Source: Candidatus Woesebacteria bacterium GW2011_GWA1_44_23 | GTDB taxonomy: Bacteria > Patescibacteriota > Microgenomatia > UBA8517 | Assembly (NCBI GenBank): GCA_001001045.1 | Contig: LCIL01000002.1 | Location: 9,127 to 73,126 of the forward strand | Length of the DNA stretch: 64,000 nucleotides | Direction: 5' to 3' | Shown: one piece after another, positions 1-64,000 of the stretch | How positions within the stretch are numbered: position 1 is the first letter of the stretch | Layout: every line of letters begins with the position of its first letter | The notes under the pieces: generated by a model | Databases searched by the model: none | Seen by the model: only the letters and a program-made list of their open reading frames with translations | Told to the model about the DNA's origin: nothing | Made by a program: the position numbers and the translations under genes

Positions 1-17
1 TGGCGTTTTCCGGCATA

Positions 18-1712
18 TTATTGCAGAGTTTCAACTTTTGTTACCCTTATTATTTCTTCGATTGTTGTCATCCCCGAGGCAATTTTCTCAAGTCCGTCAT
101 CAAGCATTGTTTTCATCCCCTCTTTTATCGCTGCCTGAGCGATCACATCAGAGTCAACCCGCTCCGAAATTAGTTTCCTGATTCCCTTTGTTATCTCCAA
201 CACTTCAAAAAGCCCGACACGGCCAAGGTACCCGGTTTGTCTACAAATTTTACACCCTTTTCCTTTATGAATGGCAACTTCGTCCTTGCTGCCAAAGTAC
301 TTTTGAACGAGCAATTCCGGAAAATGCTTACTAAGTTCGGTAACCGGTATTCTTTCTTCGACTTTACAGGCTGAACAAATCTGTCTGACAAGCCGTTGGG
401 CAATTATTATATTTACCGTTGAGGCCACTAAAAATGGCTCGACCTTCATATCGGTCAAACGCGGGATTGCCGTTGCCGCATCATTTGTGTGAAGAGTTGA
501 CAATACCAGATGCCCGGTAAGGGCAGCGTTAACCGCGATACCTGCGGTTTCACTGTCTCTGATTTCTCCAACAAATATGACGTTCGGATCTTGTCTCAAA
601 ATCGAGCGCAGCCCGTTGGCGAATGTCAAATTAGTCTTGGCATTCACCTGAACCTGATTTGCTCCCTGAATTCTATACTCTACCGGGTCCTCAATAGTCA
701 TGATATTTTTCTCTCGGGTGTTTAAAATTTTCAGGATTGCATAAATTGAGGTAGTTTTACCGCTTCCGGTTGGGCCAGTAGAAAGGATCATTCCGTAAGT
801 TTTATTAAATGCTTTGGTTACTTTTTGCAAATCAGCCGGGTTCATGCCCAGGTCACTTAATGTGTATTCCCTGGCGTGTCCCGAAAGTAGCCGCAAAACC
901 GCTTTTTCGCCTTCGGTAATCGGAATTATCGAAACACGGATGTCCAAATTTTCCTCTTCCAATTTTTCCGTCATTTTCCCGTCCTGCGCGCTTAAGTGCT
1001 CATCAGTCCTGAGATTTGATAAAACTTTAATTCTACTGATTATCCGCTCGTGAATCTCGCGAGGAACCCGAAGCACATCCTGTAAAACTCCGTCAATGCG
1101 AAACCGGATCAGGGAAGTTTTTTCTTCCGGTTCTATATGGATATCGCTGGCTCTATCCTGATAGGCGGCATTGATCAGGACGTCAACCACTTTGATTATC
1201 GGCAAATCCCCTTGATAAAGTGTTGCCTGTTTAACGTATTCTTTCAAAAGTTCATCAATTGTTTTTTGGAGTGCTTTTTTATAAAGCTGGATAGTCCCTT
1301 CAACATCGCTGGCACTGGCGTAGTAAGGGGTTACCTTCATCCCGGTTTTTTTGGAAACCAGAGCCAGAATAGTCTGGTTTGAAGGATCGTTTAGGGCTAC
1401 CTTTACTCCGCTTCCGTCTTTTGCAAAAACAATAGCCTTTTGTTTTCTGGCTACTTTCTCGGGAATTATATGAGCAACGCTCTCAGGGATAGAAACTTTG
1501 GAAAGAGATATGACTGGGACTTTGTAATAATCAGCAATAACGGTCGAAATTTGATCTTCGGTAATTACACCGCTTTCAACAAGGGATGCCAAAAGACTTG
1601 GAGATTTGGTACTTGCCGCATAATTCTCAGCTTTGGCAATCGTACTTTCATCAAGTAAAAGCAATCCACTTTTTTTGACCAAACCAATTATCTGACTTTC
1701 AGTCAGGGGCAT
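18..1712 (-). CDS. pilB: Type II/IV secretion ATPase (PilB/GspE family), type IV pilus assembly ATPase
   Basis: N-terminal T2SSE_N domain; Walker A GPTGSGKTT; C-terminal tetracysteine CSAC...CKIC; 564 aa. Confidence 0.9.
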   Translation of the reverse strand: MPLTESQIIGLVKKSGLLLLDESTIAKAENYAASTKSPSLLASLVESGVITEDQISTVIADYYKVPVISLSKVSIPESVAHIIPEKVARKQKAIVFAKDGSGVKVALNDPSNQTILALVSKKTGMKVTPYYASASDVEGTIQLYKKALQKTIDELLKEYVKQATLYQGDLPIIKVVDVLINAAYQDRASDIHIEPEEKTSLIRFRIDGVLQDVLRVPREIHERIISRIKVLSNLRTDEHLSAQDGKMTEKLEEENLDIRVSIIPITEGEKAVLRLLSGHAREYTLSDLGMNPADLQKVTKAFNKTYGMILSTGPTGSGKTTSIYAILKILNTREKNIMTIEDPVEYRIQGANQVQVNAKTNLTFANGLRSILRQDPNVIFVGEIRDSETAGIAVNAALTGHLVLSTLHTNDAATAIPRLTDMKVEPFLVASTVNIIIAQRLVRQICSACKVEERIPVTELSKHFPELLVQKYFGSKDEVAIHKGKGCKICRQTGYLGRVGLFEVLEITKGIRKLISERVDSDVIAQAAIKEGMKTMLDDGLEKIASGMTTIEEIIRVTKVETLQ

Positions 1713-1784
1713 ATTTCATTGTAACATCAAAAAGAAGATCGGTTCATCCACCACTTCGTCTCATTCGTCTATTTCCAAGGGTCC

Positions 1785-2507
1785 TCAAGGTCCAATGTAC
1801 CACTCAAATCCTGAAATATTTTTTCTGCCCGAGAGAAAATCCGCCAACTCCGGATGTCCATTCAGTCTGGAATTTTGCCTCCCGTCATTAATATTGATAT
1901 AGACCGGTGTCGAGGCGGATCCCAAATAATATACGGAGGGGCCAATTTTAGGCAGATTGAAGCCCGAATATGGTCCGTTTAATATCGCAGCAACTCTGTC
2001 GTCAATTATTGCTACAGACGTATATTGCCTCATTGTGTCAACTATCCCCATGTAGGCTTTGATTAATCCGATTGCTATTCTGTTGTCTTTTCTATGACTC
2101 ATCGAATTTGCAAACTGAGACAATTCGTATGAGGCGCCCAATACGTGCTGCTTCCATGCTCCGTCAATCAATATTTTCGGTTCATTATTAATAGGTAGTC
2201 CTATACAATTCGGGATATTAGGAATTAAACGGAGGGATCCAACAACATCACATCCAATTTTTGCCACCAACGGAATGGAATACTGTTCATATTCATCAAC
2301 ATAAAGACCCTGCTCATTCAAATCTGTGGGCAAAATGTAGCTTATTTTGGGATCAAGGTATCTTTCAGTAACAACCTTTAGTCTTCCTTCCTTGTCTTGT
2401 TCCGTCTTGGCAATCCCCATTGAAATAAAGTTAGGATCCAAACACTCCTTCACACCAAATAGATTCACTAATCTGTCTGGTTCAGCTTCTTTTTCAATTA
2501 GATACAT
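1785..2507 (-). CDS. Hypothetical protein, operonic partner of the upstream E1-like protein
   Basis: 240-aa ORF 3 bp downstream of the E1-like gene on the same strand. No motif recognised (no HPN/E2, JAMM or YcaO signature). Confidence 0.5.
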   Translation of the reverse strand: MYLIEKEAEPDRLVNLFGVKECLDPNFISMGIAKTEQDKEGRLKVVTERYLDPKISYILPTDLNEQGLYVDEYEQYSIPLVAKIGCDVVGSLRLIPNIPNCIGLPINNEPKILIDGAWKQHVLGASYELSQFANSMSHRKDNRIAIGLIKAYMGIVDTMRQYTSVAIIDDRVAAILNGPYSGFNLPKIGPSVYYLGSASTPVYININDGRQNSRLNGHPELADFLSGRKNISGFEWYIGP

Positions 2508-2510
2508 ATT

Positions 2511-3422
2511 TTATGCGCTAACCATTTCTGTTAAGTATATTCTAATGGGTTTTGGGGATGTTTTCACAGGATTTCCCAAAATTATTTCTTTGACAGCCAA
2601 GGCCTGGGCTGTACCCAAAAGTTGACTTGCAATATCCGACTGGGCAATGTGTTCAATTTGTCCATTTAAAATGTTCTGAATCATATTTATGGTTCTGATG
2701 TCATGGGGCAGCGCCTTAAAAACATCATTGATATTGGCTTCTGAAGCAAAAAAGCTATCTCCGTAAAAGCTTAAGGCATCATCCTTGGTAGCAAATGTGC
2801 ATTCTTGTTTCCCTATTATAAACTGAGCCGCAATAGCAAGAGGATTAAAATTATCAAAATCTTCCGATGTGATATCTGGCGGTAACCCAAGAAATTGTGT
2901 ATAGGATGTTATGTCTTTTTCGTGGTAATTGAAAACGTACATTATAATATTGTCACCGAGATCGAGACCTGTGACTAAAGGTTTGCGGTGTTTCTCGCAC
3001 GCCTGGTGAAGCGCGAAAGTAATTTGGGGCTGCGAGATATCAACCATTTCGATAACCACATCTGAGTCGATAACAAGCCGGTCGACATTCCCAAGAGTTA
3101 TCCCCTCTTCGACCTTGCTGAGGTTCACCTCCGGATTTATATTTTTTACAATAGACCCCAAGGCGTAAATCTTTGCCGTTCCTTCCTGAGCATCAGCGAA
3201 GAGGTACGGAGGGCGTCCGATATTACGCCACTCTACCTTGTCCGGATCTGCCAAAGTGATTTTGCCGAAATTCTTTGTCCCTACTCCAATACGGGCAAGG
3301 TGAAGAGCAACGGGGCCACCCGCACCGCATCCGGCAATCAAAATTCGGGATTGCTGCAATTTGGTGAGCTCCACATCCTCAATCAATCCCTCAAAGTTTT
3401 TGTATCTTTCTATCTCAGTCAT
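2511..3422 (-). CDS. ThiF/MoeB/HesA (E1-like) family adenylyltransferase-fold protein with ~150-aa C-terminal extension
   Basis: Rossmann motif ILIAGCGAGGPVALHLARIGVG followed by LADPDKVEWRNIGR, as in E1-like enzymes. Confidence 0.75.
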   Translation of the reverse strand: MTEIERYKNFEGLIEDVELTKLQQSRILIAGCGAGGPVALHLARIGVGTKNFGKITLADPDKVEWRNIGRPPYLFADAQEGTAKIYALGSIVKNINPEVNLSKVEEGITLGNVDRLVIDSDVVIEMVDISQPQITFALHQACEKHRKPLVTGLDLGDNIIMYVFNYHEKDITSYTQFLGLPPDITSEDFDNFNPLAIAAQFIIGKQECTFATKDDALSFYGDSFFASEANINDVFKALPHDIRTINMIQNILNGQIEHIAQSDIASQLLGTAQALAVKEIILGNPVKTSPKPIRIYLTEMVSA

Positions 3423-3463
3423 TTTCTTTCTCGGCTGGTGCCATTATAATTGAATGGTAAGAA

Positions 3464-4441
3464 ATGTACTACAAATACCTGCTCATTCTCGTTTTTATAC
3501 TTAATGTTCTACTTGGCATATTTGTACTACTTCGCGACCACAAAAATCAAATCAACGTATCTTTTTCTTTATTTGTACTAAGTGTCGCAGGTTGGCTATC
3601 TATAAATTTTTTGTCTAATCAATTTACGGACTATCCACGAGCATTCATATTCAACAAGTTGATTTTTTTGGAATCTCCCTATATTAGCTTTGCTTTAATT
3701 TATTTCTCCCTCGTATTTCCCTATTCGTCCTTTGACATAAAGATCAAGCACCTAATTCTGCTAATTATCCCCGTATTTATTTCCAATATATTCACCATGC
3801 TCAATCTGACAATAACTGGGGTTAATGTTGTGCCCGGGGGGGTTACGGAAGTTACATTCGGTCCCGCAGTTGCGATTTGGGGATTTCAATTTGTTGCGTA
3901 TATACTGGTTTCTCTATTCCTCCTCGGGAAAAAATATACTATAACAAAAGGCCATCAGCACACTCAAATGCAGTATGTTTTTTTGGGAATTGCCCTTTTG
4001 GCCATTTTAGGAACTGTTACCAACTTTGCCATTCCCCTTCTTTACAATAATTTCGACGCCAGCAACTATGGACCCTTCTTGAGCTTATTTGTTCTCGGAT
4101 TTACAGCTTATGCCATTTTGAAACATAATCTGTTACATATTAAGGTCATAGCAACAGAAGCGGTGGTTGTATTGCTTCTGATAATCCTATTCACAAAACT
4201 TTTTATCTACCAATCTACAGGAGAGCTGATCCTGGATACTATAATTATGGGTCTGGTGTCCATCTTTGGAGCGCTCCTTATAAAAAGTGTTTTGGAGGAG
4301 ATTAAACAAAAGGAAAATCTGGCTTCGTTGAATATTAAACTCCAGGAAATGGATGATCAAAAAGACGAGTTTATTTCAATGGCTTCCCATGAATTAAGGA
4401 AAATATTGACGTTGCTGTTTCCTCTAATGAGCATGCCATAA
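3464..4441 (+). CDS. Sensor histidine kinase, N-terminal fragment (multi-TM sensor plus HisKA H-box); interrupted by frameshift
   Basis: About 7 hydrophobic segments, then an H-box ASHELR. The ORF stops 6 codons after a noncanonical continuation; the downstream frame carries the rest of the HisKA helix. Confidence 0.7.
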   Translation: MYYKYLLILVFILNVLLGIFVLLRDHKNQINVSFSLFVLSVAGWLSINFLSNQFTDYPRAFIFNKLIFLESPYISFALIYFSLVFPYSSFDIKIKHLILLIIPVFISNIFTMLNLTITGVNVVPGGVTEVTFGPAVAIWGFQFVAYILVSLFLLGKKYTITKGHQHTQMQYVFLGIALLAILGTVTNFAIPLLYNNFDASNYGPFLSLFVLGFTAYAILKHNLLHIKVIATEAVVVLLLIILFTKLFIYQSTGELILDTIIMGLVSIFGALLIKSVLEEIKQKENLASLNIKLQEMDDQKDEFISMASHELRKILTLLFPLMSMP

Positions 4442-4455
4442 ACCTTGTTAATGAC

Positions 4456-4980
4456 ATGCTTGATGTCTCAAGAATTGAAATGGGGCGAATAAAAGTGGAT
4501 TTAGAAAAAATCGATCTTGTCCAAATAGCCAGAGAAATCTATGAGGATTATCTCCTGCAAGCCAAGGACGAAAATATAAACCTGGTCAGTCATGGTATTG
4601 AAAAGAACAAAAAGGTTATCGTAAATGCCGATAAGGAAAGACTTGTTCAGGTATTTTCCAATCTAATCGGAAACGCACTTAAATTCACACCCAAGGGAGG
4701 GCAAATAACTATAACTCTTAAAACCGACGAAAAAGATGCCGAAGTCACAGTTCAGGACACAGGAATCGGCATAAAAGAAAATGATATACCTAAACTTTTT
4801 GCAAAGTTCGTACGACTCAACGATTCACATATTTCTGTTCCCAGCACGATGGGTACAGGTCTGGGTCTTTATATTAGTAAAAAACTGTTAGCGCTTTTTG
4901 GAGGAAAAATTTGGGTAGAAAGTAAATATGGGAAAGGTTCTAAATTCATCTTTACCTTACCCGCAATTGAGGCGTCATAG
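4456..4980 (+). CDS. Sensor histidine kinase, C-terminal fragment (HATPase_c); same gene as 3464..4441 in another frame
   Basis: LVNDMLDVSRIE (end of HisKA), N-box NLIGNALKFT, G1 DTGIGI, G2 GTGLGL. Confidence 0.7.
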   Translation: MLDVSRIEMGRIKVDLEKIDLVQIAREIYEDYLLQAKDENINLVSHGIEKNKKVIVNADKERLVQVFSNLIGNALKFTPKGGQITITLKTDEKDAEVTVQDTGIGIKENDIPKLFAKFVRLNDSHISVPSTMGTGLGLYISKKLLALFGGKIWVESKYGKGSKFIFTLPAIEAS

Positions 4981-4992
4981 TATAATTGAGAA

Positions 4993-5364
4993 ATGGCAAA
5001 GATCTTGATCGTCGAGGACGATAAAGGCACACGCGATATATACTCGTCGGTTCTCGGGCAAGCGGGATATGAAGTTGATGTTGCCGAGAACGGAGAAGCG
5101 GGTTTAGCGAAAGCTAAAGAGGGTGGCTATGACTTAATTCTTTTGGACGTGATGCTTCCTAAAATGGATGGTATAGCCCTTCTTGGCGAGCTCAAAAAGA
5201 CTCCTCCCAAAGCAGGAAACAAAAATATATTTCTCTTGACAAACTTGTCTCATGACCCGATTCTCAAAGAGGCTATAAGTCTTGGTGCTAGGGACGTAAT
5301 CCTTAAAACTGACATTAACCCGGGAAAGCTGACCGAAAAAGTTAAGAAAATATTAGCAGCCTGA
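4993..5364 (+). CDS. Response regulator, stand-alone receiver (CheY-like) domain
   Basis: ILIVEDD...DLILLDVMLPKMDG phospho-acceptor Asp context; 123 aa; no output domain. Confidence 0.85.
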   Translation: MAKILIVEDDKGTRDIYSSVLGQAGYEVDVAENGEAGLAKAKEGGYDLILLDVMLPKMDGIALLGELKKTPPKAGNKNIFLLTNLSHDPILKEAISLGARDVILKTDINPGKLTEKVKKILAA

Positions 5365-5375
5365 AAATCAATCTT

Positions 5376-6200
5376 CTATTTGAGAGCGGCGTCAACTGTG
5401 GGTTTTATATCGGTGTAGCTATATGCGCCGGCAAAATTGGTTGAATTAACGAAGAAATCCGGGGTTCCCTGGAAACCCAAGGATCTTGCTATCTCTACAT
5501 CAGATGTTAACCTTTTATCATATTTTCCGCTATCAAGACACTCTTTTAAGAAAACCGGATCAACTGCACTCTTAAGGAAGGTAGCCATATCCCCCGACTT
5601 CGTCTTGTCGTTCTTGATTGTGTTGTTCATAAAATCGTATCCGCTGGCGGTCATCAATAGGTCCATGACTGCCCAGAATTTTCCTTTTTCATTAGCACAA
5701 TAAAGAGACTTTGTTCCCATCTCCCCGTTTCCGTGACCCGGGGAATAAATCCAGATAAAAGAAGCCTTCCCTGCGTCAACCAACTTCCGCATCTCGGCGA
5801 CAGGAGGAACGTATGTACCGCCATCCTTGACCAATTTAAATTGTGCCCCGGCCTGGGAATTCAATGTGGGATTCAAACCCTCAGCGATTTGGCAATAAGG
5901 GCAAGACGGATCGGAAATTTCAACAAAGATAACCTTGCTCGAACTGTCTCCAAACTTAACAAGATCCTTATCAAACAAGCCCTTAATAGTATCCAGAGAT
6001 ACGTTGGGCGCGGACGGTGCAGCTGCCGGTTGGGCAGCCGTGTCCGGTGCTGCTCCGTTTTCTTCAAGGTTTTTTACTCTCTGCCAAAGACTGCCTGAGA
6101 AAAAAGAAAGCCCGATTGCAAGGAGTATGAGCACAGGAATACCAAACTGCTGGAGATTTTTGAAGGATTTTAGCTTTAAACGCATGTGTCTATTCTGCAC
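5376..6200 (-). CDS. DsbA-like thiol-disulfide oxidoreductase (thioredoxin fold), membrane-anchored
   Basis: N-terminal TM/signal anchor; CPYC active-site motif (SDPSCPYCQ). Confidence 0.7.
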   Translation of the reverse strand: MQNRHMRLKLKSFKNLQQFGIPVLILLAIGLSFFSGSLWQRVKNLEENGAAPDTAAQPAAAPSAPNVSLDTIKGLFDKDLVKFGDSSSKVIFVEISDPSCPYCQIAEGLNPTLNSQAGAQFKLVKDGGTYVPPVAEMRKLVDAGKASFIWIYSPGHGNGEMGTKSLYCANEKGKFWAVMDLLMTASGYDFMNNTIKNDKTKSGDMATFLKSAVDPVFLKECLDSGKYDKRLTSDVEIARSLGFQGTPDFFVNSTNFAGAYSYTDIKPTVDAALK

Positions 6201-6216
6201 AGAAAAAGTTTATTTG

Positions 6217-7179
6217 TCAACCCTCCTCTTCCAGATATTTCAAAGCCTCCATGGCAGCAATACACCCCATCCCGGCAGAAACCACGGCTTGTTTATATCT
6301 TTTGTCTACAACGTCTCCTGCGGCAAACACACCCTTAACGGATGTGCCGCAATGGTCTGTCTTATATTCTATATACCCTTTTTCATCTCTTTCCAACTTT
6401 CCGGCAAAAATATCGCTATCGGGTTTATGCCCTATTGCCACAAAAAGACCATCAACGATTAGTTCTGATGTTTGCCCTGTTTTATTGTTTTTCAAAATCA
6501 GTTTCTCTAATTTTCCGCTACCCACCGCCTCTTCTACTTCGGTATTCCACAAAATCTTTATTTTTGGATCAGATTTAACCTTTTCCTGCATCGCAGCGGA
6601 GGCCCTGAATTCCTCGCGTCTGTGGATTATCGTCACTTCCGATGCGTATTTTGTTAACACTGAGGCTTCCTCCATGGCAGAGTCTCCCCCTCCCACAACC
6701 GCAACCGTCTTGTCCTTAAAAAACGGTGCGTCGCAGGGGGCGCATGAAGAAACCCCCTTCCCGATCAGTTCTCTGACCCCCGGAGCCGTGAGCCACGCGG
6801 TCAATGCTCCTGTTGTAATAATAATTGACCGGCTTTGATAGGTCTTTCCTCCCGCCGTAATTTCAAACGGTTTTTTTGTTAAATCTACCGATTCAACACT
6901 AACTTCTTGGAACTGTGCTCCAAACCTTTGCGCCTGAATCCGCATATCCTCCATTAATTTTGGTCCCAGTACACCTTCGGGAAAGCCGGGAAAATTATCA
7001 ACTGTCGTTGTTAGCATCAACTGCCCTCCCCAAACTTCGCCGCCAAGAATTAAGGTAGAGGCTGCGCCTCGGGTGGTATAAATGGCAGCTGTAAACCCGG
7101 CAGGACCAGAACCAATGATAATAGTGTCCCAAGGGCCTTCGGGACTGGTCGGTTTTGGAGCGAAAATCTGAGTGTCCAT
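6217..7179 (-). CDS. trxB: Thioredoxin-disulfide reductase
   Basis: FAD motif IIIGSGPAGFTAAIY, redox CAPC motif, second dinucleotide motif AVVGGGDSA; 320 aa. Confidence 0.85.
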   Translation of the reverse strand: MDTQIFAPKPTSPEGPWDTIIIGSGPAGFTAAIYTTRGAASTLILGGEVWGGQLMLTTTVDNFPGFPEGVLGPKLMEDMRIQAQRFGAQFQEVSVESVDLTKKPFEITAGGKTYQSRSIIITTGALTAWLTAPGVRELIGKGVSSCAPCDAPFFKDKTVAVVGGGDSAMEEASVLTKYASEVTIIHRREEFRASAAMQEKVKSDPKIKILWNTEVEEAVGSGKLEKLILKNNKTGQTSELIVDGLFVAIGHKPDSDIFAGKLERDEKGYIEYKTDHCGTSVKGVFAAGDVVDKRYKQAVVSAGMGCIAAMEALKYLEEEG

Positions 7180-7209
7180 GATTGTATTTTTAACAAAGAC
7201 GAAAGAATT

Positions 7210-7236
7210 CTGACAAAGTCAGAACTCTTTCACCTC
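7210..7236 (-). terminator. Candidate intrinsic terminator after the trxA/Pro-rich ORF pair
   Basis: Minus-strand hairpin TTCTGAC-TTT-GTCAGAA followed by a T-rich tract. Confidence 0.4.
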
Positions 7237-7251
7237 ACTTTCTTTAACTAA

Positions 7252-7512
7252 CTAAACTGCAGCAGGTGGAGTGCCGGTAGGCGGCATTCCGGTTCCTGCA
7301 TCTCCTGTTCCCTCAGCCGGCACAACGGGCGGGGCTACTGGCTGCTCTTCAGGAGCCTGCTGAGGCTCGGGGATAGGAGTCATTGTCGGTTCTTCTGGTA
7401 CCTCTACCGGTTCTACCGGAGGGGTGGTAACTGGTGCCGGAGGTGTCGGTACACCCACATTGGAATCGGCTACCGGGACAGTTGGGTTGACTGGGTTTTG
7501 TGTTGGATCCAT
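7252..7512 (-). CDS. Low-complexity Pro/Thr/Val/Glu-rich small protein, translationally coupled to trxA
   Basis: TAATG stop/start overlap with trxA; 86 aa; locally GC-rich; may be spurious or a linker-like secreted peptide. Confidence 0.3.
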   Translation of the reverse strand: MDPTQNPVNPTVPVADSNVGVPTPPAPVTTPPVEPVEVPEEPTMTPIPEPQQAPEEQPVAPPVVPAEGTGDAGTGMPPTGTPPAAV

Positions 7513-7838
7513 TAACTAGTCACCCCCTTTTTCATTAATTGCTCAAAAGCTTCTTTTCCTGAAAAACCAACCTGACGCCCTATCTCCTTGCCACCCTTAA
7601 AAAGAATGGTTGTGGGAATAGACATAACGCCGTACTTCTGGGGCGAAGCAGGGTTTTCATCAATATTTAATTTTACAACAAGCACTTTATCTTTGTAAGT
7701 CTCGGAGAGCTCCTCCAAAACCGGTGCCGCCATCCTGCATGGCCCGCACCATGCGGCCCAAAAATCCACAAGGACCGGCAGCTTATTGCCAAGAACCTGT
7801 GTATCAAAATCTTTATCCGTAATATTTCCCGCTGACAT
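7512..7838 (-). CDS. trxA: Thioredoxin
   Basis: WCGPC active site; 108 aa. Confidence 0.9.
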
Positions 7839-7930
7839 AAATTGTCTTCGACGTAATTTACCTACGCCATAGCGCTCTCACTATACCTAAGCACTAGCCC
7901 TCACGTCAAGATCTAATAAAGAGCAGAATA

Positions 7931-9925
7931 TTATATTTTGATCGTCCTTAGTCTTAGTGAATTACCCACAACCGAAATTGAGGAGGCAGCCATAGCCCCT
8001 GCCGCCAGCATGGGATTAAGAAAACCTAAAACAGCAACGGGAATGAGGACAATGTTGTATCCAAATGCCCAGAAAAGATTCTGTCGTATTACATTCATCG
8101 TTTTTTCAGACAGGTTGATGGCTGAGGAAACACTACCTATATTTTTATTAAGAAGGGTAATTCCAGCAGACTCTATCGCGACATCCGTTCCGCTTCCCAT
8201 TGCAATGCCGACATCGGCAGAGGCCAAGGCGGGCGCATCATTGATTCCGTCTCCCACAAACGCGACAGAATCGAATTCTTTTACTTTCTCGGCTTTTTCA
8301 CCCGGCATCACTTCGCTCAAGACATTTTTAATGTGAGCTTCTTTTGCGATTTTTTCCGCACTCAATCGATTGTCTCCTGTGACCATCCAAACGCTTATTT
8401 TCTTTCTATTTAAACCATCTACGACTTCGGCGGCATTCGGTTTTAAACTGTCCTCGATTTGAAACTCTGCCAAAAGTTTCTTACCCTCAAAAAGCGATAC
8501 CCCCGGCCTGCCCAGATAATATTTCATACCGTCTACCATTCCTTCAATGCCTTTGCCCTCAATCGCTCTAAACCCTTTGACTCGGCCGAGGGTTATGTTT
8601 TTCTCTTTCGCGGCACGGAGAATAGCCTCCCCGATCGGGTGTTCAGAATAGGACTCCAAGGATGCTGCGATCCGTAAATATTTCTTACTAACTGGATTGG
8701 TCAGGACAGGTTTTCCCAAAGTCAGTGTTCCCGTCTTGTCAAAGATAATCGTTTTGATTTTATTCAAAAGCTCAAGACTTTGAGCATCTTTAACCAAAAT
8801 TCCACTTTTCGCTCCCCTTCCTACAGCAACCATGATCGCGGTGGGGGTGGCAAGTCCCATCGCACACGGGCAGGCGATAATCAAGACCGCTATGGCATTT
8901 GTTAATCCAAAAACAAAAAAAGTAATGAGCGCAATAACAAGAACCGCCGGAACAAAATATGAAGAAACACTATCCGCAAACCTTTGGACATCGGCTCGGC
9001 TTCCTTGAGCCTCAGTCACCATTTTGACAATCTGTGAAAGCATTGTATCTTTACCGATTTTTGTAACTTCAAAAACCAGGCTCCCGTTTTTGTTAATTGT
9101 GGCCCCGGTAACTATGTCCCCTTTTTCTTTTTTGATCGGCATCGGCTCACCCGTTAGCATTGATTCGTCAACGTAACTGGCGCCTTCAACAACTACCCCG
9201 TCGGTTGCGATGCTTTCTCCAGGCCGCACTTTAACCAAATCCCCTACGGAAAGTTCATTTATCGGTATTTCAACATACTCACCCCCCTGTAAAACGGATG
9301 CCGTTTTGGGAGTTAAACCCAACAGCTTTTTAATAGCGTCGGATGTGTGCGATTTTGCTTTAGCCTCCAAAAACCTCCCTAGAAGAATCAGGGCAATAAT
9401 CACGGACGAGGTGTCAAAATATGAGGGCCCGCCGGCGACAAAAGTATAAATAGAATAAAAATAGGCGGCTGAAGTCCCGATGGCAACAAGGGTGTCCATA
9501 CTGGTTGATCTATTTCTGATTCCACTCCATGTAGCCAAATAAAATTCACCGCCCGCCCAAAACTGGACAATTGTGGCAAAAAGTAATACCAGATATTTGA
9601 ATAGTTCCGGAAGAGCGATAAATCCGCTGGCCATAACAAACCCGGCCAATATCAATGAGGCCGTCACTTTAACTTTCAAATCCGCGAGTTTTTTCTTTTT
9701 TTCTTCTTCAATATTCTTGCCGACTTTATATCCAAGACTTTCAATGGCTTCTTCGATGGCGCCCTCTTTAATTTTTCCGTCGCGTAACTCCAGGTATGCC
9801 GTTTCATTTCCGTAATTCACACTGGACGAAACTACTCCCGAAACCTTCGAAAGTTTTTTCTCTATTAATTTTGCGCAGGAAGCGCAGTGCATTCCGATAA
9901 CGGGAAAGGATTTTTTCTGTATCAT
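7931..9925 (-). CDS. copA: Copper-translocating P1B-type ATPase
   Basis: N-terminal HMA GMHCASC; CPC transmembrane motif CPCAMGLATP; DKTGTLT phosphorylation site; GDGINDAP. Confidence 0.9.
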   Translation of the reverse strand: MIQKKSFPVIGMHCASCAKLIEKKLSKVSGVVSSSVNYGNETAYLELRDGKIKEGAIEEAIESLGYKVGKNIEEEKKKKLADLKVKVTASLILAGFVMASGFIALPELFKYLVLLFATIVQFWAGGEFYLATWSGIRNRSTSMDTLVAIGTSAAYFYSIYTFVAGGPSYFDTSSVIIALILLGRFLEAKAKSHTSDAIKKLLGLTPKTASVLQGGEYVEIPINELSVGDLVKVRPGESIATDGVVVEGASYVDESMLTGEPMPIKKEKGDIVTGATINKNGSLVFEVTKIGKDTMLSQIVKMVTEAQGSRADVQRFADSVSSYFVPAVLVIALITFFVFGLTNAIAVLIIACPCAMGLATPTAIMVAVGRGAKSGILVKDAQSLELLNKIKTIIFDKTGTLTLGKPVLTNPVSKKYLRIAASLESYSEHPIGEAILRAAKEKNITLGRVKGFRAIEGKGIEGMVDGMKYYLGRPGVSLFEGKKLLAEFQIEDSLKPNAAEVVDGLNRKKISVWMVTGDNRLSAEKIAKEAHIKNVLSEVMPGEKAEKVKEFDSVAFVGDGINDAPALASADVGIAMGSGTDVAIESAGITLLNKNIGSVSSAINLSEKTMNVIRQNLFWAFGYNIVLIPVAVLGFLNPMLAAGAMAASSISVVGNSLRLRTIKI

Positions 9926-10185
9926 CTTTTTTTAAGTACCTGCATTACCTCCCCTATTGCCTCTTTGCTGTCTCCTTTTTTAATCGAATCGGAAACGCAA
10001 GTTTCCAGATGATTTTTCAAGACTTCATTATCTGCTTTTTTTAACGCGGCCTGAACCGCTAAAGATTGATGTACGATGTCTATGCAGTATTCGCCACTTC
10101 CAAGCATTGATATCACTTTATCCAAATGGCCTCTGGCTATTTGGTATCTATGTAGAATACCTTTTTTGGTATTGTTATTAGGCAT
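9922..10185 (-). CDS. csoR: CsoR/RcnR-family metal-sensing repressor
   Basis: DUF156-like helical protein with the Cys...His...Cys ligand pattern (YCIDIVHQ...ETC); overlaps copA start. Start placed at the internal ATG at 10185; the ORF track runs to 10251. Confidence 0.7.
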   Translation of the reverse strand: MPNNNTKKGILHRYQIARGHLDKVISMLGSGEYCIDIVHQSLAVQAALKKADNEVLKNHLETCVSDSIKKGDSKEAIGEVMQVLKKR

Positions 10186-10197
10186 TTGCGTTTTGGT

Positions 10198-10214
10198 ATC
10201 CCCCCGGGGGGGAT
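10198..10214. promoter_or_regulatory. 17-bp G/C palindrome ATCCCCCC-G-GGGGGGAT, candidate CsoR operator
   Basis: Near-perfect inverted repeat in the csoR / membrane-protein divergent region, abutting a TTGACA -35 box. If csoR starts at 10251 it lies in coding sequence instead. Confidence 0.4.
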
Positions 10215-10242
10215 TGACAATAGTATAAATTAGCTTTATCCT
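10214..10242 (+). promoter_or_regulatory. Candidate sigma70-like promoter TTGACA-17-TATCCT for the + strand copper operon
   Basis: TTGACA at 10214-10219, 17-nt spacer, TATCCT at 10237-10242, ATG at 10253 (near-leaderless). Confidence 0.35.
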
Positions 10243-10252
10243 AAATGTCAAG

Positions 10253-11254
10253 ATGGCTAACTACTGGCTAGCATTTATCACAGGACTTACGACCGGCGGA
10301 ATTTCCTGCTTTGCGGTTCAGGGAGGGCTTTTAACCTCCGCATTGGCAACAGAGGAAGAAATAAAAATTTCAAAAAGCCTTAGAGCCCGCGCTCTGGTTG
10401 CCTTTTTGATTTCAAAATTAATTGCCTATACCCTACTTGGATTTGTTTTGGGATTTGTTGGAAAAGGCCTTATTGTCACACCCAAAGTCCAAGGATGGCT
10501 ACAAATACTAATAGGTGTTTTTATGCTTCTTACTGCGGCGAATCTTGCCAATCTTCACCCCTTTTTCCGACATTTCGTGATTACCCCCCCAAAATTTATA
10601 TTCAAAATTTTACGAAACCAAACAAGAGTAAAGTCGTTTTTTACTCCGATTTTCTTGGGAGCACTAACAATATTTATTCCCTGTGGAGTGACTCAGGCAA
10701 TGATGCTTTTAGCCGTTTCCGCTTCCAACCCTGCCGTCTCCGCGTCAATTCTTTTTGCCTTCATTTTAGGAACAATTCCGGTTTTCTTTGTGATCGGGAT
10801 GGCGGCTAACGAACTTCTCAAACGCAAGAGCCTCACAATTTTGGCGGCTTTGGTTGTAGCAATCTTGGGAATTATTTCCATAAATAGCGGCCAGGTACTA
10901 CGCGGGTCCGCTCACACGATTCAAAATTACTGGAAAGTCTCTTTCGCAACTGAAAGGCAGGGCAGACTCGCCCCGATTAACTCCGGAGTCCAGGAGGTTA
11001 CAATTGACGTCTTATCGCGTGGCTATAAGACAGATGTAACTACCCTCAAACTGGGGGTACCGGTAAAACTAACCCTCGTCACAAACGGCGTAACAAGTTG
11101 TGCAAGGGCTTTTACAATTCCTGACTACAATCTTTTTAAATTGCTTCCCCAGACCGGAACCGAAGTAATAGAATTTACCCCAGAAAAGACTGGGCTTCTG
11201 ATTTTTACTTGCAGTATGGGTATGTACAGCGGATCGTTTAACGTAATTGAATAA
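10253..11254 (+). CDS. Polytopic membrane protein with conserved intramembrane Cys pair and C-terminal cupredoxin-like/Met-rich domain; putative copper handling
   Basis: TM helices with GGISCFAVQGG and IFIPCGVTQ; soluble C-terminal domain ending FTCSMGMYSG; sits in the csoR-copA-copZ cluster. Confidence 0.5.
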   Translation: MANYWLAFITGLTTGGISCFAVQGGLLTSALATEEEIKISKSLRARALVAFLISKLIAYTLLGFVLGFVGKGLIVTPKVQGWLQILIGVFMLLTAANLANLHPFFRHFVITPPKFIFKILRNQTRVKSFFTPIFLGALTIFIPCGVTQAMMLLAVSASNPAVSASILFAFILGTIPVFFVIGMAANELLKRKSLTILAALVVAILGIISINSGQVLRGSAHTIQNYWKVSFATERQGRLAPINSGVQEVTIDVLSRGYKTDVTTLKLGVPVKLTLVTNGVTSCARAFTIPDYNLFKLLPQTGTEVIEFTPEKTGLLIFTCSMGMYSGSFNVIE

Positions 11255-11274
11255 GCAAAGCTTTTAAGAATATC

Positions 11275-11466
11275 ATGAAAAAAACATACAAAATCAAAGG
11301 AATGGACTGTCCAAGTTGTGCTTCGTTGCTGGAGCTAGATCTGGAGGACGCTGGCGTAAAGGCTAAGTGTTCCTACTCAAAATCAACCGTGGAGGTTGAA
11401 GAAGATGGAAATTTTGTTAATATTAAAAAGGTCGTCGAAAAATCCGGCTACAGTATTACCCAGTAA
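11275..11466 (+). CDS. copZ: Copper chaperone (HMA domain)
   Basis: GMDCPSC metal-binding motif; 63 aa. Confidence 0.85.
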   Translation: MKKTYKIKGMDCPSCASLLELDLEDAGVKAKCSYSKSTVEVEEDGNFVNIKKVVEKSGYSITQ

Positions 11467-11909
11467 TGTGTCCAGTTTGCACGGTTACCGTTATTGCAGG
11501 CCTCGGAATATCCCGGTTATTGGGAATTGATGATTTGATTACCGCAATTTGGATTGGCGGGCTAATTTTGTCACTCTCCTTTATTACGATTGACTGGATT
11601 AAGAAGAAGTGGCCAAAGTTAAAATTGAAGTACTACTATTTTCCGACCTTTATTTTGATGTATTTATTTGTGTTCATTCCATTTAAATTAAATGGCACAA
11701 TTGGCATTGTCCGTAACACCATGTGGGGCGTGGACAAAATTATTTTAGGAATAATAATCGGCTCGGCTGCCCTACTTCTAGGGGTCCTGACAGATAAGTA
11801 TCAGAGGGTGAAATTCAAAAAAATCTTTTTTCCGTTCCAAAAAGTATTCTTTCCCGTTCTGGCATTAATCATAACAAGCCTGATTTTTTACCTTATTACT
11901 GCTGGGTGA
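11466..11909 (+). CDS. Small membrane protein starting MCPVC (N-terminal CxxC), putative metal-binding membrane protein
   Basis: Start overlaps copZ stop; 4 predicted TM helices; CPVC at residues 2-5. Confidence 0.5.
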   Translation: MCPVCTVTVIAGLGISRLLGIDDLITAIWIGGLILSLSFITIDWIKKKWPKLKLKYYYFPTFILMYLFVFIPFKLNGTIGIVRNTMWGVDKIILGIIIGSAALLLGVLTDKYQRVKFKKIFFPFQKVFFPVLALIITSLIFYLITAG

Positions 11910-11959
11910 GCGCATGACCAGCGGTTGATAGCATAACCGAAACGCCTTAGAATATACAC

Positions 11960-12496
11960 ATGGTTAAGAATTACAAGGATCTTGTTAAGAAAGTTGAAGG
12001 TGTCACCAAAACTGGCAAGGTTGATTTATCTTCCAGTGAAGACCTCTCTATAGCCATCATGAATCTGATTTCGATTGAAGAACATTTGTTTTTTACCGCC
12101 CAAAAAACCGAAAAGCCTCAGTATCTGGATATTCTAAATGAAGTCCGGGGAATGAGAACAGGACTACTTAGAAAGATCATCAAAGATTATGAAGGCGAAG
12201 TCTGGTGTATTAGTAAACATTTGCTTGCCGCCTCGATGCGCCTGATGGAAGTCGGAACAAAAGAAGAAAAGAAGGGAAACAGAAAAGAGGCTTGGGAACT
12301 GTTTCAAAAATCTTTCAGGCTTTATTCCCTTTTCTGGGCAATAAATCTTAAGGTGGTCGATATCGGAGACGTCCCGATGGATAACGGGGATATCAACTTT
12401 ATCGGTGAGAAGGAAGTTAAACTCAAAGGGACCTCTTCTCCCCTAGACAAACTCACCGAGATTTTCAAAAAAGCAGTGGATTGCTGCAAAGAATAG
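11960..12496 (+). CDS. Hypothetical protein
   Basis: 178-aa ORF, no recognised motif. Confidence 0.45.
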   Translation: MVKNYKDLVKKVEGVTKTGKVDLSSSEDLSIAIMNLISIEEHLFFTAQKTEKPQYLDILNEVRGMRTGLLRKIIKDYEGEVWCISKHLLAASMRLMEVGTKEEKKGNRKEAWELFQKSFRLYSLFWAINLKVVDIGDVPMDNGDINFIGEKEVKLKGTSSPLDKLTEIFKKAVDCCKE

Positions 12497-12497
12497 A

Positions 12498-13775
12498 CTA
12501 CGCTCGTCCCCTAAGCATCATGGCGTCTATTATCCTTTTGACGGAAAGGTAATTTGCCGCGCGCCTGTAGGAAATCCTTTTTTCTTTAACAATTTTGTCA
12601 ATATCGGTAAATGCCTTTGTGATTGTCTTTTTCAATTCTTCGTTTACTCTTTCTTTAGTCCAATAATATCCGCTAAGGTTCTGTACCCACTCAAAGTAGC
12701 TTACGGTTACGCCCCCGGAGTTGCTCAAAATATCAGGAATTACATCTATTCCCTTTTCGTGGAGATACCTGTCCGCTTCGCTTGTTGTCGGGCCGTTGGC
12801 CATTTCAAATACAACCTTTGCAGAAATATCTTCTACATTGTCTTTTGTAATAGAATTTTCTAGTGCAGCAGGAACTAAAACTGTCACGGGGAGTCCTAGA
12901 AGTTCGGCATTGGTAATTAGTTTAGTTCCGGCTTTCAATGGATAGTTTTTAAAAGAACCACCCTTTTGTTTAAACAAACTTAAGGTGTTAATTTCCAATC
13001 CTTTAGGATTGTAAATTCCACTCGAAGAATCAGAAACCGCTACAACCCTAAAGCCATTTTCTTTTGCAATCTTTGCAAAATAGTACCCCACGTTACCAAA
13101 GCCCTGTATTGCTATCGTTACTTTTGAAGCGTTAATTTTTAATTTTAAATTCCGTCTTAGATATGCCTCCAAAACGAAAACCCCACCCTGCCCCGTAGCC
13201 TCGGTGCGACCGAGAGAGCCTCCAAGCTCCAGTGGCTTCCCTGTAAAAGTGGCCGGAGCCTGGACTCCGACCTTTTTCTCGTATGCTTCGAGCATCCAAG
13301 ACATAATGACTCCGTCTGTATTGACATCCGGCGCCGGAACGTCCTTCCAGGGACCTATATAAGGCGTAACAAACTTTGCGTATTCGGTAGAAAGGTCTTT
13401 AAGCTCCTCTTTTGTCAACTTTGAGGGATCGACCATAACTCCCCCCTTTCCTCCGCCATAAGGAATGCCAGTAACGGCACATTTAAGACTCATCAAAGTT
13501 GCCAGGGCCTGAACTTCATCTTTACTGACGTTCCGGTGAAACCTTATTCCCCCCTTAAAAGGTCCTCTGGCATCATTGTGCTGGATCCTAAAGGCATTAA
13601 ACTCTCTTTTCTTGCCATCTTTATCTTTGATGGAGATCTTTCTCTCGATAAATCTTTGGGGAGTCAAAAGTTCATTAATGGCTTTTTTAAATCTTTTTTT
13701 GTCGGGATAGTCGTCAGCCAAAATCGGAGAAACGTCCTTGATCTGACTAAGCGCCGCCTTAAGCATCGTATTCAT
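12498..13775 (-). CDS. gdhA: Glutamate dehydrogenase (Glu/Leu/Phe/Val dehydrogenase family)
   Basis: Catalytic GGGKGG motif (IPYGGGKGGV); NAD(P) fold GFGNVG; 425 aa. Confidence 0.9.
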   Translation of the reverse strand: MNTMLKAALSQIKDVSPILADDYPDKKRFKKAINELLTPQRFIERKISIKDKDGKKREFNAFRIQHNDARGPFKGGIRFHRNVSKDEVQALATLMSLKCAVTGIPYGGGKGGVMVDPSKLTKEELKDLSTEYAKFVTPYIGPWKDVPAPDVNTDGVIMSWMLEAYEKKVGVQAPATFTGKPLELGGSLGRTEATGQGGVFVLEAYLRRNLKLKINASKVTIAIQGFGNVGYYFAKIAKENGFRVVAVSDSSSGIYNPKGLEINTLSLFKQKGGSFKNYPLKAGTKLITNAELLGLPVTVLVPAALENSITKDNVEDISAKVVFEMANGPTTSEADRYLHEKGIDVIPDILSNSGGVTVSYFEWVQNLSGYYWTKERVNEELKKTITKAFTDIDKIVKEKRISYRRAANYLSVKRIIDAMMLRGRA

Positions 13776-13817
13776 ACAAGGTAGTATTATATTACAAATT
13801 TTAACTATTACTGAGGA

Positions 13818-14351
13818 TTACATAAAAAGTCCCATCATCACCACAAGAAGCATGCCTATCACCCAGCAAATCTTTAATTTACCCGGGTCCAGATCAATAG
13901 GAAGAAATTTTGTCCAATTATTCAGACTCCCCATTTCTGAAATATCAACCAGCTGGTCTACCGAAAGATGCAGGGCAAAAGAGAGCACTAAGCCCCTTCC
14001 GAAAAGAGAAGAGGAAGAACTCATTATCCAAAAAGTAAGAACCAAAAATATTGCCTGGAAGAAAATCGTATGGAAAATTAATCCTTTCCTCTCACTCCTG
14101 GTTTCGTAAAGTAGTTCTATTAGCCTTTTGTACTGCTTCTTCTCCCAAAGAAAACCAACCCTTTGGGATGTAAGTTCTTGTGGACCTAAGAAGAGTACGT
14201 AAATAAGATGATCCAGGTCGGGCATAAATACTCCGAGAAGCCCCCCTAGCCAAAATGGTAAGTAACTTAAAGACAGAAAATGCCCGGCGATTGAGATTAA
14301 GACAAAGAAAGAAAACCAAAAAGAAAGGTGGATGAAAAGCTCACGTCGCAT
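13818..14351 (-). CDS. Membrane protein, putative membrane-bound metal-dependent hydrolase (YdjM/DUF457-like)
   Basis: Multiple TM segments; PDLDH motif. Confidence 0.45.
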   Translation of the reverse strand: MRRELFIHLSFWFSFFVLISIAGHFLSLSYLPFWLGGLLGVFMPDLDHLIYVLFLGPQELTSQRVGFLWEKKQYKRLIELLYETRSERKGLIFHTIFFQAIFLVLTFWIMSSSSSLFGRGLVLSFALHLSVDQLVDISEMGSLNNWTKFLPIDLDPGKLKICWVIGMLLVVMMGLFM

Positions 14352-14372
14352 GACAGTAAATTCATTTTAACA

Positions 14373-14699
14373 CTAATCACGACAACCGCACTTCTCCATA
14401 TCTACATGGAACTCATCAATAAATTTAACTCCTTCACCCAGAAGTCTATTTCTCTGTTCATGGTAGCCCCCAAAGGCATATGAAGGGGCAAGCTTGCCTT
14501 CTTTATTTACTACCCTGTGGCAAGGGGTGGCCTCGTCACGATTGGCATGGAGCGCATGTCCCACCCTCCTGGCGTCCTTGGTACCAAGTTTAGAAGCTAC
14601 CTGTCCATAGGTCATGACCATTCCTTCCGGAATCTTCCTAACCTCACCGTAAACCTGTTCAAAAAAATTACTTTTTTTCATTTTTGGCTTTCGTCTCAT
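14373..14699 (-). CDS. Methylated-DNA-protein-cysteine methyltransferase C-terminal-domain-only protein (MGMT family)
   Basis: PCHRVV active-site motif with Cys; YGQVA helix; 108 aa; no N-terminal domain. Confidence 0.7.
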   Translation of the reverse strand: MRRKPKMKKSNFFEQVYGEVRKIPEGMVMTYGQVASKLGTKDARRVGHALHANRDEATPCHRVVNKEGKLAPSYAFGGYHEQRNRLLGEGVKFIDEFHVDMEKCGCRD

Positions 14700-14970
14700 T
14701 TTTTAGCTGTTGTAGTTTCCACATAAAGAGCCTCCCTTTGCTCCTCGCGTTTTGGGCATCTTTAACAAAACTTCTGGCTTTTTCAAGCAAGATTCTCGGA
14801 GTATCTTTGGCCAGCTTCATATAAAGAGATTTGTGATCCAAGTCGCCCAGTTCTTCGGCCAGATCATAAGCATATTTCTGAAACTCCCTACTGATATATT
14901 TATCTGAGTCTTCAAGTTTGTATTTACTTAAAACGTCACCTATTGAAGTAAGTGGTTTATTTCTTTGCAT
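14668..14970 (-). CDS. Hypothetical small protein
   Basis: 100-aa charged helical ORF overlapping both neighbours by about 30 bp. Confidence 0.3.
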   Translation of the reverse strand: MQRNKPLTSIGDVLSKYKLEDSDKYISREFQKYAYDLAEELGDLDHKSLYMKLAKDTPRILLEKARSFVKDAQNARSKGRLFMWKLQQLKNETKAKNEKK

Positions 14971-15416
14971 ATTTTTTCTATAACTCCATCAATGATCTTT
15001 CTTTCCTCTTCCGTGAAATCCTGAAGCACATATTCTTCTCCCTGGGTTCTGTCTTCCGATTTTCTATTGTCTACTCCTACCCGGATTCTCCAAAAGTCCT
15101 TGGTTCCCAATTCTGCTTCAATTGAATTGATGCCATTATGAACTTTAGGGCCAATCCCATACTGGATTTTATAACTCCCGAGTGGAATGTCCAGATCATC
15201 GTGCACGATGTAAAGACCGGTGTTTCGAATATTGTATTTGGTATATTGGGCGAGGACTTTGGTTCCGGACTCGTTCATAAAGACGCCGGACTTTGTAACA
15301 ACAACTCCCGTGGGTAGTTTGATTTCCTGAAGCTTATCAGCCACCAAAAAACCAGCATTATGCCGGGTATTTTTGTACTTCTCCCCCGGGTTGCCCAACC
15401 CTATGATTAATTTCAT
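14940..15416 (-). CDS. pth: Peptidyl-tRNA hydrolase
   Basis: MKLIIGLGNPGEKYKNTRHNAGF N-terminal signature. Confidence 0.85.
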   Translation of the reverse strand: MKLIIGLGNPGEKYKNTRHNAGFLVADKLQEIKLPTGVVVTKSGVFMNESGTKVLAQYTKYNIRNTGLYIVHDDLDIPLGSYKIQYGIGPKVHNGINSIEAELGTKDFWRIRVGVDNRKSEDRTQGEEYVLQDFTEEERKIIDGVIEKICKEINHLLQ

Positions 15417-15419
15417 AAC

Positions 15420-15740
15420 TTAAACCTTTTTTAACAAATCCTTGGCAACCTTTCCCAACACCGGGACTTCCCACTGCTCACCTTGCCACGCTTTGTAGAT
15501 TAGGATAAGCCAAAGAGCAAAGCTGATTATGCCAATAAGTGCTGATAAAGGAAAAAGAATAATCGTTATTCCGAATATCCACTGCAACACGAATAGGGCA
15601 ACAAATACCACTGTCGATTGCATCGCATGAAATCTAACAAACGGATCTTTCTCAATGACCAGAAAAATTATTCCTGTAACCGGACCCAAAACATAGGCAA
15701 GCGCTCCGGATGTAGTTTTTTTCAAACCTGTTTCTGCCAT
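15420..15740 (-). CDS. Small membrane protein (DUF4870-like)
   Basis: FHAMQS motif between TM helices; 106 aa. Confidence 0.45.
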   Translation of the reverse strand: MAETGLKKTTSGALAYVLGPVTGIIFLVIEKDPFVRFHAMQSTVVFVALFVLQWIFGITIILFPLSALIGIISFALWLILIYKAWQGEQWEVPVLGKVAKDLLKKV

Positions 15741-15803
15741 AAATACTCACCTTCTTCCTATATGCTATCTTTTCACAATAATAGTACCTCGGTCAAGAAG
15801 TGA

Positions 15804-17501
15804 TTAACCCTTTTGCATTCCAAAAAGGTCATGGAGTTCCTCAAGGGTTGTCGCATCCTTGGGGCTTTTGTCATCACGAAATTGAATCAGGCGCGGAAAT
15901 CTTAAGGCTAGCCCGGCCGTATGCTTGGGACTTACGGTTATTTCATCAGCCGCAAGCTCAACCAGAACGCTCGGTGCTACCCAAAAATCAGGATGTAGAT
16001 CCTTATCTACCTGATATTCCTTTGGTTTTTCCTTTACTTCAATTTTTGTAAGTCTTGATTTTAACTGCCGGAATTGTTCATCTGTCAGGCCGGTCCCGAC
16101 TTTTGTAACCGTCTTAAAGACATCCCCGTCGGCAACCCCGGCCAAAAATTGGCCCATTCCAAACCCGACCCTTTTACCTTTCCCGGCCGTGTAACCCATC
16201 ACTATGCAGTCAACAGTATCAGCAAGTCTGCCTTGCCTCCCCTCTTCTTCCTTCATCTTTACCCAATTCCAACCGGTGCGGCCGGAGACATAAAATCCGT
16301 TTGCCCTTTTAACCACAACCCCCTCAAGACCAATTTTTAAATATTTCTCATGAAATTTCCTTATTACCTTAGGGTCGCTTGTAACGGTGCTTTCATCAAT
16401 CCGAAGTAAGGTTCCATTGATCACCACTTTTTCCAGCAGTTTCCTCCTTTGAACGTATGGTGTGTTTATCAGGCTCTTGCCGTCAAAAAGGATCACGTCA
16501 AAAACCTGAAATTGGAGTGGAATTTCACCTGCAGTTTTTTCTACATTATGCTTTCTCCTCCTTTGAATTGTTTTTTGAAAATCCAGAAACATTTCGCGCT
16601 TGGGGTCTACCCCGATTGCTTCCGTATCAAGAATTACCTCATTGGCATTAATAAATTTACCAATTGCCGACAGTTCAGGAAAAGTCTCCAAGGGAATTGC
16701 ATTCATGTTTCTTGTAAAAATCCGGAGGAAACCATCTTTTTTGCGGTAGTGGATAAAAATCCTGAGTCCGTCAAATTTAGGCTCGACAGCAACTTCCCCC
16801 ATTTTTTTGATCATTTCAGTGGTTGAATTAAGGCGTTGTGCAAGCATCGGAACCACCGGCACGCCAACTTGTGGTTTTGCACTTTTCGGGTTTCCGCCTT
16901 TAACCAATTTCGCAATATATCCGATATCGGGCCTGATATTAAAGGCTTCCTCAATCTCTTTTTGCGTCTTTGTATCGTGTTCCGCCAAGGCGTCAATTAC
17001 GGTCTTTTCCGAAAAACCAAGTCTGAGCCTTCCCACCGGAATCCGGGCGGTAAATCGTGCTGAAAGCGGATCGAGGTTTTTGAGCAAGCTCACCATCTTT
17101 ATAATTTTGCTGTCCTGGCTGCCTTCCCCACTGTCTTTGGCAATTTCTAAAAGTCTTTCATAAACATCGGTAACAGATAGAGCTACACCCGTTGCCTTAT
17201 ATTCTATGCTTAACTCCTGCGCTACCGATCCTATATCTCCGATTTTTTTAAAAAGACTAAGGACGTCCCCCACATCTTTTCCGTAGGCCCTCGCAAGAGT
17301 TCGTATCATCATCTTTTCCGCAAGGTTTAAAATGACTCCTTCGTAATTCGGGGCCAAAATTCCCAAAGACAGGTAGACTACTTTGTCTATTTCGTCAGCA
17401 TCGGCCTTCTTAAAAAGTCCGGATAAAATTCTGGTAATTTCTAGCCGTGAAGAAGTTGCCTCCAGCCTTTCCAAATATACGGCAAATTCCTTAAACTTCA
17501 T
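15804..17501 (-). CDS. lig: ATP-dependent DNA ligase (archaeal/eukaryotic Lig-I type)
   Basis: KxDG adenylation motif EPKFDGLRIFIH; EGVVVKR motif; 565 aa. Confidence 0.85.
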   Translation of the reverse strand: MKFKEFAVYLERLEATSSRLEITRILSGLFKKADADEIDKVVYLSLGILAPNYEGVILNLAEKMMIRTLARAYGKDVGDVLSLFKKIGDIGSVAQELSIEYKATGVALSVTDVYERLLEIAKDSGEGSQDSKIIKMVSLLKNLDPLSARFTARIPVGRLRLGFSEKTVIDALAEHDTKTQKEIEEAFNIRPDIGYIAKLVKGGNPKSAKPQVGVPVVPMLAQRLNSTTEMIKKMGEVAVEPKFDGLRIFIHYRKKDGFLRIFTRNMNAIPLETFPELSAIGKFINANEVILDTEAIGVDPKREMFLDFQKTIQRRRKHNVEKTAGEIPLQFQVFDVILFDGKSLINTPYVQRRKLLEKVVINGTLLRIDESTVTSDPKVIRKFHEKYLKIGLEGVVVKRANGFYVSGRTGWNWVKMKEEEGRQGRLADTVDCIVMGYTAGKGKRVGFGMGQFLAGVADGDVFKTVTKVGTGLTDEQFRQLKSRLTKIEVKEKPKEYQVDKDLHPDFWVAPSVLVELAADEITVSPKHTAGLALRFPRLIQFRDDKSPKDATTLEELHDLFGMQKG

Positions 17502-17546
17502 GTCAACTCAGATTATATTGCGTTTTACCCGGAATTGCGAAGCTTT

Positions 17547-17756
17547 TTAGGTTCCGCCATTTGTTACCAGGTAGCTGGAGAAGAAAAGATATGTGAAGAT
17601 GACTGCTCCTAGAAACATAAAACCAAAAATCATGGAAATGATTCCGTTCCGTTCCTCATGTACAATCTTACTCACCCCTTCCCCAAGAAGGGTTAGCCCA
17701 AAAAGGCTTGGTAGAACCAAGATCATGTACAAAAGTTGCGGATCTAGCGTGCTCAT
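17547..17756 (-). CDS. Small membrane protein, hypothetical
   Basis: 69 aa, two hydrophobic helices; 4-bp overlap with fic. Confidence 0.3.
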   Translation of the reverse strand: MSTLDPQLLYMILVLPSLFGLTLLGEGVSKIVHEERNGIISMIFGFMFLGAVIFTYLFFSSYLVTNGGT

Positions 17757-18817
17757 TTATTTGTAATCACATATTTACTTGCCTTGGTGCTTCCCTGTTT
17801 TTTAAGAATCCCTTTGTTCAGTAAATCTCTGAGTTCTCTTAATATTGTATCTTCCGAAACCATCGAAAGTACCTTTTTAAGTTCATTCATCCCCCCGGAT
17901 CCCTGATCAGAAATGTATTCAATCAAACGCATCTGCCTGTCGGTTAAGGCCACCTGCTCTCCAAATTTGACTCTGAGACGGGAATCTACCGAAAGCTTTC
18001 TGACTTTGTCTTTTATCTTGGTTAGCTCGGTTGCCACCACACCGGTAAAATATTCCAACCAGGGGGTAACCTCGCGGCTTCCTATATTGGGAGATTGCCT
18101 GTCTACCGCGCTTAACGCCTCGTAGTAGGAAGCCGGATCTCCATCAAAATGTTCTTCAAGCGAGAAAAATTTCTTAATATCATACCCCTCGCGCATTAAA
18201 ATGAGGGAGCAAAAGGCTCTTACGGTTCTGCCGTTGCCTTCCACAAAAGGATGAACCGCCACCAATACATAATGGGCAATCCCCGCCCTTATAACCGCAT
18301 GGGTCTCGCGGGCCGCACTGTCGTTTAGCCACTCGAAGAAATCATCCAAAAGAAACGGGACTTCGTGGGAAGGGGGCGGCTGAAAAATAATTTTGCCGGT
18401 TCCTTCCTCCTTAATTACAACCTCGGTAGTCCTAAAAACACCGATCTTTTCGGGCATGATAATTCTGTCAACAGTGGCCCTATGGATATCCTTAAGCATA
18501 TCGGGGTCATATCCTCCCCTTTTGACTGCGAGTTCATCGAGTAGCTGCATTACGTTTCGATAGTTAACCACCTCCTGAATGTCACGCGCCCTGGCATAAA
18601 CTTCCTGACCTTCCAGAATTTTTTTGGTTTGAAATAGAGTCAGATCATTCCCCTCAATATGGGTTCCGTGATGAATCGTGCGAATCTGAGCGTCCGACTG
18701 GAATTGCTTAGCAAACGAAGGAACCAAGGGGGCGTTCTCAATAACCTCCTTACTGGCCTCAATTGAGCCAATGTTTTTCAAGACTGCATTGGAGACTATA
18801 TACTTCGGAGCGTACAT
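17753..18817 (-). CDS. fic: Fic/Doc-family AMPylator with C-terminal winged-helix domain
   Basis: HPFVEGNGRTVR Fic motif; N-terminal IEGN-containing helix (class II-like inhibitory helix). Confidence 0.85.
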   Translation of the reverse strand: MYAPKYIVSNAVLKNIGSIEASKEVIENAPLVPSFAKQFQSDAQIRTIHHGTHIEGNDLTLFQTKKILEGQEVYARARDIQEVVNYRNVMQLLDELAVKRGGYDPDMLKDIHRATVDRIIMPEKIGVFRTTEVVIKEEGTGKIIFQPPPSHEVPFLLDDFFEWLNDSAARETHAVIRAGIAHYVLVAVHPFVEGNGRTVRAFCSLILMREGYDIKKFFSLEEHFDGDPASYYEALSAVDRQSPNIGSREVTPWLEYFTGVVATELTKIKDKVRKLSVDSRLRVKFGEQVALTDRQMRLIEYISDQGSGGMNELKKVLSMVSEDTILRELRDLLNKGILKKQGSTKASKYVITNK

Positions 18818-18862
18818 GTTTCCTTATATTAACGCACTTTTTGCGGAAAAAACAAGGAGAAA

Positions 18863-19171
18863 CTAATCATCGACCGCACCACCGATGGGCGGCCGTCCCC
18901 CGCGGGAGGCTCTTTCCCAATCTCTTTCCATCTTCAGCGCCCTACGGGCATCTTCAATACTCATTGTAACCTTAGCTATTCGTAAAAAATTTTCTCTTGA
19001 CTCAAGGGGGATCGGTCCGGGAGGCTTGCCTTGGCGTTCCTTCGCTTTTTTTAATTGCTCATCCAGCAAAAGTGTGTCATACCTCTCCCGAACGCCATAT
19101 GGCGCTTTATTTAGATCCGATTTAAAATATTCCTCCAGAGCTTCCGGTGTTAATTCAGCCCTACTATCCAT
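18863..19171 (-). CDS. Hypothetical protein upstream of fic
   Basis: 102-aa charged helical ORF; no motif. Confidence 0.35.
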   Translation of the reverse strand: MDSRAELTPEALEEYFKSDLNKAPYGVRERYDTLLLDEQLKKAKERQGKPPGPIPLESRENFLRIAKVTMSIEDARRALKMERDWERASRGGRPPIGGAVDD

Positions 19172-19180
19172 GGTGACATT

Positions 19181-20230
19181 TTAACCAGTTAATTCAATTT
19201 TTTCCACTTTTTTCAAATTACCGATAAAGTGAGGGTCTGCTGTCGTAATAATAGTTTGCTGATTCTTTGTTAGTCCCATCACGATATCCCGGTGTTTGTG
19301 GTCAAGTTCCGAAAAAATATCGTCAAGAAGAAGAGTTGGTTTTTCCCCTGTTTTTTCTTCAATAAAGGCAAGCTCTGCCATTTTTAGCCACAAAATTCCC
19401 ATTCTCTGCTCCCCACGGCTTCCGTATGCCGCAAGGTCTCTATTTTCCAGTTTGAAAATAAAATCATCCCTATGAGGCCCCACTAAAGTTGTTGCGGCAG
19501 CTACTTCTTCCTCTTTGTACTGCTCCAGCCGTCCTTCGCTTATTACCGAACGGTCATAGGCAAGTTGAAAATCCTGGCTATTAACGCCATGCAGTTTATT
19601 TATAAATTCGATAAATTCTTCTCTCTTAACCGTAATATAGTCACCATTTTTAATAAGAAGCTGGTTCCAAAAAACAAGCTGGCTGCGGGAGACCCCTTCC
19701 TCGCGTATGCGGAAAAGAAGCCTATTTCTTTGCCTGACGCCTTTTTCATAAGAAAGGACGCTTCTTCTATATTCCCTATCAACCTGCGAGATAACAGTAT
19801 CCAAAAATTTTCTTCTGAGAGACGGTGATTCCGTAACAAGATCCATATCCCATGGGCCAAAAAGAACGGTTTTAAAGTTTCCCGAAAAATCAACCAACCG
19901 TTTTGGTAGTCCATTTACCAAAAGTTTCTTCCGCACCACTTTTTCGGGTCTTTGGGTTCCTATATCAATAAGCCCCCGTGTTACTACCGCCTCCAGGACG
20001 GTTCCCCCCGAAGATGTTCCCTTAACCCGTGCCAGATCCTTTTCGTAGTTAACCATCTCTTCCTCCACCCTGGCCTTAAAGCTTCTACCTGTCGAGAGAA
20101 GAAATACACTCTCCATTATGTTGGTTTTGCCCGATGCGTTGGGCCCCACTATAACAGTTATTTTTGGCGAAAATTCAAAAATATCTTTTATAAAATTCCT
20201 AAAACCCAGAACTTTGATTGATTTGATCAC
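19181..20230 (-). CDS. recF: DNA replication and repair protein RecF
   Basis: Walker A GPNASGKTN; SMC-like signature region; 349 aa. Confidence 0.85.
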   Translation of the reverse strand: MIKSIKVLGFRNFIKDIFEFSPKITVIVGPNASGKTNIMESVFLLSTGRSFKARVEEEMVNYEKDLARVKGTSSGGTVLEAVVTRGLIDIGTQRPEKVVRKKLLVNGLPKRLVDFSGNFKTVLFGPWDMDLVTESPSLRRKFLDTVISQVDREYRRSVLSYEKGVRQRNRLLFRIREEGVSRSQLVFWNQLLIKNGDYITVKREEFIEFINKLHGVNSQDFQLAYDRSVISEGRLEQYKEEEVAAATTLVGPHRDDFIFKLENRDLAAYGSRGEQRMGILWLKMAELAFIEEKTGEKPTLLLDDIFSELDHKHRDIVMGLTKNQQTIITTADPHFIGNLKKVEKIELTG

Positions 20231-20254
20231 GTATGACTTTGAATTAAATACAAT

Positions 20255-21646
20255 TTATCTACCTTTTTCAATATTGACGTCCTGGTATTCTATTTTTGGG
20301 GCTTTCAACCAAAGAGATTTTAGCTTTTCCCAGTAAATTTTTTTGTCTGCATGTAAGCCTTCGGAAAAAACGACAACCTCACAATCAAGCTTTTCAACAA
20401 AATGCTGGTAGCGTGCCCAGGGAATAATTGTGTCATCTTTAAAGAAGATTATTTTTTTCGGGACTTTTACCTTTTTGAATCTAACCAAAATCGATTCACC
20501 TATCAAATTCACTGCTGTGCCGAAAACTGAAAAATAGTAGCTTTTCATCCTGTCTATGGTAAAGGAGGATATATGAGGTAGTTTTAAAATCTTTCTGATG
20601 ATCTTAGTTGTATTGAATCTCGAATAGATAAAAAGTGCCGGCCTAAGCAAGAAAAACGGAGTAAGAATTTTGTAAATCCTGCGGTTGATCTTCGACAAAA
20701 TGAATCTCGGTACGGAGTTTAGAAGTATAAGTTCTTTCAACTTACCGGGGTTATTATAAGCGTAATTAACGGCAACAAGTCCGCATGAGGAAAAACCCAC
20801 GATTGTAAAGTTGTCCAATCCCAATTCTTTAACAAAGCTTTCAACAAAATCCGTGAGCGTGGTAAGGTCGTAGATTTTTTCCGGGTCATGAATCATCGGA
20901 AAATCTAGCGCAATTACACGGTAGTTCTTGGACAAACTTCTGCCCAACTTTTGATACATCAGTCCGCTATCGGCATAGCCGGGCAAAAAAAGAAGTGTTT
21001 TTAGATTCCCCGCACCGTATTCATAGTAATGGAACTGTTCTTTCAGCTTCATTGAAGGGTTTTCAAAGAAAGTTTTTGCCAAAATCGGGAAGTTCAGAAA
21101 TGCACCAAGGTTATTTACTCCGTATCTTATTAACGCATTTATAAAACTCTTTCTGATCCCTCTGAAAAAGCCATGATTCCCCGTCATTAAGAAATAATTT
21201 ATCCTGGTTTTGTCAAAAAAATCCAGGGTGTCCGCGTCCTGAAGGATTTTGGCATAAAGGCTGTGTCCTTTATTCAACTTCTTAAAAGGAAAGCTGTGCG
21301 CATGTCTGAAAACCGCATCTACCATAGTTTCTTTCGTCTCGTCCGAAATATCAAATTTTTTCAAAGCCGTGCGAATCATCCGCCGTTCGATTCTGCCTTC
21401 AAAAATATATGTGTAGATATTCGGCTTTCTCACGCTGTAGGTAATATCGTGAAGAAGGCAGATTGCGGCAAGCAGGTTTTTATCAATCCTTTCTTCAACA
21501 CTCAAAAGCTTTGCGATTTTCAGGGCATTATCTTTAACACGGATAATATGATAGTCATTATGACTGACAGATTTGAGGTCAGACATTCTGGAAAGCGCGA
21601 ATGCCTCAATGGTCTTATAAGTTTGCTCGTTTAGTCCGATATCCAT
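20255..21646 (-). CDS. Fusion protein: N-terminal HD phosphohydrolase domain plus C-terminal alpha/beta-hydrolase
   Basis: H...HD (SHNDYH...LLHDI) in the first 120 aa; GxSxG nucleophile elbow GFSSCG with an alpha/beta-hydrolase profile in the C-terminal half. Confidence 0.7.
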   Translation of the reverse strand: MDIGLNEQTYKTIEAFALSRMSDLKSVSHNDYHIIRVKDNALKIAKLLSVEERIDKNLLAAICLLHDITYSVRKPNIYTYIFEGRIERRMIRTALKKFDISDETKETMVDAVFRHAHSFPFKKLNKGHSLYAKILQDADTLDFFDKTRINYFLMTGNHGFFRGIRKSFINALIRYGVNNLGAFLNFPILAKTFFENPSMKLKEQFHYYEYGAGNLKTLLFLPGYADSGLMYQKLGRSLSKNYRVIALDFPMIHDPEKIYDLTTLTDFVESFVKELGLDNFTIVGFSSCGLVAVNYAYNNPGKLKELILLNSVPRFILSKINRRIYKILTPFFLLRPALFIYSRFNTTKIIRKILKLPHISSFTIDRMKSYYFSVFGTAVNLIGESILVRFKKVKVPKKIIFFKDDTIIPWARYQHFVEKLDCEVVVFSEGLHADKKIYWEKLKSLWLKAPKIEYQDVNIEKGR

Positions 21647-21658
21647 TAGTCCATTATG

Positions 21659-22528
21659 TCACTTTTGACATTTGGGGCAGAAGTATGTCCCGCGCCCCCC
21701 CAAGAAAAACTTTTTGATTATGGCTTTGTGGCATCTTTCGCACGGCTCCCCCTGCCGACCATAAGCTAAAGTATGTTTTTGATATTTTCCTTCGGTGCCG
21801 TCAGGTGTTACAAAAGCCAGCTCAGACGCGCCCCCATACTTTATCCCCTCTTTAAGAACGGAGACTATCGCTTCATATAGATCCTTAACAGATTTTTGAT
21901 TCAGTTCTTTCGCGGGAGTTTTGGGATTTATTTTGGCAAGCCAGAGCGCATCATTGGCATAAATATTCCCCACTCCCCCAATTCTCTCCTGATCAATAAG
22001 AACCAATTTGATTGGACGCCCTGACTTGGAAAGTATTTGCTTGAACAGATTCAAAGTTAAAAATTTTCCTGTAAATTTTTTTACGACTGGTGGTTCAGGA
22101 CCAAGCTTTTTGATGAATGGTTCATTCTCGACGTCCTCGGTTTTTTCAACACGAATCCAGCCGAAACGCCGAATGTCGTTGTAATAAAGTTTTCCATCGT
22201 GATCCAGATGGAAAATAACCATCGTGTGTCGACCGGGAACCCCCCCGATTACTTTCGAGGACAGGGGTTTAGGATTTAAAAGATGGGGACCTGTATAAAT
22301 ATACTGCCCGGTGAGTTTGACATGTGTAAGTATCGAATAGCCGTTATCAAGATCGATTACCGAGACTTTTCCAAACCGTCTGGTCTCTGCTATTTTTCCG
22401 CCAATAATCTTACCTTCGTCTCCCTGAAAAGTTTTTCGGTTTTTGACTTCAACCGAAACAATTTGATGTCCCTTCAGGAATTTTCCTAATTGTAATTTTA
22501 TCGCTTCAACTTCGGGTAGTTCAGGCAT
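21659..22528 (-). CDS. mutM: Formamidopyrimidine-DNA glycosylase
   Basis: MPELPEVE catalytic N-terminus; C-terminal zinc finger CERCH...CPKC. Confidence 0.85.
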   Translation of the reverse strand: MPELPEVEAIKLQLGKFLKGHQIVSVEVKNRKTFQGDEGKIIGGKIAETRRFGKVSVIDLDNGYSILTHVKLTGQYIYTGPHLLNPKPLSSKVIGGVPGRHTMVIFHLDHDGKLYYNDIRRFGWIRVEKTEDVENEPFIKKLGPEPPVVKKFTGKFLTLNLFKQILSKSGRPIKLVLIDQERIGGVGNIYANDALWLAKINPKTPAKELNQKSVKDLYEAIVSVLKEGIKYGGASELAFVTPDGTEGKYQKHTLAYGRQGEPCERCHKAIIKKFFLGGRGTYFCPKCQK

Positions 22529-23630
22529 GTTTATTGATAAACGCAGTCATCTTCTTAATAAATATTTCCTTTGAAAATCTACGGGCGTTTTCTATTAGTG
22601 CCTCTTTTCTCCATTTAATTCTTTCGATTTTTTTGATCGCTTCCCCGAGTGAGCTTTCTGATATTTCGTCAACAAGTACACCCGTTACGCCTTCAGTAAC
22701 AGACTCTCTAAATCCCCCACCGTTAAAGGCAATGACTGGGGTTCCGGCGGCTTGTGACTCAACTACGGTCATTCCAAAATCTTCATCTTTGGCTAGTGCA
22801 ATTAATCCTTTTGCTCTCCCTAATACTTTATAGAGTTCTGGGTCTTCAAGCCTTCCCAAAAGTTTAATATTTCCACCCGAAAGTTTTCGCAATTTGCTCT
22901 CAACATCGGAAAACCCATGTGACTCCCCGACAATTCGGAGTTCGAATTTCATCTTCTTGGCAAGTTTTGAGACTTCCTCCAAACCCTTGGCACCCACCAG
23001 CCTGGAAACCATAACAAAATAATTATTTTTTTTAAGATTTGCTGTAATATTTTCAATTTCTTTTACCTCAATCGGTGGGTAAATTACGGTTGAATCTCTT
23101 CTGTAAAATTTTTCAATCCTCGCCTGAATATTTTTAGAGTTTGCTATGAAGTAATTTACTTTTTGAGCGGTTTCAAAATCATACATTCTCATAAAATGCC
23201 CGACAATCGCCGAATATATTTTTACCGGCCAGTATTTTGTAAAACCAACGGACATTTCATACCCATAAAGCCACCTCGGAGGCGTGTGGCAATAATCAAC
23301 CACTTTGGTTTTTGGCCCAACCTTAAAACCCCTGGTTATATACCAGCTCGACGAAACTATAACCAGGTCGTATGAAGATAAATCGAAGCTGCCCCAAATT
23401 GCAGGGATCAAGAACCTCAAAGGCGAATAAAGATTGCCGATTTTAAGAATCGGCGCAAACTTGCTCTCAATTATTTTTTTATTTTTAAATTGTTTATCAG
23501 CAGTAGATCCTTTAACTTTGAACGCGGTATAAATAGGAGCATCGGGAAACATCTCCGAGAGAGTTAAAAGGACTCTCTCTGCTCCCCCAAATTCCTTAAA
23601 GTAATCGTGTACTAACGCAATTTTTACCAT
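22521..23630 (-). CDS. Glycosyltransferase family 4 (GT-B fold)
   Basis: EDFGMTVVESQAAGTPVIAF E-x7-E motif. Confidence 0.8.
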   Translation of the reverse strand: MVKIALVHDYFKEFGGAERVLLTLSEMFPDAPIYTAFKVKGSTADKQFKNKKIIESKFAPILKIGNLYSPLRFLIPAIWGSFDLSSYDLVIVSSSWYITRGFKVGPKTKVVDYCHTPPRWLYGYEMSVGFTKYWPVKIYSAIVGHFMRMYDFETAQKVNYFIANSKNIQARIEKFYRRDSTVIYPPIEVKEIENITANLKKNNYFVMVSRLVGAKGLEEVSKLAKKMKFELRIVGESHGFSDVESKLRKLSGGNIKLLGRLEDPELYKVLGRAKGLIALAKDEDFGMTVVESQAAGTPVIAFNGGGFRESVTEGVTGVLVDEISESSLGEAIKKIERIKWRKEALIENARRFSKEIFIKKMTAFINKHA

Positions 23631-24548
23631 TTAAAAAAGTGTCGTCTGTTTACGTCCTTCAATTTCTTTGCCAACCTTTTGAATTCTTTCGGTTAGAGTC
23701 TTAAAACCGAATTCCTGGAAAAGTTTAATAACGTCAGGATTGTCAATTTTCCAGTTTTCCATGTCTTTGTAATTAACTTCTAAAGGGACATCTCTCACGA
23801 TAGTAGCCAACCTATGAAATAGTTTTGCATCATCTTTCTTGGCCACCAATTTTTGCCGTATATTTGGCTCTATATCGGTTAAATGAGCATAAATATGATC
23901 AATACTGTCATACTTTTCTAAAAGCTTCTCTGCCGTTACCGGACCGATTCCCGCAACTCCGGGGTAGTTATCGGACGGGTCGCCGACCAATGCTTTATAA
24001 TCCGGAATTTTATCGGCAGGAACACCCATCCGTTCCTTCGCCTCTTTCTCACCATAAAGCTTAGCATTGGTAAGTCCGGCAACCGGCATATATAGTTTAA
24101 TGTTCTTTTTGTCATCAACCAGTTGCAAAATGTCTCTGTCACCCGTTATTATGATTACCTCTTTTAATCCTCGCCCTTTACCCTCTACCACATGGTCGGC
24201 AATCGTGCCGATTACATCATCGGCCTCAAACCCAGGCATTGAGTAAATTGGAACATAAACGGCTTTAAAAAAATCTCTGGCTTTTTCAAACTGGGAAGAA
24301 AGTTCGTCTGCGGTGGGAGGCCTTTGAGATTGATATTTTCCGAACTCCTTATGACGGAAGGTCGGCTCCTTTTCATCAAAGGCAACGGCAATCGAATCAG
24401 GTACCAGATCCTGGATTGCCCTAAGAAACATTGATACAAGCCCATAAACGGCATTTATCGGCTCTCCGCTTTTTGTAGTAAGCGGCGGCATTGCATGGAA
24501 AGCTCTGTGAAGAATCGCGTTTCCGTCAATTAGGACTAGTTTTCCCAC
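23631..24548 (-). CDS. 5'-3' exonuclease (stand-alone Pol I N-terminal / FEN-like domain)
   Basis: LVLIDGNAILHRAFHA start; H3TH region; 305 aa. Confidence 0.85.
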   Translation of the reverse strand: MGKLVLIDGNAILHRAFHAMPPLTTKSGEPINAVYGLVSMFLRAIQDLVPDSIAVAFDEKEPTFRHKEFGKYQSQRPPTADELSSQFEKARDFFKAVYVPIYSMPGFEADDVIGTIADHVVEGKGRGLKEVIIITGDRDILQLVDDKKNIKLYMPVAGLTNAKLYGEKEAKERMGVPADKIPDYKALVGDPSDNYPGVAGIGPVTAEKLLEKYDSIDHIYAHLTDIEPNIRQKLVAKKDDAKLFHRLATIVRDVPLEVNYKDMENWKIDNPDVIKLFQEFGFKTLTERIQKVGKEIEGRKQTTLF

Positions 24549-24695
24549 AAGTGTATTGTACCAGAAGTATTAATTACGGAGAGTTCAGACTTCCCTATAC
24601 ACTTTGGCTATTTCGGACGACACCCCAAAGTCCGAGGTGATGAAATCTGATCGAAGAAGCGCTAATACTACCCAATCTCTCCACCATAAAGCGGA

Positions 24696-26579
24696 TTATA
24701 CAACTTTTTTAACACCTACAATCTTTTCAAAATCGTCGCGGTCGAGTGTTTCCTTTTCAAGTAGGGCGTTACTGATCTTGTCCAATAATTTTCTTTTCTC
24801 TTTTACAAGTTTTACTGCGGCCTTGTAGCCGGAATCTAGCAAGCTTTTAGTTTCAGCATCAATTTTCTCCATGAAAACGGGTGAATTTTGAGCCTGCTCA
24901 TACCATTCCATCTGGCCAAAATCCCCCAGACCCATATCGGGCCCCAGGTTAATCGGTCCCAGATCACTCATCCCGAATTCGACAACCATGGCCCTGGCAA
25001 TTTTTGTGGCTTGGGCAATGTCATTAGCGGCACCACTGGTCATTTCATTAAAAACTACCTCCTCAGCGGCACGCCCGCCAAGCATCGCTACGATCTGTTC
25101 TAATAGGCGCGATTTGGTCTCATGGGTTCTATCCCCTGCAGGAGGAATTAAAGTGTGCCCCAAACTCATTCCCCGGGCGACGATTGAAATCCTATGAACC
25201 GGGTCCATCCTCTTAAGAAAGTGTGTGACGATCGCATGTCCTGCTTCGTGGTAGGCGGTGAGTTTTTTATCCTCATCGCTTTGGAGTCTCTTTTTGGCAG
25301 GACCCAGTTTGACTTTGGTAGCACTTTCCTCCAGGTCCGCCATCGAAATTTGGCTATTATTGTCTCTCGCAGCACCGATCGCAGCTTCATTAAGCATGTT
25401 TTCAAGATCGGCACCTGAGAAACCTACCGTTCTGTCGGCAATCTTGCTCCAATCTACTCCCTTCGCAAATTTCTTACCACGGGCATGGATGTAAAGGATA
25501 GCCAGCCTTCCTTCTTTATCCGGCATGTCAAGAATAATCCTTCTGTCGAATCTTCCCGGTCTAAGAAGGGCCGGATCAAGGAGATCCCCCCTATTTGTAG
25601 CGGCGATAACAATTACGTTGTCATTTGGGGTAAAGCCGTCCATTTCAACCAAAATTTGATTCAGTGTCTGCTCTCTTTCATCATGCCCCCCCATAAGACC
25701 CTTCCCCCTTTGGCGTCCGATTGCGTCAATTTCATCAATAAAAATAATTGAAGGGGCGGAAGCTTTGGCTTGAGCGAAAAGATCACGGGCACGGGATGCC
25801 CCAACTCCAACCAACATTTCCATGAATTCGCTTCCCGCCATGGAGAAAAACGGCACCCCAGCTTCCCCCGCAACGGCTTTTGCCAAAAGAGTTTTACCTA
25901 CCCCGGATGGGCCCACAAGAAGTGCTCCTTTGGGAGTCCTGGCTCCTATTTTTCTGTATTTTGCCGGGTTTTTCAGAAAATCCACAAGTTCCTCAAGTTC
26001 TTTTTTAGCCTCATCTACCCCGGCAACATCAGCAAAAGTAATATTTTGTCTTCCTTTGGCAAACACTTTGGCTCTACTTCTTCCGAAGGAAAAAATATCT
26101 TGCGCCCCTTTATTCTGAGCTTTCAGGATGAAGTAGAAGAAACCCACCATTAGAAGTATCGGCAAAACTATACCCAAAACGTTCCCCATAACTTTCGAGA
26201 GTGACTGGTCCACAACCTCATAATTTACACCGGCGGGATCAATTCCTGAGTTTTTCAGAACCTCTGAAAAGCTTTCACCATCCTCCTTGGTTGAAAGCTT
26301 TATGCCGCCATCTTTGTAAGTCACGATAAGTTTTGTGCTATCTACCGTTACTTTATCCACCTTACCGGCTTTGATGTCGGTCAGGATTTGGGAAATATTT
26401 TCATTATTGGAGGTGCCAATGGTTTGAAAAGCCGCAATGATGCCTGGAATTACGAAAAATATAACTAAAAATGTAAGAGCGACCGTCCAAAGGTTGACTT
26501 TCAGTTTAAACTGGAACTGTTTCTTTCCTTTGGCATTTTTTTTACCTGAGTTTTGATTAAATATCTTTCTTGGATCCAT
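24696..26579 (-). CDS. ftsH: ATP-dependent zinc metalloprotease FtsH
   Basis: AAA Walker A GPSGVGKT; SRH; HEAGHA zinc motif; N-terminal TM. Confidence 0.95.
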
Positions 26580-26600
26580 AAGAACGTCAATTTTACACCA

Positions 26601-26951
26601 TTACCTCACTTTTGTCCCATTGGGAACTTTTTTTTGAAGCTTAAAAAGAACCGTGGGAGTTTCTTCATCTTCCTTGGGAACCGCCATGATCATCATTGCC
26701 TCCGACAGTTCACGCTCGGGACCGATTTTTTTAGGTTCGAGGTTTACCACAAACGGGAACTGTTTCCCTTCAAGATCATCCGGCTTAAAAAACTTCATTA
26801 TTCCGGAAAATGCCTTCTTTTTACCGATCTCCGGCCCCAAATCAACTTCCAATCTTATGACCCAGTGACTCCATTCCGGAACGTCGGCCTTAGTAACCGT
26901 GCCTATTCTAATGTCAACTTTCGAAAAATCGTCGAACGGAATAGTGTCCAT
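26601..26951 (-). CDS. tRNA-binding domain protein (CsaA/Trbp111/EMAP-like OB fold)
   Basis: DIRIGTV...VDLG pattern of the MetRS-C / CsaA tRNA-binding domain. Confidence 0.65.
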   Translation of the reverse strand: MDTIPFDDFSKVDIRIGTVTKADVPEWSHWVIRLEVDLGPEIGKKKAFSGIMKFFKPDDLEGKQFPFVVNLEPKKIGPERELSEAMMIMAVPKEDEETPTVLFKLQKKVPNGTKVR

Positions 26952-26953
26952 TT

Positions 26954-27940
26954 TTAAATAAATCCCATTTCCTCTTTTACCTCTTTAATGGTCTGTTTGG
27001 CAATTTGACTTGCTTTTTCTGCCCCTTCCTTAATTATTTTATCAACCAAAACGGGGTTATTCTTGTATTTTTCCCTTTGTTCCTGAATCGGCTTAAGCTC
27101 ATTGTAGATTGCCTCGGCCAAATCGGATTTAAGTTCATCATATCTGACCCCCGCGCCTAAATATTCCGACTCGAAAGTTTTTCTTTTATCGGAACCTTCG
27201 AAAAGTTCAACCAACTGCAAAAGATTAGCTACTCCTCCTTTTTCGGGAACTTTATCGCCTTTGCCAGAATCTGTCGGAGCGCCTGAAAGCTTCTTTTTTA
27301 TCATTTCCAAACTGTCGGTAAGGTTGATAAAACTCCCCTCCACGGTTTTACTCATTTTCCCCTCCCCCGTCAGGGAAGGCACATATTCACCCTTTGTTGC
27401 AAATCTTTTTGGTTCCGGAAAATCGGTGCCGTACTTTTGATTCATTTTTCTGGCGATTTCGCGTGCAACCTCCAGATGCGGCTCCTGATCAACCCCCACA
27501 GGAACAAGACTTGCTTTATAAAGGAGAATATCAGCTGCCATGAGAACCGGATAATTAAGAAGTGCCATGGTTACGTTATCGGGATGTTGAGCCACTTTTT
27601 CTTTGAAAGTCGGTAGATGCTGCATCCTGGCAACTGATATTTCAGCGGAAAGGATGTGAGCCAAGTATGTGTGTTCGGGGACAAGAGACTGGACCGTAAT
27701 AATGGATTTTTCCGGATCGAGCCCGCAGGCCAGATAATCCAAAACCACGTTTCTAGTATTCTCAGCCAATTTATCCTTATCAAATGGGGTCGTTATGGCA
27801 TGCAAATCCATAACCATGTAAATGGTTTCGTACCCGGGATCGTTGGAAAGTTCCAAATAACCCTTGACTGCACCCAAATAGTTGCCCAGGTGGAGCCCGC
27901 CTGTGGCTCTGGTGCCGGAAAATACTCGTTTTCTTGTCAT
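26954..27940 (-). CDS. trpS: Tryptophan--tRNA ligase
   Basis: HIGH-type motif TGGLHLGN; KMSKT motif. Confidence 0.9.
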   Translation of the reverse strand: MTRKRVFSGTRATGGLHLGNYLGAVKGYLELSNDPGYETIYMVMDLHAITTPFDKDKLAENTRNVVLDYLACGLDPEKSIITVQSLVPEHTYLAHILSAEISVARMQHLPTFKEKVAQHPDNVTMALLNYPVLMAADILLYKASLVPVGVDQEPHLEVAREIARKMNQKYGTDFPEPKRFATKGEYVPSLTGEGKMSKTVEGSFINLTDSLEMIKKKLSGAPTDSGKGDKVPEKGGVANLLQLVELFEGSDKRKTFESEYLGAGVRYDELKSDLAEAIYNELKPIQEQREKYKNNPVLVDKIIKEGAEKASQIAKQTIKEVKEEMGFI

Positions 27941-27953
27941 ATCTGTATTCTAA

Positions 27954-27978
27954 CAAAAAATCCGCCAAAAAGGCGGAT
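27954..27978 (-). terminator. Intrinsic terminator downstream of tRNA-Met
   Basis: Minus-strand hairpin ATCCGCC-TTTTT-GGCGGAT followed by TTTTT(G)TT. Confidence 0.5.
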
Positions 27979-27981
27979 CTG

Positions 27982-28054
27982 TGCCGGCGACAGGGATCGA
28001 ACCTGTGACCTAACGCTTATGAAACGTTCGCTACTACCACTGAGCTACGCCGGC
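27982..28054 (-). tRNA. tRNA-Met (anticodon CAT)
   Basis: Manual cloverleaf: 7-bp acceptor GCCGGCG, U8, GG in D-loop, anticodon loop TTCATAA, TTCGATC T-loop. Confidence 0.8.
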
Positions 28055-28078
28055 TCCTCGAAATAGCTCCAAACCGTG

Positions 28079-28148
28079 TTGCGGGGCTGGGAGTTGAACC
28101 CAGCCTGCGAGATTATGAGCCTCACGTGCAGCCGTACACTACCCCGCA
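28079..28148 (-). tRNA. tRNA with CAT anticodon (Met, or Ile2 if lysidinylated); U1-A72 first pair
   Basis: Manual fold: acceptor TGCGGGG/CCCCGCA, U8A9, 4-bp D stem, anticodon loop CTCATAA, T-loop TTCAACT, discriminator A. Confidence 0.65.
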
Positions 28149-28170
28149 TATAGATGAACGACTGATTATA

Positions 28171-28554
28171 TCATATAAACAGCTTCAGCCACTTCCTCCA
28201 ATTGGGATCCGGAAGCGAGTTTTGTTCAACCGTCGTCTGGGGAGCAAGCTTTCTGAGTATTTCAACGTCCGGTAAAACCACAATCGCTTCACCCTCTTTG
28301 GCAAGACCAAGTTTATCCCGAATCTGTTTCTCGATGAAAGCCGATCCTTGAGTCTGGGCGATTTGCGCTTCAAGTGCGGCGTTTTCGTCCTTCATTTTTT
28401 CCACCTTCTGTTTTTCCTCCTGCACGGCGCTATTGATACCCCTCACTCTTCCTATATTCCTAACGGTTGAGACGAGCAAAAGAAGCGCCAATACCCAAGT
28501 AGCGATCCCCAGCAGGGTTTTAGCCTTAATTTTGACATATTCTATAATTTTCAT
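28171..28554 (-). CDS. ftsB: Septum formation initiator (FtsB/DivIC family)
   Basis: N-terminal TM, coiled coil, C-terminal EKQIRDKLGLAKEGE motif. Confidence 0.65.
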   Translation of the reverse strand: MKIIEYVKIKAKTLLGIATWVLALLLLVSTVRNIGRVRGINSAVQEEKQKVEKMKDENAALEAQIAQTQGSAFIEKQIRDKLGLAKEGEAIVVLPDVEILRKLAPQTTVEQNSLPDPNWRKWLKLFI

Positions 28555-28573
28555 TTTATCATCCTGTAATACG

Positions 28574-28601
28574 TTGACATCTTCCTAATTTCGGCTATAA
28601 T
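28574..28601 (+). promoter_or_regulatory. Consensus sigma70-like promoter TTGACA-16-TATAAT upstream of the recombinase gene
   Basis: TTGACA at 28574-28579; TATAAT at 28596-28601. Confidence 0.5.
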
Positions 28602-28645
28602 TGCATGGCAATTGGGTAGATTATCCTGCATCAAATCATATTATT

Positions 28646-29509
28646 ATGACACAAGAGCCGATCAAAAACCTGTTCCCCAAGTTCATCGAATCCCTTAAGG
28701 CAAAGGGGCGTTCTCCTGCTACCGTTCTCGCCTATAGAAGCGACCTAGAACAGCTCGTGGAGTTCCTGATTAAAAGGCAGAGAGTTCTTCCGGAGCAGGT
28801 TCGTCCTGATGACCTTGATTCCTTCCGCGACACTCTGCTGGCCGACAAATACACCCCAAAGTCGGTAAGTAGAAAGCTAAACGCCGTTAAAACATTCTTT
28901 AGGTGGATGATTGCTGAAAATATCATTACTTCCGACGTTTCAGCCTCAGTTGCCCACCCTAAAATTGAAAATACCCTTCCCAAGTTCCTTTCTCAGATGG
29001 AATATAGAGCCCTGAGAGATGTAGTCAGAAGTGATATCAGAATCGCCGCAATAATCGAGCTTATCCTACAAACCGGGCTTAGGATTTCTGAAGTTGCCGG
29101 TCTTAAAACTGCTAATGTGAGTAAGGATTCCTTAAAAATTGAAGCCTATGCCACTCAGCCGGAGAGGAATGTTCCTCTCAATAAACCGGCCGCGGACGTT
29201 TTAGCCTCATATATGACAATCAGGCCTAAAGCCGACTCCCCTTATGTATTTATCAGTAAAAACGGCAAGCCCTTGGCAGTCAGAAATATCAGGGCTTCTA
29301 TCGCAAGATATATCCAAAAAGCGGAACTTCCCAACTATTCGGTAAACGATCTTAGGACCACATTCATTGTTGAAAATTTGAAAGCCGAAGTTGATATTGT
29401 TCTTCTTTCCCAGGTGTCGGGCCACAAGCGCCTCTCTACAACCGAAAGGTACTTAGAGCTTGCCCAAATAACCGAGCCCGGCAAAAAGCAGACCCTCATA
29501 GAGTTGTAA
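28646..29509 (+). CDS. Tyrosine recombinase (XerC/XerD / phage integrase family)
   Basis: N-terminal core-binding domain; catalytic GLRISE (R), DLRTTF (HxxR with N in place of the first H), GH...STTERY (Tyr). ATG start chosen at 28646 (ORF track TTG at 28601 would fall inside the promoter). Confidence 0.8.
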   Translation: MTQEPIKNLFPKFIESLKAKGRSPATVLAYRSDLEQLVEFLIKRQRVLPEQVRPDDLDSFRDTLLADKYTPKSVSRKLNAVKTFFRWMIAENIITSDVSASVAHPKIENTLPKFLSQMEYRALRDVVRSDIRIAAIIELILQTGLRISEVAGLKTANVSKDSLKIEAYATQPERNVPLNKPAADVLASYMTIRPKADSPYVFISKNGKPLAVRNIRASIARYIQKAELPNYSVNDLRTTFIVENLKAEVDIVLLSQVSGHKRLSTTERYLELAQITEPGKKQTLIEL

Positions 29510-29519
29510 AAAGCTTCTT

Positions 29520-29528
29520 TGCTATAAT
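29520..29528 (+). promoter_or_regulatory. Extended -10 element TGcTATAAT upstream of tRNA-Ile
   Basis: TGCTATAAT ends 19 nt before the tRNA 5' end. Confidence 0.35.
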
Positions 29529-29547
29529 ACGTCGTAGCTAACTGATT

Positions 29548-29618
29548 GGGCTTGTCGTTTAATGGTAGGACACGACTCTTATAAAGTCGATGCCATGGTT
29601 CGATTCCATGCGAGCCCA
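29548..29618 (+). tRNA. tRNA-Ile (anticodon TAT/UAU)
   Basis: Manual fold: acceptor GGGCTTG/CGAGCCC, perfect 5-bp anticodon stem CGACT/AGTCG, loop CTTATAA giving anticodon TAT, T-arm CATGG-TTCGATT-CCATG. Confidence 0.7.
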
Positions 29619-29629
29619 CAAATTTGAAG

Positions 29630-30475
29630 TTACTTTTTCTTTTTGAAGGCCTGAGGCATTGCCTCCCAGTCTCTATTTTTCCTGATTTTAAGGTTTTTCT
29701 TCCAAACCGCATCAAGCGCGGATACATCAACTCCCAAATCTTTGGAAAGGCCAAGTATTCCCACCATATCCTTTGGGAAACACGCTCCCCCAAATCCTCT
29801 ATCTCCATCCGGTCCGGGTACTCCCAGGTGTCTGCCTATCCTTGGATCTGCCTCAACCGCTGCCCGAACATCTAAATAATTGGCTCCAACTTTCTGGGCA
29901 ATATCATAAAACTCATTTGCCAGGAGGACCTTCGAAGCCAGGATGAGATTGCTCATATACTTGATAAGTTCGGCGCTCGTTGAGCTAACGATGTAATAAG
30001 GCTGGTCTTTAGGAAGAATGGTTTCGTAGAGTTTCCGTACTCTAAAACCCACATCGGAATTGTCGCAACCAATCACCGTCCGAAATGGTGTAAGAAAATC
30101 CGCATTCGCGTTTTCCTGGGTTAAAAATTCGGGGTTCATTACAAAATTAACCCCGGGAAATTTTGCCGACATTCTTTTCGTAGTTCCGGGAAGAGACGTC
30201 GATTTGATGATTAAAATTTTGTCCGTTCCCGAGATTTTTGGAGCCACTTGTCCAACCACCTCTTCAACAATACTCATATCCATTCCGGAGTAATCCTCAA
30301 AAATCGGTGTGGGAACTGCGATAAAAATAAAATCGCCCTCATCGATCACTTCGTCAAGAGTATTTGGACTTTCTTTAAATTTGTCAAACCAGAAGATTTT
30401 ATTTTCGGGGTTATCCGCGAATCCCTCCCCCGTTGCCCGCCCCACATACCCGTAGCCTATCACTCCGATATTCAT
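29630..30475 (-). CDS. UDP-glucose/GDP-mannose dehydrogenase family protein (short; lacks C-terminal UDP-binding domain)
   Basis: NAD motif IGVIGYGYVG; catalytic Cys region GFGGACFPKD. Start placed at MNIGV (30475). Confidence 0.7.
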   Translation of the reverse strand: MNIGVIGYGYVGRATGEGFADNPENKIFWFDKFKESPNTLDEVIDEGDFIFIAVPTPIFEDYSGMDMSIVEEVVGQVAPKISGTDKILIIKSTSLPGTTKRMSAKFPGVNFVMNPEFLTQENANADFLTPFRTVIGCDNSDVGFRVRKLYETILPKDQPYYIVSSTSAELIKYMSNLILASKVLLANEFYDIAQKVGANYLDVRAAVEADPRIGRHLGVPGPDGDRGFGGACFPKDMVGILGLSKDLGVDVSALDAVWKKNLKIRKNRDWEAMPQAFKKKK

Positions 30476-30488
30476 AGTTTGAAGAATA

Positions 30489-32855
30489 TCAGAGCTTTGC
30501 CCTCCTTGCAATCTCCGCCTCAACTAGTTTTTCGTCCCGCCCATACTTAAGTCTGCTCATTTCTTTAATAATTTCAGCAATTCTCGGGGACTCCATGGCC
30601 TTAATTTTGCTTAAGTCTTTGGTCGTATCAAGGGAAAACGGAGGAACCGGTTCATTATTTACAATCGTTTTAACGTAGGCATGATACCTTTCGACATTTA
30701 GTAAATCGTCTTCGCCAAAAACTGGAGTAAATTCGTGGGCAAGATAACCTGCGTCACTGACCCCTACTCTATAAGCAACAATCGTTCCGACATTTCCAAA
30801 TACGGCGTTTTTGACTTCTTCTTCAACCTGTCCTATAAACTGATTCGCGACACAAAGTCCCAGGCGGTATTTTCTGGCCTCGCTTAAAATTACGGCAAAG
30901 TCGGGCGTAGCAAAGTTCTGAAACTCATCGACATAGAAGTAAAAATCACGCCTTTTATCCATGTCCACATCTACCCTGCTCATAGCGGCCATCAAAACAC
31001 GGGGAACGAGTATCAATCCCAAAAAGTTGCTGTTTTCCTCTCCCAGGCTTCCTTTTGCCAGGTTGATAAGCAAAATCTTGCCTTCGTCCATAACACGCCT
31101 TAAATCAAATGAGCTTTGGGACTGTCCGATGATGTTTCTGATAAGTTTATTTGTAACAAACCGCCCAAATTTTGAAGTAATGTAATCCAATACCTCAGAC
31201 TTGTGGAAGTCTGACGTCTGGGCGATTTGATCTGTCCAATATCTTCTGATAATCGGGTCCTGCACCTTTGGCAAAAGCTCCTGGACAAATCTGGCATCGG
31301 TCAAAATTCTCATAATTTCCACGAATGTGCTTCCCGGTTCATACATTGCGGTAAGCATCGCGTTTCTGACCGCATGTTCAAAACGGGGTCCCACTATTCC
31401 GGTTTTATACGGATCAAAAAGTTTGTACATCATGTTAATTACTGCCGTGGCGGCAAAATGTTTTTCATCTTCAGTCTTAGCCTCAAGAAGATTAAGCCCC
31501 AAAGGGCGTTCCGTGTCACTGGGGTTAAAGTAAATTACATCTTCAGCGCGTTCCGGAGGGATAAGTTTCAGGATATCTTCAATGGCGTCTCCATGGGGAT
31601 CCATAAAGCAAAGTCCTTTCCCTTCCCTTATATCTTGCAGGATCAAACCTTTAAGAAATTCAGATTTTCCGGTTCCGGTTTTTCCAATAACATAAACGTG
31701 TCTCATGCGGTCTTCGTTGCCGATATAAACCTGTCTTTTAATTCCCCTATAGGCGCTAAGTCCCAGATAAAGCCCTTCGGAAGGAATTTGACTCGGGGCG
31801 GGGGCGGTCTTTGAATTCAGCCAAAAAAGATGCGGCGTTGTGATTTGCTTATTGGGAAAATGAAAAATGGTTGCCAACTCTTCAGAATTCAGGATCGAGA
31901 CGTGATTGCCAAAAATGTTAAACATCGGTTGATACCTGTAAAGGAAATCTTCCATAAAAGACGCTTTGTTATAAACTTTGCGGCTTTTTAGATTATTCAG
32001 TTCCCCCGCAAATTGAGCCAGAGAGCTGCCAATGTTAGCTACGTGACTTTTTGCAGACTCTTCGTTCTCTGATACGGCAATGACGCGGATTGAGGTTTCA
32101 AATCCGGGTTTACTTATTTTCGCTTCAATGGCCTCCAGGGTTTTTGCTGAAGTAGAAAACTTTGCTTTTTCCGGATCGCTCTCCTGCTTTTTGATGTCTC
32201 CGATAAATCTGCTCCCTTGTTTTTGCCAGTCGCTTTCTGCAGGAGAAATCAGAATTTGTATTACGGCCGCCTCACCTTGACCCATTTTGGCAAGAGCCGA
32301 GGTAATACCAAGCATTGGATCGGTCGCCAAATCCTTAAAGGTTTTAAGCGGGTAAAAATTACTTTTCCCTAGTTGAAAAGACTTGTAAGCAACACGCCCT
32401 TCGCCATTGAAAACGTTGTACTCGTCTACTTCGATAATTTCCGCATCCGCATAAGCACCGTTTATTTGTTTTTCTATCAGGTCCTTAATTTTTTTTGGCG
32501 CCCAAACGTAAAATCGTATATCTTCCTGTTTGGCAACTATCTCAAAAGAAATTGTCGGTTGGATAGATAATTTTTGCTTCCATCCTCCTTTTTTCATTGA
32601 ATAAAGTGAGGAAAAGAGCTGCTCCATAACGTCTATTTTTGTTTCGTTGTTTCTGGGAACCGCCACCTGGAGGAGAACCGAGTCGATCGAACTTGCTTCT
32701 CTACCCCGATTCCTGAAGTAAATAAAAACGGCATAGCCCAAAGCAACAAGCAAAAAAATCGATATGGCTATTAAAACCGCTGCGACTATTATGCCGGTAA
32801 AATTAAACGAATCAAACAACATATTCTTAAGTCTTTCCCAATATCCGCCAACCAA
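30489..32855 (-). CDS. Membrane-anchored HerA/FtsK-superfamily ATPase (DUF87 / TraD-VirB4-like)
   Basis: N-terminal TM; Walker A VIGKTGTGKS followed by MDPHGD (DPHGEY-like); Walker B YFYVDEFQNF; EARKYRLGL..ANQ arginine-finger region. Confidence 0.6.
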   Translation of the reverse strand: MVGGYWERLKNMLFDSFNFTGIIVAAVLIAISIFLLVALGYAVFIYFRNRGREASSIDSVLLQVAVPRNNETKIDVMEQLFSSLYSMKKGGWKQKLSIQPTISFEIVAKQEDIRFYVWAPKKIKDLIEKQINGAYADAEIIEVDEYNVFNGEGRVAYKSFQLGKSNFYPLKTFKDLATDPMLGITSALAKMGQGEAAVIQILISPAESDWQKQGSRFIGDIKKQESDPEKAKFSTSAKTLEAIEAKISKPGFETSIRVIAVSENEESAKSHVANIGSSLAQFAGELNNLKSRKVYNKASFMEDFLYRYQPMFNIFGNHVSILNSEELATIFHFPNKQITTPHLFWLNSKTAPAPSQIPSEGLYLGLSAYRGIKRQVYIGNEDRMRHVYVIGKTGTGKSEFLKGLILQDIREGKGLCFMDPHGDAIEDILKLIPPERAEDVIYFNPSDTERPLGLNLLEAKTEDEKHFAATAVINMMYKLFDPYKTGIVGPRFEHAVRNAMLTAMYEPGSTFVEIMRILTDARFVQELLPKVQDPIIRRYWTDQIAQTSDFHKSEVLDYITSKFGRFVTNKLIRNIIGQSQSSFDLRRVMDEGKILLINLAKGSLGEENSNFLGLILVPRVLMAAMSRVDVDMDKRRDFYFYVDEFQNFATPDFAVILSEARKYRLGLCVANQFIGQVEEEVKNAVFGNVGTIVAYRVGVSDAGYLAHEFTPVFGEDDLLNVERYHAYVKTIVNNEPVPPFSLDTTKDLSKIKAMESPRIAEIIKEMSRLKYGRDEKLVEAEIARRAKL

Positions 32856-33156
32856 AATACACCGCTCTTTTTATAACCCTGATCCAAAACATTCCCAGCC
32901 AGGTCAGGGACGACTCAATCGACCCTTTTGACCAGGTCGTAAGAGTTTTTGCGTCAGCCGGAGGCTGGACTGTAATCACCTGACTCGGAGGAGTCTGAAT
33001 TAAGGGTTGCCCTTTATCCCCTTTTACCTGCGCCGTAAAGTTTTTTTGGACCACCTTAACTCCTGACAGGCTTAGAGTTTCTGGAACAATAAACTCAGCC
33101 TCTTTAATTTCCTCTACCTGAGGTTCAGGCCCTGGAATTTCGGGTGTAGACGCCAT
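32827..33156 (-). CDS. Hypothetical small protein with C-terminal hydrophobic segment
   Basis: 109-aa ORF directly upstream of the ATPase. Confidence 0.3.
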   Translation of the reverse strand: MASTPEIPGPEPQVEEIKEAEFIVPETLSLSGVKVVQKNFTAQVKGDKGQPLIQTPPSQVITVQPPADAKTLTTWSKGSIESSLTWLGMFWIRVIKRAVYFGWRILGKT

Positions 33157-33180
33157 ATACAGCCATTGTATATCAGTTAA

Positions 33181-33717
33181 CTACCTGCTCCAAGCCTCTT
33201 CTTTCATTCCCTCCTTGAAGTTTGAATACCTTGCCAAAGTATAAACGTAATCGGAAAGTCTGTTAAGATAAATCAATATTTCGGCGGGAACCTTTTCCTT
33301 CTTCGAAAGTCCGACCGCTCTTCTTTCGGCACGTCTAATAAAAGTTCTGGCTAAAAAAAGAAAGCTTCCCGCTTGTCCTCCCCCCGGAAGAATAAAGTGT
33401 GTTAATTTTGTTAGCCGTTTATCCATTTCGCCAATATCCTTTTCCATCTTTTGAGGTAGTTGCCTATCCAACTTGATTTTTGCCCCCGCCAAAACCGCCC
33501 CCACTTCAAAGAGATGTTTTTGAGTATCAGTTATTTTTTTTCTTAATTTTTTGTCTTTGATGAAGGAGGCGGCCAAACCAAGAGAAGTATTTGCTTCATC
33601 GATTGAACCGATTGACTCAATTCTCAAAGAAGACTTACTTACCCGAATTTTTTTTGACCTATTGGGGGAAAAAAGCCCTGTTTCCCCCTTGTCACCCGTT
33701 TTTGTAACAATGGACAT
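33181..33717 (-). CDS. pduO: ATP:cob(I)alamin adenosyltransferase, PduO/MMAB type
   Basis: TKTGDKGETGL N-terminal signature; start placed at MSIVTKTG. Confidence 0.8.
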   Translation of the reverse strand: MSIVTKTGDKGETGLFSPNRSKKIRVSKSSLRIESIGSIDEANTSLGLAASFIKDKKLRKKITDTQKHLFEVGAVLAGAKIKLDRQLPQKMEKDIGEMDKRLTKLTHFILPGGGQAGSFLFLARTFIRRAERRAVGLSKKEKVPAEILIYLNRLSDYVYTLARYSNFKEGMKEEAWSR

Positions 33718-33728
33718 TTGGCTCCATT

Positions 33729-36185
33729 TTAACACTCTGAGTGCCCGCACGCATGACACTTGGCACAGCCCTCTTCGTAAACCAGAGCCGGGCTGCCGCA
33801 GGAAGGGCAGATGTCACCAACCTTTTCCGTTTCTGCTTCTACCGGAGTTTCTTCAATATGAACTTGTAGAGGTACTTGGTGGTCTCCATTGCCTACAAAT
33901 CCAAAGTGGAGAGAAAGTGCCTTGGCGACTGCATCCGGCAAGGATCTTATTTTATTAGGACCGAATCCTACCGAACGACTTCCCCCGATGCCCCTCAATT
34001 GTTCGACTATCTCCCTCGCCCGCTCACGGGGAGGAAGATGATTGCCGAACCTAAGTGTCGTTGAAATCATTCGCCCAAGTGCCTCCGCCATTGCCGCAAC
34101 CTCGCTCCCCGCCTTTCCGATTGTAATAAAAACTTCAAAAGGGTTTCCGCCGGGATCCTGGTTAACTGTGATGAAAGCACTTCCCAGAGGTGTAGCAATT
34201 TTATAGGTAGCTCCATCTACCCTGATGGGTCTTTCTTGAATCAGTTGGGTCTGCACCGGAGAATCACTTGTCTTTGTTTTCTCGCTTACCCCAAGGTTTA
34301 ATACCTGGGCACTCTTACTCCCATCCCTGAAAATCGTAATTCCTTTGCAATTCGTCTCCCAAGCCAAAAGATATGCTTTTTTAACATCGTCGACTGTCGC
34401 ATCATGCCTGAGATTAATGGTTTTACTTACCGCATTCTCCGTATGTTTCTGGAAAACCGACTGCGTCTTGATATGCCATTCGATATCCACCTCGTGAGCC
34501 GTGCCAAAAACCTTCCTGACATCTTCCGGAATTTCTTCTATGTCACGGATAACTCCTTTTTCGGCAACCTTTGCCATGAGAGCGTCAGACCAAAAACCTC
34601 TCGATCGGGCAACTTTCTCAAATTCCGGATTTATAAACGACATTTTTCTATCAAGGTGTTTATCTTTGACAATGTGTTGGTATGCGATTGCAAACATAGG
34701 CTCTATTCCGCTACTTGCCCCGGCAATTATTGAAATTGTGCCCGTGGGAGCGATTGTAGTGACAGTCGAATTCCTTCTGGGAGCTTCTTCCCTGTATATA
34801 GATACCGGCCAGAGAAGAAAAGGTCCCCGTACTTTTGCCAAATTTCTTGATTCCTCTACGGCTTCTTTTTGAATGGTCTTCATAATTTTTTCACCAAGTC
34901 CCATTGCTTCATCGCTGTCATAAGGAATCCCGAGACTTACTAGCATATCTGCCCATCCCCCCACTCCCAGACCAATGCGTCTGCTATTAAAAACGGTTTT
35001 CCGAATCTGGGACAGCGGATAGGGATTGACCTCTATTACATCATCCAAAAACCTAACCGCCTGATGGGTTACTTTCTTGAGTTTTGCCCAATCAACATCT
35101 TTTTTGCCGTTAACCTCCTTGACGAAGTAGGTCAGGAAAATGCTTCCGAGGTTGCATGCGTCAAAAGGATAAAGGGGCTGCTCACCGCATGGGTTGGTAG
35201 ATTCAATGGGACCTAAGGCGGGAACCGGGTTGGCAGTACTTGCATTAATCCTGTCTATAAAAATAAGTCCGGGGTCGCCCGTCCCCCAGGCCCCGTCGGC
35301 GATTTCATCAAAGACTTTTCTAGCCGAAAGTACTCCCGTAACCTGCTTTGTTTTGGGACTAATGAGTTCATAGTCCGCGTCTTTATAATAAGCATCAATA
35401 AATTTGTCAGTAACGGCAACAGAAATATTAAAATTGGTTATGCCACCTTCCTCCTTACAATGGATAAACTCCAAAATATCGGGATGATCTACGCGTATTA
35501 TCCCCATATTCGCTCCTCTTCTTTTGCCCCCCTGTTTAACTTCATTGGTCGCCGCATCAAAAATCCTCATGAACGATACCGGACCCGAAGCGGTACCCGA
35601 AGAAGTTTTGACTATGGACCCATTCGGTCTAAGCCTGGTGAAAGAAAATCCTGTCCCGCCTCCGGTTTTATGGATTATCGCCTGATATTTTAGGGCGTCA
35701 AAAATTCCCTCCATGGAATCCTCAACCGGTAAAACAAAGCAGGCGGAATACTGAAGTCCGTTGCCAGTACCCGCATTCATCAGGGTTGGCGAATTGGGCA
35801 AGAACTCTCTGGAAATCATAAGTTCGTAAAACTCCCTGGCACGGACCTCCACCTCTTTCCTCTTGGCTCCCCATCGTCCTTCCGCTGAGGCAATCTCCCA
35901 GGAAACCCTCCAAACCATTTCTTCAGGAGTCTCAATGGCTTCCAAATTGTCATTCTTGACGAGGTATCTTTCATCAAGAACTTTGAGGGCCTGTTCGGTC
36001 CACTGTCCTTTCGATAGGTTTGTGTCTATTTCGGGTCTCCCTCCTACCTTTTTCTTTATCTCGGTCATTATTTCTTCATAGGAAGGAGCAATCAGATCAT
36101 TCATCAATATCCTGGTTTCGCCGTTTTTGTATACGAATTTCCTTTTTCTTGTTCTAGCAGATTTTTTTGTAGTTTGTAGTTCCAT
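33729..36185 (-). CDS. nrdJ: Adenosylcobalamin-dependent (class II) ribonucleotide reductase
   Basis: 818 aa; class II RNR catalytic core; C-terminal zinc ribbon CPSCGS...CAKCHACG. Confidence 0.9.
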   Translation of the reverse strand: MELQTTKKSARTRKRKFVYKNGETRILMNDLIAPSYEEIMTEIKKKVGGRPEIDTNLSKGQWTEQALKVLDERYLVKNDNLEAIETPEEMVWRVSWEIASAEGRWGAKRKEVEVRAREFYELMISREFLPNSPTLMNAGTGNGLQYSACFVLPVEDSMEGIFDALKYQAIIHKTGGGTGFSFTRLRPNGSIVKTSSGTASGPVSFMRIFDAATNEVKQGGKRRGANMGIIRVDHPDILEFIHCKEEGGITNFNISVAVTDKFIDAYYKDADYELISPKTKQVTGVLSARKVFDEIADGAWGTGDPGLIFIDRINASTANPVPALGPIESTNPCGEQPLYPFDACNLGSIFLTYFVKEVNGKKDVDWAKLKKVTHQAVRFLDDVIEVNPYPLSQIRKTVFNSRRIGLGVGGWADMLVSLGIPYDSDEAMGLGEKIMKTIQKEAVEESRNLAKVRGPFLLWPVSIYREEAPRRNSTVTTIAPTGTISIIAGASSGIEPMFAIAYQHIVKDKHLDRKMSFINPEFEKVARSRGFWSDALMAKVAEKGVIRDIEEIPEDVRKVFGTAHEVDIEWHIKTQSVFQKHTENAVSKTINLRHDATVDDVKKAYLLAWETNCKGITIFRDGSKSAQVLNLGVSEKTKTSDSPVQTQLIQERPIRVDGATYKIATPLGSAFITVNQDPGGNPFEVFITIGKAGSEVAAMAEALGRMISTTLRFGNHLPPRERAREIVEQLRGIGGSRSVGFGPNKIRSLPDAVAKALSLHFGFVGNGDHQVPLQVHIEETPVEAETEKVGDICPSCGSPALVYEEGCAKCHACGHSEC

Positions 36186-36186
36186 A

Positions 36187-36621
36187 TTAGATTAATTTCT
36201 CAAAGTCGCTTAAGTCTTCAAATTCCAGATAAACACTTGCAAACCTGAGCCAGGCCACTTTATCAATTTTCTTCAACCTTTTAAGTACAGCGTTTCCGAT
36301 AACGCGGGTCGGTATTTCCTGCTTATCACTTCTCAACATCTCCATTTCAACAGCGTCGGTGATGTCGTCAACCAGATCTAGTGAAACCGGACGTTTCTCG
36401 ATAGCTCTAAGTATTCCCCTTTTCACCTTCTCCTTGTCAAACACCTCGCGTCTGCCGTCCTTCTTGATCACCCAAAGAAAACTTCTTTTAACCTCCTCTA
36501 TCGTAGTAAAACGCTTATCGCACTTTCCGCATTCTCTGCGCCTCCTGATTGAAACTCCGTCATTTACGGTTCTGCTTTCTAGAACACTTACGTTAGCAGC
36601 GCCGCAAAAAGGACATTTCAT
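36187..36621 (-). CDS. nrdR: Transcriptional repressor NrdR
   Basis: MKCPFCG...CGKC zinc ribbon followed by an ATP-cone; 144 aa. Confidence 0.9.
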   Translation of the reverse strand: MKCPFCGAANVSVLESRTVNDGVSIRRRRECGKCDKRFTTIEEVKRSFLWVIKKDGRREVFDKEKVKRGILRAIEKRPVSLDLVDDITDAVEMEMLRSDKQEIPTRVIGNAVLKRLKKIDKVAWLRFASVYLEFEDLSDFEKLI

Positions 36622-36845
36622 ATTGTTTCACGAATGTAAAATAAAAACTCTACAACTAGTGATGACAATGATTGTCAAACACTACCTCTGGTCTGTCAAC
36701 TAGTAAGTTTTTATACAAAATATATCACCTTACGCACGCGGCGTGCTTGAAATTTTAATAATTCCTGTAGTTTTTGCGGTAATCGAAAAACGCTAAATTG
36801 AAGAGGTACCGAAACAAGCACAAAAAAGTGCAACAATTTATTCAA

Positions 36846-37499
36846 TTAATCCCCATTAAACGGATCAATTGGAGCAGGCAATCCCCTGGAGTTTAAAGCC
36901 TCTTTCGCGGCTTTGTAGGAGTTTTTTGAGTAATCTTCAGTTTTTATTACAAACGGTTTACCGTCATCCGGTACCAAAGGTATCAAACCCATTATCATTT
37001 GTCTATGTTTAAGGGACGCCACGGCCAGTCTTTCCAAAAAAGTCGAAGTGTCATATCCTTGCGATCTGGCGATTGCCTCCTGGGCGACGGCAACTTCCAA
37101 ATATTTTTCCCCTTTGGCTAAAGTGGAAATCGCAATATCGGGCTTCTTTTTTTCAAAAAGAGTTTGAGCGGATACAAGCCTTTTGTCAGAAAACAAAAGT
37201 GCTAATTCTGCCTTTTTGAGAGGTGATGATGTGATCAAATACCAAAGCTTATCCCTTGCGGCCTTAAAAACCCAAAGGGGGTTATCAGGTAAAACCTTCC
37301 CTTGATAGGGCATTTGATAGTTAATCTCGGGGGCTTCGGCTCCTAAAACGGAAGGCTGGGAGATCTGGGCTGTAAATGAATAATAGATTGATGTTGATTG
37401 CAAAATCGAAATGGAAAGAATGGCAAAAGCAAAGACAGAAACGGACAAATTGAGTAAAATCTTTTTCAGCATCGGGTAAGTACTATGGTAATTCCGCAC
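36846..37499 (-). CDS. Hypothetical secreted/anchored protein
   Basis: N-terminal signal anchor; 217 aa. Confidence 0.45.
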   Translation of the reverse strand: MRNYHSTYPMLKKILLNLSVSVFAFAILSISILQSTSIYYSFTAQISQPSVLGAEAPEINYQMPYQGKVLPDNPLWVFKAARDKLWYLITSSPLKKAELALLFSDKRLVSAQTLFEKKKPDIAISTLAKGEKYLEVAVAQEAIARSQGYDTSTFLERLAVASLKHRQMIMGLIPLVPDDGKPFVIKTEDYSKNSYKAAKEALNSRGLPAPIDPFNGD

Positions 37500-37514
37500 T
37501 CAAATGAAGTCAAG

Positions 37515-38162
37515 TCAACGAAAAAGGATTATCGGCCACTCCCAAAGGACGTGCAGCAAGACCGGCCCTGTGATATTTTTGGTTCTGCCGAAAATAAATG
37601 CTGAGCCCATCCCAAAAACTGCTGTTAGGAAAAGGTAAATTATTCCCTGCGGTAGCGTATAATCCCAGACAAAGAAGGCTATAGGGATATGAATCGCCGT
37701 CCAAAGAAGGGTTTGGATGATGTTGGCACTCAACTCGCTTTTTAGGGAAAGCAAAAGTCTACTAAAAATATATCCTCTGAATGCGGTCTCTTCTGAAAAT
37801 GCCGTAATGAAAGAAAGTCCAAGGGAAATCATAAAAGGGGTGCTTCCTAAATTAGCTCCAAAATTAAACCCTCCGTATTTTAGAAAGTTGGTTAGAAGCC
37901 CTTCGCCAACGAAAATTAATCCCAAACCGAGCGAAAGGTAAATTGCGGGAAACAGGTTCTTTAGTGTGATCCCCAACGAAGAAATGCCAAATCCCTCTTT
38001 TCTGAGGAACCAGAAAAGGGGCGTAAGCCACAGAATAGGTTTAACAACGAGCTCTTCTACCTGGTCAGGCAACTGAAAAAGGAAGCGGTAAAACGCCCAA
38101 ATCAAAATAAGATAAACGGAGTAAATGGTGACATTTTTTACTAACGTAGTTTTGGCTACCAT
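37515..38162 (-). CDS. CPBP-family (CAAX / Abi) intramembrane metalloprotease
   Basis: EExxxR motif FSEETAFRGY; downstream conserved His motifs in TM helices. Confidence 0.75.
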   Translation of the reverse strand: MVAKTTLVKNVTIYSVYLILIWAFYRFLFQLPDQVEELVVKPILWLTPLFWFLRKEGFGISSLGITLKNLFPAIYLSLGLGLIFVGEGLLTNFLKYGGFNFGANLGSTPFMISLGLSFITAFSEETAFRGYIFSRLLLSLKSELSANIIQTLLWTAIHIPIAFFVWDYTLPQGIIYLFLTAVFGMGSAFIFGRTKNITGPVLLHVLWEWPIILFR

Positions 38163-38170
38163 TTTCTTTA

Positions 38171-38683
38171 TTACTTAATATTACACTCTTTAAACGACTG
38201 ATCAATCGCATCAATTATCATCTCAACCCGCTCCCCCGCCTCGGGAAGGGTAACTGCGTTTTTTTCATTAGGAAACCAATGGAAAGTCAGATTTCTCGAG
38301 AGTCTCCAAGCATCCCAAAGTTTTTCGGCAAGGCCCTCCCCTTGGCAATGTTGAACTATTTTGTCGTATACCCCGACACGCCTGAGCTCCTTGGGCAGGG
38401 ACGGGTTTAAAGCTTTTCCGATTCTAAAGTGTTTGCCATAATAATCTTCTTCCGTAATAAAATTCAAGTCAAAAAAAAGCTTTTTTAAAAATCCTTCATA
38501 GGCTTTTGCCGCAGGAAAAACAACAAACGAATAATCACTAAATTCCCTTTTCCCACCCGGTAAATCTACTCCCCAACTCTCAACGGCTCTGTAAATAAAT
38601 TCGGAGGTTGCCAGAAGTTTTTGAAGATCGCTGCCCAGGTAGCCCCACCAAGGTCTTTTTTCAAGCTGTTCAATCGTTTCCAT
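38171..38683 (-). CDS. Hypothetical protein (possible HEPN-like, Rx4H)
   Basis: 170 aa, helical; RNLTFH matches Rx4H, which is a weak criterion. Confidence 0.4.
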   Translation of the reverse strand: METIEQLEKRPWWGYLGSDLQKLLATSEFIYRAVESWGVDLPGGKREFSDYSFVVFPAAKAYEGFLKKLFFDLNFITEEDYYGKHFRIGKALNPSLPKELRRVGVYDKIVQHCQGEGLAEKLWDAWRLSRNLTFHWFPNEKNAVTLPEAGERVEMIIDAIDQSFKECNIK

Positions 38684-38747
38684 CCGAAGTTAATTGTACC
38701 AAAAAAATTTGCGGTATACTTAATATGCAGTATAATCTCCCTTCCTT

Positions 38748-40979
38748 ATGAAAAAAAAGAAAAAAGTATTTTTCCGAATCACCTCCAAACTTAGGCCACT
38801 TTATACAACAAAAAAGGGTGTAAAAGGACTAATTTATTGGGGAATCGTATTTGTTGTAGGGGTTTACCTCTTTTGGGGTATTCCCCTACCAACTCGTCTG
38901 TCCTCAGCCCCCATTCCCGTCTCAACAAAAATTTTTGACCGGAACGGGAAACTTATCTACGAAATATATACCGATAAGAAAAGGACTCCTATTAAACTCA
39001 GTGAAGTACCCGAATACATGAAAGAGGCGACAATATCGATTGAAGACAAGGACTTTTATAAACACCAGGGACTTTCATATACGGGAATTATTCGTGCGAT
39101 TTTTAATACCATTTTCAAACATGAGCTTCAGGGCGGTTCTACTATTACCCAACAATTGATTAAAAATTCACTTCTGACCGACGAGAGAACAATCCGGCGC
39201 AAAGCCCAGGAACTAGTTTTAACTATGATTGTGGAAGGAATCTATTCAAAAAATCAAATCTTGGAAATGTATCTAAATGCCATACCCTATGGAGGAACCT
39301 CATACGGAGTTGAAACAGCCAGCGAAACCTATTTTGGAAAACCTGTAAAAGATCTTAGTCTCGCCCAATCGGCACTTTTGGCAGGGCTACCTCAAAGACC
39401 TTCTACTTATTCTCCGTTTGGGGCTCATCCGGAACTTGCAAAAAGCCGTCAGGAAGAAGTACTTAAACAAATGGTTGCCAATAAATATATTACTCAGGAT
39501 GATTCAGATAAAGCCGATAAAGAACCTCTAACTTATGCGTCAATTAACCCTCCACAAGCCCCCCATTTTGCTCTTTGGATTAAGGAGCAACTTGCCAACA
39601 AATACGGGGATAAAACAGTGGAACAAGGAGGTCTTAGGGTGTACACGACACTTGATCTCGATATTCAAAATTTCGCCCAACTTGCAGTCGCCACGGAGGT
39701 CGGCAAACTTAAAAAACAAAAAGTCGGGAACGGTGCCACCATCGTCACCCGGCCGGGAACCGGAGAAATTTTGGCAATGGTCGGCTCAAAAGATTACTTC
39801 GCAACCGACGAGGACGGAAACGTAAATGTTACTATTGCCTCACGTCAACCCGGAAGTTCTATTAAACCTCTCAATTATGCCCTTGCCTTAAAAAACCAAA
39901 AAATTACTCCCGCGACAGCAATTGCTGATGTGCCAACTTGTTTCAGTGTAGCGGGACAACCGGCTTATTGCCCTGTCAATTATGACGGGGGTTTCCACGG
40001 ACTGGTTGAGGTAAGATTCGCGCTGGGTAATTCATACAATATTCCCGCTGTTAAAGTTTTGGCATTAAACGGAATCGATAATTATATTGCCTTTTTAAAA
40101 CAGATGGGTCTAACCACCTTAACTGAACCTAAAGACTACGGATTATCTGCAACTTTGGGGGGAATTCTTGTGAGGCCCTATGATATGGCGGTTGCATTTG
40201 GAGTTTTTGCTAATCAGGGAATCGAACAACCGTTAATTGCAGTAACCAAAGTTATGGACTGGAAAGGCAACACCCTGGAGGAATCGGATCCGACAAAAAA
40301 TACCCTTACCGGTATTCGTGTTTTGGAACCGGCGGTAACTTTCCTAATCTCCCATATACTTTACGACAACAATGCTAGAAGTGCGGCATTTGGCCCCTCA
40401 TCTTATTTAAATGTTTCCGGACATCCCGAAGTATCAGTCAAAACGGGAACTACAAACGACAGGCGCGACAACTGGACGATCGGCTACACCGCAGACGCGG
40501 TCGTTGTCACTTGGGTCGGAAATAACGACAACACTCCCATGGGCGGAGCCGTCTCGGGGGTATCTGGGGCTTCTCCCATCTGGAATAAAATAATGAAAGC
40601 GGTCCTAGATAAAGCAGAAAAGGGCGCTTACGATCCCGCCACAAAAGGGCATGCATGGCCAAAACAACCCGATGGAGTAGTAGGTGCTACAATCTGTTCC
40701 GACACGGGAGGGTCTCCACCATCCCAAGATCCGGGCAATCCGGGGTGTCCCACTAGATTTGAATACTTTTTGAGCGGAACCGTGCCGGGAACAACAAATA
40801 TAGTTAATCAGGATGTATTTATTAATAATGCGACAGGCCAGCTTGCCATATCCTCTGATCCTCCTGACCAAATCCATACCGAAAATAAACCTACCTATAC
40901 CGACCCTAACGGAACTCTCTATTGCCTGACGTGCCCGATGGCTTCTACTTCAGCAACCATCAGATATCCTCTCTATTAA
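38748..40979 (+). CDS. Class A penicillin-binding protein (bifunctional GT51 transglycosylase/transpeptidase), copy 1
   Basis: GT51 EDKDFYKHQG; TP motifs SSIKP (SxxK), SYN (SxN), KTGTTND (KTG). Confidence 0.9.
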   Translation: MKKKKKVFFRITSKLRPLYTTKKGVKGLIYWGIVFVVGVYLFWGIPLPTRLSSAPIPVSTKIFDRNGKLIYEIYTDKKRTPIKLSEVPEYMKEATISIEDKDFYKHQGLSYTGIIRAIFNTIFKHELQGGSTITQQLIKNSLLTDERTIRRKAQELVLTMIVEGIYSKNQILEMYLNAIPYGGTSYGVETASETYFGKPVKDLSLAQSALLAGLPQRPSTYSPFGAHPELAKSRQEEVLKQMVANKYITQDDSDKADKEPLTYASINPPQAPHFALWIKEQLANKYGDKTVEQGGLRVYTTLDLDIQNFAQLAVATEVGKLKKQKVGNGATIVTRPGTGEILAMVGSKDYFATDEDGNVNVTIASRQPGSSIKPLNYALALKNQKITPATAIADVPTCFSVAGQPAYCPVNYDGGFHGLVEVRFALGNSYNIPAVKVLALNGIDNYIAFLKQMGLTTLTEPKDYGLSATLGGILVRPYDMAVAFGVFANQGIEQPLIAVTKVMDWKGNTLEESDPTKNTLTGIRVLEPAVTFLISHILYDNNARSAAFGPSSYLNVSGHPEVSVKTGTTNDRRDNWTIGYTADAVVVTWVGNNDNTPMGGAVSGVSGASPIWNKIMKAVLDKAEKGAYDPATKGHAWPKQPDGVVGATICSDTGGSPPSQDPGNPGCPTRFEYFLSGTVPGTTNIVNQDVFINNATGQLAISSDPPDQIHTENKPTYTDPNGTLYCLTCPMASTSATIRYPLY

Positions 40980-41024
40980 TCTAGCCTGTCTTTCCTTTCA
41001 ATTTACTGCTACAATTCGCGACAA

Positions 41025-43382
41025 ATGATCAAAGCTGTTAAACGCGTATTGATCCTAACCGGCAGGCCTGTCTACTTCGTCCTGTCCCAAGCGGCTCTCG
41101 GCCTGGCCCTGCTTTCCCATGCAATAAGCCAATGGGATAAAAAACGAAAGAAAACAAAAGTTATTTATAGGAGCTTCAATTTCCCTAAATTAAAATTCCC
41201 GAGGCTAACTCTACCTAAATTCGAATTTCCGTCGGTTGGTCCCACGTTTAAACTTAAGGAGCTGCGATTTACCCTTCTGGAACTAAAAGTTTTATCCCGA
41301 ATTAAAAAAACCGCAGGGAGGCTCTCAAAAAAAATCCGTGCCCGCAAATTTAAACCAACCCTAAGATTAGTACTGCCGGTTTGTCTTCTTTTGTTCCTAA
41401 TGATTGCTTTTTATTTTTATATTTTACGGGGCCTTCCTTCCCCTAAAGAGCTTGACGCTCGGGAGCCTGAAGTTTCTACCAAAATATATGATCGAAACGG
41501 CAACCTTTTGTATAAAATCTATAAGGATCAGAATAGGAGCATTGTTCCCCTGACGCAAATTCCCATCCACGTCAGGCTTGCAACCCTGGCGGCAGAGGAT
41601 GCCGAATTTTACTCCCACCCGGGGTTTTCAATTAGGGGGATTTTTCGGGCCGTGGTCCAGGATCTTCAGACCGATTCTATTCAGGGCGGTTCCACCATCA
41701 CCCAACAGCTTGTCAAAAACACTCTTCTTACTCCGGAAAAAACCATTACCCGTAAGATAAAGGAACTGATCCTATCTATCGAGGTCGAGGCGAACTACAC
41801 CAAAGACCAAATATTGGAGATGTATCTTAACGAGGTGAGCTACGGAGGAACCGCGTATGGGATTCAGGAAGCTTCCGAATCATATTTCGGTAAAGATGTG
41901 GGAAGCCTTGACCTGGCAGAAGCGGCACTTTTGGCGGGGTTGCCCAGAAGCCCCACTACATATTCCCCCTTCGGTCCGAATCCAACCCTTGCCATGGAAA
42001 GACAAAAAGAGGTGCTCCACCTTATGCAGGTGAATAAATATATTACAGTCGATCAGGAAGTTGCGGCGGCGAATGAAAGACTAACTTTTAAGCCAAATAA
42101 AACCGAGATTAGAGCTCCTCATTTTGTAATGTATATTAGACAGCTGCTTGTGAATAAATACGGTGAGGACATGGTCGAAAAAGGAGGACTTGAAGTAACT
42201 ACCAGTCTTGACCTCCCCATTCAGGTAATGGCAGAGCAGGTAGTACAGTCTGAGGTTGAAAAACTCAGGGGGCTCCATGTTGGAAACGGATCAGCCGTCG
42301 TGGTAAACCCGCAAACGGGCGAGATTCTTGCTATGGTCGGGTCAAAAAATTATTTTGATATTGCCAATGACGGAAACGTTAACGTGACAACAAGCCTTAG
42401 ACAACCCGGCTCATCAATTAAGGTGGTCAATTACGCATACGCTCTAGCAAACGGTTATACTCCCGCCACGATAATTGATGATTCTCCTATCACATACGTA
42501 ACCCCCGGCACTACCCCTTACTCCCCTGTCAATTATGACGGACAATTTAAAGGAAGGGTTCCTCTTAGAAGCGCCCTTGCTCAAAGCCGCAATATACCGG
42601 CAGTAAAAGTTTTGGCCTCTTACGGTGTAGCTAAAATGATTGAGGAGGGACAAAAAATGGGAATCACAACTTGGACGGATCCTTCCAATTACGGCTTGTC
42701 ATTAACTCTGGGAGGGGGGGCGGTAACCGCACTCGATTTATCAAAAGTTTACTCAACGATTGCCAATTACGGAAAACGTCCCGAACCTTTACCTATTTTA
42801 TCGGTAAAGGATTACAGGGGCAGAACTTTGGAAAAAAATAGTCCCGAAACTTCCGATGTTATCGACCCCAGAGTTGCCTTTATCCTTACCGATATCCTGA
42901 AAGATAACGGAGCCCGTGCGCCGGAATTCGGACTAGCCTCTTACCTTGTAATCAAAAATCATCCTGAAGTTGCGGTAAAAACCGGAACCAGTAACGACCT
43001 GAGGGATAACTGGACCGCCGGATACAACCAAAACTACCTCGTGGTAACCTGGGTTGGTAACAATGACAATTCCCCCATGAGCCGTATCGCCTCGGGTGTT
43101 ACGGGAGCCTCTCCCATTTGGAATAAAATTATGTCGGCAATTTTAAGCGAAAAACCCTCCATTGATTGGAAAGTGCCCGACGGAGTGAGTAAAGTAAATA
43201 TCTGTTCCATCACGGGAACTTTGCCCTGCAATGACTGCCCGACAAAACAGGAATGGTTCTTTGATGAAAATAAACCGACTAAATACTGCACTACTGAGCA
43301 AATTCAAAAAATATTGAGCCCTTCCCCAATCCCCGGTCAAAATATTCTTGATAGCGGGGCAAACACACGGTTTACACGCTAA
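41025..43382 (+). CDS. Class A penicillin-binding protein, copy 2 (tandem paralog)
   Basis: GT51 EDAEFYSHPG; SSIKV, KTGTSND; 785 aa with an extended N-terminal region. Confidence 0.9.
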   Translation: MIKAVKRVLILTGRPVYFVLSQAALGLALLSHAISQWDKKRKKTKVIYRSFNFPKLKFPRLTLPKFEFPSVGPTFKLKELRFTLLELKVLSRIKKTAGRLSKKIRARKFKPTLRLVLPVCLLLFLMIAFYFYILRGLPSPKELDAREPEVSTKIYDRNGNLLYKIYKDQNRSIVPLTQIPIHVRLATLAAEDAEFYSHPGFSIRGIFRAVVQDLQTDSIQGGSTITQQLVKNTLLTPEKTITRKIKELILSIEVEANYTKDQILEMYLNEVSYGGTAYGIQEASESYFGKDVGSLDLAEAALLAGLPRSPTTYSPFGPNPTLAMERQKEVLHLMQVNKYITVDQEVAAANERLTFKPNKTEIRAPHFVMYIRQLLVNKYGEDMVEKGGLEVTTSLDLPIQVMAEQVVQSEVEKLRGLHVGNGSAVVVNPQTGEILAMVGSKNYFDIANDGNVNVTTSLRQPGSSIKVVNYAYALANGYTPATIIDDSPITYVTPGTTPYSPVNYDGQFKGRVPLRSALAQSRNIPAVKVLASYGVAKMIEEGQKMGITTWTDPSNYGLSLTLGGGAVTALDLSKVYSTIANYGKRPEPLPILSVKDYRGRTLEKNSPETSDVIDPRVAFILTDILKDNGARAPEFGLASYLVIKNHPEVAVKTGTSNDLRDNWTAGYNQNYLVVTWVGNNDNSPMSRIASGVTGASPIWNKIMSAILSEKPSIDWKVPDGVSKVNICSITGTLPCNDCPTKQEWFFDENKPTKYCTTEQIQKILSPSPIPGQNILDSGANTRFTR

Positions 43383-44037
43383 GTTCCCTGTAAAGAAGAT
43401 ACAAAGGCAGCATATAAAGCCCTCCAGAAAGACTATTGACAACCGACCCCACCCCGTAAGGAACCATGCTTAAAATTATTTGAATAATCACCGTGAACAT
43501 GCCAAAAACTATTAACCTCCCAAGGACTTCCCAATAGACCCCTTTTACCAATTGTCTGCTTTTTAACAAAGACAATTTCACTCCTGTGTTTTTTTCAACC
43601 ATCACAAATCGGCTGAAAGCAAACCAAACAATAAAAAGCAGCCCTGGAACGATCAGAAGTATAAAACCAAATAAGTAAGCCAGGGTAAGAACGGTGCTCA
43701 AAAGGAGAAACGCCCAATAAACTTTCCAGGCAGACATAAAAGTTTTTTTGACCGAAAGTTCCTCCCCCTCGGCAACTTTTCTCAAGGCTATTATCCCCGA
43801 TACTGTAGTGAATGCTCCTACCAAAAGAGAAAGCACTTGCAAAACCCCCAACCCCAGGCTAAACCATGAGACACTTGTGTCTGCAACTGACACCGGAAGA
43901 TAATTTTGGATTCCTGAAAGGATTGAAAACGGCAAAAGGGGTAAATAAATTTTAACCAGAAAGTAAAAATTTTCCTTCTTTGCAAAAATATTAACGGCCT
44001 TTTTTATTAAACCAAAGGGTGACGAAAGTTTTTGCAT
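43372..44037 (-). CDS. Polytopic membrane protein, hypothetical
   Basis: 221 aa, 5-6 TM helices. Confidence 0.45.
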   Translation of the reverse strand: MQKLSSPFGLIKKAVNIFAKKENFYFLVKIYLPLLPFSILSGIQNYLPVSVADTSVSWFSLGLGVLQVLSLLVGAFTTVSGIIALRKVAEGEELSVKKTFMSAWKVYWAFLLLSTVLTLAYLFGFILLIVPGLLFIVWFAFSRFVMVEKNTGVKLSLLKSRQLVKGVYWEVLGRLIVFGMFTVIIQIILSMVPYGVGSVVNSLSGGLYMLPLYLLYRELSV

Positions 44038-44038
44038 A

Positions 44039-44383
44039 TCATTCCCTACCGACTATTATAGTTTCCTCTTTGAATATATTCAAAGAGTTGATGTCAAATT
44101 CCGGCAAATTCAACCGTAGCGTGTTTTTGCCCGCTGCACCGAAGGCCAGTATAGCCGAGACGATTGCCGTGACAACCAAGACTATCAGAACAACCATTCT
44201 TTCCTTCTTTCCCCAAGGCTTTGGGGGCTCTTTTCTCTTTTTTTTGTTCTGGGGTTTAAGATCCCGAAAATTTTTTGTAAATTTTTTGTCCCCCCTGCCG
44301 AATTCCCCATCAAATTCATCCTCGTCAGAATAATCGCCTCTGGCGTCAAATTCTTCATTTTTCTTCCTTCCAAAAAGTGCCAT
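44039..44383 (-). CDS. Hypothetical small membrane-anchored protein
   Basis: Charged N-terminus, one TM helix. Confidence 0.35.
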   Translation of the reverse strand: MALFGRKKNEEFDARGDYSDEDEFDGEFGRGDKKFTKNFRDLKPQNKKKRKEPPKPWGKKERMVVLIVLVVTAIVSAILAFGAAGKNTLRLNLPEFDINSLNIFKEETIIVGRE

Positions 44384-44392
44384 AAGAGGTAT

Positions 44393-45400
44393 TTATTTTC
44401 TCCGTGTTTCCCAAACTTTTCCATCGATCATATTTTGGGGTTTGATTCCGCTTGCAACATCAAGAATCGCCGCCACTGACTGTTCCCCCATTTTTTGTCT
44501 TGCCTCCACGGTCGCCGAAGCAATGTGCGGAGTCATAATGACATTTGGCATGGATAAAAGCTTGGCGCTGATATTCGGTTCGCTTTCAAAAACATCCAAT
44601 GCCGCACCTCCTAATCTCCCGCAGTCCAGCGCTTCTATCAAGTCACTTTCATCAACAATGGGTCCCCTCGCGGTATTGACCAAGTAAGACCCCTGCTTCA
44701 TCTTTCCTAAAGTATCTTTGTTGATCATTCCCCGGGTCTCACCTGTCAAGGGAACATGAAGTGACACAAAGTCCGATGCGGTCAGAAGTTCGTCAAGGGT
44801 AACAAACTTTATTCCAAGTTCCTTTTCCGCCTCCGGATCCTGTTCGTGTTTGTTATAAAGGACTGTAAGATCATACCCCTTGGCACGCCTCGCCACCATC
44901 GAACCGATCCTGCCCAAGCCGATTATCCCCAACGTCTTACCTTTTACCGCAGGACCTAAAAATAAATCCGGCTCCCAGCCCCTGTATCCGCCGGAACCGG
45001 CAAAATAGCCCTGATTTCTGACAAATTCGTCAGATTCTACAACTCTTCTTGCCAGGGCCAAAACCAAAGCCCAAGTATGTTCAGCAACAGCTTCGTTCAC
45101 CTCATCACTTGGAGTGTTCGTTACTATTATTCCTCTGTCCTTCGCCGCCTCAACATCAATATTGTCAAACCCCACCGCGTAGTTAGAGATCATTTTAAGC
45201 TGCGGGCCAATTGCATCCATCAAATCGGCGTCAATCCGGTCAGTCAAAAGTGAGAGGAGTGCATCAACTCCCCTTGATTTTTCCAAAAGTTCTTCAGGAG
45301 TAAGCGGTCTATCAAATTCCGAGATGATGACTTCATTACCGTCAATTTTCAGTTTTTCTAAACTATTACCTGGAATCTTTCTGGTAACAAAAATTTTCAT
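44393..45400 (-). CDS. D-isomer-specific 2-hydroxyacid dehydrogenase (glycerate/hydroxypyruvate/phosphoglycerate dehydrogenase family)
   Basis: NAD motif GIIGLGRIGSMVARR; catalytic His region. Confidence 0.8.
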   Translation of the reverse strand: MKIFVTRKIPGNSLEKLKIDGNEVIISEFDRPLTPEELLEKSRGVDALLSLLTDRIDADLMDAIGPQLKMISNYAVGFDNIDVEAAKDRGIIVTNTPSDEVNEAVAEHTWALVLALARRVVESDEFVRNQGYFAGSGGYRGWEPDLFLGPAVKGKTLGIIGLGRIGSMVARRAKGYDLTVLYNKHEQDPEAEKELGIKFVTLDELLTASDFVSLHVPLTGETRGMINKDTLGKMKQGSYLVNTARGPIVDESDLIEALDCGRLGGAALDVFESEPNISAKLLSMPNVIMTPHIASATVEARQKMGEQSVAAILDVASGIKPQNMIDGKVWETRRK

Positions 45401-45403
45401 CGG

Positions 45404-46402
45404 TTAAAATTGTACAACACCCACACCGCTGCTTTTACATCTCGCCAGCCAGGAGTCCATTTCATTAAGTTTTAGAAGTCCCTTTTGGCTGCCGGTGTAG
45501 CCTATCACCGAAGCCGAGTTGCAAGTTCCCCAAAGCAAAGCCTCATCAAGAGATTTACCGTGAATAAGAGCTGAGAGCGCTCCGCTTCCAAAGGCGTCCC
45601 CCGCCCCTGTTCTTTCATATGCATCAACCGGCAGAGTCCCCATCTTCAAAAACCTCCCATTCACACTATCGTAAGCAAAAGATCCCACTCCCCCGTCTGT
45701 AATAATGCAGACTTTTGGACCGATTTTATTTAAAGCGATTAAAAGATCTCTTTCTTTTTCCGCCGAATCCCCAAAACCCGTCAGTTTTTCCGCTTCTTCC
45801 CGATTTACGTAAATCAGGTAGGTTGAATTCATTACTTCTCGAAACGCCTCAAGCCCGCTTCTAAGTTGCCAGCTACCGGGGTTAAATACAAGCTTAGTAG
45901 AGGGATTTTTCTTTAGCCACTCGATAAAGTGGTTGTAAAAGGGTCTGAAACTTTCACCCATCGAAGTCAGATAAACCCAGGGCGCCAGGGGAAGTTTGAC
46001 GGGAAATTCATAACTTCTCGGGGCATGGTAAACAAAAATTGTACGCTCACCCGAATAGTTAATTATTGTTGAATAATTGGACGTGGTCCCCGGCTGCTGG
46101 ATTATATAAGTAGGATCCACCCCTTCTTCCTTCAAACGGGAGACTATCATTTCCCCGACGCTGTCTTGGCCCAGCGTTAGAACTATAGAGGACACCACCC
46201 CTAACCTTCTCGTGCCTACGGCATTATTGGCGGCATTGCCTCCAATCGAAAATTCCAAATTTTTAACGGGGATTTTGTCTCCATAGGAAAATGCTATCAA
46301 ACACTCTTTTGTGTCTATCCGGCAAAGAGTTTCGCTCTCGACAGGAGTCATAAAAGTGTCTATGGTTGCATCCCCTATGCTTAATAAATCAATGTTTTCC
46401 AT
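45404..46402 (-). CDS. PfkB-family carbohydrate kinase
   Basis: GAGDAFGSG motif; 332 aa. Confidence 0.8.
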   Translation of the reverse strand: MENIDLLSIGDATIDTFMTPVESETLCRIDTKECLIAFSYGDKIPVKNLEFSIGGNAANNAVGTRRLGVVSSIVLTLGQDSVGEMIVSRLKEEGVDPTYIIQQPGTTSNYSTIINYSGERTIFVYHAPRSYEFPVKLPLAPWVYLTSMGESFRPFYNHFIEWLKKNPSTKLVFNPGSWQLRSGLEAFREVMNSTYLIYVNREEAEKLTGFGDSAEKERDLLIALNKIGPKVCIITDGGVGSFAYDSVNGRFLKMGTLPVDAYERTGAGDAFGSGALSALIHGKSLDEALLWGTCNSASVIGYTGSQKGLLKLNEMDSWLARCKSSGVGVVQF

Positions 46403-47365
46403 TTATAGCTCCCCCTTCCTCGCTTTCGAGACCTTTATCAATCTGTCTAAAAAGGTGTTCTGGGCATACTCAATGTTTTCATCTTTCCCCGACCACTGTC
46501 TCATGGTCTCCTCCTGTAATGCTCTTGAAAATGAAAATGAAAGGGGCCACGGACAATCCCCCCTCCTTTTGACAATCTCATTCAGATTATTTGTCGCCTC
46601 ATCGGGCGTTTGCCCTCCGGAAAGGAAGACTATTCCCCCAACTTCCGGCGGAACGGATTGCTTCAAAGAACGCAAGGTGACTTCTGCTACCTCGAGGGGC
46701 GCAGCTTTTACCCCACTGTCTTTACCAGGAAGAACCATATTTGTTTTTAGAATAAGATTTTTTAAATCAATACCGGCAATATTCAACTTTTCAAAAAGGA
46801 TCCGGCAGACTTTAACGGAAACTTCTGCGCAGCGCGTAGTCGTGTGATTGCCATCAAGTTGCACTTCGGGTTCTACAATAGGGGTAAACCCAGTGATCTG
46901 GGAGATTTTAGCAAATTGGGCCATTCTGTTTAAATCCTCCTCCAAAAATGCGTCTGTGGGAAAAATGTCCGATATTCTAACAGCTGCCCTCCATTTGGTA
47001 AATTTAAGACCGAGTACCGAATATTCTTTAAGCCGCGTATCGAGTCCATCCAGTCCTTTTGTAATTTGTTCTTCACTGCCGTTGAAGGATTCAAGCCCCC
47101 CGTCCACCTTAATTCCGGGAACAATGTCTTTTTCCTGAAGTATATTGTGTAAATTTTGCCGAACAGATTCGTCAAATAAAATTACTCCTCCCAAATAATT
47201 CTCAATTCCAGATGTGTTAAAAAGCATTTCTCTGTATTTTTTATTTAATTCGGGAGTTGAAGTTAAGCCCAACGTAGCAAATCTCTTCTCAATTGTATGT
47301 GTGCTCTCGTCGGCGGCGAGGATTCCCTTTCCCGGCGCAAAGAGTTTCTTAATCGTTTCTTCCAC
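46403..47365 (-). CDS. fba: Fructose-bisphosphate aldolase, class I
   Basis: GKGILAADES signature; 320 aa. Confidence 0.85.
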   Translation of the reverse strand: MEETIKKLFAPGKGILAADESTHTIEKRFATLGLTSTPELNKKYREMLFNTSGIENYLGGVILFDESVRQNLHNILQEKDIVPGIKVDGGLESFNGSEEQITKGLDGLDTRLKEYSVLGLKFTKWRAAVRISDIFPTDAFLEEDLNRMAQFAKISQITGFTPIVEPEVQLDGNHTTTRCAEVSVKVCRILFEKLNIAGIDLKNLILKTNMVLPGKDSGVKAAPLEVAEVTLRSLKQSVPPEVGGIVFLSGGQTPDEATNNLNEIVKRRGDCPWPLSFSFSRALQEETMRQWSGKDENIEYAQNTFLDRLIKVSKARKGEL

Positions 47366-47408
47366 GGCAGTTCATGATTAGTGTACAATATTTCTATATG
47401 GATCCCCA

Positions 47409-47554
47409 AGTCCCAGATGCCGAGCGGGTGGTGAGTGTTGAACCGAATCAAGCTACCGAATCACGAGTTGAAAGGCAACAAAGTCCCAGATGCCGAGCGG
47501 GTGGTGAGTGTTGAACCGAATCAAGCTACCGAATCACGAGTTGAAAGGCAACAA
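47409..47554. repeat. Perfect tandem direct duplication, 2 x 73 bp
   Basis: 47409-47481 is identical to 47482-47554; spans the start codon region of the downstream gene. Confidence 0.9.
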
Positions 47555-48142
47555 CCCAAAGATAACCATTGGATTACAATTCTTGCCATGGCAACATTTG
47601 TCCTTTTTTCGCTTGGCGTTGTTGTCTTCCTTTATTATCAAAATCAACAACTTAAAAACATGCTCGCCTCTTTCCAACCGCAGACAATCCCTACTCCGAC
47701 AGTCCTCGCATCACCCTCCCCAAATGTTGAGACCCCCATCGTCTCCTCCCCTTCGGCAAATATGAAAGTAGCCAGTCCCTTAAAAATCACCGGCAAGGTA
47801 CCGGCCGGTTGGATGAATGAGGGGGTTTTCCCCATAAAACTTGTGGACGCCAACAAAAAATTGATTGTTCAAGGGCAGGCTAAGGAAAATGTGCCGGGAA
47901 CCTGGTTAAGCGGAAACTCGGTAAGTTTTACCGCAACTCTCACTTTTGATACCAATTCCGCGTCGGGCTTTTTAGTCCTGGAAAATGATAACCCGAGTGG
48001 AGATCCTGCCAATTCAAAAACATATGAAGTGCCTGTCAAATTTTCGGAAAACGTTGCCTGCACCCTAGACGCAAAACTTTGTCCTGATGGAAGCTATGTT
48101 TCAAGAACCGGGCCCAATTGTGAGTTTGCGCCCTGCCCATAA
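47435..48142 (+). CDS. Membrane-anchored Gmad2 immunoglobulin-like domain protein
   Basis: TM helix, then ITGKVPAGWMNEGVFPIKLVD...SFTATLTF...LENDNPSG (Gmad2-like). The N-terminus is created by the 73-bp duplication; an alternative GTG start lies inside the repeat. Confidence 0.6.
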   Translation: MLNRIKLPNHELKGNKVPDAERVVSVEPNQATESRVERQQPKDNHWITILAMATFVLFSLGVVVFLYYQNQQLKNMLASFQPQTIPTPTVLASPSPNVETPIVSSPSANMKVASPLKITGKVPAGWMNEGVFPIKLVDANKKLIVQGQAKENVPGTWLSGNSVSFTATLTFDTNSASGFLVLENDNPSGDPANSKTYEVPVKFSENVACTLDAKLCPDGSYVSRTGPNCEFAPCP

Positions 48143-48786
48143 TGAAACAAAAAGGTTTTGCGCCGATTATTATTCTTCTTGTAATCACTGTTATAGGTGG
48201 GGTTGGATACTTCGCATACATAAAAGGATATCTAAATTACTTCATCCCTAAATCAAACTTTAATTCGATACCAATCCCCCCTCCTAGTTCAGATTTAACT
48301 GCCAATTGGAAAACATATACAAATACAAAATATGGATACACGATCGAATATCCGAGCAACTATTTTGTTGGTTTCTACGACGTAATTAGTGGCAATTTTA
48401 ACGCAGCCACCGGGGCAGAACATCAACTTGACATGCTTCCACCCACTAAAGATGTGTTCAACAATTTCCTCCAAATTCAAGTGGTTAATCTAAAAGAACT
48501 AAACAAAACATTCATAGAGGTGGTGAACAACAATTATAAAGAAAGCAAAAATCATTTCCAAACTACCAGCATTAGCGATTTGGTTAATTCTAAATTTGCA
48601 GGCTATTCAGATTATGAATATTCATTTACCGGCCAGGCTTTAGAGACGATTGGTTGGGGTGGCGTGGTTACTAAGGGAACATACAAAGTTATTTTTTTCC
48701 AAAAAGACGGAAACATATACTCTATATACCTAAAAGATAGCGATAGCTTTAATAAAATTCTCTCCACATTCAAATTCGCAGACTAG
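48142..48786 (+). CDS. Hypothetical secreted protein with N-terminal TM
   Basis: 214 aa. Confidence 0.45.
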   Translation: MKQKGFAPIIILLVITVIGGVGYFAYIKGYLNYFIPKSNFNSIPIPPPSSDLTANWKTYTNTKYGYTIEYPSNYFVGFYDVISGNFNAATGAEHQLDMLPPTKDVFNNFLQIQVVNLKELNKTFIEVVNNNYKESKNHFQTTSISDLVNSKFAGYSDYEYSFTGQALETIGWGGVVTKGTYKVIFFQKDGNIYSIYLKDSDSFNKILSTFKFAD

Positions 48787-49727
48787 GAGCCTCTTCGGAG
48801 AATAGCTTTTTTCACTGCCTCAATAATATTTTCTTTTTTCAGGCCAAACTTTTTCCAAAGGTCATTATAATTCTTGGCAGATTCTCCAAAAGAATCTTTT
48901 ACCCCAATAAACTCCATTGGAACCGGAAAATTCTTACTCAACATCTCAGAAACCGCACTTCCCATTCCCCCCATTATCTGATGCTCCTCAACTGTTACTA
49001 CCGCTCCAGTTATTTTGGAAAAGTGAATCAATGTTTGTTCATCAATCGGTTTAATCGTATGCAGATTAATAACAACCGCCCCTAGTCCGCCCTCTTCCAA
49101 CTGCTTTGCAGCTTCCAAAGCTTCAACAAGAACCGGTCCGGTCCCGATAAGGGCGACTTGCGGGTTTTTGGCTTCGTATAAAATGCTCGCTTTACCTATT
49201 TCGAATGTATCATCAGATTTAGTGAGAACCAAAGAGTCCTGCCTCGCCAATCGAAGATAGGTCGGTTTTCCGTTTCCTGCTATAGCACGAGTGGCTTTTT
49301 TCGCTTCTATAAAGTCACAAGGAGAAACTACAACCATGTTTGGAATTACACGCATAAGGGCGATGTCTTCCAACGATTCATGCGTAGCTCCGTACATCGA
49401 AGCCCCAAATCCTGCGTGGGCACCGATGATTTTGACGGGAACGTCATTTAAAGCCGCCGTCACCTTTATCTGCTCCCAAGTTCTTCCCGGGGAGAAAACC
49501 GCATAGCTGGTTATAAAAGGTATTTTCCCGGCCGCAGCCATCCCTGCCGCAATCGTTACAAGCCCCTGTTCGGCTACTCCAACCTGGAAAAAACGATCGG
49601 GAAATTTTTCTGCAAAGTCTTTTACTCTTGTGGATTCTGCTAAATCTGCCGTCAAAACAACTATGTCGGGGTTGTTTTCCCCCAGTTCAAGCAGCGACTC
49701 CCCAAACCCGTCCCTCATGGATTTCAT
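48783..49727 (-). CDS. tktB: Transketolase, C-terminal subunit
   Basis: Pyrimidine-binding and C-terminal domains; split-gene arrangement with tktA; start placed at MKSMRDG. Confidence 0.85.
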   Translation of the reverse strand: MKSMRDGFGESLLELGENNPDIVVLTADLAESTRVKDFAEKFPDRFFQVGVAEQGLVTIAAGMAAAGKIPFITSYAVFSPGRTWEQIKVTAALNDVPVKIIGAHAGFGASMYGATHESLEDIALMRVIPNMVVVSPCDFIEAKKATRAIAGNGKPTYLRLARQDSLVLTKSDDTFEIGKASILYEAKNPQVALIGTGPVLVEALEAAKQLEEGGLGAVVINLHTIKPIDEQTLIHFSKITGAVVTVEEHQIMGGMGSAVSEMLSKNFPVPMEFIGVKDSFGESAKNYNDLWKKFGLKKENIIEAVKKAILRRGS

Positions 49728-49729
49728 AA

Positions 49730-50509
49730 TTATTTGAGCTCCTCCATTGCTTTTGTGTACTCTTCTTCGGTTGGTGTTCTGGCGTGCCAATCGGGATTAT
49801 CCTCCATAAAGCTCACGTCTTTACCGAAAGTTGTGTTTGCAATAATTACATTGGGTTTGGCACGACTCTTTTTTACGGCCTCAACCGCCATGAAAATTTC
49901 ATCGAAACTGTGTCCGTTGATTTCCGCTACGTCCCAATCAAACGCTTTGTACTTTTCGGATAAACTCCCTATGGGCATGATTTCCTCCGTGGTTCCTTCT
50001 ATCTGGATTCTGTTTCTATCGACAATCTGAATCAAATTATTAATCTTATATTTTGCGGCAAACATTACCGCTTCCCAGTGATTTCCTTCATTATGCTCCG
50101 CGTCACTTGTTTCGCAGTAAACGTAGGAATCCTTGGCAAAAACTGCATAACCCGCAGCCTGTGCCAGTCCAAGTCCAAGAGGCCCGGAAGTATTTTCAAT
50201 CCCCTTTAATTTTGTACGTTCGGGATGTCCTTGAAGCGGTGATCCCATTTCCGTGTATGTTGAGAGTTTTTCTTTGGGAATCATTCCTTTTTGCGCCATT
50301 ACGGCATAAAGCGCGGGGCAAACGTGGCCGTTTGAAAGGAAAAAACGATCTTGTTCCTCCAAAATGCCAAAATAAAGCGCAACCATTATTTCAACAGAGC
50401 TAAGAGACCCGCCGGGGTGCCCACTCCCCGCTTTATAAATCATCTGAATGATGTCTTTACGAACCTCTTTAGAAATTTTCTGGAGCTCACTTGGTGAAAG
50501 CCTTGTCAT
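49730..50509 (-). CDS. tktA: Transketolase, N-terminal (TPP-binding) subunit
   Basis: GSGHPGGSLS motif; start placed at MTRLSP. Confidence 0.85.
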   Translation of the reverse strand: MTRLSPSELQKISKEVRKDIIQMIYKAGSGHPGGSLSSVEIMVALYFGILEEQDRFFLSNGHVCPALYAVMAQKGMIPKEKLSTYTEMGSPLQGHPERTKLKGIENTSGPLGLGLAQAAGYAVFAKDSYVYCETSDAEHNEGNHWEAVMFAAKYKINNLIQIVDRNRIQIEGTTEEIMPIGSLSEKYKAFDWDVAEINGHSFDEIFMAVEAVKKSRAKPNVIIANTTFGKDVSFMEDNPDWHARTPTEEEYTKAMEELK

Positions 50510-51131
50510 ATTCGTCTGCCTCCCCGTCTTTGCTGTGATCGCGTGCCGTGATTTTTGATTCAAATTTTTGGATAATCTGTAAAACGTCTTCCCTGCTTCT
50601 ACAGATCTCAAAAACGCCGTATTCCTTGGAATCAATATTCATGTTGCGTCTGAGAACGTCAATAATTTCTGCCCAAAAATCCCCATAAAGGATAAAAGGC
50701 TTGTGGTGACCGTAGTAAAGTTTGGCGAGAGCCCATGCGGCACCGAATTCGCTAATTGTACCGCTTCCTCCTTTGAAAATTATAAAAATGTCTCCATGCT
50801 CCATCAATTTGAACATCCTTTCAATATAGTTTGTTGTAACAATCTCGGTGTCGGTGACGTTTCCAACATATTTGCCTTCATACCCGGGAGCATTCACCGG
50901 ATCGAAAGTTACGCTAATCGTTTTCCCGCCACCCTTGACCGCTCCGCTTGTCGCGGCCTCCATCACACCCGGGCCTCCCCCGTCCACTATAACGTACCCT
51001 GCTTTTGCCAAGGCTTCGGCAACATCAAAGGCGGCTTTATATGTTTCGTCCGTTTCCGAAATGTCAGCATCGCCAAAAAAAGCGATATTTCTTATATAGT
51101 TTTTATCGGCGTATTTACCTTTTTCGTCCAT
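50487..51131 (-). CDS. LOG-family (TIGR00730) Rossmann-fold protein
   Basis: GGGPGVMEA and GGSGT motifs. Confidence 0.75.
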   Translation of the reverse strand: MDEKGKYADKNYIRNIAFFGDADISETDETYKAAFDVAEALAKAGYVIVDGGGPGVMEAATSGAVKGGGKTISVTFDPVNAPGYEGKYVGNVTDTEIVTTNYIERMFKLMEHGDIFIIFKGGSGTISEFGAAWALAKLYYGHHKPFILYGDFWAEIIDVLRRNMNIDSKEYGVFEICRSREDVLQIIQKFESKITARDHSKDGEADEYDKAFTK

Positions 51132-51142
51132 GAATTCAGCAA

Positions 51143-52249
51143 TTAAGCTTTAAAAGACATTGTCAGGGGATCTGTGGGGACACTATTTCCACCCAACGTC
51201 CGTCCAACCCGTATTACTTGCTCAATTAACCTATTCGCGTATCCCCACTCATTGTCATACCAGGCAAATATCTTGACCATATTCCCCGCAACAACTTGCG
51301 TTAACTGTAAATCAACTATAGAAGATTCGCTTCTTCCAATGATGTCGCTTGACACTAAATCCTCCCCAGATACTGCCAATATGCCCTTAAACAAGGGGTT
51401 TTCGGTAGCATCGATAAGTGCCTGATTTATCTCTTCTTTTGTCACCTGCTTATTCAGGACAAAGGTAAAATCCGTGATAGAGCCGGTTGCTACAGGGACT
51501 CTTAAAGCCATCCCATCAAATACTCCCTTAAGTTCCGGGATGGTTTCTGTTGTTGCTATCGCCGCCCCGGTTGAAGTTGGAACTATGTTCATAGCCGCTG
51601 CCCTTGCCCTTCTTAGGTCCTTATGCGAACCGTCCTGCAAATTTTGATCATCGGTATAAGAATGGATTGTTGTCATCATTGCCTTTTCAATCCCAAACTT
51701 GGAGTGGATCACGGCGGCAACAGGGGCTATGCAATTTGTAGTACAGGAGGCGTTTGATATTACTTCGGGGCTATCCTTAATCTCGTTCACTCCTATGACA
51801 TAAGTTCCAACATTTCCACCCTTGCTCGGAGCTGAAATTATAACCCGCCTGGCTCCACCCACAGCATGTTTCTTTGCCCCTTCCTCATCCGTAAAATGCC
51901 CGGTAGCCTCTATTACAACATCGACTCCATATTTCCCCCAAGGGATTTTGGCGGGATCTTTTTGCGCCAAAACCGGAACCTTGATGTTTCTCTCAGATAT
52001 TATTAAGTTCCCAATTAAAGCGTCCTCGTCGGTCACCTGATCGGGGGTTTTTGATTCTTCACTTTTAACTTTCAGCTCAAACTGCCGGTACATCGTATCG
52101 TAATTCGTTAACTGCGCCCAGCCGGCTACATTCATGCTTCCTGAAGTATTGATTGCGCCAAATTGAAGCTCGTCGGAGTGTTTTAAAACTCCTATTCTAA
52201 AAGCAATTCTTCCGATTCTTCCGAATCCGTTTATCCCTACTTTAACCAT
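51143..52249 (-). CDS. gap: Glyceraldehyde-3-phosphate dehydrogenase
   Basis: INGFGRIGR; catalytic SNASCTTNC. Confidence 0.9.
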   Translation of the reverse strand: MVKVGINGFGRIGRIAFRIGVLKHSDELQFGAINTSGSMNVAGWAQLTNYDTMYRQFELKVKSEESKTPDQVTDEDALIGNLIISERNIKVPVLAQKDPAKIPWGKYGVDVVIEATGHFTDEEGAKKHAVGGARRVIISAPSKGGNVGTYVIGVNEIKDSPEVISNASCTTNCIAPVAAVIHSKFGIEKAMMTTIHSYTDDQNLQDGSHKDLRRARAAAMNIVPTSTGAAIATTETIPELKGVFDGMALRVPVATGSITDFTFVLNKQVTKEEINQALIDATENPLFKGILAVSGEDLVSSDIIGRSESSIVDLQLTQVVAGNMVKIFAWYDNEWGYANRLIEQVIRVGRTLGGNSVPTDPLTMSFKA

Positions 52250-52279
52250 GGCAGTCTGATTCCATTATAATATATCCAT

Positions 52280-52963
52280 ATGAAGGTTTCTGTGGTAGTT
52301 CCCGCCTTTAACGAGGAAAAATATATCGGAAAGTGCCTTACAAGCATATTTAGACAGGAAGTTCCGGCAGATGAAGTTATTGTAGTAAACAATAACTCTT
52401 CCGATGAAACCGAGTCCATTGCCAGAAGTTTCGGTGCCAGAGTGATCCGGGAAAAGGTTCAAGGAATGACTCCTGCCAGGAATAGAGGTTTTAACTCAGC
52501 CAAATATGAAATAATAGCCAGGTGCGATTCGGATACGGTCGTACCCGAAAACTGGATTAAAATAATTAAAAATGATTTCAGAAAAGGAAATATCGATGCG
52601 CTTACCGGTCCAATTTTTTTTAACGATTCAGAAATACTCAAATCCACCAAGACTATTCCTGCGGATCTTGCCTATAAATCATTCAGATTGATCGCTAGGG
52701 GCAGAAAATATTTAATCGGACCAAATATGATTATTACCAAAAAGATCTGGGATCAAGTAAAGAATCTCGTGGAAATGGATGACAAAAAAGTTCATGAAGA
52801 CATAGACTTATCTCTAAAAATAGCTAAAGTCGGCGGTAGGATAAAATACGACCAATCCCTGATAGTTGGAATGTCCGCAAGACGAATTAAAAAACACCCC
52901 CAATCGTTTTTCTTGGAATACCCCGTCAGAATCGTAAAAACCTTTATGGCAAATAAAAAGTAA
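52280..52963 (+). CDS. Glycosyltransferase family 2
   Basis: VVVPAFNEE...NNNSSDET; DxD region. Confidence 0.8.
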   Translation: MKVSVVVPAFNEEKYIGKCLTSIFRQEVPADEVIVVNNNSSDETESIARSFGARVIREKVQGMTPARNRGFNSAKYEIIARCDSDTVVPENWIKIIKNDFRKGNIDALTGPIFFNDSEILKSTKTIPADLAYKSFRLIARGRKYLIGPNMIITKKIWDQVKNLVEMDDKKVHEDIDLSLKIAKVGGRIKYDQSLIVGMSARRIKKHPQSFFLEYPVRIVKTFMANKK

Positions 52964-52964
52964 G

Positions 52965-53171
52965 TTATTTCTTCTTTTTATTGGTAAGCATGGCATACGC
53001 GCCCCAGGCTCCCGCAAATCCGATTAAAGCGTAAACAATCGTCACAACTACCGGCAAACTGCCAAATAATAAAGTGACCAAATTAATATTCAGAAGCCCT
53101 ACCAAACCCCAGTTAATGGCTCCTATAACTACCAACCATTTAGAAACTGTCTTTAATTGCATGATTCTCAC
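52965..53171 (-). CDS. DUF378-family small membrane protein
   Basis: AINWGLVGL...LFG pattern; 68 aa. Confidence 0.5.
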   Translation of the reverse strand: MRIMQLKTVSKWLVVIGAINWGLVGLLNINLVTLLFGSLPVVVTIVYALIGFAGAWGAYAMLTNKKKK

Positions 53172-53221
53172 CCCCCTTCACTGTCGATATACAAGTCTTT
53201 TTAACATTAGCATATTTGTGG

Positions 53222-54190
53222 TTATTGTTTTAAGGCTTCAATTCCTGGAAGCGTCTTCTTGACCAAAAACTCAAGCATCGCTCCACCGCCAACCGAAATC
53301 CAGTCAAACCCCTCAGTCACCCGCAGGACTTGCAGCGCCTTCTCCGTATCTCCTCCACCGGCAACCTTAAATGCGAGAAGGTCTTTGATGGCTTTAAACA
53401 CCCTTTCTGTCCCCTGCCGGTGGCCCTCGTCCTCATATTTTCCAAGAGTGCCTGAAACAACAATTGTATTTGCCTTTTCTATTTCCTTTTCGAATTTCTC
53501 AATGGTGTTTAAAGTAATATCTTCCTTATCCATTGTGAGATTCCCGACAATTACCTGTTCGTTCTCCCCTCTTGACCGGACACTGACAAGCTTCTCATCT
53601 CCCATATAGTCAGGCAAACGTCCTCCGATTAATACTTTATCTGCAAATTTTTTGATTCCATCCAAATAAGCCAATTTGTCTTGCTTAACCCCGCTCAGAA
53701 GAAATACCACCGGATGTTTTGCATTCTCAATTACCCGGCCTAAATTCTCCACCTCCTTTTGAAATCTGAATCCGGCGGCATGAGGGAGAAGCTTCGGAAT
53801 TCCAACAATCGAGGCGTGTTCGCGATGGGAATTTCCAAAAGACTCGTTTATATAAACGTCCCCCCAAGATGCCATTTCCCTGGCAAAGGACTCATCGTTT
53901 GCCTCCTCACGGGGGTCAAATCTTAAGTTTTCCTTAACGTCCGCCCCCCACCTGTTGTAAATCGGCTGGAAAGGCTTGAGGCTCAAACTTTCATCAACTT
54001 TTCCTCCTGGCCTACCCTTATGGGCGATTATGATTATTTGTGCTCCCTCGCCCTTTAAATAATCCAATGTTTCTTCAGAAGACTTTATCCTTAAATCATC
54101 CGGGTAAGGGTCAGTATCAAGGTCAAGTCTCAGAAGCACTCTTTTTCCAGCAACATCTAAATCGGTAAGTTTGGGCAGATCCATATTCAA
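53222..54190 (-). CDS. pgk: Phosphoglycerate kinase (short form)
   Basis: N-terminal KLTDLDVAGKRVLLRLDLD; 322 aa. Confidence 0.75.
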   Translation of the reverse strand: MNMDLPKLTDLDVAGKRVLLRLDLDTDPYPDDLRIKSSEETLDYLKGEGAQIIIIAHKGRPGGKVDESLSLKPFQPIYNRWGADVKENLRFDPREEANDESFAREMASWGDVYINESFGNSHREHASIVGIPKLLPHAAGFRFQKEVENLGRVIENAKHPVVFLLSGVKQDKLAYLDGIKKFADKVLIGGRLPDYMGDEKLVSVRSRGENEQVIVGNLTMDKEDITLNTIEKFEKEIEKANTIVVSGTLGKYEDEGHRQGTERVFKAIKDLLAFKVAGGGDTEKALQVLRVTEGFDWISVGGGAMLEFLVKKTLPGIEALKQ

Positions 54191-54636
54191 TTATTTACCT
54201 CAATTTCTCTGATTTCCTGAAGCCGTCTCTCATACCGCGCCTTGCCCGCAAATTTCGTTTCCAGGAATGCTATCAGCATCGCTTTTGCGTCTCTCTCGTC
54301 GGTAAAATCGGCCGCAATAACCAGAATATTCATATCATCATCATTTCTTCCCGCCTCAATCTGAAAAACATCCTTTCCGATTGAGGACCTGATACCATCG
54401 AATTTGTTGGCAACTACATCTGCCCCTACTCCGCTGCCGCAAAGAAGAACTCCGCGTGATCCCTCATTGCCGGCAACCAGAGACGCCACTTCCTCGGCAT
54501 ATTTTGTGTAATCGTCATCAGGCTCAAGTCTGTGTGCTCCCACATCCTGATATGGATATTCCATATCAAAAAGCCAATGGGCAATTTTTTCTTTTAATTC
54601 GTAACCCCTATGGTCTGCCCCAATGAATATTTTCAT
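54187..54636 (-). CDS. rpiB: Ribose-5-phosphate isomerase B
   Basis: MKIFIGADHRGYELK; LLCGSGVG. Confidence 0.85.
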   Translation of the reverse strand: MKIFIGADHRGYELKEKIAHWLFDMEYPYQDVGAHRLEPDDDYTKYAEEVASLVAGNEGSRGVLLCGSGVGADVVANKFDGIRSSIGKDVFQIEAGRNDDDMNILVIAADFTDERDAKAMLIAFLETKFAGKARYERRLQEIREIEVNN

Positions 54637-54655
54637 AATTCTTTCTAAGCTTTGC

Positions 54656-55315
54656 TTATTTAAATCCCTCCGTAAGTTCCATCAATTCTTTCTTGGGATC
54701 AGCCGACTTAACGACGTCCGTTGCAACGGCTACCCCAACCGCCCCAAGCTCCAAGCTTTTCTTGACATCGGAAAGATTATGAATTCCTGCTCCAACTATA
54801 AGCGGCAAACCGGCGCTTCGTGCTATTTCTTCCGCCTGCGAAATAACCTCGGGCTGCGCCTCCGCAACAGAAGTGGTTGTCGAACCCACAAGCTCAGGAG
54901 GCTCATAGGCAACATATGTGGGAGCAAGCCCCGATATCTTCTTAAGCTCATCCAAGTTCCCTGCAAAAATCAAGGTTTTGAGGTTTAACGACATAGCTTT
55001 TTCGTTGGCCGTTTTTAGGGCATCAAAATTGTCAAATTTGTGTTCGGAGTGGTTTAAAAATACTCCCGACACCCCGACTCTTGCAGCCTCTTCCGGAAGA
55101 GTCCAGCCTGTATGTGCACCATAACTGACCGGGTCAATGTGTTGAATCCAAACCTCAAGTGTTGTCGAAGATATTATATTTTCCGCGTCAATTGTCTGGA
55201 CGACAGGAATAATTTTAACTTGACTCTCATGTGCAGCCTCCTCCAGGACTTTGGTCAAAAGGATGGCCTTCTGACCCGAACTTTCCTCAAAAGTCTTGTA
55301 ATTAACAAATATCAT
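54656..55315 (-). CDS. tpiA: Triosephosphate isomerase, archaeal-type short form
   Basis: VNYKTFEES start; VAYEPPELVG; 219 aa. Confidence 0.8.
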   Translation of the reverse strand: MIFVNYKTFEESSGQKAILLTKVLEEAAHESQVKIIPVVQTIDAENIISSTTLEVWIQHIDPVSYGAHTGWTLPEEAARVGVSGVFLNHSEHKFDNFDALKTANEKAMSLNLKTLIFAGNLDELKKISGLAPTYVAYEPPELVGSTTTSVAEAQPEVISQAEEIARSAGLPLIVGAGIHNLSDVKKSLELGAVGVAVATDVVKSADPKKELMELTEGFK

Positions 55316-55575
55316 ATTATTCCCTGTTGAATGCCAAGTATGGCATTCAACTTTCCTTTATCAAATCCCACAACTGTCTCTTTTGTCCCGTCATCCTTCA
55401 CAACCGAGACAAAAGGTACTCCAAGAAAACCTCCTGATGAGGCCGCCATTTCCGTCTTTGCCGTTTCATCCAAATCCACAAGCTTCTCCGTAAATGAAAG
55501 GCTTTTTTCTTTTAAATAGTCCTTCAGCATTTTGCAGTAAGGACACGTTGTTGTTGAATAAACAGTTATTTGCAC
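55312..55575 (-). CDS. Glutaredoxin-like protein (NrdH/Grx, CPYC)
   Basis: TTCPYCK active site; 87 aa. Confidence 0.8.
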   Translation of the reverse strand: MQITVYSTTTCPYCKMLKDYLKEKSLSFTEKLVDLDETAKTEMAASSGGFLGVPFVSVVKDDGTKETVVGFDKGKLNAILGIQQGII

Positions 55576-55630
55576 ATTCTCACCTCCCGCCTACCCGTAT
55601 ATCTATATTACGCAGAAAAATGGCCCAAGT

Positions 55631-56068
55631 CTAGAAAGAGCCTTCAAGAATGTGTTTGGTGCCCACCGCGACGATTACCTTATCGTAACCGGGGTAGGCT
55701 GAAGAATTGTAACTCAGGATCCATCCGCCTTTTGCCAATTTGAAAGTTCCGAGCAAAACGGTTTTCCCATTGTTTTCGAGCCAGGCCTGATAGGCCTCTC
55801 CGTTGGGTAAAGACGGAAGGTCTGCCAAAATTTCACTTCTTGTGGCAAGTCCCATCCCGCTCCCTCCGGAAACGTCCTTAAGCTCAATGGCCTCCCGATC
55901 TTCAGGAATCATCAAACCATTAAACTTATTCCTTATTTGTTGCTGAATACTTGGGGTGGGGGTGGGAGTTGGTTTCTGGGAGACCTTCGTACGGTTTTTG
56001 ATCAGAAGAACTACGGCAACAACGGCTACTACAACGATAAAAGCGGCGAAGATGTTCTTTGCTCTCAT
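55631..56068 (-). CDS. Hypothetical secreted protein with signal anchor
   Basis: 145 aa; TPTPTP linker. Confidence 0.4.
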   Translation of the reverse strand: MRAKNIFAAFIVVVAVVAVVLLIKNRTKVSQKPTPTPTPSIQQQIRNKFNGLMIPEDREAIELKDVSGGSGMGLATRSEILADLPSLPNGEAYQAWLENNGKTVLLGTFKLAKGGWILSYNSSAYPGYDKVIVAVGTKHILEGSF

Positions 56069-56158
56069 TCTGAGCGAAAAATACCACCTGGTAAGGATAA
56101 TGTCAAGTTTTTGGCCAATCTCAATTAACGCAAATTAACCGCACAATTCCCGCCAGGA

Positions 56159-56347
56159 TCAGACCAGCTTCAAATAAATTCCAAAAAGGGTCAGCACCGC
56201 TGCTATTAAAAGCCATTGGGTTGAGGCCAACCAGATATCGCGGCCCATCCAGCCTGCGACTGAAAGCAAAACAGCAATAACTGCTCCGTAAATTAGATAT
56301 TTCGAAATACTGGCCTTGCTTTTTTTATCTATTTTCAATTTACTCAC
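56159..56347 (-). CDS. Small membrane protein, hypothetical
   Basis: 62 aa, two hydrophobic helices. Confidence 0.3.
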   Translation of the reverse strand: MSKLKIDKKSKASISKYLIYGAVIAVLLSVAGWMGRDIWLASTQWLLIAAVLTLFGIYLKLV

Positions 56348-56384
56348 CCCCCTATTTATATTACCACTTGACCGAATACATGTT

Positions 56385-56484
56385 TAAAAGTAAATTAGTT
56401 CCTGTTGGTGAATTACGGCGAAAATCCGTAGAAGTGCCGCTACTGTTATATCCAGAGCCCAACTTTTCAGTCCCGAGCAGGAAA
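56385..56484 (+). ncRNA. Candidate degenerate cobalamin riboswitch-like leader
   Basis: GGTGAA...GAAAATCCG...GCCGCTACTGT resembles the conserved GGTGAAAATCC / CCGCCACTGT segments of B12 elements; no clear B12 box. Confidence 0.25.
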
Positions 56485-56889
56485 ATGAAAAAATATCTAA
56501 AAATAATTCTTCCCACAGTAGTCATCCTCAGCTTTGGATTAATTTTTTGGCAAGCCAAGACAAGCGGCCCGGTTTCCAAAAACCAAGAAGGGGAAACTGC
56601 CAAAAAGGTATCAGCCGTCTTAATAATAAATGGTTCCAGTCCACAATCTTACGAAATATCTGAGTTTGTGGGCAAGACCGCCCTTGAGGCAACCCAGTCC
56701 GTAGCCAAAGTGGCCACAAACGGAACCGGAGAAAATGCCTATGTAACATCAATAAACGGATATACGGCGGATGCCAAGAAGCGCGAGTTTTGGGAACTTG
56801 ATGTCAACGGATCCCAATCCCAAGTGGGGGCAGGAAGTTATATAATCCAAAATAATGATGAAGTTCAATGGAAAATCAGTAATTACTAA
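56485..56889 (+). CDS. DUF4430 (transcobalamin-like) domain protein, lipoprotein/secreted
   Basis: Start at the internal ATG preceded by AGGAAA; signal/TM; C-terminal GAGSYIIQNNDEVQWK typical of DUF4430. Confidence 0.6.
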   Translation: MKKYLKIILPTVVILSFGLIFWQAKTSGPVSKNQEGETAKKVSAVLIINGSSPQSYEISEFVGKTALEATQSVAKVATNGTGENAYVTSINGYTADAKKREFWELDVNGSQSQVGAGSYIIQNNDEVQWKISNY

Positions 56890-57400
56890 GCTAGCCCAAC
56901 CGGGGATTTTAATCGCAATCGGGGCTTTCTCGCGGCTAATCCCCCACCCGGCAAATTTTGCCCCTATCACCGCCATGGCTCTTTTTGGGGGTGTTTATCT
57001 GACTAAAAAGCAGGCCCTGACCCTACCTATCGCCGCCATGATTCTATCCGATTTTTTTCTGGGGTTCGACTCCGTTCCGATGAGGCTAAGCGTATACGGG
57101 AGCTTCATCTTGGCAGTCTTGGTCGGATTCTGGGTCAAAAATCACAAAAACCCAAAACATATTATCTTTGCCTCCATCCTTTCCTCAATACTTTTCTTCA
57201 TAATAACCAATTTCGCAGTCTGGGCATTCGGCAGTATGTATCCAAAAAGTGTAACGGGTCTTATGCAGTCTTACTTTTTTGCAATCCCGTTCTTCCGGAA
57301 TTCCGTATTGGGCGATCTTTTTTATAGCGGAGTATTTTTTGGAATCTACAACCTTCTTCTCAATAGCTCTCCCCGCGTGGCTTTGGCACAAAAACCCTGA
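56858..57400 (+). CDS. ECF-transporter S-component-like membrane protein (possible CbrT-like B12 substrate component)
   Basis: 181 aa, ~6 TM helices; PHPANFAPITAMALFGG motif. Confidence 0.4.
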   Translation: MKFNGKSVITKLAQPGILIAIGAFSRLIPHPANFAPITAMALFGGVYLTKKQALTLPIAAMILSDFFLGFDSVPMRLSVYGSFILAVLVGFWVKNHKNPKHIIFASILSSILFFIITNFAVWAFGSMYPKSVTGLMQSYFFAIPFFRNSVLGDLFYSGVFFGIYNLLLNSSPRVALAQKP

Positions 57401-58013
57401 CTCTTTCCATTTCCCTTATCACCTTGGGGTAACTTTTTTTATCCGCCGGATCAATCCCCATTAGTTTCCCAAGTTTAATCCTGATATTGGGATTTTGGGC
57501 CCAACAGCCAAGTGTCAAACCAAGATAGATTCTCTGCCATTCCTGGTCTTCCCAGAGCATGTCGATATCCCAATCAACTACCGCTCGCCTGTCCTTCTTA
57601 ATTTTCTGAATGATTTTCTGCAGTTGGGGCATTTCTCGATCAACGCTCCGAATTATTCGGTACGCCAATTGAGGCCCCGTTGGACTTTCCTCATTGAAAA
57701 CACCTACCAAATTAAGGTCAAGCCCCAATGCGACCGCCATGCCAATGTCTACCCTTGAACCTTCCGAAGGTTCTCCTCCCAAATTCCATAAAATATCAAC
57801 CCTTCCTCCCTCCTCGGCAGCTTTATGCAAGAAATTTAATTCCGTCATAACAATGTTGTAGCCGGTTGCATCATCCTGAGGAGCGTCATCAATGGGGTTA
57901 AAAACTCTGGCACCTTGTTTATGAAGAGACTCTACGTGTTTAGCAATTTGATCCGCCTGGTCCTCCGTGACTTTCCTGACAGGAGCTAATACGTAAACAC
58001 GTTCTTTCGACAT
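57360..58013 (-). CDS. Hypothetical protein, possible nucleoside 2-deoxyribosyltransferase-like fold
   Basis: VYVLAPV start; SEGSRVDIGMAVALG resembles the NDT D/E-x-G-T-x-x-E-x-G motif; weak. Confidence 0.35.
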   Translation of the reverse strand: MSKERVYVLAPVRKVTEDQADQIAKHVESLHKQGARVFNPIDDAPQDDATGYNIVMTELNFLHKAAEEGGRVDILWNLGGEPSEGSRVDIGMAVALGLDLNLVGVFNEESPTGPQLAYRIIRSVDREMPQLQKIIQKIKKDRRAVVDWDIDMLWEDQEWQRIYLGLTLGCWAQNPNIRIKLGKLMGIDPADKKSYPKVIREMERVRVFVPKPRGESY

Positions 58014-58060
58014 ATTACGTAATATACATCCACAATCTCTGAAGTCAATCTAAGGAGGAA

Positions 58061-59551
58061 CTAGAGAATAAAAAGTCCCACCAGGCCCACTAAACCAACA
58101 TAAATTGCACAGGGAATTATTACACCTTTTAGTATTTTCCTTTCCTCATTTTTTAGTCCGACCGCAGCCTCTGCTGCCATTATGTCGGCCAGTGCGATCA
58201 TGTTTCCTGCCGCTGCTCCGACAAGGGCCAATGCCAAAATTTTATCTACGCTAAAATTCAGTTCCCCAGCGGCAGCGGCCAAAAAGTTGCCAAACATCAA
58301 ATTGGAAACGGTTATGCTTCCTGTAAGGAAGCTCCCGAAAGCTCCAACAATTGGTGCCCAAAGAGGTAAAAAGATATTTTTAACATGAACTGCAAGAAAT
58401 TCGACCATCGACGGGAGAGATTTTAAATTGTTGACCGATGTAACCATTATTTGTGAAATTGCGGACATAAAAACAATCACCCAAAATGGTCCCAATGATC
58501 TTTTAAATGCTAATTTTATGGAAGATTTGAAAAAAACCACATCTCTTTTAAACGCCAACAAAGCCACGAATCCTGCAATCATAAATGCAAAGCCCGGATT
58601 AAAGTAGGCAAATGTATGCCTAATTATTATCGGAATTTGAACCCCAGAACTTCCAAGGATAAACTTTCCGGCAATTAAAATCAGGATTAAAAGTAAATAA
58701 GGAAACATAACCCTGCCGGGAGAAAGCGTTGCGGGGCGCGGATTGTCCACAAGTTCTTTTTCCTTCCTGGGTACAAAAATTCCTAGCTTCGTAGTGGCAA
58801 ACACCAGGGCAAGGCCGATTACGGATCCAATTATTGAAGGGAATTCCTGGCCGAAAGGTACCGTTAGGATCGACGGTACGCAAAAAGCGATACCGGCCCA
58901 GATAGCAAAAGGCAGGGCTTCAAAAAATTCCTTTCTACTTTCCTTCTTGCCTTTGATCAAAAACCACAGCATAAAAACAGGTACCAATATTCCTACCAAA
59001 TTAATATACGCCGCAGTCAGAGGAACCGAAGCTCCTGCAAGAGAACCGAAGCCTACTTTAATTGGGGTCCCGGCGGCACCAAAAATACCAGAGGTACTAT
59101 TTCCCAAAATGGCAATTATGGCAGCGTTTATAGGAGCAATTCCAAGCCCAACCAGAAGAGGGGCAACGACTATCGAGGGGGTCCCAAACCCGGCAGTTCC
59201 TTCCAAAAAATTTTCAAAAAACCAGGCCAGAAATATTACCTGTATACGAAGATCTTTCGAAATGGATTCCAGGTGGTAGCCAATGTTCTCGATAATTTTT
59301 GTTCCCCGCATAATTTCCAGGAAAAAAATGGCTCCGAAAATGATAAAAAATATATCAAGGGCCACAAAAAACCCCTTTAAAAGGGAGCCTAAAATATATG
59401 CAGGATAAACCTGCCAATAAACCGCGGCTAGGGCGATCACCAGGACTAAAGTAATAAAAGAAACCCAAATAAGCGGAGTCTTTCTCCAGAGAAGAAGTAT
59501 TAAAAACAGGATAAAAGGAGAGGCTGCTAGAACTGCCGGCAAAAGAGTCAT
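58061..59551 (-). CDS. L-lactate permease (LctP) family transporter
   Basis: LEGTAGFGTPSIVVAPLLVGLGIAPINAA and GAAGTPIKVG motifs; 496 aa polytopic. Confidence 0.65.
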   Translation of the reverse strand: MTLLPAVLAASPFILFLILLLWRKTPLIWVSFITLVLVIALAAVYWQVYPAYILGSLLKGFFVALDIFFIIFGAIFFLEIMRGTKIIENIGYHLESISKDLRIQVIFLAWFFENFLEGTAGFGTPSIVVAPLLVGLGIAPINAAIIAILGNSTSGIFGAAGTPIKVGFGSLAGASVPLTAAYINLVGILVPVFMLWFLIKGKKESRKEFFEALPFAIWAGIAFCVPSILTVPFGQEFPSIIGSVIGLALVFATTKLGIFVPRKEKELVDNPRPATLSPGRVMFPYLLLILILIAGKFILGSSGVQIPIIIRHTFAYFNPGFAFMIAGFVALLAFKRDVVFFKSSIKLAFKRSLGPFWVIVFMSAISQIMVTSVNNLKSLPSMVEFLAVHVKNIFLPLWAPIVGAFGSFLTGSITVSNLMFGNFLAAAAGELNFSVDKILALALVGAAAGNMIALADIMAAEAAVGLKNEERKILKGVIIPCAIYVGLVGLVGLFIL

Positions 59552-59605
59552 TGTTCACATTCTAAACCAAAAGTACTCAGGCTTAAAGATTCTTCCTAAA
59601 TTTGT

Positions 59606-60028
59606 TTAATATATGCCCTGTATTTCCCTCAACAAACGCTGGTAGAGCAGGTGCGTTCTTTGGGCAACGTCCGTGTGTCTTAATATGGATGATGGAGATT
59701 TCCGTACATATTCCATACCTTCAGGATAATCATCGCCGAATTGGGTTTGTGTAAAGTCTTTAATTCTTTTATCAGGAAGAAGATTAACCCAGTGGAATTC
59801 CAAATGCTTATATTTTGGGAGTGATTTCAAATCAGCCCGTAATAGTAAACCACCAAAAATTGGCCTCGCAACTAAAGAAACCGGAACACATGTACCATAA
59901 AGGGGATTATCCGGAGTCCACCTTTCCGGATCATATGAAATGCTGGCATCACAAATTCTGGGAAGAATCTGTTCAAACTCTTTTTCTGATATTTGGATTT
60001 CGGAAAACCTAGTTCTTTCTAATTTCAT
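59606..60028 (-). CDS. Hypothetical protein downstream of the QueC-like gene
   Basis: 140 aa; 9-bp gap to the QueC-like ORF. Confidence 0.4.
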   Translation of the reverse strand: MKLERTRFSEIQISEKEFEQILPRICDASISYDPERWTPDNPLYGTCVPVSLVARPIFGGLLLRADLKSLPKYKHLEFHWVNLLPDKRIKDFTQTQFGDDYPEGMEYVRKSPSSILRHTDVAQRTHLLYQRLLREIQGIY

Positions 60029-60037
60029 ACGCGGTAT

Positions 60038-61177
60038 TTATACGTTGAATCGGGCCAGATCGTCAAGGTGTTTCATAAAACTCTCCGAAATGAGAGTCCT
60101 GTTATTCGAATAGTTTTCAAGCCACCTGTAAGTATCATTCACAAAATATTTTATTTCTTTAGTGGGAATGTTTTCCAAATCGGGGTCGTGATAATAAATT
60201 CTTCCCAAGGTCATTCTTCTGCATTTTACACAGCTACCGCACCAGTGTTTAGGACTTTTTTCCGCAAGAAATTGTGTTTCTCTCTCCCATTTCCTACGAA
60301 TATTGTGAAGCTGGTGCTCAGCTGAAAAACAATTCTGCACCAAGGGCAGAATATCAATCCCCATCTCCGATTCCAATTTAAGTACCGCCCCTACTGTTTC
60401 AACATCGTGCGCGTCCATTCCTTCTACTTGAGAACTAAGACCTGTGCCTTTTATCAGTTTATTAAAAAATATCCAAGCAGGCTTATATTCACTAAAGTGA
60501 GCATCGGGCTTTGTCTGCATATCTCCCTCTATAAAAATTTTTTCAACGTTAAATTGCTCAGCCGTCATTACGGTAACCAGGGCCAAAAACATATCCCGGG
60601 TGCGCATTACGGCAGACCCGGTATTGTCAGTTCCGTTTCTTAACCTTATTTCTGTGTATGGAACCCCAAAAACTTCCGCTTGAAGCCTGCTTGCCATCGC
60701 CTCTTTGTAATTCCCTTTGGGATTTAAGTTTCTAAGGTGGGTAATCATCACTTTCTGGTTTTCGTTAAGAAGCGTCGCCACTCTATAGACGGAGTCGAGT
60801 CCTCCTGAATGAGCATTTGCATATAATACCTTTTCCGTTTTTTTACCGTTCGCTGTAACAAACTTTGGGCGAGTTTGTTCGCTACCTTTAACTATCTTGG
60901 GCGGGGTAAAACCATAATGTTTATATAACTCATCCAAAAACACCCCGTAATCGACATTAAAATTTGTTTCAATTTTTTTTGGAAAATGACGGATTACCAA
61001 GTGTGCCAGCATTACCGTACGCAGAAGTTCTTGTGAAGATAATGGAGTACCCGCACCAAAATCAACTGGTTCCTCGATAAAAAGACTCCTGTCGTTATTT
61101 GTTGCTTTAAACGTTAAACCAAACGGATTTTTTGGAGAAAGATTCACTTGGATTTGCCCGGCACGCTCGGTATTCAT
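60038..61177 (-). CDS. QueC-like PP-loop ATPase with N-terminal (~110 aa) and C-terminal extensions
   Basis: PP-loop AHSGGLDSVY at about aa 120; QueC-type zinc motif CGSCVKCRR (CGxCxxCxR) at about aa 320; spacing matches a QueC core. Confidence 0.65.
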   Translation of the reverse strand: MNTERAGQIQVNLSPKNPFGLTFKATNNDRSLFIEEPVDFGAGTPLSSQELLRTVMLAHLVIRHFPKKIETNFNVDYGVFLDELYKHYGFTPPKIVKGSEQTRPKFVTANGKKTEKVLYANAHSGGLDSVYRVATLLNENQKVMITHLRNLNPKGNYKEAMASRLQAEVFGVPYTEIRLRNGTDNTGSAVMRTRDMFLALVTVMTAEQFNVEKIFIEGDMQTKPDAHFSEYKPAWIFFNKLIKGTGLSSQVEGMDAHDVETVGAVLKLESEMGIDILPLVQNCFSAEHQLHNIRRKWERETQFLAEKSPKHWCGSCVKCRRMTLGRIYYHDPDLENIPTKEIKYFVNDTYRWLENYSNNRTLISESFMKHLDDLARFNV

Positions 61178-61203
61178 AAATTTCCCGATTGTAGCACTTT
61201 TAA

Positions 61204-61770
61204 CTACTTAACTCTGCCGAGATACTCTCCTGTGGTTGTATCAAGTTGGATTTTTTCTCCAACCTTGATGAATAAGGGAACTTGAACTTCGATCCCCGTT
61301 TCGAGTTTTACAGTTTTTTTGGGAGCATTTACGGTATTGCCAGCCACGCTATCCGGAGACTCGGTTACCTCCAGGGTAACATGTGCCGGGAGTGTGGCAC
61401 CTATGGCTTTACCCTTGTACCATACAATCCAGCATTTTAGGTTTGGCAAAAAATATCCGAATTGATCCTCAACCAGGGCTAGCGGAATCGAAGCCTGGTC
61501 GTAGCTCTTGGGATCCATAAAGGTAAGATCGTCCCCGTCTCTATATAAATATTCCATTTCTTTTTTCTCAATCTCGGCAATCTCAACACTTTCGCCGGTT
61601 TTATAAGTAAACTCCCCTGCAGAGCCAGTCTGAACGTTTTTAAACTTAATACGCATAACCGGTGAGCCTTTCCCTGGAGACATAAATTCCGTTTTTGTGA
61701 CATAAACGGGGGCTCCTTTAAAAATAATGAAGCTGCCTTTTATGATGTTGCCTGCGTTTATTGTGTCCAT
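61204..61770 (-). CDS. efp: Elongation factor P
   Basis: KOW/OB domain order; conserved loop SPGKGSP with Lys. Confidence 0.9.
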   Translation of the reverse strand: MDTINAGNIIKGSFIIFKGAPVYVTKTEFMSPGKGSPVMRIKFKNVQTGSAGEFTYKTGESVEIAEIEKKEMEYLYRDGDDLTFMDPKSYDQASIPLALVEDQFGYFLPNLKCWIVWYKGKAIGATLPAHVTLEVTESPDSVAGNTVNAPKKTVKLETGIEVQVPLFIKVGEKIQLDTTTGEYLGRVK

Positions 61771-61857
61771 CGCACGCGTATTTTACCATTTCGCCAGTGA
61801 AATGACCAAGCTCTGCTAATTACGGATGTGCCAAGATTCGGCAATCTCAATCCAGGC

Positions 61858-62838
61858 TCAAAGGTCAAATATTTCTCCGGCGGGAAAGAACATGGTTTCG
61901 GAGACTGAAGGAACATCCGCCGCAAGCATAATGAGTCTGTCAACGCCAACCGCAATACCGGAAACCGCAGGTAGACCTTCCTTCAGAGCTTCTATCAAGT
62001 CTTCGTCAATCGGATATTCTATTTTTCTCTGCCGCTTTCTTTCTGCCAAATCCGCTTCGAAACGTTTCTTTTGTTCCTTGGCATCCGTCAGCTCCGAAAA
62101 ACAGTTCCCCATTTCTACCCCCGCCAAAAACACTTCAAATCTTTCCGCAAACCGGCCGTCTGCTGCTTTTTTAGAAAGGGATGCTTGGGAAATCGGGTAG
62201 TTATAAATAAAGTAAGGCTTTCTCAACTTCAAAAGCGCCGGTTCAATCTTGTTAAAAAATATTTGATAAAAATCTTCATCTGCAACATCCTCAATTTTAA
62301 GTCCTGCGTATTTGGTAAAAGCTTCCTCAAAACTAATTCTCGGCCAAGGAAGACTCAAATCATAACTCTCCCCCTGATAATCCCACTTGGACAAATCTGC
62401 CTTGGGGTTAACGCTTGTGATGATCTTAGTAAAAAGATGTTCAAAATCCTTCATTACGTCCGTATAATCGGCATGAATTTTGTACCATTCAAGCATCGTG
62501 AATTCCGGGTTATGAAGAGAACTTACTTCCTCTTCATTCCTGAAACACTTCGTAATTTCAAAGCAATTACCGATTCCCGCCGCAAGAAGTTTTTTGATTG
62601 AAAACTCGGGACTCATAATTAAAAACCCTTGACGTTTTAATCCTTTTGAGGTTCTGAGTTCGGTTTGGAAAACTTCCAAATTCGGCTCGATTGAAGGAAT
62701 GGGCACCAAGATCGGAGTAAAAACCTCATGAAAGTTTCTATCCTTAAAAAAAGACCTAATCGTATCAATTACCTTTTCCCGGACCAGATACCGGTTAATC
62801 AGCTTCGGATTATTTTTGATTCTTTGCCAAGTGCGCAT
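61858..62838 (-). CDS. epmA: EF-P--(R)-beta-lysine ligase (class II LysRS paralog EpmA/PoxA)
   Basis: Class II aaRS catalytic core without anticodon-binding domain; 326 aa; adjacent to efp. Confidence 0.75.
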   Translation of the reverse strand: MRTWQRIKNNPKLINRYLVREKVIDTIRSFFKDRNFHEVFTPILVPIPSIEPNLEVFQTELRTSKGLKRQGFLIMSPEFSIKKLLAAGIGNCFEITKCFRNEEEVSSLHNPEFTMLEWYKIHADYTDVMKDFEHLFTKIITSVNPKADLSKWDYQGESYDLSLPWPRISFEEAFTKYAGLKIEDVADEDFYQIFFNKIEPALLKLRKPYFIYNYPISQASLSKKAADGRFAERFEVFLAGVEMGNCFSELTDAKEQKKRFEADLAERKRQRKIEYPIDEDLIEALKEGLPAVSGIAVGVDRLIMLAADVPSVSETMFFPAGEIFDL

Positions 62839-62858
62839 ATGAGGGTATTATATATCTT

Positions 62859-63239
62859 GTGAGGAAAGTGATCATTGTCAAAAAAACGGGTAAAAAGGGA
62901 CGCGGGGTTTTTGCCCTCAAGGATTTTAAAGAGGGGGAAATAATTGAAACGTGCCCTGTAATTAATATTACTCCCAAGGAAAGAAGGATTGTTGAAAAAA
63001 CAATCTTTAATTACTACATCTACCCTTGGCGAAGTACCCTAAGCGGTTCGCTGGCCTTGGGCTACGGCTCGATCTATAACCATGCTTACTCCCCCAACGC
63101 GGACTGGAAGCAGAATTTTAAAACAAACTCCATGGTATATAGGGCAGTTAAACCCATTAAAAAAGGTGAAGAAATCACCGTTAACTATAACGGCGAGCCC
63201 GATGACCAAACCCCGGTTGATTGGTTTGAAGTATCTTGA
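62859..63239 (+). CDS. SET-domain protein (putative protein-lysine methyltransferase)
   Basis: GRGVFA N-SET, YNHAYSPNA (NHxC-like) and GEEITVNY motifs; 126 aa. Confidence 0.75.
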   Translation: MRKVIIVKKTGKKGRGVFALKDFKEGEIIETCPVINITPKERRIVEKTIFNYYIYPWRSTLSGSLALGYGSIYNHAYSPNADWKQNFKTNSMVYRAVKPIKKGEEITVNYNGEPDDQTPVDWFEVS

Positions 63240-63300
63240 GAGTCTATGGAGTAAACGGTTTACCGTTAAAGAGGACTTCGATCCCCCCAGTGTCTCCATC

Positions 63301-63770
63301 TCACAATTCATAAGTAACCCCCGCCTCCATAAACATTTGTCTGGCGATTTCGATCGGTTCTTTCCAGTGATCGGGGGAGGAATCAAAGGTTTTTTTATGT
63401 CCAATCACTTTAATTATTCCCGAATCAATAATTGATTTCGCGCAATCGTTACAGGCAACCCAGCTTCCGTACATCGTAAGCCTTCCGTTTTAACCCCGTT
63501 TCTGGCTGCATATAAAATCGAGGCATGTTCTGCATGAACAACATATAAATATTTCGCGGGTCTTTCCAACCGTTCCGGGCTTTCAACCACACCTTTCGGA
63601 AAACAATTTGTTCCCCAAGCAACAACCCTTCCGCTTCCGTCAACCAAAATCGCCCCATTTTGAGTGCTTCTATCGGTGCTGTTTTTAGCCGCAAACTCGT
63701 AAGCTTGCCTTAAGTATTCTTTGGACATTTCTGATGCTGAAGTTACAGCAACTGGATAGATTAGGCGCAA
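63301..63770 (-). pseudogene. dCMP/cytidine deaminase (ComEB-like) interrupted by a frameshift in an A4 run
   Basis: N-terminal frame (63414-63770) holds VHAEHAS. The zinc-ligand segment LTMYGSWVACNDCAKSIIDSGIIKV continues in another frame down to a TGA at 63301. The switch lies near GGGGTTAAAACGG (about 63470). Confidence 0.55.
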
Positions 63771-63799
63771 GTGGGAAAACGTGATACAATACGTAAACT

Positions 63800-64000
63800 A
63801 TGGGAAATTTTAATAGAGATGGTGACAGGGGCGGCGGATACCGCGGCGGTTTTAACCGCGGCGGAGGCAGGGGTAGTTTTGGCGGACGAGGCGGGGGGTC
63901 TTCTTTCGGTGAGGATAGAGGCAGACGCGAGATGTTTAAAACAGTTTGCAGCAACTGCGAAAAAGAGTGCGAGGTTCCTTTTAGACCCACAAACGGTAAA
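63800..64000 (+). CDS. Partial CDS (runs off the window): RGG/Gly-Arg-rich protein followed by a Cys-rich segment
   Basis: MGNFNRDGDRGGGYRGGFNRGGGRGSFGGRGGG...CSNCEKEC; no stop before the window end. Confidence 0.35.
   Translation, partial: MGNFNRDGDRGGGYRGGFNRGGGRGSFGGRGGGSSFGEDRGRREMFKTVCSNCEKECEVPFRPTNGK

Follow-up and report, generated by a model that had tools for sequence, protein, structure and literature searches.

Several bacterial pathways unite an acyltransferase with an adenylating enzyme of the ThiF type to make oxazolones. These are OxzA/OxzB of Pseudoalteromonas rubra (bioRxiv 10.1101/2020.06.11.147165) and TyzA/TyzB/TyzC (PMC10404671) and TrzA/TrzS (PMC12856293) of Mycobacterium tuberculosis and its relatives. 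The acyltransferase N-acylates tyrosine, phenylalanine, or tryptophan from acyl-CoA (PMC10404671, PMC12856293, bioRxiv 10.1101/2020.06.11.147165), the ThiF part cyclizes the N-acyl amino acid with ATP, and a nitroreductase-type flavoenzyme desaturates the ring with O2. Saturated oxazolones are labile (PMC12856293); a saturated product is chemically feasible because the R540A variant of TrzS accumulates the cyclized, nonoxidized intermediate. Characterized tyrazolones and tryptazolones remain mostly with the cells and have no known role (PMC10404671, PMC12856293). The stieleriacine genes are likewise predicted to encode an acyltransferase and a ThiF-type protein (PMC12479983). Related chemistry includes the ThiF-catalyzed thiolactone formation by GrcB and the t6A-to-ct6A cyclodehydratase TcdA/CsdL, also of the ThiF fold, which cyclizes an N-acylated (carbamoylated) amino acid moiety via an adenylate. 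Going by reviews, OxzB is the only validated small-molecule ThiF outside peptides and tRNA.

In NCBIfam, model PRK14852 describes a FeeM-ThiF-nitroreductase triple fusion, for example DVU_RS16045 on the Desulfovibrio vulgaris plasmid pDV, which is located in a PEP-CTERM/exosortase surface-polysaccharide locus. PRK14851 corresponds to the ThiF-nitroreductase portion of this fusion, and the ThiF of this clade in its stand-alone form is described by PRK08223; our literature search found nothing on either of these two models.

Synthase genes beside a polytopic membrane histidine kinase are known from the CqsA/CqsS, LuxM/LuxN, and AgrBD/AgrC quorum-sensing systems. Among CPR bacteria, Bernard et al. 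(2020) listed 18 pairs of a "LuxI homologue next to a sensory kinase" in other phyla than the one studied here, and several of these kinases matched the CqsS sensor model (PMC7567580). The pairs were read as acyl-homoserine lactone (AHL) systems, with no mention of ThiF (PMC7567580). The genome of GW2011_GWA1_44_23 is not among them, nor do the accessions given there match the protein described below.

Results

We analyzed a 64,000-nucleotide stretch of DNA from Candidatus Woesebacteria bacterium GW2011_GWA1_44_23 (the window). A gene for a ThiF/E1-like protein is followed after 3 bp by that of its partner, both on the minus strand. The pair has pilB 72 bp downstream, and a divergently transcribed two-component system begins 41 bp upstream of the ThiF gene (Table 1). 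A sequence-only reading of this DNA had reported both ORFs, which are real and located where it placed them, and had rightly considered a position between pilB and a two-component system to be no typical cofactor-biosynthesis context. It had, however, treated the two-component system as mere context, while the seven-transmembrane (7TM) kinase of this system proved to be the third conserved component. In GenBank, an identical ThiF protein from Microgenomates bacterium GW2011_GWC1_43_13 is annotated as "MoeB," and the 90%-identity cluster of the partner includes entries deposited as hypothetical proteins from Ca. Woesebacteria.

Table 1. Positions of the cassette genes and of the region between them in the window.
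Feature	Position	Strand	Remarks
ThiF/E1-like ATP-dependent carboxylate-adenylating enzyme, putative cyclase of the acyltransferase product, 303 aa	2511..3422	-	
FeeM/LuxI-fold N-acyltransferase, putative N-acyl amino acid synthase, 240 aa	1785..2507	-	
Divergent intergenic region, 41 bp, between ThiF operon and kinase gene, with shared ATTATAAT box	3423..3463	.	
HisKA_7TM sensor histidine kinase, split into ORFs 3464..4441 and 4456..4980	3464..4980	+	
Stand-alone receiver-domain response regulator, 123 aa, without output domain	4993..5364	+	Pfam Response_reg E = 3.4e-24, sole domain

The Pfam ThiF domain (PF00899) covers only residues 14 to 167 of the 303-aa protein (E = 9.9e-25), and the traits of this superfamily, namely, the Gly-rich loop, the Arg finger, and the ATP/Mg-binding Lys and Asp, are all present. 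In family alignments, G31, G33, G35, R44, D59, N67, R70, K84, and D128 are invariant and align with the ATP/Mg residues G40-G43, D62, N70, R73, K86, and D130 of Escherichia coli MoeB. The Pfam match and the retention of all adenylation residues bear out the earlier description of an E1/ThiF-fold adenylating enzyme. The family alignments show no conserved Cys, and the aligned CPR proteins have neither of the two CxxC zinc motifs of MoeB/ThiF. What had been called a noncanonical C-terminal half of about 150 aa is a helical insertion at about residues 174 to 255, which replaces the Cys/Zn cross-over segment; after it come the canonical helix and strand of the C terminus.

The best NCBIfam match of the window protein was the unnamed model NF006077/PRK08223, with 80.8 bits against a cutoff of 266, next to 80.3 bits for ThiF. 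All equivalogs (ThiF, MoeB, TcdA, and SAMP-E1) scored far below their cutoffs, which speaks against the TcdA-like enzyme or MoeB considered in the sequence-only reading. An assignment as MoeB/ThiF sulfur-carrier adenylyltransferase was rejected on the scores for TIGR02356 (80 against 275) and TIGR02355 (55 against 377) and on the lack of both CxxC motifs and of a small GG-ending ORF. TcdA/CsdL tRNA ct6A synthase was rejected because the cutoff of NF011696 was not passed and the protein did not cluster with TcdA. The same holds for an E1 of the Bil BilD/CBASS Cap2 type, as there is no E2, JAB, Ubl, or conserved Cys, and the PADLOC E1-E2 matches reach at most 48 bits and cover only the Rossmann part (residues ~14-195). 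In the PDB, the window ThiF resembles the E1 Rossmann domains of UBA6, ThiF, MoeB, and TcdA. The best structural match is AclA from Tenacibaculum discolor (PDB 9EGB/9EGC/9EGD; 20% identity), for which a literature search found no function or substrate.

In a neighbor-joining tree of ThiF domains, the CPR proteins formed a clade with 78% support and 22 to 25% identity to every reference, and the tree did not resolve the place of this clade among the references. Several features are common to the CPR ThiFs and those linked to acyltransferases or desaturases but are not found in MoeB, ThiF, or TcdA: the ADPD and EG(I/V)T..NV motifs, two residues inserted after the Mg-binding Asp, FLGLP..T.ED at the site of the first CxxC of MoeB, and an LP...GEIE insertion. 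In this comparison, the stand-ins for TyzB, OxzB, and TrzS were the FeeM-ThiF-nitroreductase fusion of D. vulgaris, the ThiF of a Rhodococcus plasmid, and the protein P0176. When the CPR alignment (A3, fusion protein left out) was compared by hhalign, it scored 222 against the acyltransferase-linked group and 121 against MoeB/ThiF, with reference alignments that were small and of unequal depth. The shared indels and motifs, together with these scores, favor a place of the CPR ThiF in the acyltransferase/desaturase-linked clade (NF006077/NF011424/NF011425; Rv1355c family), whereas the NF006077 score far below the cutoff and the tree do not bear this out, so that it is a candidate member. The nearest ThiFs outside the family, those of L023, of the Rhodococcus plasmid, and of the D. 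vulgaris fusion, are also acyltransferase linked.

The 240-aa partner had been described as lacking any recognizable motif. Searched alone, it indeed gave only faint matches, to FeeM in Pfam (E = 0.2) and, as the best in NCBIfam, to an exosortase-associated acyltransferase (E = 0.0028); sequence searches of the PDB and of PADLOC returned no match, and there was none to Pfam Autoind_synth (PF00765). However, an AlphaFold2 model based on the small family around it is of high confidence (pLDDT 85.5, pTM 0.84) and shows an N-acyltransferase fold of the FeeM/LuxI type. Its closest structures include FeeM (2G0B) and BjaI (5W8C), which are also the closest to TyzA. The protein has the three-layer α/β/α fold and the conserved Glu-x-Ser motif of LuxI and FeeM, and it is none of the E2, Ubl, JAB, YcaO, or nitroreductase folds for which the sequence-only reading had proposed to look. 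The family is compact, with 33 clusters below E = 1e-30 and 160 below 1e-3 in a profile search of 1.84 billion representatives. Sampled distant members match FeeM, Acetyltransf_5, and Autoind_synth, with the best scores for FeeM/Acetyltransf_5.

Profile-profile comparison of the partner with such distant FeeM/Autoind_synth-type proteins gave a probability of 99.9% (E = 4.7e-35), and the motifs line up: D-x-Y-E with DEYD, vGSxRLI, E128-L-S-Q-F-A with E-V-S-R-L-A, and YLGSxSTP with YxGSxxxP. On the strength of this match and these motifs, the partner is assigned as a diverged N-acyl amino acid synthase or LuxI-type acyltransferase with putative substrates. Relative to FeeM and further N-acyl amino acid synthases (PF21926, PF13444), it has diverged below the Pfam cutoffs, is extended at its N and C termini (an invariant GFEWY tail forms part of the extensions), and has Gln in place of the Arg of the ESR motif. 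Similarity between the acyltransferase domain of the D. vulgaris fusion and the CPR partner family was not significant by hhalign (probability 16%).

We collected 21 nonidentical loci by way of either protein, of GTDB genomes, and of metagenomes; the taxa named in their records are Microgenomates/Woesebacteria, Saccharibacteria, and Dojkabacteria. The ThiF gene directly precedes the acyltransferase gene in all 21. In one of them the two are naturally fused: P0056 (543 aa) combines ThiF (residues 8-223) with FeeM (341-480; 29.9 bits at a Pfam cutoff of 27), its C-terminal part matches the partner profile (E = 6e-24), and its gene is followed by those of a HisKA_7TM kinase and a regulator. Synteny across related genomes, which the sequence-only reading had named as a check, is thus observed throughout. 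The refutation that it had set out, a ThiF protein clustering with TcdA or MoeB beside a partner not co-conserved with it, does not hold, since each of the loci examined has the partner co-conserved.

No nitroreductase (PF00881) or Acg-like match was found within 4 to 8 kb in any related locus, and the families listed for the related neighborhoods include no E2, JAB, or Ubl. Near the pair in the window there is no Ubl, E2, or JAB gene and no GG-ending small ORF of the ThiS/MoaD type, in agreement with the earlier observation that such a carrier and JAB are missing. Promoter and terminator signals were not enriched over shuffled sequences.

Wherever the sequence extends far enough (20 of 20 loci), the pair has an orthologous HisKA_7TM histidine kinase as its direct neighbor. 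L019, a 1.5-kb contig, was left out of this count, and L005 and L025 show only the N terminus of the kinase at the contig edge. In the window, L001, L005, L007, L011, and L020, the kinase gene (alone or accompanied by a regulator) is located upstream of ThiF in divergent orientation; in L006, L008, L010, L012-L018, L021, L022, L024, and L025, it is co-directional with the ThiF and acyltransferase genes. The surroundings vary, with at least eight kinds of flanks, including type IV pilus genes, glycosyltransferases, and bacA with a Trp repressor; Saccharibacteria and Dojkabacteria cassettes are flanked by rpsB-tsf and frr. A metagenome scan from the kinase side with a degenerate pattern returned at least one locus, again with the pair, and samples the kinase-side specificity thinly.

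The intact kinase ortholog of L001 passes Pfam HisKA_7TM (PF16927), HisKA, and HATPase_c. The 7TM sensor domain is well conserved, with the invariant polar intramembrane residues N48, S51, N52, N64, Q170, Y171, T186, and N187. In the window, a 73-bp deletion between positions 4391 and 4392, just past the codon of the phospho-acceptor His, shifts the frame and splits the gene into two ORFs. This deletion could be an assembly error or mark a pseudogene; the L003 gene, 99.7% identical to the window copy, is intact. A regulator consisting of a bare receiver accompanies the kinase in the window, L001, L011, L008, L022, and L024 and is absent from the Saccharibacteria and Dojkabacteria loci. In the divergent intergenic region, L001 and L011 share the conserved motif TTCAATTATAAT, and the ATTATAAT box may serve the ThiF operon and the kinase gene jointly.

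Comparison of the window strain with L001 revealed uneven divergence. The flanks are about 86 to 92% identical in 300-nt windows, and the stretch from about codon 30 of ThiF to the end of the partner gene is 56 to 89% identical in 75-nt windows and about 65 to 73% in 300-nt windows. The dN values of the enzyme pair are 0.145 and 0.176, as compared to 0.016 to 0.053 in the flanks; dS of the pair is raised too and saturated. L003 changes from window-like to L001-like sequence inside the ThiF gene, at about window positions 3250 to 3176, and represents either a recombinant or a chimeric assembly.

Among described chemistries, that of OxzAB, TyzACB, and TrzAS appears closest to what the CPR pair would catalyze. 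All of them place a FeeM/LuxI-fold N-acyl amino acid synthase beside a ThiF protein, or fused to it, without a Ubl. In contrast to these pathways, the CPR cassette has no nitroreductase-type flavin desaturase and is obligately linked to a 7TM histidine kinase. Its gene order (ThiF, then acyltransferase) is the reverse of oxzAB, and its ThiF carries an extra helical insert of ~40 aa and stays under the NF006077 cutoff. The hosts differ as well, the oxazolone pathways being those of Proteobacteria, Actinobacteria, and Planctomycetes. The CPR module is a desaturase-free variant of the acyltransferase-ThiF (oxazolone-type) pathway tied to a 7TM kinase, with predicted chemistry. Of the undescribed E1-dependent system proposed in the sequence-only reading, the co-conserved and previously unannotated partner stands, while the system is of the acyltransferase-ThiF small-molecule type and not of the E1-Ubl type.

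Discussion

Because the pair always lies beside a seven-helix membrane kinase in CPR bacteria, it is most likely the maker of a small-molecule signal, with the kinase as its receptor. Our judgment is evenly balanced as to whether the cassette produces an ATP-cyclized N-acyl amino acid that the adjacent kinase would sense in an autoinducer-like manner. The 240-aa acyltransferase would N-acylate an amino acid or a similar amine-carboxylate, and the co-transcribed ThiF-type enzyme would adenylate the free carboxylate of this product with ATP. In the absence of a catalytic Cys, ring closure on the adenylate would be left to an internal nucleophile, as with the ThiF components OxzB, TyzB, and TrzS when N-acyl amino acids become oxazolones. 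Without a nitroreductase-type desaturase, a saturated oxazolone or some other N-acyl amino acid in cyclized or activated form would result. Attack of a side-chain nucleophile on the adenylate, similar to thiolactone formation by GrcB, could instead give a lactone or lactam. CPR bacteria are not generally known to synthesize fatty acids, which leaves the acyl donor unclear and counts against this chemistry. The missing desaturase of the characterized pathways, the lability of saturated oxazolones (PMC12856293), the low NF006077 score of the window ThiF, and the tree also weigh against it. The 7TM-sensor kinase, together with the CheY-like regulator where present, would be the receptor of the lipophilic product in an autoinducer-like circuit, often beside type IV pilus genes. 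The invariant polar residues within the membrane segments of the sensor and the independent report of LuxI-like genes beside CqsS-like kinases in other CPR phyla (PMC7567580) favor this reading. The folds, catalytic residues, gene fusion, and linkage of the three genes are observed, while substrates, ring chemistry, the relation of ligand to receptor, and output are predicted.

As in CqsA/CqsS, LuxM/LuxN, and AgrBD/AgrC, a transmembrane bundle would bind a lipophilic ligand, and the synthase fold in the window is that of LuxI. In contrast to these systems, the synthase chemistry would involve a ThiF partner, the sensor is HisKA_7TM with a putative ligand, and the regulator is a bare receiver domain or missing. 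We regard it as a tentative possibility, rather doubtful at this point, that the cassette embodies an unrecognized autoinducer class with its receptor, in which the 7TM kinase would sense a ThiF-cyclized N-acyl amino acid within the membrane and govern the type IV pili of CPR episymbionts or their attachment to hosts. As the signal one would then expect a saturated oxazolone or a SAM-independent product of side-chain attack on the acyl-adenylate (lactone, thiolactone, or lactam).

Several observations count against a signaling role. The regulator has no DNA-binding output, the window kinase is frameshifted, and no exporter is linked. In the two close strains, the kinase sensor domain has diverged far less than the enzyme pair. 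A signal and a receptor evolving together would not give such a pattern, which argues against the signal-receptor reading. Gene adjacency alone cannot separate a receptor of the product from a regulator of the operon, as it fits both alike. A lipid or envelope role under kinase control is a serious rival, although on balance we consider it unlikely. The product would be a membrane lipid of N-acyl amino acid type or a surface modification, and the 7TM kinase would sense the membrane state or an external cue and merely regulate the operon, perhaps with the pilus genes. The cell association of most tyrazolones and tryptazolones (PMC10404671, PMC12856293), the PEP-CTERM/exosortase setting of the D. 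vulgaris triple fusion, the exosortase-associated acyltransferase as best NCBIfam match of the partner, the sensor domain that does not co-diverge with the enzymes, and the shared divergent promoter are all in line with such a role. It leaves unexplained why one kinase family is kept through every rearrangement, including the regulator-less loci and the tsf-frr housekeeping loci, and no lipid-transport or envelope genes are co-conserved with the cassette.

The remaining explanations are less probable. A LuxI-type AHL synthase with its sensor kinase, as read by Bernard et al. (2020), would make ThiF accessory or unrelated. We find this improbable, as the relatives of the partner score best on FeeM/Acetyltransf_5 rather than Autoind_synth, which the window protein does not match, and as lactone formation from SAM has no use for a ThiF that is strictly conserved, coupled in translation, and sometimes fused. 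There is no LuxR near the pair, but a membrane kinase is adjacent. RiPP maturation, also raised in the sequence-only reading, is a shade more improbable still: ThiF would activate the C terminus of a precursor peptide, as do MccB, PaaA, and GrcB, the GNAT-like enzyme would acylate it, and the kinase would sense it in an Agr-like manner. The gaps of 3, 41, and 72 bp in the window are too small for a peptide gene, no small ORF upstream that could encode a precursor is conserved in other loci, and no protease, RRE, or transporter is linked to the pair. The module for Ubl conjugation or antiphage defense (Bil/CBASS Cap2 type) raised earlier, or else a sulfur-carrier, cofactor, or tRNA enzyme (MoeB, ThiF, TcdA), could draw on the PADLOC and PDB similarities of the Rossmann domain and on the GenBank name "MoeB." With no Ubl, E2, JAB, or catalytic Cys, PADLOC matches confined to the Rossmann part, and the defining features of MoeB, ThiF, and TcdA missing, we consider this very improbable.

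CPR bacteria (Patescibacteria) account for a considerable part of bacterial diversity; they spend their lives attached to other microbes, with only a handful of regulatory systems. To our knowledge, none of them has been shown to possess a dedicated circuit for cell-cell signaling. A three-gene cassette present across Woesebacteria, Saccharibacteria, and Dojkabacteria, often near pilus genes for host contact, is a concrete and testable candidate for one, encoded by genes now annotated as "MoeB" and "hypothetical protein." The NCBIfam "hypothetical protein" models PRK08223, PRK14851, and PRK14852 are now recognizable as the acyltransferase/desaturase-linked ThiF clade. The cassette would extend small-molecule ThiF chemistry and suggests a possible signaling function for metabolites of the N-acyl oxazolone type, which have no known role in M. 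tuberculosis or marine bacteria. If it does represent a new class of autoinducer, oxazolone-type lipids would gain a physiological role, and the hyperdiverged enzyme alleles would be signal variants.

Divergence of the enzyme pair

Comparison of the window with the related locus L001 revealed a local peak of divergence that is limited to the ThiF and acyltransferase genes. Within this peak, identity falls to 56-89% in 75-nt windows and to about 65-73% in 300-nt windows, as compared to about 86-92% in the flanking regions, and both dN and dS are elevated in the two genes. Despite the diverged enzyme pair, the kinase sensors of the two loci share 96% protein identity. At the sequence level, this pattern looks like allelic replacement or the persistence of old alleles. 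In a further related locus, L003 (JGI Ga0103680_10000784), we found a breakpoint inside ThiF, at about window position 3250-3176. The sequence before it, including the 5' part of ThiF, is about 100% window-like, while the rest of the contig beyond it is 100% L001-like. Either L003 is a natural recombinant whose enzyme cassette has been exchanged, or the metagenome assembly is chimeric.

The short region between the divergent ThiF and kinase genes carries an element, TTCAATTATAAT, which is conserved across the window, L001, and L011 (also a related locus). It is near-palindromic, resembles a -10 box, and could act for both directions of transcription.

Integrity of the kinase gene

Sequence comparison with L001, L003, and L011 showed that the window kinase gene lacks 73 bp at 4391/4392, immediately 3' of the codon for the phospho-acceptor histidine (cat, 4388-4390). 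The resulting frameshift leaves two ORFs of 325 and 174 amino acids in place of 529. Because the L003 kinase gene is 99.7% identical to the window copy and has an intact reading frame, the deletion is either a very recent pseudogenization or an assembly error. The kinase gene is likewise broken into two ORFs in L010 and L015, which brings the split genes to 3 of the ~20 loci.

Acyltransferase-linked ThiF proteins outside CPR

DVU_RS16045 of Desulfovibrio vulgaris Hildenborough, annotated only as "ThiF family adenylyltransferase," is a triple fusion of FeeM, ThiF, and nitroreductase/Acg-like parts, located within a PEP-CTERM/XrtA exopolysaccharide locus. It is an oxazolone-synthetase homologue with all parts joined in one protein. 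Its clade is modeled by NCBIfam PRK14852, PRK14851, and PRK08223, all three named "hypothetical protein." On a Rhodococcus qingshengii plasmid, an IS256 transposase insertion lies between the genes for a GNAT N-acyltransferase and a ThiF of the PRK08223 type, with no nitroreductase among the annotated genes nearby.

Genomic surroundings of the cassette

In four Saccharibacteria/Dojkabacteria loci (L012, L014, L016, and L018), the three-gene cassette is inserted into the conserved housekeeping cluster rpsB-tsf-frr-rseP, with tsf and frr as its neighbors, and no response regulator adjoins it. Other neighbors were found at single loci: a radical-SAM-like gene (CNLRCKYC motif) immediately downstream of the kinase in L006, not conserved elsewhere; an XRE-type regulator convergent with the acyltransferase gene in L005; and, in L024, a second HisKA_7TM protein without kinase domains, encoded 3 kb upstream of the gene for the ThiF-FeeM fusion. 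Elsewhere in the window, a proline-rich ORF had no match in a Pfam search; it is also called as a gene in related strains (83-86 amino acids; L001-L004).

Type IV pilus genes, among them pilB, pilT, pilC, and prepilin-like genes, flank the cassette in several loci of differing arrangement, and this recurrence hints at a functional link between the cassette and pili.

Coordinates of the features in the window and the comparison loci
Feature	Locus	Position	Strand	Remarks
ThiF/kinase intergenic region	window	3423..3463		~40 bp, divergent
ThiF/kinase intergenic region	L001	7042..7082
ThiF/kinase intergenic region	L011	4878..4915
Divergence peak	window	~1754..3325
Divergence peak	L001	7180..8760
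Kinase gene	window	3464..4980	+
Split kinase gene	L010	7755..9868
Split kinase gene	L015	3032..4877
Proline-rich ORF	window	7252..7512	-	86 aa, between thioredoxin and thioredoxin-reductase genes
Type IV pilus genes	window	18..1712
Type IV pilus genes	L001	8795..16006
Type IV pilus genes	L011	2..2859
Type IV pilus genes	L022	1..3694 and 10022..10621
Radical-SAM-like gene	L006	5186..6250
HTH_31 regulator	L005	2305..3093		262 aa
Second HisKA_7TM protein	L024	1767..3185		472 aa
N-acyltransferase and ThiF genes	L026	2840..5723		plasmid pN9T4-3
DVU_RS16045	L027	3945..6914		989 aa, pDV

Follow-up and report, generated by a model that had tools for sequence, protein, structure and literature searches.

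A predicted CsoR operator appears to lie between two divergent operons in Candidatus Woesebacteria bacterium GW2011_GWA1_44_23. The familiar copper pump is encoded on one side; on the other is a widespread, unstudied membrane protein in which a cysteine-lined, channel-like domain is joined to a copper-binding domain predicted to face outward. We analysed a 64,000 nt window of this genome (GCA_001001045.1, LCIL01000002.1, 9,127-73,126 of the forward strand), in which csoR-copA on the minus strand stand back-to-back with a plus-strand operon, leaving a 67-bp gap between them. Our favoured joint reading, with a probability of roughly 0.45, is a CsoR operator at 10198-10214 together with transmembrane hand-over of Cu(I) through thiols, closely rivalled by a reductant relay.

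The copper island and its csoR-copA operon

An ORF list and Pfam search recovered csoR and the genes for the 333-aa, 63-aa HMA and 147-aa proteins described in the initial annotation. These genes do lie within the island, but it is larger than the 9922-11909 originally proposed, taking in copA and probably an ORF at 11960-12496. csoR (9922..10185, minus strand) encodes an 87-aa Cu(I)-sensing repressor (PF02583, E 2.8e-21), whose best solved relative is Mycobacterium tuberculosis CsoR (2HH7, E 1.4e-16). The Cu(I) ligand triad is present, and the two proteins are identical in the segments that supply it, YC(I/V)D and NHLETC. The PF02583 model and 2HH7 both begin to align at residue 7 when the 87-aa product is used, which makes ATG 10185 the most likely csoR start, rather than TTG 10251. 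Its stop codon overlaps the copA start (ATGA). copA (7931..9925, minus strand) encodes a P-type ATPase of the Cu(I)-exporting P1B-1 class, which carries a single HMA domain at its N-terminus (E1-E2_ATPase and HMA matches; TIGR01511, 608 bits, cutoff 397), and its translation contains the CPC (IIACPCAMG), YN (FGYNIVLIP) and MxxSS (AMAASSIS) motifs. The minus-strand operon is the standard gene pair for cytoplasmic Cu(I) export.

Comparative evidence for a CsoR operator

The 17-bp palindrome reported earlier, ATCCCCCCGGGGGGGAT, is present at 10198-10214 in the gap between csoR and the plus-strand operon, its two 8-nt arms flanking a central G; as a predicted operator it reads ATCCCC-N5-GGGGAT. 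As a palindrome it is statistically ordinary (4 perfect 8+8 palindromes in the window versus 3.0 ± 1.8 expected from Markov-1 simulations). What is unusual is its composition and position, and runs of at least six G occur only five times in the 64-kb window. The evidence for a CsoR operator is comparative. Across 769 kb from 80 related loci, ATCCCC-N5-GGGGAT was found 38 times versus 1.45 ± 0.97 expected, an enrichment of ∼26-fold, and 32 of the 38 sites, in 32 related loci, are at the csoR 5′ end. The arms are invariant and the central 5 bp variable among these sites, which occur in both divergent and co-directional gene arrangements, while other lineages carry the canonical TACCCC..GGGGTA at the equivalent place. 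This conservation is decisive, and phylogenetic footprinting strongly supports the assignment as a CsoR operator.

The palindrome might instead bind no protein and reflect chance, an RNA hairpin or terminator, or a longer csoR coding sequence, as the chance-level frequency of such palindromes and an ORF reading through this one from TTG 10251 would allow. We consider this very improbable. The initial annotation had named the coding version, with csoR starting at TTG 10251 and no similar palindrome at orthologous cop promoters, as what would count against its reading; we found the opposite, namely a motif tied to the csoR 5′ end and CsoR homology that starts within the short form. Palindrome-to-csoR distances in the orthologues are spread over all three classes modulo 3, so the palindrome is non-coding. 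Fixed arms with a variable centre are a pattern of DNA recognition, not of codons or a stem, and inspection of the sequence found no T-run after the palindrome on either strand.

The site resembles the type-2 CsoR operators of Streptomyces lividans csoR/copZA, Bacillus subtilis copZA, Listeria and Staphylococcus in its G/C-tract pseudo-palindrome, which keeps the 6-N5-6 layout of validated sites, and in its overlap with a csoR/cop promoter under autoregulation, and the regulators share a Cys-His-Cys Cu(I) site. The S. lividans consensus is ATACCC-N5-GGGTAT, and base swaps in its TAC/GTA dyad abolished detectable CsoR binding (PMC3902906). In contrast, the arms here are ATCCCC/GGGGAT, with ATC/GAT replacing this dyad, whereas sister lineages of the locus retain the TAC/GTA form. 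A further difference is that a single site here would serve two overlapping divergent promoters.

A consensus scan recovered the candidate plus-strand promoter proposed directly after the palindrome (10214..10242; TTGACA 10214-10219, 17-nt spacer, TATCCT 10237-10242), which is conserved in relatives: five loci (L002, L005, L024, L025 and L026) share GGGGATTGACA and a −10 box resembling TAT(C/T)CT. The −35 box of this promoter has one base in common with the operator, and 10 nt separate its −10 box from the ATG, which makes a near-leaderless mRNA probable. The initial annotation did not include a predicted overlapping minus-strand promoter for csoR-copA (10222..10251; TTGACA 10251-10246, 18-nt spacer, TATACT 10227-10222; 11/12 consensus matches). 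Relatives keep its TGTCAA beside the downstream ATG and its AGTATA beside the operator. Both promoters are consensus matches only, and the operator overlaps the conserved −35/−10 boxes of this mutually overlapping, divergent pair. Because the position of the minus-strand promoter would have the operator span about +1 to +17 of the csoR-copA transcript, and the operator abuts the plus-strand −35 box, apo-CsoR bound there would silence both operons. The repressor would then be released when Cu(I) binds at Cys34/His59/Cys63.

A membrane protein fused to a CupA-type cupredoxin

The first plus-strand gene (10253..11254) encodes a 333-aa fusion of a DsbD_2/UreH-like domain (PF13386, 92.6 bits) and a CupA-type cupredoxin (PF13473 Cupredoxin_1). 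We found no study of this protein in the literature; databases annotate it as a "sulfite exporter" and UniRef names its transmembrane domain UreH-like. The paired intramembrane cysteines noted previously are Cys19 in helix 1 and Cys144 in helix 4 of a six-helix domain, within the motifs GGxSCxAVQGG and IPCGVTQ. The C-terminal CSMGM domain is real, but its fold is a known one, a cupredoxin homologous to Streptococcus pneumoniae CupA (2MRY/4F2E, E 8e-12) and to the CopA metal-binding domain (4F2F, E 4e-10), with the ligands Cys283 and Cys320-x-Met322-x-Met324 aligned residue for residue. These four residues and the two intramembrane cysteines are invariant in 78 homologues, and likewise in homologues from Actinomycetota, Deinococcus and Chloroflexota. 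In Foldseek comparisons, the cupredoxin match had TM-scores normalised to target of 0.84-0.88. For the transmembrane domain, AlphaFold2 gave pLDDT below 50, and this part of the model is unreliable, including for the proximity of Cys19 and Cys144.

Topology was predicted from the positive-inside rule and clan-level homology to DsbD. In the 78 sequences, loops 1, 3 and 5 contain 12.5 K+R versus 0.9 for the N-terminus with loops 2 and 4. With six helices, this strong bias places both termini outside, and the cupredoxin is therefore predicted to face outward. The domain differs in this predicted extracytoplasmic location from S. pneumoniae CupA, as it does in being C-terminal to a six-helix domain, under predicted CsoR rather than CopY control, and partnered by an HMA chaperone, which S. 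pneumoniae lacks. CupA has been stated to be confined to a few streptococci (PMC5646241); at the domain level, this restriction does not apply.

Conserved partners of the 333-aa protein

The next gene (11275..11466, plus strand) encodes a copZ-like HMA protein of 63 aa (PF00403) with a GMDCPSC motif and without a signal peptide. Of 77 loci, at least 54 have an HMA gene next after the 333-aa homologue, as do Longilinea, Tsukamurella, Deinococcus and Streptomyces, so that the pair is found in Patescibacteria, Chloroflexota, Deinococcus and Actinomycetota. Longilinea keeps the HMA neighbour without copA within 5 kb. The Tsukamurella order is ATPase, module, HMA, merA.

Overlapping the copZ stop codon (TAATG), the third gene (11466..11909, plus strand) encodes a 147-aa membrane protein that starts M-CPVC and belongs to an unnamed family of 431 clusters at 50% identity. 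Searches of Pfam, NCBIfam and the PDB returned no relative, and the structural model from AlphaFold2 has five helices (mean pLDDT 83). Most family members carry a signal peptide whose AxA cleavage site lies immediately ahead of X-CPxC and, judging from these sequences, X-CPxC is the extracytoplasmic mature N-terminus of the family. Some members carry, as a fusion, a secreted CxxC domain that is glutaredoxin/thioredoxin-like, and in sister operons secreted thioredoxin-fold CxxC proteins adjoin, or are fused to, the family. The earlier view of the 333-aa and 147-aa proteins as unusual cop partners holds, as both recur beside cop genes and we found no characterisation of either in the literature. 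The last gene of the operon is probably 11960..12496 (plus strand), assigned by its co-occurrence with the CPxC gene in ∼15 loci. It encodes a 178-aa soluble protein with an invariant Trp-Cys and a C-terminal DCC(K/R)E, for which no Pfam or PDB match was found. In L010 and L020, this gene is instead located between the operator and the 333-aa homologue.

Discussion

In the favoured reading, Cu(I) would leave the CxxC of the cytoplasmic HMA protein by thiol ligand exchange, pass to the invariant Cys19/Cys144 of the DsbD_2/UreH-like domain, and reach the Cys/Met site of the tethered cupredoxin at the outer face. Supporting Cu(I) over electrons as the cargo, the HMA gene is the constant neighbour across four phyla. 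By analogy, the Tsukamurella gene order resembles merT-merP-merA, and MerT-MerP and MerTP fusions share the logic of ligand exchange between a soluble metal-binding domain, a membrane cysteine pair and a cytoplasmic thiol acceptor. The Tsukamurella module directly precedes merA, although no sequence homology to MerT-MerP was detected. MerT imports metal, whereas the predicted CsoR control of the module argues for detoxification or export. UreH metal ligands are histidine and aspartate, which cysteine replaces in the 333-aa protein. UreH proteins are nickel transporters (PMC2667541), and the shared transmembrane family (UniRef name, PF13386) may point to metal transport here too. This family also includes the HMA-DsbD_2 (COG2836) proteins, and DsbD_2-domain membrane proteins, COG2836 members among them, had already been computationally predicted in the CsoR regulon of gut Firmicutes (PMC4938975). 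The fused metal-binding domain here is a CupA-type cupredoxin rather than HMA. We found no UreH/COG2836 relative characterised for copper. Against a Cu(I) relay, a secondary Cu(I) exporter beside CopA has no clear energetic rationale.

With the same regulation, the DsbD_2 domain could instead carry electrons from cytoplasmic thioredoxin through Cys19/Cys144 to the outward-facing Cys283/Cys320, as a single-polypeptide analogue of DsbD beta-gamma or ScsB-ScsC. When copper stress is oxidising, the external site might in this way go on binding Cu(I) or reduce Cu(II), and the X-CPxC and glutaredoxin-like proteins would possibly be kept reduced too. This is a serious proposal, if on balance a doubtful one. 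The transmembrane domain belongs to what we take to be the same Pfam clan as DsbD/CcdA/ScsB, with which it shares the six-helix core and one cysteine each in helices 1 and 4, essential in the transporters and a hallmark of CcdA and DsbD. PF02683 (DsbD_TM) aligns to residues 8-192 (E 0.0016) besides PF13386, but below the Pfam threshold, and helix 1 carries SC where CcdA has PC. DsbD gamma is likewise a cysteine-bearing extracytoplasmic C-terminal domain, as predicted here, although it has a thioredoxin fold rather than a cupredoxin, and the constant partner here is an HMA rather than a thioredoxin-fold protein. The recurring thioredoxin-fold CxxC proteins of sister operons favour electrons, as does the redox-active CupA pair C74/C111, which reduces Cu(II) and needs an unidentified reductant, with thioredoxin suggested (PMC5646241). 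Scs systems, which share a link to copper stress and are copper-induced, provide a precedent (PMC10907172, PMC3322552). Downstream of copA on the minus strand (6217..7838) are trx (7512-7838, Thioredoxin Pfam match), a Pro-rich ORF (7252-7512) and trxB (6217-7179), whose membership of the island is uncertain and which we treat as context. trx/trxB occur within 5 kb of the module in ∼15 of 80 loci, directly after copZ in L027. However, one inversion of the cop block interconverts their two arrangements, so the linkage may be inherited synteny, and trx has a separate promoter-like site (7909-7880). Genuine CcdA and TlpA genes are found in the same islands of Tsukamurella and Streptomyces (two Actinomycetota plasmids), and a second reductant conduit would therefore be redundant there.

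Alternatively, the cupredoxin could be cytoplasmic and act as a CupA-like chaperone handing Cu(I) to CopA, with the six-helix domain serving merely to anchor it, or exporting metal supplied by its own cytoplasmic metal-binding domain. Characterised CupA and the CopA metal-binding domain do work on the cytoplasmic side (PMC5646241), and genuine single-anchor CupA proteins are encoded beside copA in related loci (L003 2137-2535). We find this improbable, since the K+R bias puts both termini outside and a mere anchor would not need invariant intramembrane cysteines. In addition, the N-terminal domain of the window CopA is HMA, not cupredoxin, and such a chaperone would thus lack its cognate docking partner.

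Under the favoured hand-over of Cu(I), the X-CPxC membrane protein would be a second outer-face thiol site that may accept Cu(I) or protect thiols. The plus-strand operon as a whole would be a cell-envelope copper-handling module, whose core, the 333-aa protein and its cytoplasmic HMA chaperone, is conserved across phyla.

CsoR and an atypical copper operon flank a shared intergenic region

By exact protein matches, the window belongs to Microgenomates group bacterium GW2011_GWC1_43_13, a Woesebacteria member of the candidate phyla radiation. On the minus strand of the island, csoR (9922-10185; PF02583) and copA (7931-9925) are joined by an ATGA overlap of the csoR stop codon and the copA start. 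CopA matched TIGR01511 at 608 bits (cutoff 397), and the CPC, YN and MxxSS motifs in its translation identify it as a P1B-1 Cu(I) ATPase. CsoR scored 76.1 bits against Trns_repr_metal (PF02583/DUF156; cutoff 22.8) and was closest to Mycobacterium tuberculosis CsoR (2HH7; E 1.4e-16). Aligned with 2HH7, its YCID and NHLETC segments pair with YCVD and NHLETC, so that Cys34, His59 and Cys63 occupy the positions of the x-Cys-His-Cys fingerprint of Cu(I) ligands (M. tuberculosis Cys36/His61/Cys65). Further 3′ of copA, on the same strand, are trx, a proline-rich ORF and trxB. This 86-aa low-complexity ORF (7252-7512) has a start that overlaps the trx stop, and a similar one occupies the equivalent position in a related locus (L007, 3888-4178).

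Across a 67-bp gap from csoR, the plus strand encodes a 333-aa membrane protein (10253-11254), a 63-aa HMA protein (copZ; 11275-11466; PF00403), a 147-aa membrane protein that begins MCPVC (11466-11909) and whose start overlaps the copZ stop (TAATG), and a 178-aa soluble ORF (11960-12496). The HMA protein passes the PF00403 cutoff (26.1 versus 24.8 bits), its GMDCPSC fits MxCxxC, and it scores below the NCBIfam CopZ equivalog cutoffs. No NCBIfam models exist for the 333-, 147- and 178-aa proteins.

A predicted CsoR operator is conserved across related loci

The initial annotation proposed a palindrome between the two operons, ATCCCCCCGGGGGGGAT (10198-10214), as a candidate CsoR operator. It is present at this position and lies outside csoR, which most likely starts at ATG 10185 and not at 10251, a start that would have made the palindrome coding. 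As a bare palindrome it is not improbable, with four perfect 8+8 palindromes observed in the window versus 3.0 ± 1.8 in Markov-1 simulations. Its composition is unusual, because only five runs of at least six G occur in the 64 kb.

Similar palindromes were sought at orthologous cop promoters in 80 loci encoding relatives of the 333-aa protein (L001-L080; 38-71% identity), mostly from Patescibacteria and the remainder from Chloroflexota, on which the island genes were located by tblastn. Allowing one mismatch, ATCCCC-N5-GGGGAT occurred 38 times in 769 kb, compared with 1.45 ± 0.97 in Markov-1 simulations of the same loci, and 32 of these sites were at a csoR 5′ end. In the aligned sites the arms are near-constant (left-arm ATC in 33/33, right-arm GAT in 32/33) and the five central bases vary, from CCGGG to TATAG. 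Fixed arms around a variable centre fit a dyad that a protein recognises, and would not be expected if the segment were coding or formed an RNA stem. The site is found with csoR in either gene order, divergent from the 333-aa gene or leading a co-directional operon of csoR-copA-(333-aa gene)-copZ, and its distances to csoR represent all three classes modulo 3. Lineages without the ATC/GAT form carry the canonical TACCCC..GGGGTA at the equivalent position (L010, L020, L042, L046, L049, L050 and L068). This conservation supports the CsoR reading of the palindrome, and a predicted operator motif for Microgenomates and other Patescibacteria is well supported.

In Streptomyces lividans the type-2 consensus, determined by experiment, reads ATATACCCCTNAGGGGTATAT, with ATACCC and GGGTAT arms separated by N5, and base swaps in its TAC/GTA dyad left no detectable binding (PMC3902906). 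The window site is alike in its 6-nt G/C-tract arms, N5 centre and location at a csoR/cop promoter, but has ATC/GAT where S. lividans has the TAC/GTA dyad. We regard the predicted window operator as a new dialect of the type-2 kind. The supposedly required TAC/GTA dyad would then be replaceable by ATC/GAT, and an operator motif is now available for organisms without genetics.

One operator is predicted to serve two overlapping promoters

The promoter TTGACA-17-TATCCT that had been noted next to the palindrome is present at 10214-10242, directly after the operator. On the minus strand, TTGACA (10251-10246), an 18-nt spacer and TATACT (10227-10222) form a stronger consensus than that of the plus strand. 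In the nearest loci the right operator arm is fused to TTGACA (GGGGATTGACA), followed immediately by AGTATA (the minus-strand -10 box), then by a TAT(C/T)CT-like plus-strand -10 box, with TGTCAA (the minus-strand -35 box) directly next to the start codon of the 333-aa gene. From this conserved box layout, the two divergent predicted promoters overlap completely. Because the promoters are consensus matches only, we infer their function on both strands.

The operator covers approximately +1 to +17 of the predicted csoR transcript and touches the plus-strand -35 box from just upstream. Elsewhere it falls in the spacer that separates -35 and -10 in the csoR promoter (L001, L022, L028 and L054), or its right arm leads straight into TATAAT (L015, L030, L032, L033 and L039). 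All of the observed positions are compatible with repression by occlusion. Since a single predicted operator serves both overlapping promoters, both operons would very likely be derepressed by cytoplasmic Cu(I), and this regulation is the secure part of the predicted mechanism.

Only 10 nt separate the plus-strand -10 box from the start codon of the 333-aa gene, so its mRNA may be almost leaderless. Within 11948-11960, a consensus -10 box ends 6 nt before the ATG of the 178-aa ORF, and a comparably short -10-to-start layout is found upstream of csoR in L042, L046 and L049. These layouts suggest that leaderless or near-leaderless mRNAs are frequent in these bacteria.

The 333-aa protein joins a DsbD_2 domain to a CupA-type cupredoxin

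Residues 7-207 of the 333-aa protein match DsbD_2 (PF13386; 92.6 bits, cutoff 24.9) and residues 243-327 match Cupredoxin_1. One cysteine of helix 1 and one of helix 4 are conserved, as in DsbD/CcdA, and DsbD_TM (PF02683) gave a weak match (18.2 bits, cutoff 27.1). Searched by itself against PDB sequences, the transmembrane domain gave no match at E up to 10. The family profile matched only three PDB sequences, the best two being Streptococcus pneumoniae CupA (2MRY/4F2E; E 8e-12) and the CopA N-terminal metal-binding domain (4F2F; E 4e-10), and Cys283 and the Cys320-Ser-Met-Gly-Met segment align to the Cys and CGMNM of CupA. In an AlphaFold2 model from a 16-sequence alignment, pLDDT reached 73-90 in the cupredoxin domain only (<50 in the transmembrane domain), and in Foldseek this confidently modelled domain superposed on 4F2F (target-normalised TM-score 0.84) and on 4F2E (0.88). 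The C-terminal domain initially described as cupredoxin-like, with its CSMGM motif, thus has a cupredoxin fold, and profile, ligand alignment and modelled fold all assign it a CupA-type Cu(I) site.

Cys19, Gln23, Cys144, Cys283, Cys320, Met322 and Met324 are 100% conserved among 78 homologues; the paired intramembrane cysteines of the initial annotation are the invariant Cys19 (helix 1) and Cys144 (helix 4). The four cysteines and two methionines are also kept in Tsukamurella, Deinococcus, Streptomyces and Longilinea. A predicted cytoplasmic loop with His102-Pro103 and Pro112-Pro113 is likewise invariant, and homologues of the protein number in the thousands. In the same 78 homologues, loops 1, 3 and 5 average 12.5 Lys+Arg versus 0.9 for the N-terminus plus loops 2 and 4. 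With six helices, this bias predicts that both ends of the protein, and with them the cupredoxin domain, face out of the cell. In streptococci, CupA is anchored in the membrane and acts together with CopA and with CopY, a cytoplasmic repressor (PMC5646241). The C-terminal domain of the 333-aa protein shares its fold and Cys...Cys-x-Met-x-Met ligand set; however, CupA has a single N-terminal anchor and a cytoplasmic domain, whereas here the domain is C-terminal to six helices and predicted outside. The CupA-type Cu(I) site would extend far past streptococci and, by this prediction, to the outer face of the membrane.

In UniRef the entry reads "UreH-like transmembrane domain-containing protein"; UreH itself is a family of secondary transporters for nickel (PMC2667541). 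The label used by NCBI and JGI, "sulfite exporter TauE/SafE family protein", is probably a misnomer, as nothing in our analysis supports it.

The MCPVC protein belongs to a small family with a predicted outer-face CPxC motif

The MCPVC protein has no relative in Pfam, NCBIfam or the PDB, and AlphaFold2 predicted five helices (mean pLDDT 83). A profile search of 1.84 billion cluster representatives recovered only 431 clusters of this CPxC family. Most members have a ∼25-residue signal peptide with an AxA cleavage site immediately before X-CPxC (e.g. ...ALA|VCPIC, ...ALA|HCPLC and ...ISA|MCPVC). Approximately 20 are fusions of a secreted glutaredoxin/thioredoxin-like CxxC domain, two helices and the CPxC domain, and in L003, L007 and L020 a gene for a membrane-anchored thioredoxin-fold CxxC protein is immediately upstream of the CPxC gene. 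The window protein also has Lys-rich loops at residues 45-53 and 110-124. Together, the signal peptides, CxxC fusions and neighbours, and Lys-rich loops place the CPxC motif at a predicted mature N-terminus on the outer face. The window form lacks a signal peptide and starts at the equivalent residue (M-CPVC), as is common among close relatives. The family is repeatedly tied to cop genes, because paralogous copies occur within the csoR-copA operon (L003, L006, L010, L016, L018, L019 and L029). In L003 (2137-4693), where the CPxC paralogue has a signal peptide, this operon also encodes a CMC-containing DUF1573 protein, a secreted protein of 299 aa with PCCG..C.H, a membrane protein with DUF5676, and a genuine CupA of 132 aa with one anchor (C...CGMNM).

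The 178-aa ORF probably belongs to the operon, since it occurs together with the CPxC gene in ∼15 loci and its homologue lies between the operator and the 333-aa homologue in L010 and L020. Its product is soluble and highly conserved (>8000 homologues), with an invariant Trp-Cys and a C-terminal DCC(K/R)E. Pfam and PDB searches gave no match and no recognisable domain; a thiol or metal role is possible.

The DsbD_2-CupA fusion and an HMA protein recur in metal resistance islands

In at least 54 of 77 loci, a motif scan found an HMA gene 3′ of the 333-aa homologue, usually 0-30 bp away, and tblastn added more. In Longilinea arvoryzae this two-gene module is present, with copA and csoR absent within 5 kb. 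A Tsukamurella plasmid (L081) carries, in this order, a MerR-type regulator, a P-type ATPase, the module, HMA, merA and a multicopper oxidase, with separate CcdA and TlpA genes close by. On a Deinococcus plasmid (L082) the module is near merB and a MerR-family regulator, and on Streptomyces pFRL6 (L083) it adjoins a P-type ATPase, two CcdA genes, CopC, and MerR-type and ArsR regulators. Because the pair recurs across these loci, we take the conserved unit to be the DsbD_2-CupA fusion plus the HMA protein, in soft-metal resistance islands of four phyla.

An earlier prediction assigned HMA-DsbD_2 membrane proteins (COG2836) to the CsoR regulon in gut Firmicutes (PMC4938975). Characterisation of the DsbD_2-CupA architecture was not found in the literature searched, which omits most subscription journals. 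The plus-strand operon contains a widespread, uncharacterised and probably mis-annotated domain fusion and a member of a small unnamed membrane-protein family. Overall, the initial annotation made a real observation, and its interpretation is supported.

Two loci differ in their predicted regulation. In L007 (4553-5000) and the same region of L023, the 333-aa homologue is divergent from genes for a helix-turn-helix protein (DUF134), Cys-rich at its N-terminus, and for a Cys-rich peptide of 53 aa that resembles metallothionein. Since csoR-copA is absent and the promoter region contains a perfect palindrome (ATGAATATATATTCAT), another regulator may control the module there. In a Bellilinea MAG (L080, 4700-4900), three C5..G5 palindromes upstream of the homologue resembled operators; they were rejected as tandem 62-bp copies (GGTTCGAATCCCGCCCTCCCCGCCA...) of a fragment like a tRNA 3′ end, and look like integration-site remnants.

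Cu(I) hand-over is the favoured role of the 333-aa protein

In both leading models, the two intramembrane thiols would link the cytoplasm to the outward-facing CupA-type site, and the models differ in what is passed. We favour hand-over of Cu(I) by ligand exchange through the 333-aa protein (probability ∼0.45), because in every phylum its constant partner is an HMA chaperone rather than a protein with a thioredoxin fold, and because genuine CcdA and TlpA genes share the same islands. Also in favour are the Tsukamurella gene order, which resembles merT-merP-merA, and a domain family that includes metal transporters. A role as a cytoplasmic chaperone like CupA conflicts with the loop charge bias and is improbable.

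The protein could instead pass electrons to the outer CupA-type site, which we consider somewhat less likely. The helix 1 and helix 4 cysteine pattern with its sub-threshold DsbD_TM match, and the thioredoxin-fold neighbours and fusions of the CPxC family, are consistent with such a reductant relay. The CupA cysteines are reported to need a reductant (PMC5646241), and the copper-induced ScsB/ScsC system provides a precedent. Linkage of trx/trxB in ∼15 of 80 loci counts for less as support, since the two arrangements can be accounted for by a single inversion of the cop block and a separate promoter-like site serves trx. Hand-over of Cu(I) and electron relay can be compared directly, as the module is also present in cultured carriers (Longilinea arvoryzae, Levilinea saccharolytica, Streptomyces sp. 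F12, Tsukamurella and Deinococcus sp. QL22).

Building on Cu(I) hand-over, we tentatively propose that the DsbD_2/UreH-like and CupA-cupredoxin protein, with its HMA partner, may represent an unrecognised class of thiol-lined Cu(I) conduit that works independently of P-type ATPases. If so, ligand exchange would carry Cu(I), and possibly further soft metals, through the cytoplasmic membrane, and the X-CPxC family would be its outer-face thiol partner in candidate-phyla-radiation bacteria. Such a class would be widespread in Patescibacteria, Chloroflexota, Deinococcota and Actinomycetota, where it is now mis-annotated as a sulfite exporter.

Follow-up and report, generated by a model that had tools for sequence, protein, structure and literature searches.

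IDBA-UD-type scaffolding is known to produce an error in which overlapping flanking contigs are joined and the overlap is left unmerged (Chen et al. 2020, Genome Res, PMC7111523), and this class of error was described by the same group that produced the genomes considered here (Chen et al., PMC7111523). According to related reports, the Rifle data set was assembled with IDBA-UD together with an automated Velvet-based repair (Anantharaman et al. PMC5079060; PMC4736985). The 73-bp duplication analysed here lies in a window of 64 kb (i.e., the whole stretch of DNA under analysis). Like the scaffolding errors described, it is a perfect short direct duplication at a putative contig junction, located at a strain-variant branch point, and no other assembly of the population supports it. 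In the described cases Ns lie between the copies, whereas the 64-kb window is free of Ns; a gap-closing or repair step would therefore have removed them, or else the join was made directly.

The other described process that bears comparison is genuine microhomology-mediated tandem duplication accompanied by a frameshift. The two are alike in their head-to-tail perfect copies, in the microhomology of 1 nt at the junction and in a length not divisible by 3. They differ in that the present duplication occurs in one record only, and in that its breakpoint coincides with a single-nucleotide polymorphism (SNP), with the termini of other contigs and with an anomaly in a sibling assembly. Comparison of the available sequences makes it very probable that the duplication arose in a single deposited MAG through an error of assembly or scaffolding, and that the real organism has a single copy.

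The gene affected resembles the Gmad2 (PF10648) proteins of Patescibacteria in its architecture (membrane-anchored, with a C-terminal four-Cys motif), and the orthologous loci of the family possess a divergent fba neighbour, as in the window. Only the artificial N-terminus of the record sets it apart, together with a Pfam PF10648 match (E=4.4e-5, 24.1 bits) that falls just under the gathering threshold of 25.7 bits. An earlier reading of the sequence alone (hereafter the sequence-only reading) placed the repeat at the 5' end of a Gmad2-domain gene, and the tract does lie at the 5' end of this Gmad2-like gene. Most of the close homologues carry a precomputed PF10648 annotation, and members are named Gmad2 immunoglobulin-like domain-containing protein at NCBI.

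The tandem repeat in the deposited record

Tandem Repeats Finder described positions 47408-47554 as a repeat of period 73 with 2.0 copies, 100% matches and no indels, and repeat finding resolved the tract into copy 1 (47408-47480) and copy 2 (47481-47553) at 100% identity. Base-by-base checking showed that the period-73 identity spans 147 nt, composed of twice 73 nt plus one shared A, which represents a microhomology of 1 nt at the duplication junction. The perfect 73-bp tandem duplication that had been noted at 47409-47554 is this same tract, and its presence in the record is confirmed. The probability of a perfect 73-nt match arising by chance is negligible, and such an origin is excluded. 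Across the 64 kb, Tandem Repeats Finder reported no other long tandem repeat (the runner-up has a period of 21), and no related repeats were found near the 73-nt unit.

The junction between the copies reads GGCAACA/AAGTCCC, where the slash marks the boundary; in fuller form it is ...GAAAGGCAACA/AAGTCCCAGATG... and, with wider flanks, ...CGAGTTGAAAGGCAACA/AAGTCCCAGATGCCGAG... The final base of copy 1 (47480) would correspond to the end of a left-hand contig, and copy 2 to the start of a right-hand contig that begins 73 nt back. The first base past the unit (47554, forward strand), which accounts for the 1-nt microhomology, is a strain-variable position, A in the window and G in other strains.

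Native start and reading frames of the Gmad2-like gene

The ORF as deposited (47438-48142, forward strand) encodes 234 aa from TTG 47438, or 235 aa if counted from GTG 47435, and corresponds to GenBank KKT54879.1. Its N-terminus, (M)NRIKLPNHELKGNK, is artificial and leads into the true Gmad2-like body with its TM anchor, Ig-like domain and four-Cys C-terminal motif. The latter motif, C-T-x-x-x-K-x-C-P-D-G-x-x-V-x-R-x-x-P-x-C-x-F-x-x-C, is invariant in all family members; it occupies the last 30 residues of 47435-48142 (columns 236-263 of alignment A1), after the Gmad2-like domain and outside the Pfam model.

Deletion of one copy in silico yielded a continuous ORF that begins upstream of the repeat, (MISVQYFY)MDPQVPDAERVVSVEPNQATESRVERQQPKDNHWITIL..., and this single-copy reconstruction, used as a query, retrieved 981 homologues at E<=1e-3, many of them with PF10648. 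All 24 of the closest homologues either start with MDP... or show MDP past a short, caller-dependent extension. The MDP start is conserved in 26/26 aligned orthologues, with no variation at M1 and very little at D2 and P3, and also in two orthologous loci of other species (L011 and L012), both of which keep the codons ATG-GAT-CCC. Since the MDP start is conserved across homologues and orthologous loci, the native start is, on this comparison, the ATG at 47398 (MDPQVPDAERVV...), upstream of the repeat. GTG was rejected as the native start on the basis of the same conservation, and the GTG that the sequence-only reading had invoked for the single-copy state is unneeded, as the conserved upstream ATG serves. 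That reading had also proposed orthologues as a check on copy number and start codon; these show one copy, no repeat at the site in other species and a conserved MDP ATG, which argues against GTG. An alternative start at ATG 47374 (MISVQYFY...) is unlikely, the corresponding codon being ACT in L011 and TTG in L012.

The 25-30 residues between MDP and KDNHW constitute the most variable part of the family, and they include the 'VVSVEPNQ' stretch that had been taken for a conserved N-terminus; the KDNHW motif and the TM helix that follows it are conserved in the alignment.

With two copies, the native ORF (47398-47514, forward strand) shifts frame and stops at 47512-47514, such that the product has 38 aa from ATG 47398, or 46 aa from ATG 47374. 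Because the native ATG precedes the repeat, the extra 73 nt shift the reading frame after the fourth codon of the gene rather than extending it. According to the three-frame translation, the ATG internal to the unit (47417) reads ATG CCG AGC GGG TGG TGA, i.e., MPSGW followed by a stop at 47432-47434. Owing to this in-frame TGA, the unit-internal ATG is unable to supply an N-terminal extension, and the 25-aa extension that had been attributed to the copy-1 ATG reading through copy 2 is cut off after 5 codons. Recoding of TGA was rejected, since this codon terminates 15 of 57 long ORFs and is thus an ordinary stop in this genome. In the two-copy state the Gmad2 body can be reached only from GTG 47435 or TTG 47438, and initiation at either codon would produce a foreign N-terminus, MLNRIKLPNHELKGNK.

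Examination of the region preceding the native start reveals a -10-like hexamer, TACAAT (47384-47389, forward strand), 8 nt upstream of ATG 47398. The hexamer was read directly from the sequences and is present 6-8 nt before the ATG in the window, L011 and L012 (at about 1480-1503 in the latter two). A Shine-Dalgarno sequence is absent before the MDP ATG (window 47384-47400). The position of TACAAT could point to a leaderless or very short-leader mRNA. Scanning for sigma-70 promoters and terminators was uninformative in this region and did not report TACAAT.

The divergent neighbour is a class-I fructose-bisphosphate aldolase gene, fba (46403-47365, reverse strand; Pfam PF00274, E=5.4e-99), whose product of 320 aa is called identically by gene callers on other assemblies. 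Its GTG start at 47365 lies 32 nt from the native Gmad2-like start, and a spacing of 30-32 nt is kept across the orthologous loci, which suggests that the promoters of the two genes may be embedded in the neighbouring coding regions. The repeat tract sits 43-189 nt upstream of the fba start, and it had been described as lying in the fba promoter region. The tract is indeed upstream of the divergent fba, but a promoter role is weakly founded, and an effect on fba is unlikely because the 115 nt adjoining its start (47366-47480) are identical in the one- and two-copy states, only sequence farther upstream being displaced. The aldolase gene is part of a compact cluster of central-carbon genes (44393-55315), typical of CPR genomes, that includes a 2-hydroxyacid dehydrogenase, a PfkB-family kinase, class-I FBA, a LOG/Lysine_decarbox-family protein, GAPDH, PGK, RpiB and TIM; transketolase appears in this cluster as separate N- and C-terminal ORFs.

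Copy number in other assemblies and the breakpoint base

The site is crossed by at least 19 distinct other contigs, all with one copy and none with two; they derive from the same or a near-identical population, though not necessarily from the very same reads as the window. They consist of six NCBI MAGs (GCA_001793615.1, GCA_001793355.1, GCA_001793715.1, GCA_001793535.1, GCA_000999065.1 and GCA_001000385.1), ten ENA assemblies, two JGI metagenomes (3300025030 and 3300025121) and one Logan contig (SRR1658465). The ENA assemblies comprise seven MEGAHIT assemblies at k127 or k141 (ERZ27254811, ERZ27254732, ERZ27254847, ERZ27254729, ERZ27254746, ERZ909590 and ERZ909573) and three IDBA-type scaffold sets (ERZ28563683, ERZ28563774 and ERZ28564264). 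In every other assembly, the sequence ending at 47480 is joined directly to that beginning at 47554.

The closest of these contigs differ from the window by little else. The 90-kb contig of ERZ27254732 (L006) is 100% identical to window 44398-51142 (6.7 kb) save for the extra 73 nt, and another (L057) has 2 differing bases in 20 kb. Alignment to near-identical (>=99.7%) assemblies over 27515-64000 shows no indel apart from the duplication, with the exception of one contig (L065) near the window end; a more divergent strain (L066) also shows gaps against the window in this range. In one further contig (L067, SRR1658462) the product is partial, 236 aa in length and running to the contig end, which implies that this contig too would have one copy, since the duplicated frame would put a TGA there.

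Searches with a 31-mer spanning the junction returned 0 matches in the genome contig collection. The same search of the metagenome contig collection also returned 0 matches and carries no weight, as the single-copy/deletion control pattern likewise gave 0 there, although that sequence exists in a JGI contig from 3300025030 (L004). A related-locus search of the genome contigs recovered only orthologues of <=68% identity, this species being absent. At another position, the contig of GCA_001793355.1 (L005/L062) cannot be aligned over 34 nt in the equivalent of window 50872-51142, and the next 237 nt are only 95% identical; this stretch is situated inside the LOG-family gene, with no gene called there, and would stem either from local recombination between strains or from a further local error of assembly.

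An A/G polymorphism occupies the base after ...GAAAGGCAACA; this is window position 47554, which comes directly after 47480 in the single-copy sequence. The change is synonymous (CAA/CAG, the third position of a Gln codon). Five distinct contigs (L001, L008/L051/L073, L053/L077, L055 and L080) carry G, their sources being two SRR1658465 contigs (Logan and ENA), ERZ27254729, SRR2177362 and GCA_000999065.1, and the others carry A. Background strain divergence being only about 1 SNP per kb, the presence of a SNP exactly at the breakpoint would be expected by coincidence in about 1 in 500 to 1 in 1000 cases. In addition, two independent MEGAHIT contigs from different runs terminate exactly at 47480, one of 63 kb (L058, k141) and one of 22 kb (L059, k127); a unitig of a de Bruijn graph has to end at this point if the following base branches.

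The 2015 study from which the window comes also produced a sibling MAG (GCA_001000385.1, locus tag UW20; L010), in which both flanks are identical to those of the window and a 9-bp deletion, ACCCAAAGA, starts from the breakpoint base. The deletion is located in LCHK01000017.1, between L010 positions 3083 and 3084, and corresponds to window 47554-47562; the resulting junction reads GGCAACA/TAACCATTGG. Its protein, KKT32328.1, consequently reads VERQHNHW in place of VERQQPKDNHW, with loss of the nearly invariant Asp of KDNHW. The branch point has probably given rise to this deletion as a second artefact. A third MAG of the 2015 study (UV71, L080) is normal and has the G allele; since the window has A, both alleles are present in the 2015 data series.

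Origin of the duplication and status of the protein records

These observations are consistent with the following sequence of events. The A/G SNP between co-occurring strains would form a branch in the de Bruijn graph at which the left contig ends (47480). The right contig, bearing the A allele, would begin 73 nt further back, or 9 nt further on in the sibling assembly, and a scaffolding or repair step would then place the two contigs end to end, leaving the overlap or the gap unreconciled, presumably with no reads spanning the junction. The outcome would be a duplication of 73 nt in the window assembly and a deletion of 9 nt in its sibling. The true gene would then encode an ordinary protein of 223 aa from ATG 47398, anchored in the membrane at its N-terminus and bearing a Gmad2-like Ig domain. 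Of the three origins that the sequence-only reading had entertained, an assembly artefact is thus the one that gains support, from the at least 19 one-copy contigs and from the position of the breakpoint on a SNP. It is favoured also because the duplication, taken at face value, disrupts the frame of a gene that is conserved across the family in both its start and its body. Against it, an overlap of 73 nt matches neither k nor k-1 of the IDBA-UD series 40/60/80/100, which is the series given in a sibling Rifle study that followed the procedures of Brown et al. 2015 (PMC4736985). A chimeric join of strains was also considered and is unneeded, the contigs L006 and L010 matching both flanks perfectly.

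A real and very recent 73-bp tandem duplication in one Woesebacteria subpopulation, frameshifting the native ORF, is unlikely. It would have left a fresh pseudogene, or a gene rescued from GTG 47435 or TTG 47438, or else by re-initiation at the GTG GTG of copy 2 (47501/47504), near the stop at 47512-47514. The perfect copies in a finished-looking contig devoid of Ns would suit such an event, as would the 235-aa ORF, which stays open with TM anchor and domain intact, and the N-terminal tail of the family, which tolerates changes in length; bacterial tandem duplications with 1-nt microhomology do occur. Against this, the duplication is absent from all other assemblies, including one with identical flanks, its length is not a multiple of 3 within a conserved gene, and its breakpoint falls on a SNP branch point at which other contigs end and a sibling MAG is anomalous in a different manner. 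With a genuine polymorphism between duplicated and non-duplicated forms, the branch would come one base further on, past the shared A, so that contig ends at 47480 fit the SNP and not a duplication allele. We likewise regard as improbable that the duplication is a real minority-strain allele of one aquifer sample, arisen at or fixed beside the polymorphic site. If it were, the allele would switch off, or remodel N-terminally via GTG/TTG re-initiation, a conserved surface-anchored CPR Gmad2 protein, and would capture, at one moment, gene inactivation or on/off variation in a lineage of uncultivated episymbionts.

The 5' ends of surface-protein genes are a classic place for contingency loci, and the sequence-only reading had raised the possibility of a phase-variable element. 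Gain and loss of the 73 nt would in that case toggle translation of the surface-anchored Gmad2 protein, or alter the region upstream of fba, and a repeat that shifts the frame near the start of a gene encoding a surface-exposed protein, within a divergent intergenic/5' region, has the appearance expected of such a switch. Copy number is nevertheless constant, at one in at least 19 related contigs, and orthologues of other species have no repeat at the site. The single-copy ground state offers no pre-existing repeat or flanking homology on which to slip, apart from the 1 nt of microhomology, and the two states do not differ in the 115 nt nearest to fba. We therefore consider a switch of this kind highly improbable.

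The protein records agree with the assemblies. Exact look-up identified the two-copy product from TTG 47438 (P0124, 234 aa) as GenBank KKT54879.1 (locus tag UW47_C0002G0063); a separate look-up of the deposited 234-aa product returned no record. The window thus appears to belong to contig UW47_C0002 of a MAG from the 2011 Rifle aquifer data. P0124 is the only product of the duplicated state on record and originates from one contig (83 kb) of a 2015 Rifle-aquifer Candidatus Woesebacteria MAG. The single-copy reconstruction exists exactly in public data, in forms of 231 aa (P0121, the exact reconstruction obtained by deleting one copy) and 223 aa (P0122). The 223-aa form is found on 14 contigs (OGM76080.1, OGM81996.1, OGM84335.1 and OGM87962.1, together with JGI and ENA entries), and the single-copy product is identical to P0124 at every other residue. 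No record was found for the hypothetical partial product of a contig starting at the first base of the unit. The N-terminus of KKT54879.1 is false, as it is in the UniRef and MetaClust copies, and the correct protein is the 223-aa form (e.g., OGM76080.1), starting MDPQVPDAERVV. KKT32328.1 (GCA_001000385.1) probably contains a false deletion of 3 residues.

The approach provides a reusable, read-free test for artefacts of this type, in which independent assemblies of one population are compared and the breakpoint is checked for coincidence with a strain SNP and with the ends of other contigs. The gene itself is unremarkable within a large Patescibacteria family and presents nothing biologically new. 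The practical value of the finding lies in curation, i.e., in the correction of KKT54879.1 to MDPQVPDAERVV... (223 aa), and its biological significance is very small.
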